From contig JAZDJN010000045.1 of assembly GCA_043803945.1 (NCBI GenBank), positions 1-14,082 on the forward strand: a DNA stretch of 14,082 nucleotides, read 5' to 3'. The stretch is from a bacterium (GTDB lineage Bacteria > Bacteroidota > Ignavibacteria > UBA10030). The notes beneath the pieces were generated by a model. The model ran no database searches and had not been told where the DNA came from. It was given only the letters and a program-made list of their open reading frames with translations. Of this stretch, positions 1 to 14,082 are shown one piece after another (within the stretch, counting starts at the first letter, position 1; each line of letters begins with the position of its first letter). The translations under genes and the position numbers were made by a program.

Positions 1-1
1 G

Positions 2-805
2 AAAATGTGTTAAGAGCGATGTCCCAACAACATGCACCCAATGAAGCTTGTTTTCGCAGAACATGCCAGTCTCGTCAGTGTGAACCGTATCGGCTTGTTT
101 CAGTTGTTGGACAATCTCTTTTTCGGCAGGTTCCACTTTCTTGTGAAGCTCTTGCGTCCAATTCAGAAGTGTGCCTTGAGATATCTCGATATGAAACATA
201 TTCCGAAGAAGTTCTTGAGTTCGTTTCAATGGTATCAGTTGATACTGCATCAGGTATAGTGCCAAGCTTTTGATGTTTGTCCCATACTGTATGTTCTTCT
301 CAATGCCTTCGGGAAACGGTGCAATGATAATTTCTCCGCAACGTGGACATTGTTTCTCGTCGCTTTGATGTTCAGTATATTCGATCCGTGGCAATGGAAT
401 ATCAATCACTTGACGTCGATGCGTTCGGCGAACCGGAACGCATTTCAATGAGCAACCGCATGAACATCGATCAACAGCATGGGGAATGATTTCGTCAGGT
501 GTCTTCGTCATAGCAAGTGTCGAGCCTTTGTGTCCGAGTTGGCCGCCAGATGAGCGATTACTTTTCGCACGTGTGGGGGTGATGACTCGTTTCAATCCGT
601 CGCTCGATGGTGGCTTGTTGCTGTTTTGGCTGTCCTGATTCTTCTGCGCTTGTAACTCTTTAAGTTGTTCATTCAGTGTTTGAATTATCCCGCGCAGTTT
701 ACTGATGATTTCACCTTGTGAGACAATGATCGAGACGATCACTTCGGGGTTGCCTTTACAAAGTCTAAGTAATTCTTCTGGCGTATGTGTCGTGTGTGCT
801 TCCAC
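2..805 (-). CDS. tnpC: IS66-family transposase (single-ORF ISBst12-like type), 5' part; runs off the left edge
   Basis: Manual minus-strand translation is open from GTG at 805 (alternative GTG at 811) to the edge. It shows a coiled-coil N-terminus, then QDSQNSNKPPSSDG, GGQLGHKGSTL, a zinc-finger region CSCGC...CPRCG, QYG...LYLMQYQLIP, ISQGTL, and the first catalytic motif HTDETG...WVHV. All are typical of IS66 transposases. The start codon is uncertain. Confidence 0.92.
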   Translation of the reverse strand, partial: MEAHTTHTPEELLRLCKGNPEVIVSIIVSQGEIISKLRGIIQTLNEQLKELQAQKNQDSQNSNKPPSSDGLKRVITPTRAKSNRSSGGQLGHKGSTLAMTKTPDEIIPHAVDRCSCGCSLKCVPVRRTHRRQVIDIPLPRIEYTEHQSDEKQCPRCGEIIIAPFPEGIEKNIQYGTNIKSLALYLMQYQLIPLKRTQELLRNMFHIEISQGTLLNWTQELHKKVEPAEKEIVQQLKQADTVHTDETGMFCENKLHWVHVVGTSLLTHF

Positions 806-831
806 ATACACAACATATAAAGTGTTTCTTT

Positions 832-861
832 TCAGCCATAGGCTGATGAGCCTTTGGCTCA
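832..861. repeat. 30-bp double-hairpin unit inside the IS66 leader
   Basis: TCAGCC-ATA-GGCTGA + TGAGCC-TTT-GGCTCA, two perfect 6-bp stems with 3-nt loops. A related copy lies at 9670-9699. Confidence 0.85.
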
Positions 862-928
862 AATGTACAAGGGTTAAATGAACTTTTTTAAAAATATCTT
901 TGTGCTGTGTAGTTACAAAGAAACAATG

Positions 929-1035
929 TGTCACACCGGAATGCTTTAATCCGGTGTCCAGTGCCTTAATTAAGCACTTTTCTGGATTCCGGTTAGAAGA
1001 TTACCTGCCTCGCCGGCAGGCGGGCCGGAATGACA
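929..1035. repeat. REP-like inverted doublet (TGTCA..CCGG-N11-CCGG..TCCAG) with a 21-bp palindromic insert at 1004-1024
   Basis: Unit 1 (929-961) is TGTCACACCGG-N11-CCGGTGTCCAG. Unit 2 (982-1035, inverted) reads TGTCATTCCGG-N11-CCGGAATCCAG once CCTGCCTCGCCGGCAGGCGGG is removed. The spacer GTGCCTTAATTAAGCAC is itself a hairpin. Confidence 0.8.
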
Positions 1036-1157
1036 GTGCACTAGTTTTCTTTTTAGTCAGACCCATAAAGGGGAGGTCAAAAACAAGATTAATCATTCCA
1101 ATCTTACAGGTTCTTCTTCCTGCGTAACATGGGTTGCCCTTTCTTTTTATTCTTCAC

Positions 1158-1237
1158 ATTCTTTCATTCCCTTATTCTCATATTCCTTCATTCCCATATT
1201 TCCACATTTCCATATTCCCACATTTTCATATTCTCCT
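1158..1237. repeat. Degenerate 8-bp tandem repeat, 10 units (ATT followed by 5 mostly pyrimidine bases)
   Basis: ATT recurs at exact 8-bp period at 1158, 1166 ... 1230: attctttc, attccctt, attctcat, attccttc, attcccat, atttccac, atttccat, attcccac, attttcat, attctcct. Confidence 0.9.
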
Positions 1238-3645
1238 CATTCTACTTTCCATTCATACAATCCCATAGAAAAATTTTCTGCCATCTGAATTTCCATCTTC
1301 AACGCGGTAGTCTTGATCGGTTTGAATTTCACTATGCTCATTCGATCTTTTACGATTTCGAAGGGAGTTGTTGGTTCAACCGGTTTCCATTCACCCTGTT
1401 CATTATAGAAAAGCTTCCAGGATGCAGGGAGCCGGCATTCGCCAATTCCGGTATCATCAAACCAATATACTTCAGATTTTGAAACTGTTTCTTCTTTCTT
1501 AAACGCATATTGAATCCACGCCGTCTTTCCCTTCGTTGGCCACCAGTGGAGAAACGGGATATTGTGATCGATGGAGCTGATCGGCTCCAACTGATCGTTG
1601 ATTGCATCGGTTCGTTTTCTCTCCGATGCCGTCGCCTTGCTTGTGTACGCAATTGTGGGTGCAGGCAATGCTCTGGCCGCAGATGGTGTTCGGGCAGTCC
1701 AGACTGTCATTGGAGACAATCCCCGATGCGCCCAGGCATAATAAGGAATCATCGTGATCTCCTGCTCGGGATCGGAAACAATCGAGCCTGTCAGGGTCTT
1801 ACGAACCGGACTCGCCTTTGCTTTCAGAACCTGGACACCATTTAACAGATCGGCCTTGAATTGAGTCTTGACCGATGATGCATCGTTCAGGACAAAGTTC
1901 AGAGCATACCCGTTGGCATTATCGACTCCCTCAGTGCAAAAAACGACTGGGCCGCGCTCCAGCGCTACACGTCCTGCATTTGTCTTCAGGTTCTTATGCG
2001 CAACCAGTCGATGGATCTCCATCGGAAAATTGATCCGGACAACATCACCTTTCTTCCAGTTCCGTTTCAGGACTGCATAATTCTTCTCCAACCTGAACGC
2101 AGTGCGTTTTCCATTAATCGTAATCTCAATATTCTTTTTCACCGGTTCCAAATATGTATAGAGGTCGCTTGGAACGGGACGGTTCTGAACCCAGCCGGGG
2201 ATTCGAACATTCAACGCAAAGAGTCCTTCATTGTCGGGGTACACTGTAAGCTTTACAGCCCCATCCCATGGATAGAGCGTCTCTTGTTTCAATGTGATGA
2301 CACGGTCCAGAGTCTTGATCGTCGCATCGCTGCCAATAAAGAGATTGACAAAGACAGTGTTCCCCTGTGTTGCATAGAGATAGCCCGGCAGCGAGGCGAT
2401 AAAGCGAAGCACATTGGGCGGGCAGCAGGCGCAGCTAAACCATTCGGATCGGTTTTCACCTTTGAATGATTCGAGCCGGTTTGGATAGAAAAATTTATCA
2501 CCGCTCATTCCCACGCCCGACAGAAACGCATTATACATCGTGCGTTCAATGATATCCACATACCGAGCATCGCCATGCAGAAGAGCCATGCGTTGATTCC
2601 AGAGGACATTCGCAATGGAGGCACACGTTTCACAATAGGCACTCAGGTTCGGCAGTTCATACGGGTGACTGAAGCCTTCATTGCCGCCCGAGGCACCGAT
2701 ACCGCCGGTGCTATAGAATTTCGTTCCGATCACATCCGCCCATACCTTATCAAGCACACGCACCAGCGATTGATCACCGGTCAGCGCTGCGACATCAGCC
2801 ATACCGGAATAGAGATACATTGCCCTCACTGCATGGCCGACTGCTTTATCCTGATCACGAACCGGTTTGTGGTCCTGCGCATAATCTCCCATGAGTTCAT
2901 GCCCTTTGGCGTTTCCCCGTTCGTCGATAAAGAACTTTGCAAGATTCAGATATTTTAATTCGTCGGTGGCGAGATAGAGTTTGCACAGTCCGATTTCAAT
3001 CTCTTCATGTCCGGGTACTTCACCACGTTTTCCCGGGCCGAAGGTCTCACACAAGAGATTGGCATTCTTGATTGCCACGTTGAGCAGCGTGCGTTTGCCC
3101 GTCGCATAGAAATGTGCCACAGCTCCTTCGTAGAGATGACCGACATTATACAGTTCATGGCTGCCGTCTTTAATACCGATCCACCTTTCTTTTCCGCCGG
3201 GCGGCTGGTAATCCTCGCGAATTAATTTTCGAGCGGTATAGAGATAGCCGTCGGGTTCCTGAGCCTGTGCAATGATCGCGATGATTGAATCAAGATAACG
3301 ATTAACCGTTGTATCAGGATGAGTGGCCAGTGAGTATGATGCACCTTCAATCGCCTTATAAACGTCTGAGTCGTTAAAGTGATATCCGGTGAATTTTCCA
3401 TGCTTCAATCCTGCAGCAATTGAAAAGTTATCGATGCGGCCGGTTTCTTCGGACTTCTTAAAATTATGGGGAAGCGTTACTCTCCTGTTTGTCTCGATTC
3501 GTTTCGACCAGAATTGATCGGTTACCTTCACCAAGGTAAATGGGACAGGCTGAACGGGGTAGCCCTTTCCCCAGTGTTGTCCATTGACCATGATGGTTGA
3601 GAACAGAGAGAGGCAGCAAAGAACTACGATGAATCTCTTTTGCAT
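1237..3645 (-). CDS. Secreted GH127 beta-L-arabinofuranosidase (HypBA1-like) with a C-terminal discoidin/F5-8C-like beta-sandwich domain
   Basis: Motifs FNDSDVYK, HELYNVGH, GHEEIE, GHAVRAMY, YCETCA and WFSCACCPPN (Cys/Zn active-site pattern of GH127). Start reassigned to ATG 3645 (MQKRFIVVLCCLSLFSTIMVNGQ, signal-peptide-like, preceded by GAAAGG), giving 802 aa. Confidence 0.92.
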   Translation of the reverse strand: MQKRFIVVLCCLSLFSTIMVNGQHWGKGYPVQPVPFTLVKVTDQFWSKRIETNRRVTLPHNFKKSEETGRIDNFSIAAGLKHGKFTGYHFNDSDVYKAIEGASYSLATHPDTTVNRYLDSIIAIIAQAQEPDGYLYTARKLIREDYQPPGGKERWIGIKDGSHELYNVGHLYEGAVAHFYATGKRTLLNVAIKNANLLCETFGPGKRGEVPGHEEIEIGLCKLYLATDELKYLNLAKFFIDERGNAKGHELMGDYAQDHKPVRDQDKAVGHAVRAMYLYSGMADVAALTGDQSLVRVLDKVWADVIGTKFYSTGGIGASGGNEGFSHPYELPNLSAYCETCASIANVLWNQRMALLHGDARYVDIIERTMYNAFLSGVGMSGDKFFYPNRLESFKGENRSEWFSCACCPPNVLRFIASLPGYLYATQGNTVFVNLFIGSDATIKTLDRVITLKQETLYPWDGAVKLTVYPDNEGLFALNVRIPGWVQNRPVPSDLYTYLEPVKKNIEITINGKRTAFRLEKNYAVLKRNWKKGDVVRINFPMEIHRLVAHKNLKTNAGRVALERGPVVFCTEGVDNANGYALNFVLNDASSVKTQFKADLLNGVQVLKAKASPVRKTLTGSIVSDPEQEITMIPYYAWAHRGLSPMTVWTARTPSAARALPAPTIAYTSKATASERKRTDAINDQLEPISSIDHNIPFLHWWPTKGKTAWIQYAFKKEETVSKSEVYWFDDTGIGECRLPASWKLFYNEQGEWKPVEPTTPFEIVKDRMSIVKFKPIKTTALKMEIQMAENFSMGLYEWKVE

Positions 3646-3692
3646 ATGGTTGAACCTTTCATCCACTGATATTGGTTCCCTGTTTATTATTG

Positions 3693-3727
3693 ACCCCCTT
3701 TTCAATTTCCCCCTAAGAGGGGGAATT
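3693..3727. repeat. REP-like hairpin TTCCCCCT-AAG-AGGGGGAA preceded by a C-run
   Basis: 8-bp perfect stem at 3707-3714/3718-3725 in the DUF89-GH127 spacer. Confidence 0.6.
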
Positions 3728-3765
3728 AGATAAAGTGTGATATCCAATAAGAAAAAAAAGAGCTG

Positions 3766-4635
3766 TCACACTTCTCCGCCTGCCGGTGGTTTATGACGGA
3801 AGACAATATCACCGGTGCGCACCCCAAGCGCTCTGCTGACAACATCACACTTTGCCTTAAGGAGAAAATAGAAATTATGCGGAAAGTCGATACAGGTCTC
3901 GAAATTGCCATGTCCTTTTGCCAGAATCACCTCTGCCTGGTTGAGGGCATCGAGAAATTCTTCGCTGGAATTTGAAAGATTGATTCCTATATCGGCTGAT
4001 CCCGTTGTAATCGTCGGTACAAGAGAGGTGATTCCCGCTTGCTGTGCATCTTTCATTGTTGCATCGTTAATGATCGGCCCGGACTTCACACAAAATGTCA
4101 CTTCAACATTGTTCGCAAGCAACTGCTCAACAAGAACCCGGTCAAACACGATCTCGCCGGCATTATCCCCAAGATAGAGGAGCTTCCTTCCCGGGCGGAG
4201 TTCCTGCCTGAACTCCTCAAGATGATCGATGGCAAAGGAGGTCGAGGCCAGCCTGCGAACATCTTCCGCAAGATTGTACTCGTGCCCGATTCCCAGATCA
4301 ATCACATTCCCCGCGACAGCAACATGAATTGCCGTCTTCAGAGGATCCTGTGATTCGGCGATCATGCGTTCAATATCCGGAAGAATCCCGATGGCTTCCT
4401 GATTGCTCTGCTTCTTTGCTTCCCGATAAGGATCCGCAACACCGGTGACATCTGACACTAGCGAGTAAACATGCCTGGACACCATTGCAGGAGATTGAGT
4501 CATATCAATAGACTCAATCCCCGCTGCAATCCTATTCAGAATTTCACGGTGTGCTTCCTCATGGGGAGTTGCAAGCCGTGCCGTGTTCAGTCCCTGCTTA
4601 AAGAGGCAGAGAAGGCATTCAAGTTCAGATTTCAT
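3766..4635 (-). CDS. DUF89/ARMT1-like damage-control metal-dependent phosphatase
   Basis: N-terminal CxxC (ECLLC), DPYREAKKQSN, AGNVID, DNAGEIVFD, PIINDAT, KGHGNFE and LKAKC, 289 aa. Confidence 0.9.
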   Translation of the reverse strand: MKSELECLLCLFKQGLNTARLATPHEEAHREILNRIAAGIESIDMTQSPAMVSRHVYSLVSDVTGVADPYREAKKQSNQEAIGILPDIERMIAESQDPLKTAIHVAVAGNVIDLGIGHEYNLAEDVRRLASTSFAIDHLEEFRQELRPGRKLLYLGDNAGEIVFDRVLVEQLLANNVEVTFCVKSGPIINDATMKDAQQAGITSLVPTITTGSADIGINLSNSSEEFLDALNQAEVILAKGHGNFETCIDFPHNFYFLLKAKCDVVSRALGVRTGDIVFRHKPPAGGEV

Positions 4636-4661
4636 GGTGACCGTGCCGCTTTTCGTACTTC

Positions 4662-6146
4662 TTATGCGAACCGTGGATACTCAGTTGGATAGAGAATCCC
4701 GTTCGGCAGGTTTGCCGTGAGATCGCTGACCCCGATCAGATGCATGGCGTTCCAGAGCACAGGACCGTTGTGAACAAAGGCAACGGCCGTATGGTGCGGA
4801 AACCGCTTTTCCAGCAATCCGTAACGATAAAAGCGCGCCATCTCCTTCACGGCGAAGACGGCGATACAGCCAAACGACTTCGGATCGATGTTCAGAATTT
4901 CTCCTTCGGCAACATAAGCTTTCAACTCCGCTTCGGCAGTCGATTGCAGCCGGAAGATAGTCATGTCGCCCGGGCGGATTGTTCCTTCGAGCGTTCCGCG
5001 TGTAATGTTGGGCGGTTTTCCCGGCTCCATAAGCCGGTGCATAATGAGCTGATAATTCATCGAACAGGAAGCCATGCATGACGAGGATGTGTTTCCGCAG
5101 TGGAATCCCATAAAGAGATCATTGTTGTTGTAGCTGCCGATGTCCGGTTTCGCCTGCTCATACATATCCTTCGGCACCGTGTTATTGATATCCAGGATCG
5201 CCGCGGGCATATTGCTTGCACACGTGCAGATATATTCGCTCAAGGCACCATAGATATCGGATTCACATGAGATCGGTATTCCATGTGTTGCCAGGCGTGA
5301 ATTGATAAAGCAGGGGACGAACCCGAAATATTTTTCAAATGCCGGCCAGCATTTATTGGCAAAGACACCATACCGCGAGGCACCGAGATTCTTCTCCATG
5401 TAATCGAGCAGAGAAAGCTCGAACTGGGCGAGCGGCTCCAGCAAATCCGGATAGATATTTCCCTTTCCTAGCTCGCCGGCCATTTCCGCCGCGATCGTTT
5501 TTATGCGCGGATCACCTTTCTTCGAAAGAAAGAGATCGTACATATCGAGCTCGCTGTTCTCCATAATCTCCACTCCAAGATTATAGAGCGGCTTGATGGG
5601 CGCATGGCAGGTGAGAAAATCGAACGGACGCGGGCCGAAGGAAAAGATTTTCAGGTTCTTCAATCCGACAACGACCCTGGCAATGGGAATAAACTCCCGT
5701 ATCATCTCTGCCACTTCATCCGCCGTGCCGACGGGATTCTGCGGGAGGTGAACACGCAGGTTCCGCAAGCCAAGATTATAGGAAGCGCTGAGAAGCCCGC
5801 AGTACGCATCGCCGCGATCGCCGTACAAATCGTTTGCTGTTTCTTCCGCTGCTGCGGCAAACATCGCCGGTCCGCCGAACTTTTGTGCCAGCAGTGTGGC
5901 CGGGCCCTCCGGTCCAAAATTGCCAAGATAGACTACCAGCGCGTTAACATTGAGCTGCAGGAGTTCATCCAGTGCTTTCAGTACGTCGGTCTCGTTTTCC
6001 ACAACAGTTTGAATTTCTACAACGGGAATCGCTTTCGCTTTGCATTCTTCAACAACCTTGATTCTGCGCTTTCGGGAAAGTTCGCTCGGAAAGCAATCTC
6101 TGCTCACTGCAACAATCCCTACAGTCATTACCGGTATGTTTCTCAT
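4662..6146 (-). CDS. L-fucose/L-arabinose isomerase superfamily protein; probable L-arabinose isomerase by context
   Basis: 494 aa with VSRDCFP, YLGNFGPE, RGDAYCG, KCWP, CESDIYG, GFHCGN and FPHH, consistent with FucI/AraA-fold metal ligands. It starts 3 bp after the araD stop. Confidence 0.85.
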   Translation of the reverse strand: MRNIPVMTVGIVAVSRDCFPSELSRKRRIKVVEECKAKAIPVVEIQTVVENETDVLKALDELLQLNVNALVVYLGNFGPEGPATLLAQKFGGPAMFAAAAEETANDLYGDRGDAYCGLLSASYNLGLRNLRVHLPQNPVGTADEVAEMIREFIPIARVVVGLKNLKIFSFGPRPFDFLTCHAPIKPLYNLGVEIMENSELDMYDLFLSKKGDPRIKTIAAEMAGELGKGNIYPDLLEPLAQFELSLLDYMEKNLGASRYGVFANKCWPAFEKYFGFVPCFINSRLATHGIPISCESDIYGALSEYICTCASNMPAAILDINNTVPKDMYEQAKPDIGSYNNNDLFMGFHCGNTSSSCMASCSMNYQLIMHRLMEPGKPPNITRGTLEGTIRPGDMTIFRLQSTAEAELKAYVAEGEILNIDPKSFGCIAVFAVKEMARFYRYGLLEKRFPHHTAVAFVHNGPVLWNAMHLIGVSDLTANLPNGILYPTEYPRFA

Positions 6147-6149
6147 AGA

Positions 6150-6854
6150 TCATCTCCTCTTTTTCTGCCCATAGTATGCATTAGTTCCATGTTTTCGGTT
6201 ATAATGTTTGTCGATCAGTGTCTGCTTCAGGCGGGGTGTGCTGCCGTCGATGATCAATGTCATCAAGGCAATCTTAGCAATCTCTTCAAGGAGCAGGCAG
6301 TGTTCGACCGCTTTCTCCGGAGAGGCCCCCCAGGCAAACGGACCGTGGCATGCCACGAGCACCATCGGCATATCCTGGTATGAGAGATTTGAAAACCGCT
6401 GAACAATCAGGTTGCCGGTCTCCTCTTCATAATCTCCCTTGATCATCTCATCGCTCATCACCCTTGTGCATGGGATATCCATCGCGGCAAGATCGGCGTG
6501 GGTTGTTCCCAGAATTGGGATGGGCTTCATCGCCTGAGCCCAGGCAACAGCATTCGGTGCATGAGCATGGGCGACGCCGCCTATCTCCGGAAAATCACGA
6601 TAGAGAACGGCATGCGTTTTTGTGTCAGACGAGGGACGCAGCTTCCCATCAATGAGCCGCAGGTTTAGATCGAGGACCACCATATCATCCACATCAATTT
6701 CATTATAGGGCACTCCGCTTGGCTTGATAGCAAAGATGCCTTCGTTCCGATCGATCGCACTGACATTGCCGAATGTCAGCGGTGTCAATCCCGATTTTGC
6801 CAGGGCAAGATTATTTTTCCATGCCCGCTTTTTCAATTCCTGAATTGACCCCAT
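6150..6854 (-). CDS. araD: L-ribulose-5-phosphate 4-epimerase
   Basis: FGNVS, IKPSG, PSSDTKTH, HxH, GTTHAD, YEEETG, HGPFAWG and C-terminal DKHYNRKHGTNAYYGQ. Confidence 0.95.
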   Translation of the reverse strand: MGSIQELKKRAWKNNLALAKSGLTPLTFGNVSAIDRNEGIFAIKPSGVPYNEIDVDDMVVLDLNLRLIDGKLRPSSDTKTHAVLYRDFPEIGGVAHAHAPNAVAWAQAMKPIPILGTTHADLAAMDIPCTRVMSDEMIKGDYEEETGNLIVQRFSNLSYQDMPMVLVACHGPFAWGASPEKAVEHCLLLEEIAKIALMTLIIDGSTPRLKQTLIDKHYNRKHGTNAYYGQKKRR

Positions 6855-6855
6855 G

Positions 6856-8544
6856 CTATTTCCTCTCCTTCATTGTTTGATCCTCAATAAATTCTGCCAG
6901 ACGGTTATACCGCTCATAGAGAACACGATACTTCTCGGCGTATTCCCGGCGCGGATGGTATACGATATCGAAGCCGCTGTCCATTGCCGTTGTTGCAGCT
7001 TCAACCGTCGGATACAAGCCTGCTGCCGTGGCAGCAAACATCGCAGCACCGAGTGCACAGGTTTGCTCGGACTTTGGAACACTGATCGGCACATCCAGCA
7101 CATCGGTAACGATTTGCATGATGAACGGCGATTTCTTTGCGACACCGCCGATGGCAATGACACCGTCGATGCGCACTCCTTCAGATCGAAACCGTTCGAT
7201 AATTTTCTTCGCTCCAAAAGCCGTTGCCTCCACCAGTGCCCGGAATATCCTCGGAGTATCGCTGCCCAGGTTCAGTCCGGTAATAGCTCCCTTCAATAAT
7301 TGATTTGCATCGGGAGTACGGCGGCCATTCATCCAATCCAGAGCAAGAATGCCTGAAGTCTCCACCGGAATATTCTCCGCTGCTGCAGAGAGCTCATCTA
7401 TTATAGTGTCTGATACTTCTTTGATGAGTTGTTCTCGTTGATTGACTGGCAACGATGAACTTTTTGTCAGGATGTGTTCTACCGGCCAGAGTAAAACGTC
7501 CTTGAACCAAGCATAGACATCGCCGAAGGCCGACTGGCCTGCTTCAAGGCCGATGAGGCCCGGAATGATCGATCCATCAACTTGTCCGCAAATACCTCTG
7601 ACCGTCCGCTCGCCAACATCCTCAGTCGGTGCCACAAGCATATCGCAGGTCGATGTTCCCATAATTTTGGTCAACACGTACGGTTGAATTGCAGCGCCCA
7701 CCGCACCCATATGCGCATCGAATGCCCCAACACCGATAGTAACATTCGTGGTCAATCCAAGCCGCTCGGCCCATTCTTGTGTGAGTGTGCCGACAGCAAC
7801 ATTGCTTGTGAAGGTCTCGGTGAATAATCGAGCACGCACACCGGTTAATAATGGATCGAGTTTCCGGAGAAATTCTTCAGCCGGCAATCCGTTGAACGAA
7901 GGGTGCCACATCGCTTTATGGCCGGCAGCACAGCGGCTTCGTTTCATTGTCAACGGATCGGTCTTGCCGGTAAGAAGAGCGGGAATCCAGTCGCAATGTT
8001 CAACCCATGAAAACGCTGCCTCGCGGATTTCCGGAGCAGCCCGGAGGACATGCAGAATCTTTGCCCAGAACCACTCCGACGAATAGATGCCACCTTCGAA
8101 CTTTGTATAATCGATGCCGCCCCAGATCCGGGCAAGCCGGTTGATCTCCTCCGCCTCCTGAACGGCGGTGTGATCTTTCCAGAGCACAAACATAGCATTC
8201 GGATTCTCACTGAAACCAGACAGCAGCGAGAGGGGTGTTCCATGCTCATCAACCGGACCGGGTGTCGAGCCGGTTGTATCGACTGAGAGTCCAATGACAT
8301 GTTCGGGCACATCCGGAGCAGCGCTCATCAATGCCGAGCGAATGGATTCTTCGAGTCCCTCGATGTAATCAAGCGCATGCTGGCGAAATTGATTCTTCAC
8401 CGGATCGCAGTATTTGCCCTCTCCCCACCGCCGGTATAGCGCAACGGCACTGGCAATTTCGGTACCATTCATCGCATCGACAATAACCGAGCGGACAGAG
8501 TCCGTTCCATAATCAACTCCAATGACATAGTGATGTGTGCTCAT
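6856..8544 (-). CDS. araB: Ribulokinase (FGGY family)
   Basis: IGVDYGTDSVR, DTTGST, LWKDHTA, GGIYSSEWFWAK, CAAGHKAMW, GTSTCD, EAGQSAFGD and DWMNGRRTP. Start reassigned to ATG 8544 (MSTHHYVIG, GGTGG upstream) to avoid overlap with the LacI gene, giving 562 aa. Confidence 0.95.
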   Translation of the reverse strand: MSTHHYVIGVDYGTDSVRSVIVDAMNGTEIASAVALYRRWGEGKYCDPVKNQFRQHALDYIEGLEESIRSALMSAAPDVPEHVIGLSVDTTGSTPGPVDEHGTPLSLLSGFSENPNAMFVLWKDHTAVQEAEEINRLARIWGGIDYTKFEGGIYSSEWFWAKILHVLRAAPEIREAAFSWVEHCDWIPALLTGKTDPLTMKRSRCAAGHKAMWHPSFNGLPAEEFLRKLDPLLTGVRARLFTETFTSNVAVGTLTQEWAERLGLTTNVTIGVGAFDAHMGAVGAAIQPYVLTKIMGTSTCDMLVAPTEDVGERTVRGICGQVDGSIIPGLIGLEAGQSAFGDVYAWFKDVLLWPVEHILTKSSSLPVNQREQLIKEVSDTIIDELSAAAENIPVETSGILALDWMNGRRTPDANQLLKGAITGLNLGSDTPRIFRALVEATAFGAKKIIERFRSEGVRIDGVIAIGGVAKKSPFIMQIVTDVLDVPISVPKSEQTCALGAAMFAATAAGLYPTVEAATTAMDSGFDIVYHPRREYAEKYRVLYERYNRLAEFIEDQTMKERK

Positions 8545-8555
8545 AAGACCACCGA

Positions 8556-9590
8556 TTAATCCTGATAATATTTGAGATTGTCCTTCGTGAGAATATCGAG
8601 CGGCATCATCAGGCACTTCTCCACCTTTTCGCGCAGAACGATATTACTATAGAGGCTGTATATCCCTTCATAGCCCTGCATGTGCGGCCGCTGGCTGATA
8701 AGAAATTCGATCGCTCCGCGCCGAAGGAGGCGTACGTTGCGCGAGATCAGATCGTAACCGATGACAACAACACTCCCCGCCCGGTTCTCTTTCTCCAAAT
8801 ACTCCGCAAAGGGGAATGTGTAGGAATTCGAAACGAAAATTCCTTTGAGGTCGTTGTAGGTGGAGACAATAGTTGCCGCAAGCCGTTGAAACGCGCGTTC
8901 ACCCAGCGAGCTGTCCGCCTCTGTCAAGACAACGTTAATTCCCTTACAGTTCTCCATCCCGGATTGAAATCCTCTGATGCGCTCGTTGATGTGGAAATCT
9001 TCAGGATTCACTTTCACCGCAACGACTGTGCCGCCGGAATTCACCATTCTCCGGATCAGATGCGCCGCAAGCAGCCCGCCTTGAAAAGGATCCTGAATCA
9101 CACAGGAGAGACTGTTCGATTCCGGGATTGTTGAATCGACAAAGACATAGGGGATCTGTTTTGGAATGGATTGCAAAAGGTCAGACGCAAAATGCGAGAT
9201 GACAGGAGCGATCAGGATCCCTTCGGGATGGTTCTGAAGAGCCTTTCGAAATGTCGACCGGATGGAGGGCTCGGAGTAGCGATCGAAGCAGTAGAAATCG
9301 ACATTGACTTTAAATGACTCCAGCTCCTGCTGCGCCTTACGAATGCCCTGAGCCAGAATGTTCCAGTACCCAGTGTCCTGATTCAGTTTCGGAATCAGGA
9401 CGGCAAAATGGTACGACATCGCCAGCGAAAGATTGCGCGCATAGATATTTGGCCGATAGTCGAGCCGCGCAACGATCTTTTCAATTTTCTTTTGCGTCTC
9501 TTTGGCTACACGGCCGCGCTTGTGAAGTACACGGTCGACAGTTCCTTGAGAGACACCCGCTTTTCTTGCGATATCCTTGATGGAAACCAT
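8556..9590 (-). CDS. LacI-family transcriptional regulator with periplasmic-binding-protein-like sugar domain
   Basis: N-terminal HTH SIKDIARKAGVSQGTVDRVLHKRGRV, hinge YRPNIYARNL and C-terminal IGYDL...FLISQRP. Confidence 0.93.
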   Translation of the reverse strand: MVSIKDIARKAGVSQGTVDRVLHKRGRVAKETQKKIEKIVARLDYRPNIYARNLSLAMSYHFAVLIPKLNQDTGYWNILAQGIRKAQQELESFKVNVDFYCFDRYSEPSIRSTFRKALQNHPEGILIAPVISHFASDLLQSIPKQIPYVFVDSTIPESNSLSCVIQDPFQGGLLAAHLIRRMVNSGGTVVAVKVNPEDFHINERIRGFQSGMENCKGINVVLTEADSSLGERAFQRLAATIVSTYNDLKGIFVSNSYTFPFAEYLEKENRAGSVVVIGYDLISRNVRLLRRGAIEFLISQRPHMQGYEGIYSLYSNIVLREKVEKCLMMPLDILTKDNLKYYQD

Positions 9591-9663
9591 ACGTGCTAAC
9601 TATCCTTGAGAACTTGACGTTATTTCGCAAGAGCCCTGACACAAAAGAATAGACTAAGAATTA

Positions 9664-9783
9664 AACCGCTGCACCGGAGGCGCATCAGCCTTTGGCTGAA
9701 AAGTTCGCCAAGGACACCAAGGAAGAGAAATCAGATATTTGGATTCTTTCTCACCTTACTTATTCTTGGCGCTCTTGGCGGTT
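9664..9783. repeat. Inverted-repeat element (CGCCAAG 9-mer type) with a 30-bp double-hairpin insert at 9670-9699
   Basis: The left arm without the insert, AACCGCAAAGTTCGCCAAG, matches the reverse complement of 9765-9783, AACCGCCAAGAGCGCCAAG, at 16/19. The insert is TGCACC-GGA-GGCGCA + TCAGCC-TTT-GGCTGA. Confidence 0.8.
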
Positions 9784-9812
9784 GGGCCTTTTCTTCAAGC
9801 TTTCTGAATCTA

Positions 9813-11567
9813 TTATCCGACGAAATAGAAATAAGCAGCAAGAATCAGCACAAGCACCATCGCTGAGGCGAAGACATCGCCTGTAGTCCAGCTTGACCTC
9901 GATTGTTTCCGATCTTCGTCTCCCGTTGTAGCAAAGGTGAGTCCGCTGATCTTCTCATGCGACGGCGCTTCGGTCGCATAACTCACGGCAACCATCACTA
10001 CAACACAGACGATAAAAATGAGGAGACTGTAATATTGGAAGAAGATGTGGTTCATGATCCAGAAGAAGGAGCCGGGAGCATATGTAAATCCGCTAATCAA
10101 CTTTACCGGTGTATCGATCGCCAGGCGGAAGAGTCCCAGTGCAAAACCGGTGAGCAGCGCTGCAAGGCACCCTTTGGCATTCAAACGTTTATTGAACACA
10201 CCGAGAAAGAATACAACAAAAATCGGCGGCGCCAGATAAGCTTGCAGCCCCTGAAGATAATCGTACAAACCCTTGCCGCCCTGGATGACCGGTATCCAGA
10301 GAAGGCCGATCAACACCATCACTCCCGTTGCCACTCTTCCAATCCAAACTAACCGATGTTCACTCACATTCGGGCGCAGGCGTGAATAGAAATCGATGGT
10401 GAAGAGTGTTGAGCAGGCGTTGAACGCTCCTGCTAATGAACTCATCAATGCCGCCAGCAATCCTGCGACAACGATGCCGCGAATTCCGACAGGCAGGACA
10501 TACGCAACGAGAAGAGGAAATGCCTGCTGCGCCTGATCGCGAATAATTGTGCCATCGGCACCAATCAATTGATGCTGCAGTTCTGGAATCTTACCGCTCT
10601 TCGCCAGGGCGAAGCAGATAATACCCGGGATGATAAAGATAAAAACCGGCAACAGTTTAAAAAATGCTGCTGCAATGGAGCCGCGGCGCGCTTCCCGTTC
10701 ATTCGGCGCACCAAGTGTGCGCTGCACAATATATTGATCGGTGCACCAGTACCAGAGTCCGATGATCGGCGCACAGAACAACATGCCAAGCCATGGATAG
10801 TTGTCGTTGAAATACCATGCCATCTTCCCCGCTTCCTTTACCGGAGCCCACGTTCCTTCGACACCGGCAGGCACCAGCGGTTTCCAGAGGTTGAACATAT
10901 CGGCATTGACAATTGCCCGCAGTTCAGACCACCCGCCGAGAGCCTGAAGTCCGAACACTGTCACCAGCGCCGAGCCGATGATAAGAATAATAGTTTGCAA
11001 CGCCTCTGTGTATGCCACAGCGCTCATGCCGCCAACGATAGTGTAGATCCCGGTAATCACGATAACAAGGATGGAGCCGATCCAGAAGCTATCCATCCCC
11101 ATGAAATTCATTTCAGGAAGAAGCACGGAGAACACGACACCTCCGGCGTAGATACCGACGGCAATCTTCGTGAGGACATAGGCAACGAGAGAGATGACCG
11201 ACAGGACGGTGCGTGAAGTGGAAGAGAACCGGCGTTCGAGAAATTCCGGCATGGTAAACACTTTCGACCGCATGTAGAAGGGCACCATCACCCAGCCCAG
11301 CACGAGCAGGCACCATGCATGCAATTCATAGTGGGCCATGGCAACGCCGTCTGTTGCGCCCGAGCCTGCCAATCCGACCAGATGTTCCGAGCCGATATTG
11401 GAAGCAAAGATCGAAGCCCCGACAACAAACCAGCCCAGGTTGCGGCCGGCAAGAAAATAGTGAGTCGAGGTGTCCTGTTGTTTCCGAATGACCCACCACG
11501 CGAGACCAATCACGACGCTAAAGTACCCGGCGATGGCGATCCAGTCGAGTGTCTGTAGTGTTCCCAT
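9813..11567 (-). CDS. Sodium:solute symporter (SSS/SLC5, vSGLT-like); probable arabinose/pentose importer
   Basis: YFLAGR, ASNIGSEHLVGLAGSG, TMPEFLERRF, WYWCTDQYIVQR, GLLAALMSSL and many hydrophobic segments. AAGGA RBS upstream. The substrate is inferred from context. Confidence 0.93.
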   Translation of the reverse strand: MGTLQTLDWIAIAGYFSVVIGLAWWVIRKQQDTSTHYFLAGRNLGWFVVGASIFASNIGSEHLVGLAGSGATDGVAMAHYELHAWCLLVLGWVMVPFYMRSKVFTMPEFLERRFSSTSRTVLSVISLVAYVLTKIAVGIYAGGVVFSVLLPEMNFMGMDSFWIGSILVIVITGIYTIVGGMSAVAYTEALQTIILIIGSALVTVFGLQALGGWSELRAIVNADMFNLWKPLVPAGVEGTWAPVKEAGKMAWYFNDNYPWLGMLFCAPIIGLWYWCTDQYIVQRTLGAPNEREARRGSIAAAFFKLLPVFIFIIPGIICFALAKSGKIPELQHQLIGADGTIIRDQAQQAFPLLVAYVLPVGIRGIVVAGLLAALMSSLAGAFNACSTLFTIDFYSRLRPNVSEHRLVWIGRVATGVMVLIGLLWIPVIQGGKGLYDYLQGLQAYLAPPIFVVFFLGVFNKRLNAKGCLAALLTGFALGLFRLAIDTPVKLISGFTYAPGSFFWIMNHIFFQYYSLLIFIVCVVVMVAVSYATEAPSHEKISGLTFATTGDEDRKQSRSSWTTGDVFASAMVLVLILAAYFYFVG

Positions 11568-11738
11568 AGGAGATTCCTTCCGGAGTTAATATGAAACAGA
11601 ATGTAAAGATCGAATCATGGTATTGTCGATGAAGCGTGTGAGAAATGAACGATCGATATCATGACTGCTGCAGTGTCGAGCAGGGGTGATATCACAGGGT
11701 GGGTGTGTGCTGACGACCCACTGGGATTTTTGTGCCGT

Positions 11739-11767
11739 AAGTTGCGTGTCCGTACACGCAAAAGCAA
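11739..11767 (-). promoter_or_regulatory. Candidate LacI operator (11742-11761) within a candidate sigma70 promoter for the symporter-ara operon
   Basis: Palindrome TTGCGTGT-CCGT-ACACGCAA has 8-bp perfect arms and a central CG typical of LacI operators. The minus strand reads TTGCTT-17bp-CAACTT around it. Confidence 0.65.
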
Positions 11768-11800
11768 GAAAAATTTTTGTGGGCGCCTATTTTAAAGAAT

Positions 11801-12110
11801 TGCCGCCAAGTGCACCAAGAAAAAATGTGGGAGTTTTCGACGCTCCCGCGCCGGATTGCTAAACGCACAAAACCTTTTCTCCCTCACTCTTAATCCCTCT
11901 CCCATCAACGGGAGAGGGTGTGCCCGCCCGCCTGACCGCATGCGGTCGGGCGGGCGGTGAGGGCGTTCCGCGAATACTGAATGCCTAAATCGTCTGCATT
12001 AATTGTTCTCTTCGCCCCCGGCGGGGACGCCTTCAAGCCAGGGAAGTTTTTAAATACAATAGACACTTATTCCGACGATTCTATATTTGACGCTTGGCGT
12101 CTTGGCGGCA
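11801..12110. repeat. 310-bp element bounded by inverted repeats TGCCGCCAAG/CTTGGCGGCA, enclosing nested hairpins
   Basis: Perfect 10-bp inverted repeat at 11801-11810 and 12101-12110, the same CGCCAAG type as 9664-9783. Inside are CCCTCAC(11881)...GTGAGGG(11963), the hairpin CCCTCTCCC/GGGAGAGGG (11895-11918), and a 34-bp palindrome with one mismatch (11924-11957). Confidence 0.75.
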
Positions 12111-12114
12111 TATT

Positions 12115-13317
12115 TTATTTTGTCGAAAAGCTATACACCGTCGTCGACCTGTATGTCTCACCCGGATTCAGTGTAGTCGTTGGGAAATCCGGTTTGTTCG
12201 GCGAATCGGGATAATGCTGTGTCTCCAGGCAGAATCCATATCGATGCTGGTAAGCCTTCCCCCCTTTTCCGATATTCGATCCATCGAGAAAATTGCCGGA
12301 ATAGAATTGCAAACCCGGCTCGGTAGTAAAAACCTCCATAATACGTCCACTCGTTTTCTCCCAGACGCTCGCTGCGAGAAGAAGTTGATCGCGAACAATG
12401 ACCTCACGCTGATGAATTGAATCATTCTTCACCGACTGAAACTCTACGAGACGAGCTTGAACCTGATTCAGCACCCAGTTATGATCGTATCCTTTGCCGA
12501 AGGTGAGCTGCTCATCTTTGACATCGATTCGTGTTCCAATAGCCGTCGGTGTTCGAAAATCCATTGGTGTATCTTTTACGGAACGCAGTTCTCCAGTCGG
12601 AATAAGACCCTCATCGATCGGAGTAAATCGGTCGGCGTCGATTGTCAACTCGTGGTTGAGAATATTGCCTGATCCGGCACCTGCGAGATTGAAATACGAG
12701 TGATGCGTCAGATTCACAACGGTCGGTTGGTCTGTAGTGGCAATATAGTCGATCTTCAGGGAATTGTCTTCCGTGAGCGTATAGACCACTTCTACCGTCA
12801 ATGTGCCGGGGTATCCCTCTTCGCCATCATTGCTGATATAACTCAGAACGAGTGTCTGGCCGGGAACGCTCTTCTGTTCATTGACAGTCCAGAAGACCTT
12901 ATCGAATCCCACGACTCCTCCGTGCAGTGTATTGGCTCCGTTGTTCACAGCGAGTGTGTACTCCTTGCCATTCAGTGTGATCTTTCCTTTCCCGATTCTG
13001 TTTCCATAGCGGCCTATCAGCGCACCAAAGTATGGGTTGCCCTTGAGGTAATGACTCAGAGAATCGAATCCAAGCACAATATCGGCGAGCTTATTATTTT
13101 TATCGGGTACAAGCAGTGAGACGACGATGCCGCCGTAGTTGGTAATCTTCGCTTCCATCCCTTTTTGATTCTTCAATGTGTACAGATACACCTCTTTACC
13201 ATCCGGCAAAATGCCGAAATTTTCTTTCTTCATGGCAGACTCCTTTTTCCCCGAGCAATCGGTAAACAGAAATGCGGCAAACACCAAACAAGCCAGCAAC
13301 GCAGCGGTCATTTTCAT
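12115..13317 (-). CDS. galM: Aldose 1-epimerase (mutarotase) with a probable lipoprotein signal peptide
   Basis: GRYGNRI, LHGG, DGEEGYPG, NLTHHSYFNL, GYDHNW, QFYSGNFL and FCLETQHYPDSPN. The N-terminus is hydrophobic and ends FTDC-SGKKE. GAGG RBS upstream. Confidence 0.95.
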   Translation of the reverse strand: MKMTAALLACLVFAAFLFTDCSGKKESAMKKENFGILPDGKEVYLYTLKNQKGMEAKITNYGGIVVSLLVPDKNNKLADIVLGFDSLSHYLKGNPYFGALIGRYGNRIGKGKITLNGKEYTLAVNNGANTLHGGVVGFDKVFWTVNEQKSVPGQTLVLSYISNDGEEGYPGTLTVEVVYTLTEDNSLKIDYIATTDQPTVVNLTHHSYFNLAGAGSGNILNHELTIDADRFTPIDEGLIPTGELRSVKDTPMDFRTPTAIGTRIDVKDEQLTFGKGYDHNWVLNQVQARLVEFQSVKNDSIHQREVIVRDQLLLAASVWEKTSGRIMEVFTTEPGLQFYSGNFLDGSNIGKGGKAYQHRYGFCLETQHYPDSPNKPDFPTTTLNPGETYRSTTVYSFSTK

Positions 13318-13361
13318 TGGTTACCTCTTACGTAGATTGTTATCATTGCCCAACAAATTCT

Positions 13362-13489
13362 CCACGGATGGCACACCGAATTACCCCGTTCAACGGGGTG
13401 AACACAGATAATGGTCCTATTTGTTACTTCTTCTTACAGAATATCACACTATTGACCTTACTCGATGATTATCCGTGTGCCATCAGGGG
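13362..13489. repeat. Inverted-repeat element (GATGGCACAC type) with a palindromic insert in the left arm
   Basis: Removing 13377-13405 gives CCACGGATGGCACACAGATAAT, which matches the reverse complement of 13468-13489 (CCCCTGATGGCACACGGATAAT) at 19/22. The insert contains ACCCCGTT-C-AACGGGGT. Confidence 0.78.
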
Positions 13490-13501
13490 TTAACTATTTA
13501 T

Positions 13502-13513
13502 CTGAGCAGTTAC
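13502..13513 (-). mobile_element. Isolated IS66-like terminal sequence GTAACTGCTCAG
   Basis: Matches the IS66 end at 905-916 at 10/12, in the same orientation. No transposase or nearby partner end is visible. Confidence 0.45.
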
Positions 13514-13612
13514 AGTGAGACATAGAATAGTGGCATATGTAGATCCGGGAAAAACCTACAGCCAAATAAGTTGAAAATCAACTGTGCGGATCACAATGAA
13601 ACCTCACCCCCG

Positions 13613-13647
13613 TCTCACTTCTCACTTTTTACTTCTCACCGTCTTAC
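13613..13647. repeat. Short 7-bp tandem repeat (TCTCACT-like, about 5 units)
   Basis: tctcact tctcact ttttact tctcacc g tcttac. Confidence 0.7.
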
Positions 13648-13659
13648 AAAAGAATGCTC

Positions 13660-13687
13660 TTGCTTCTCATTTGTACGATGTTATATT
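13660..13687 (+). promoter_or_regulatory. Candidate sigma70 promoter of the integrase
   Basis: TTGCTT (13660-13665), 16-bp spacer ending in TG-n, then TATATT (13682-13687), 23 bp before the ATG. Confidence 0.55.
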
Positions 13688-13710
13688 GCTGTCACCTTTT
13701 AAGAGAAGCC

Positions 13711-14082
13711 ATGCAACCGTTGGCAACAAACACTCCGCAAAATAATCGGAACAATCTTCAGCCCATTCCTGGCAAGGGGAGTCGACCGAAGTTAATGGAT
13801 CAACTTCGCGAAGCATTACGTTCCCGTCATTATAGCCGGCGTACGGAGGAATCGTACGAGCAGTGGGTGAAACGTTTCATTCATTTCCATAACATACGCC
13901 ACCCATCGGAGATGGCCGAACCGGAGATTAACGCTTTTCTTACACATCTGGCTTTAAAAAAACATGTGAGCGCTTCGACGCAAAACCAGGCTCTTTCCGC
14001 GATCCTCTTTCTTTACCGCTATGTTCTCAACCGTGAGATAGGCAGTCTTGGTGAAGTGATACGGGCGCGGAAGTCCAATTAT
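13711..14082 (+). CDS. intI: Integron integrase (IntI-like tyrosine recombinase), N-terminal part; runs off the right edge
   Basis: Manual translation gives ...PKLMDQLREALRSRHYSRRTEESYEQWVKRFIHFHNIRHPSEMAEPEINAFLTHLALKKHVSASTQNQALSAILFLYRYVL...VIRARK, the characteristic IntI N-terminal SAM-like domain. The catalytic domain and the IntI-specific insertion are outside the window. The start is ATG 13711 or 13795. Confidence 0.88.
   Translation, partial: MQPLATNTPQNNRNNLQPIPGKGSRPKLMDQLREALRSRHYSRRTEESYEQWVKRFIHFHNIRHPSEMAEPEINAFLTHLALKKHVSASTQNQALSAILFLYRYVLNREIGSLGEVIRARKSNY

Follow-up and report, generated by a model that had tools for sequence, protein, structure and literature searches.

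Nested palindromic inserts in the intergenic repeats of an Ignavibacteria genome: candidate trans-mobilised hairpin elements of 19–47 nucleotides

The intergenic repeats of one Ignavibacteria contig are interrupted by far smaller palindromes, which raises the question of whether these palindromes are mobile units in their own right. The window analyzed here (14,082 nt) is the entire contig C45, and the genome is a draft of 5.54 Mb in 118 contigs. An earlier note on this DNA had described four different host repeats, each interrupted by a palindrome of 21–30 bp; three of these inserts (1004–1024, 9670–9699, and 13381–13400) are confirmed by exact empty copies of their hosts, whereas the fourth (approximately 11922–11957) only replaces a linker. 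Throughout, the empty sites are paralogous copies within the genome, none of them allelic at the strain level. A search among public sequencing runs with positions 4083–14082 returned no run containing that DNA, and the 30 relatives searched with the window DNA all belong to other genera, with approximately 70% DNA identity in genes. When metagenomes were scanned with the aldose epimerase gene (12115–13317), the best of 80 loci reached only 61% protein identity, so that orthologous intergenic DNA is absent from that scan.

The first host, host A (approximately 917–1130), carries two NTS/SRM-like hairpins, inverted relative to each other, at 930–961 on the forward strand (GTCACACCGGA..TCCGGTGTCCAG) and at 982–1034 on the reverse strand (GTCATTCCGG..CCGGAATCCAG). 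Such hairpin repeats accompany Ssn proteins, small GIY-YIG nucleases (cd10448), and the SRM pattern is given as an oriented hairpin with HGTCWY..RNCYNB flanks and GTC in the 5′ flank (Chenal et al., 2025, PMC11893778). The strict pattern matches the genome 50 times, against 11 matches for a backwards control, and has no match in the window; a relaxed frame, GTCAYHCC..GGDRTSCAG, gives 75 genome matches against none backwards, and both host A hairpins were assigned from this frame and an alignment of 18 copies. In this frame both resemble the Neisseria NTS; the window hairpins have loops of 8–11 nt and lie outside the strict pattern, and the comparison concerns the host A hairpins and not the inserts. 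The second hairpin bears a 21-nt palindromic insert of the CCTGCC..GGCAGG type, similar to the commonest insert family of the genome (F1), at 1004–1024. Its site is empty in 13 of the 18 aligned copies and filled in five, with identical inserts in C45 and C31 and related ones in C14, C98, and C85; the 21-nt insert is found also at C31, C32, C54, and C85, and comparison of filled and empty copies leaves a junction ambiguity of 2–3 nt. A second site, 13 nt upstream, holds other CCTGCCTG..CAGGCAGG hairpins in six copies, and the loop of the 930–961 hairpin is filled in other host A copies by an insert of 30 nt (F5) or of 30 + 47 nt (F5 + F6). The corresponding part of the Ssn study reports neither nesting of elements in NTS loops nor transposition activity (PMC11893778).

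A diverged copy of host C contains the insert F3, a 30-nt double hairpin at 9670–9699 on the forward strand (TGCACC-gga-GGCGCA followed by TCAGCC-ttt-GGCTGA). Elsewhere in the genome, at least 11 exact empty paralogs of host C join AATCAAACCAC directly to AAAGTTCACC, with a junction overlap of 0 nt. The remainder of the host (9706–9780) comprises inverted GCCAAG-type arms at 9706–9722 and 9766–9780 with an AT-rich spacer between them, and arms related to those of host C lie at 11803–11824 and 12093–12111. Furthermore, the regex census and an alignment place an F3 variant of 30 nt at 832–861 on the reverse strand (TGAGCC..GGCTCA followed by TCAGCC..GGCTGA), in the opposite orientation to the copy at 9670–9699 and with an inverted match to 9678–9703; it lies 21 nt upstream of the ATG (811) of an IS66-family transposase gene.

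Host D is a nested hairpin at 11881–11963, defined by an alignment of eight loci, with outer arms CCCTCAC (11881–11887) and GTGAGGG (11957–11963) and an inner hairpin at 11894–11918 (CCCTCTCCC..GGGAGAGGG). It contains PAL-C, a GC-rich palindrome of 34–36 nt (approximately 11922–11957) with four copies in the genome and a self-complementarity of 95%; because the four host D copies without PAL-C hold 15–40 nt of other linker sequence there, PAL-C has no clean empty site and takes the place of an AT-rich linker. Host E (13355–13493), present in at least 12 copies, is MITE-like, being about 140 bp long and bounded by terminal inverted repeats; within it a locus alignment delimits PAL-D, a palindrome of 20 nt with the core ACCCCGTT c AACGGGGT, at 13381–13400. 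The 15 aligned host E loci comprise 11 filled copies, two empty copies with intact flanks (C47 and C103), and two copies lacking the host segment that holds PAL-D; a third empty copy is found at C87:294242. For PAL-D, the majority of copies are thus filled. PAL-D is restricted to host E, and other host E copies carry a CCTGCC-type hairpin between CTCCAC and GGATGAC. Further along the contig, an integron-integrase-like gene begins at 13711, for which reason an integron attC reading was considered; the adjoining genes are ordinary sugar-use genes.

Across the genome, the 438 filled/empty pairs represent 139 filled sites, and the inserts cluster into 23 multi-member families and 36 singletons; the site counts overstate the number of events, since many of the sites duplicate each other. 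The commonest insert, F1 (CCTGCCTGC..GCAGGCAGG), occupies 23 filled sites in 14 unrelated flank contexts, followed by F4 (nine sites, five contexts) and F1b (seven sites, five contexts). Exact matching gives 32 copies of F1, and BLAST gives 44 (19- and 20-nt forms) and 28 copies of F4. Moreover, F1 is present in 46 of 121 genomes of the order, with 1–28 copies in each and 32 in this genome, against no match for the backwards-read control pattern in any of the 121. Among the perfect 8-bp hairpin stems of the genome, CCTGCCTG is the most frequent (48 of 4,939 hairpins). The inserts fold far better than the controls: their median energy per nucleotide is −0.25, whereas random segments have a median of −0.04 and shuffled inserts one of −0.10, and a value of −0.25 or lower is reached by 50% of the inserts, by 3.2% of the shuffles, and by 0.2–0.3% of the random segments.

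The flanks of F1 are paralogous, that is, inside repeats, for 25 of 32 copies compared with 42 of 200 random non-ORF positions; the crude long-ORF mask spans 90% of the genome and is therefore uninformative on coding versus non-coding location. Individual sites are either empty or filled by more than one family, as in the REP of the RAYT gene on C72, where one and the same site can be vacant, hold F10, or hold an F2 element of 37 nt. The small palindromes thus act like discrete insertions into structured repeats, or like precise deletions from them, and this part of the earlier proposal is supported. The junction overlap is 0–2 nt at 113 of the 139 sites, close to the 132 that chance predicts, and there is no fixed target duplication; the 19 sites with an overlap of 4–8 nt may reflect events of another kind or errors in chaining. 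A hairpin loop or loop edge contains 53 of the 139 junctions (38%, compared with 23% of control positions) and predicted stems contain 48; the preference for loops is modest.

F3 has 16 intact copies in this genome by regex census and 18 by BLAST, and F3 + F4 units form tandem arrays of a 99-bp period. It is present in 15 of the 121 genomes of the order, and with identical 30-nt borders it occurs in 83 distinct contexts in Bacteroidota, Chloroflexota, Patescibacteria, Proteobacteria, and others, several of these contexts being remnants of tRNA T- or D-loops. That a 30-base unit recurs unchanged in many distant phyla suggests that a type of miniature mobile DNA has been overlooked. The base 5′ of the left end is T or C in 72 of the 83 contexts, with TTT and TTC commonest and not fixed, and the left flank in this genome is CCAC or CCGC. 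In many copies, TGCACC opposite GGCGCA gives an A–C mismatch on one strand and a G–T wobble on the other. The idea that the two hairpins pair through their loops is not supported, the loops being complementary in 21 of 83 contexts compared with 27 expected from shuffles.

Candidate enzymes are plentiful in the genome. Twelve Y1_Tnp matches are of RAYT type, each gene being flanked by its own hairpin repeats, and six of the seven proteins compared with NCBIfam best match the REP-associated tyrosine transposase, two of them above the curated cut-off. In addition, 13 small GIY-YIG ORFs (candidate Ssn-like) have flanking hairpins, among them the 105-aa ORF at C112:9366–9587, which is bracketed by motif-like GTCATTCCCACG..GTGGGAATCCAG hairpins on both sides, the hairpin reading GTCATTCC. 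This gene content fits the suggestion in the earlier note of a hairpin-processing enzyme of the RAYT or HUH kind, although the only insert family situated around a RAYT gene is F10 (25 nt), three of whose 16 copies lie within 600 bp of the gene at C72:16568. The other 14 of the 15 families examined have approximately 170 copies together, and just one of these comes within 600 bp of any of the 25 nuclease-domain hits. As for the 30-nt element, a search beside F3 found no TnpA gene of the IS200/IS605 type, and the physical link found is to a GIY-YIG gene and not to an HUH enzyme: at eight of 30 loci, F3-type double hairpins are no more than 60 nt away from a small tRNA-Ser-associated GIY-YIG gene.

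Several known systems resemble these inserts in part. REP, REPIN, and BIME repeats are associated with RAYT (TnpA-REP), a Y1 HUH enzyme (Bertels and Rainey, 2011, PMC3116915; Di Nocera et al., 2013, PMC3733652), and the inserts are likewise short imperfect palindromes, dispersed in many intergenic copies in a genome with 12 RAYT-type genes and their own hairpins, F10 being such a flanking REP. The conserved GTAG (or CGTC) tag at one end of the REP palindrome (PMC3733652) begins other RAYT-flanking REPs of this genome, e.g., GTAGAAGTC.., whereas the sequences of F1, F2, F3, and PAL-D lack it, and F1, F2, F3, F4, and F5 are characterized by neither the tag nor a linked RAYT. The same source describes REP families contained in small palindromes of Anabaena variabilis, Thermomicrobium roseum, and Halothiobacillus neapolitanus (PMC3733652); with this partial precedent, the statement in the earlier note that no described system matches was too strong. 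By contrast, nesting here is multi-level, involves at least 10 families, and includes Ssn-type repeats among the hosts. A full-text literature search with six of the hairpin sequences gave no match. Close in kind are the small dispersed repeats (SDRs) of Nostoc and other cyanobacteria; the Nostoc SDRs, reportedly described by Elhai and co-workers in 2008, are said to be near-identical, hairpin-capable units of 21–27 nt in varied contexts including other repeats, with no known enzyme. The present inserts differ in phylum and sequence, and in having candidate nucleases, longer composites, and one cross-phylum family. PATEs are IS200/IS605-derived elements without transposase; set beside them and the IS608 mechanism, F3 has two similar subterminal-type hairpins (TNNGCC n3 GGCNNA, twice), no target duplication, and a biased base 5′ of its left end, but it is only 30 nt long, and its two hairpins, directly adjoined, make up the whole of it.

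The comparisons thus show discrete hairpin modules whose borders are precise, whose sites exist in filled and empty paralogous copies, which enter many hosts apiece, and which are spread across genomes and phyla. They are probably non-coding, REP- or SDR-like hairpin elements of several families, 19–47 nt in length, that are mobilised in trans as single strands. Such elements would have been inserted into, or precisely removed from, RAYT REPs, Ssn-motif-like hairpins, and MITE-like repeats, and they also nest in one another, up to three or four levels deep. The route is likely to pass through single-stranded DNA: a nuclease or transposase that recognises hairpins and acts in trans would cut at the foot of the hairpin and rejoin it elsewhere without target duplication, often at or within the loop of another extruded hairpin; the 12 Y1/RAYT-type proteins and the 13 small Ssn-like GIY-YIG nucleases are the candidate enzymes. 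The comparison of filled and empty copies fits insertion and precise excision alike.

It counts against mobility that the empty sites are paralogous and that loss of a hairpin by replication slippage gives an identical picture. An account without dedicated mobility would regard the repeats as BIME-like mosaics, whose modules are shuffled, gained, and lost by slippage, template switching, and gene conversion at stalled hairpins. It is in keeping with the lack of target duplication, with microhomology at chance level, with the lack of a linked enzyme for most families, with the F3 + F4 tandem arrays, and with PAL-C, which fills no empty site; moreover, the first two nucleotides of PAL-D (AC) are those of its right flank, so that slippage is possible there. 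We nevertheless consider this account unlikely, since slippage gives no account of how a unit reaches new, unrelated sites, and the exact borders of F1 (19–20 nt) in 14 contexts and of F3 in its 83 cross-phylum contexts, as well as the patchy, low-copy occurrence of F1 over 46 of 121 genomes, argue against it.

Decidedly less probable is an origin as structured RNAs, such as terminators, stabilisers, or regulatory RNAs, in which variable stems on a conserved scaffold are kept by selection for RNA folding. The intergenic position of the elements, the G–T wobble of F3 on one strand, and hosts such as 917–1064, with a constant frame and variable inserts, would suit it, but identical inserts occur in unrelated hosts, in both orientations, and in tRNA-gene remnants, the loops of F3 do not covary, and Rfam returned nothing relevant for the window at E-values up to 1, its single weak match lying inside a coding region. 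Chance palindromes or metagenome misassembly are scarcely credible: the genome is a fragmented draft with several repeat copies at contig ends, but the backwards pattern is silent in all 121 genomes, random and shuffled controls fold far worse than the inserts, and the elements recur in assemblies that come from numerous unrelated studies and phyla, some of them closed chromosomes.

Returning to trans-mobilised hairpins as the preferred reading, a further proposal is offered tentatively and is itself rather doubtful. F3 and its relatives may form a pan-bacterial family, the smallest mobile elements yet, moved not by an HUH transposase but by single-strand GIY-YIG nucleases of the Ssn kind that aim at TTY^RAA, e.g., in DNA for tRNA T- and D-loops; the nesting in this genome might then be the debris of several nuclease–hairpin partnerships invading each other's recognition hairpins. 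F3, ranging from Patescibacteria to Bacteroidota and Chloroflexota, together with the GIY-YIG gene at tRNA-Ser, provides a concrete substrate for asking whether Ssn-type nucleases cut only or also spread hairpins, a question that the Ssn study leaves open (PMC11893778). Because several repeat copies sit at contig ends, such elements break assemblies and can confuse gene calling. If the hairpins do move, then at 19–30 nt, far below MITEs and REPIN doublets, they would rank with the smallest mobile DNA known, and hairpin repeats would serve as mutual landing pads, which would explain how mosaic, BIME-like intergenic repeats build up.

The earlier note had described four repeats in the window as interrupted by short palindromes. 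This observation has been confirmed and extended by empty paralogs, i.e., copies of the same host repeat lacking the insert, found in the draft genome (G000) for the palindromes at 1004–1024, 9670–9699, and 13381–13400. The first of these lies in a multi-copy repeat spanning 917–1130 (host A), where the site is empty in 13 of 18 aligned copies (..AGAAGATT|GCCGGAATGAC..), the 21-nt palindrome is present in the window and in contig C31, and related GC-rich hairpins occupy the site in C14, C98, and C85. In the same 18-copy alignment, a second host A site, between CTGGATTC and CGG, holds CCTGCCTG..CAGGCAGG hairpins of 21–35 nt in six copies; among perfect 8-bp stems genome-wide, CCTGCCTG is the most frequent (48 of 4,939). 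The insert at 9670–9699 is an exact 30-nt unit of two abutting hairpins (family F3), for which at least 11 empty host copies read ..AATCAAACCAC|AAAGTTCACC.. with a junction overlap of 0. The insert at 13381–13400 lies within a repeat of approximately 140 bp with terminal inverted repeats (host E), and the palindrome is present in 11 of 15 aligned loci, two having intact flanks without the insert and two lacking that part of the host; a third empty copy emerged from the filled/empty comparison, and the empty copies carry a CCTGCC-type hairpin at another host position. The fourth palindrome (approximately 11922–11957) is enclosed by a nested hairpin (host D), and four host copies without it hold a different linker sequence in its place; it is therefore considered a replacement rather than a clean insertion.

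All four features are intergenic, as are nearly all window repeats in the 15-mer profile (926–1155, 9677–9780, 11889–11937, 12019–12111, and 13355–13484). The minus strand carries a run of sugar-use genes and an IS66-family transposase gene (2–811; NF033517, 131 bits; DUF6444 and zf-IS66) that is truncated at the contig start; an F3-variant hairpin (832–861), in the opposite orientation to that at 9670–9699, precedes its ATG by 21 nt. The plus strand carries at 13711–14082 a partial gene, cut by the contig end, for the 124 N-terminal residues of a tyrosine recombinase resembling integron integrases (TIGR02249, 113 bits). Additionally, an AT-rich stretch (1155–1233), directly downstream of a large minus-strand ORF (1237–3747, 836 aa), has an 8/16-nt period with CATATTCC-like units and five overlapping 31-nt copies, and comparable stretches occur on other contigs. 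The module at 1067–1128 is repeated in 8–11 copies, and the 16-mer at 12019–12034 in 10–18, the latter appearing to be part of a hairpin repeat that flanks the gene of a REP-associated transposase (RAYT) on C72.

The genome-wide count proposed in the earlier note was obtained from the repeated fraction of G000 (9,641 intervals, 1.62 Mb), in which self-BLAST yielded 40,533 alignments and a filled/empty pair was called where, in chained collinear alignments, one copy had 10–120 extra bases at one point. The resulting 438 pairs correspond to 139 filled sites, whose extra segments group into 23 families of at least two members and 36 singletons. These segments fold far better than controls: their median energy per nt is -0.25, with 50% at -0.25 or lower, against -0.04 and 0.2–0.3% for random segments of the repeated fraction or whole genome, and -0.10 and 3.2% for shuffled inserts. 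The families include F1 (19–20 nt, CCTGCCTGC(C)GGCAGGCAGG), F1b (35 nt, the F1 stem with a structured loop), F2 (36–37 nt, CCCGCCTGCC..GGCGGGCAGG), F3, F4 (24 nt, TCCGCC..GGCGGACAGG), F5 (30 nt, two hairpins), F6 (47 nt), and F10 (25 nt). Elements are also nested, with F4 separating the F3 hairpins, F1 within F4, and F6 within F5, in composites of up to 115 nt. Tandem arrays with a 99-bp period, whose unit is F3 with an F4-like hairpin inside, were observed at C102:55698–56084 and C60:19229–19745, both reaching contig ends.

The 23 filled sites of F1 lie in 14 distinct flank contexts, those of F4 (9), F1b (7), and F3 (10) in 5, 5, and 4, respectively. Junction overlap is 0–2 nt in 113 of 139 sites (chance expectation, 132) and 4–8 nt in a tail of 19. 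The inserts represent multiple independent events and show no fixed target duplication. The proposed enrichment within host repeats was borne out for F1: in 25 of 32 exact copies at least one flank is paralogous, compared with 42 of 200 random non-ORF positions, and in 19 of 32 both flanks are, compared with 20 of 200. When the insert was deleted and the remainder folded, the junction fell in a hairpin loop or loop edge of the predicted folds in 53 of 139 sites (38%, versus 23% of other positions) and within predicted stems in 48; the loop preference is real but modest, and the sites are not mutually independent.

Regarding candidate enzymes, G000 has 12 Y1_Tnp matches; six of seven ORFs tested best match the NCBIfam REP-associated tyrosine transposase (two above the cut-off), and one is of the IS200 type. 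Every Y1 gene has its own flanking hairpin repeat, and several of these repeats begin with GTAG. Furthermore, 13 of 16 GIY-YIG matches lie in small ORFs that read as 65–113 aa; stops or a contig end interrupt two of these ORFs, and many have flanking hairpins. One such ORF (C112:9366–9587) has GTCATTCCCACG..GTGGGAATCCAG on each side, the same frame as the Neisseria NTS, which is the hairpin recognized by the single-strand nuclease SsnA (PMC11893778). This NTS-like frame (75 matches in G000, 0 in the backwards control) is present in the host A hairpins at 930–961 and 982–1034, and the insert at 1004–1024 therefore sits in a hairpin doublet resembling the Ssn motif, although these hairpins, because of their long loops, do not match the published strict Ssn pattern (PMC11893778). 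The earlier note had proposed looking for nuclease genes flanked by insert motifs; in the proximity test these were found for F10, the only family adjoining a nuclease gene, with 3 of 16 copies around the C72 RAYT, but not for the other 14 families, with one of approximately 170 copies within 600 bp of any of 25 nuclease hits (such windows constitute 0.65% of G000). As separate observations, an 87-aa GIY-YIG gene (C99:20842–21051) apparently lies within a tRNA gene, with the 5′ part (GGGACGTAGCGCAG..) upstream and the 3′ part (..GGTTCAAATCCCGCCGTCCCGA) downstream, and on C109 an F2-like CCCGCC..GGCGGGCAGG element lies at the position of the D-loop in a tRNA-gene fragment adjoined by an intact copy of that tRNA, approximately 100–200 nt upstream of a GIY-YIG gene (3264–3470).

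Beyond G000, the pattern GGCGCATCAGCCTNTGGCTGA occurs in at least 107 stretches of a one-genome-per-species collection. Among the matches listed, the complete double hairpin is present in 91 of 110 flanked occurrences, in 83 distinct contexts, the records being named as Ignavibacteriota, Bacteroidota, Chloroflexota, several Patescibacteria groups, Gammaproteobacteria, Rickettsiales, and others; a small number of matches arose by chance within coding sequence. In these 83 listed contexts the flanks are unrelated past approximately 3 nt; the last base of the left flank is T or C in 72 (usually as TTT or TTC), and most right flanks begin with GAA, GAT, or AAA; complementary flanks of at least 6 bp surround 10 (0.7 expected), and eight are T-loop-like, GGTT(C)^RA... 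Across the order, F3 is present in 15 of 121 genomes (1–5 copies) and F1 in 46 (1–28 copies), G000 having the highest counts in the sample (19 and 32). The G000 draft (5.54 Mb, 118 contigs including the window, C45; 46.5% G+C) is also the biggest of 19 genomes of its family, the remaining 18 being 2.3–4.4 Mb, and the named records carrying its repeats are Ignavibacteriota and Bacteroidota.

In the relative L205, a pair of F3 copies is located 53 nt upstream of two tandem GIY-YIG genes (88–124 aa) and occupies the D-loop of displaced tRNA-Ser 5′ fragments, the intact tRNA after them carrying the empty site. Of 201 genomes in the class, 117 have a match to the L205 protein, and 30 loci were retained. 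A perfect or near-perfect double hairpin (TNNGCC n3 GGCNNA, twice) was found in eight, with differing stems (TCAGCC, TGCGCC, TCCGCC, and TGAGCC); all eight lie at most 60 nt from the GIY-YIG gene and within a tRNA-Ser remnant, in the D-loop (GGYTT^RAAYTGG) or T-loop (GGGTTC^GAATCC). A tRNA gene adjoins the GIY-YIG gene in all 16 loci scanned of 31 (15 tRNA-Ser and one tRNA-Leu). None of the F3 copies in G000 was close to a GIY-YIG gene in the proximity test, and they therefore look like orphans. Head-to-tail arrays of small tRNA-Ser-associated GIY-YIG genes occur in two other genomes, with at least 14 copies at a period of approximately 299 bp (G016:C2:365021–369130) and five at 382 bp (G152:C19:516155–517916).

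Elements of 21–27 nt inserted in varied contexts were reportedly described in Nostoc by Elhai in 2008. REP families inserted in small palindromes are reported from three species and some genomes have many RAYT genes (PMC3733652), and REPINs have been suggested to be units from which more complex repeats are built (PMC3116915). A full-text literature search for six hairpin sequences yielded no paper.

The data show discrete hairpin modules gained and lost with exact borders in a wide range of hosts, genomes, and phyla. The main rival, a rather unlikely one, invokes slippage or gene conversion within mosaic repeats and accounts for losses but not for arrival at unrelated sites, and a structured-RNA reading, still less probable, finds little support. 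The best reading, which we hold to be somewhat favored, is that the modules would be moved in trans by candidate single-strand hairpin enzymes, as the earlier note had suggested; the suggestion is partly upheld by the ties of one family to a RAYT and of one superfamily to a GIY-YIG gene.
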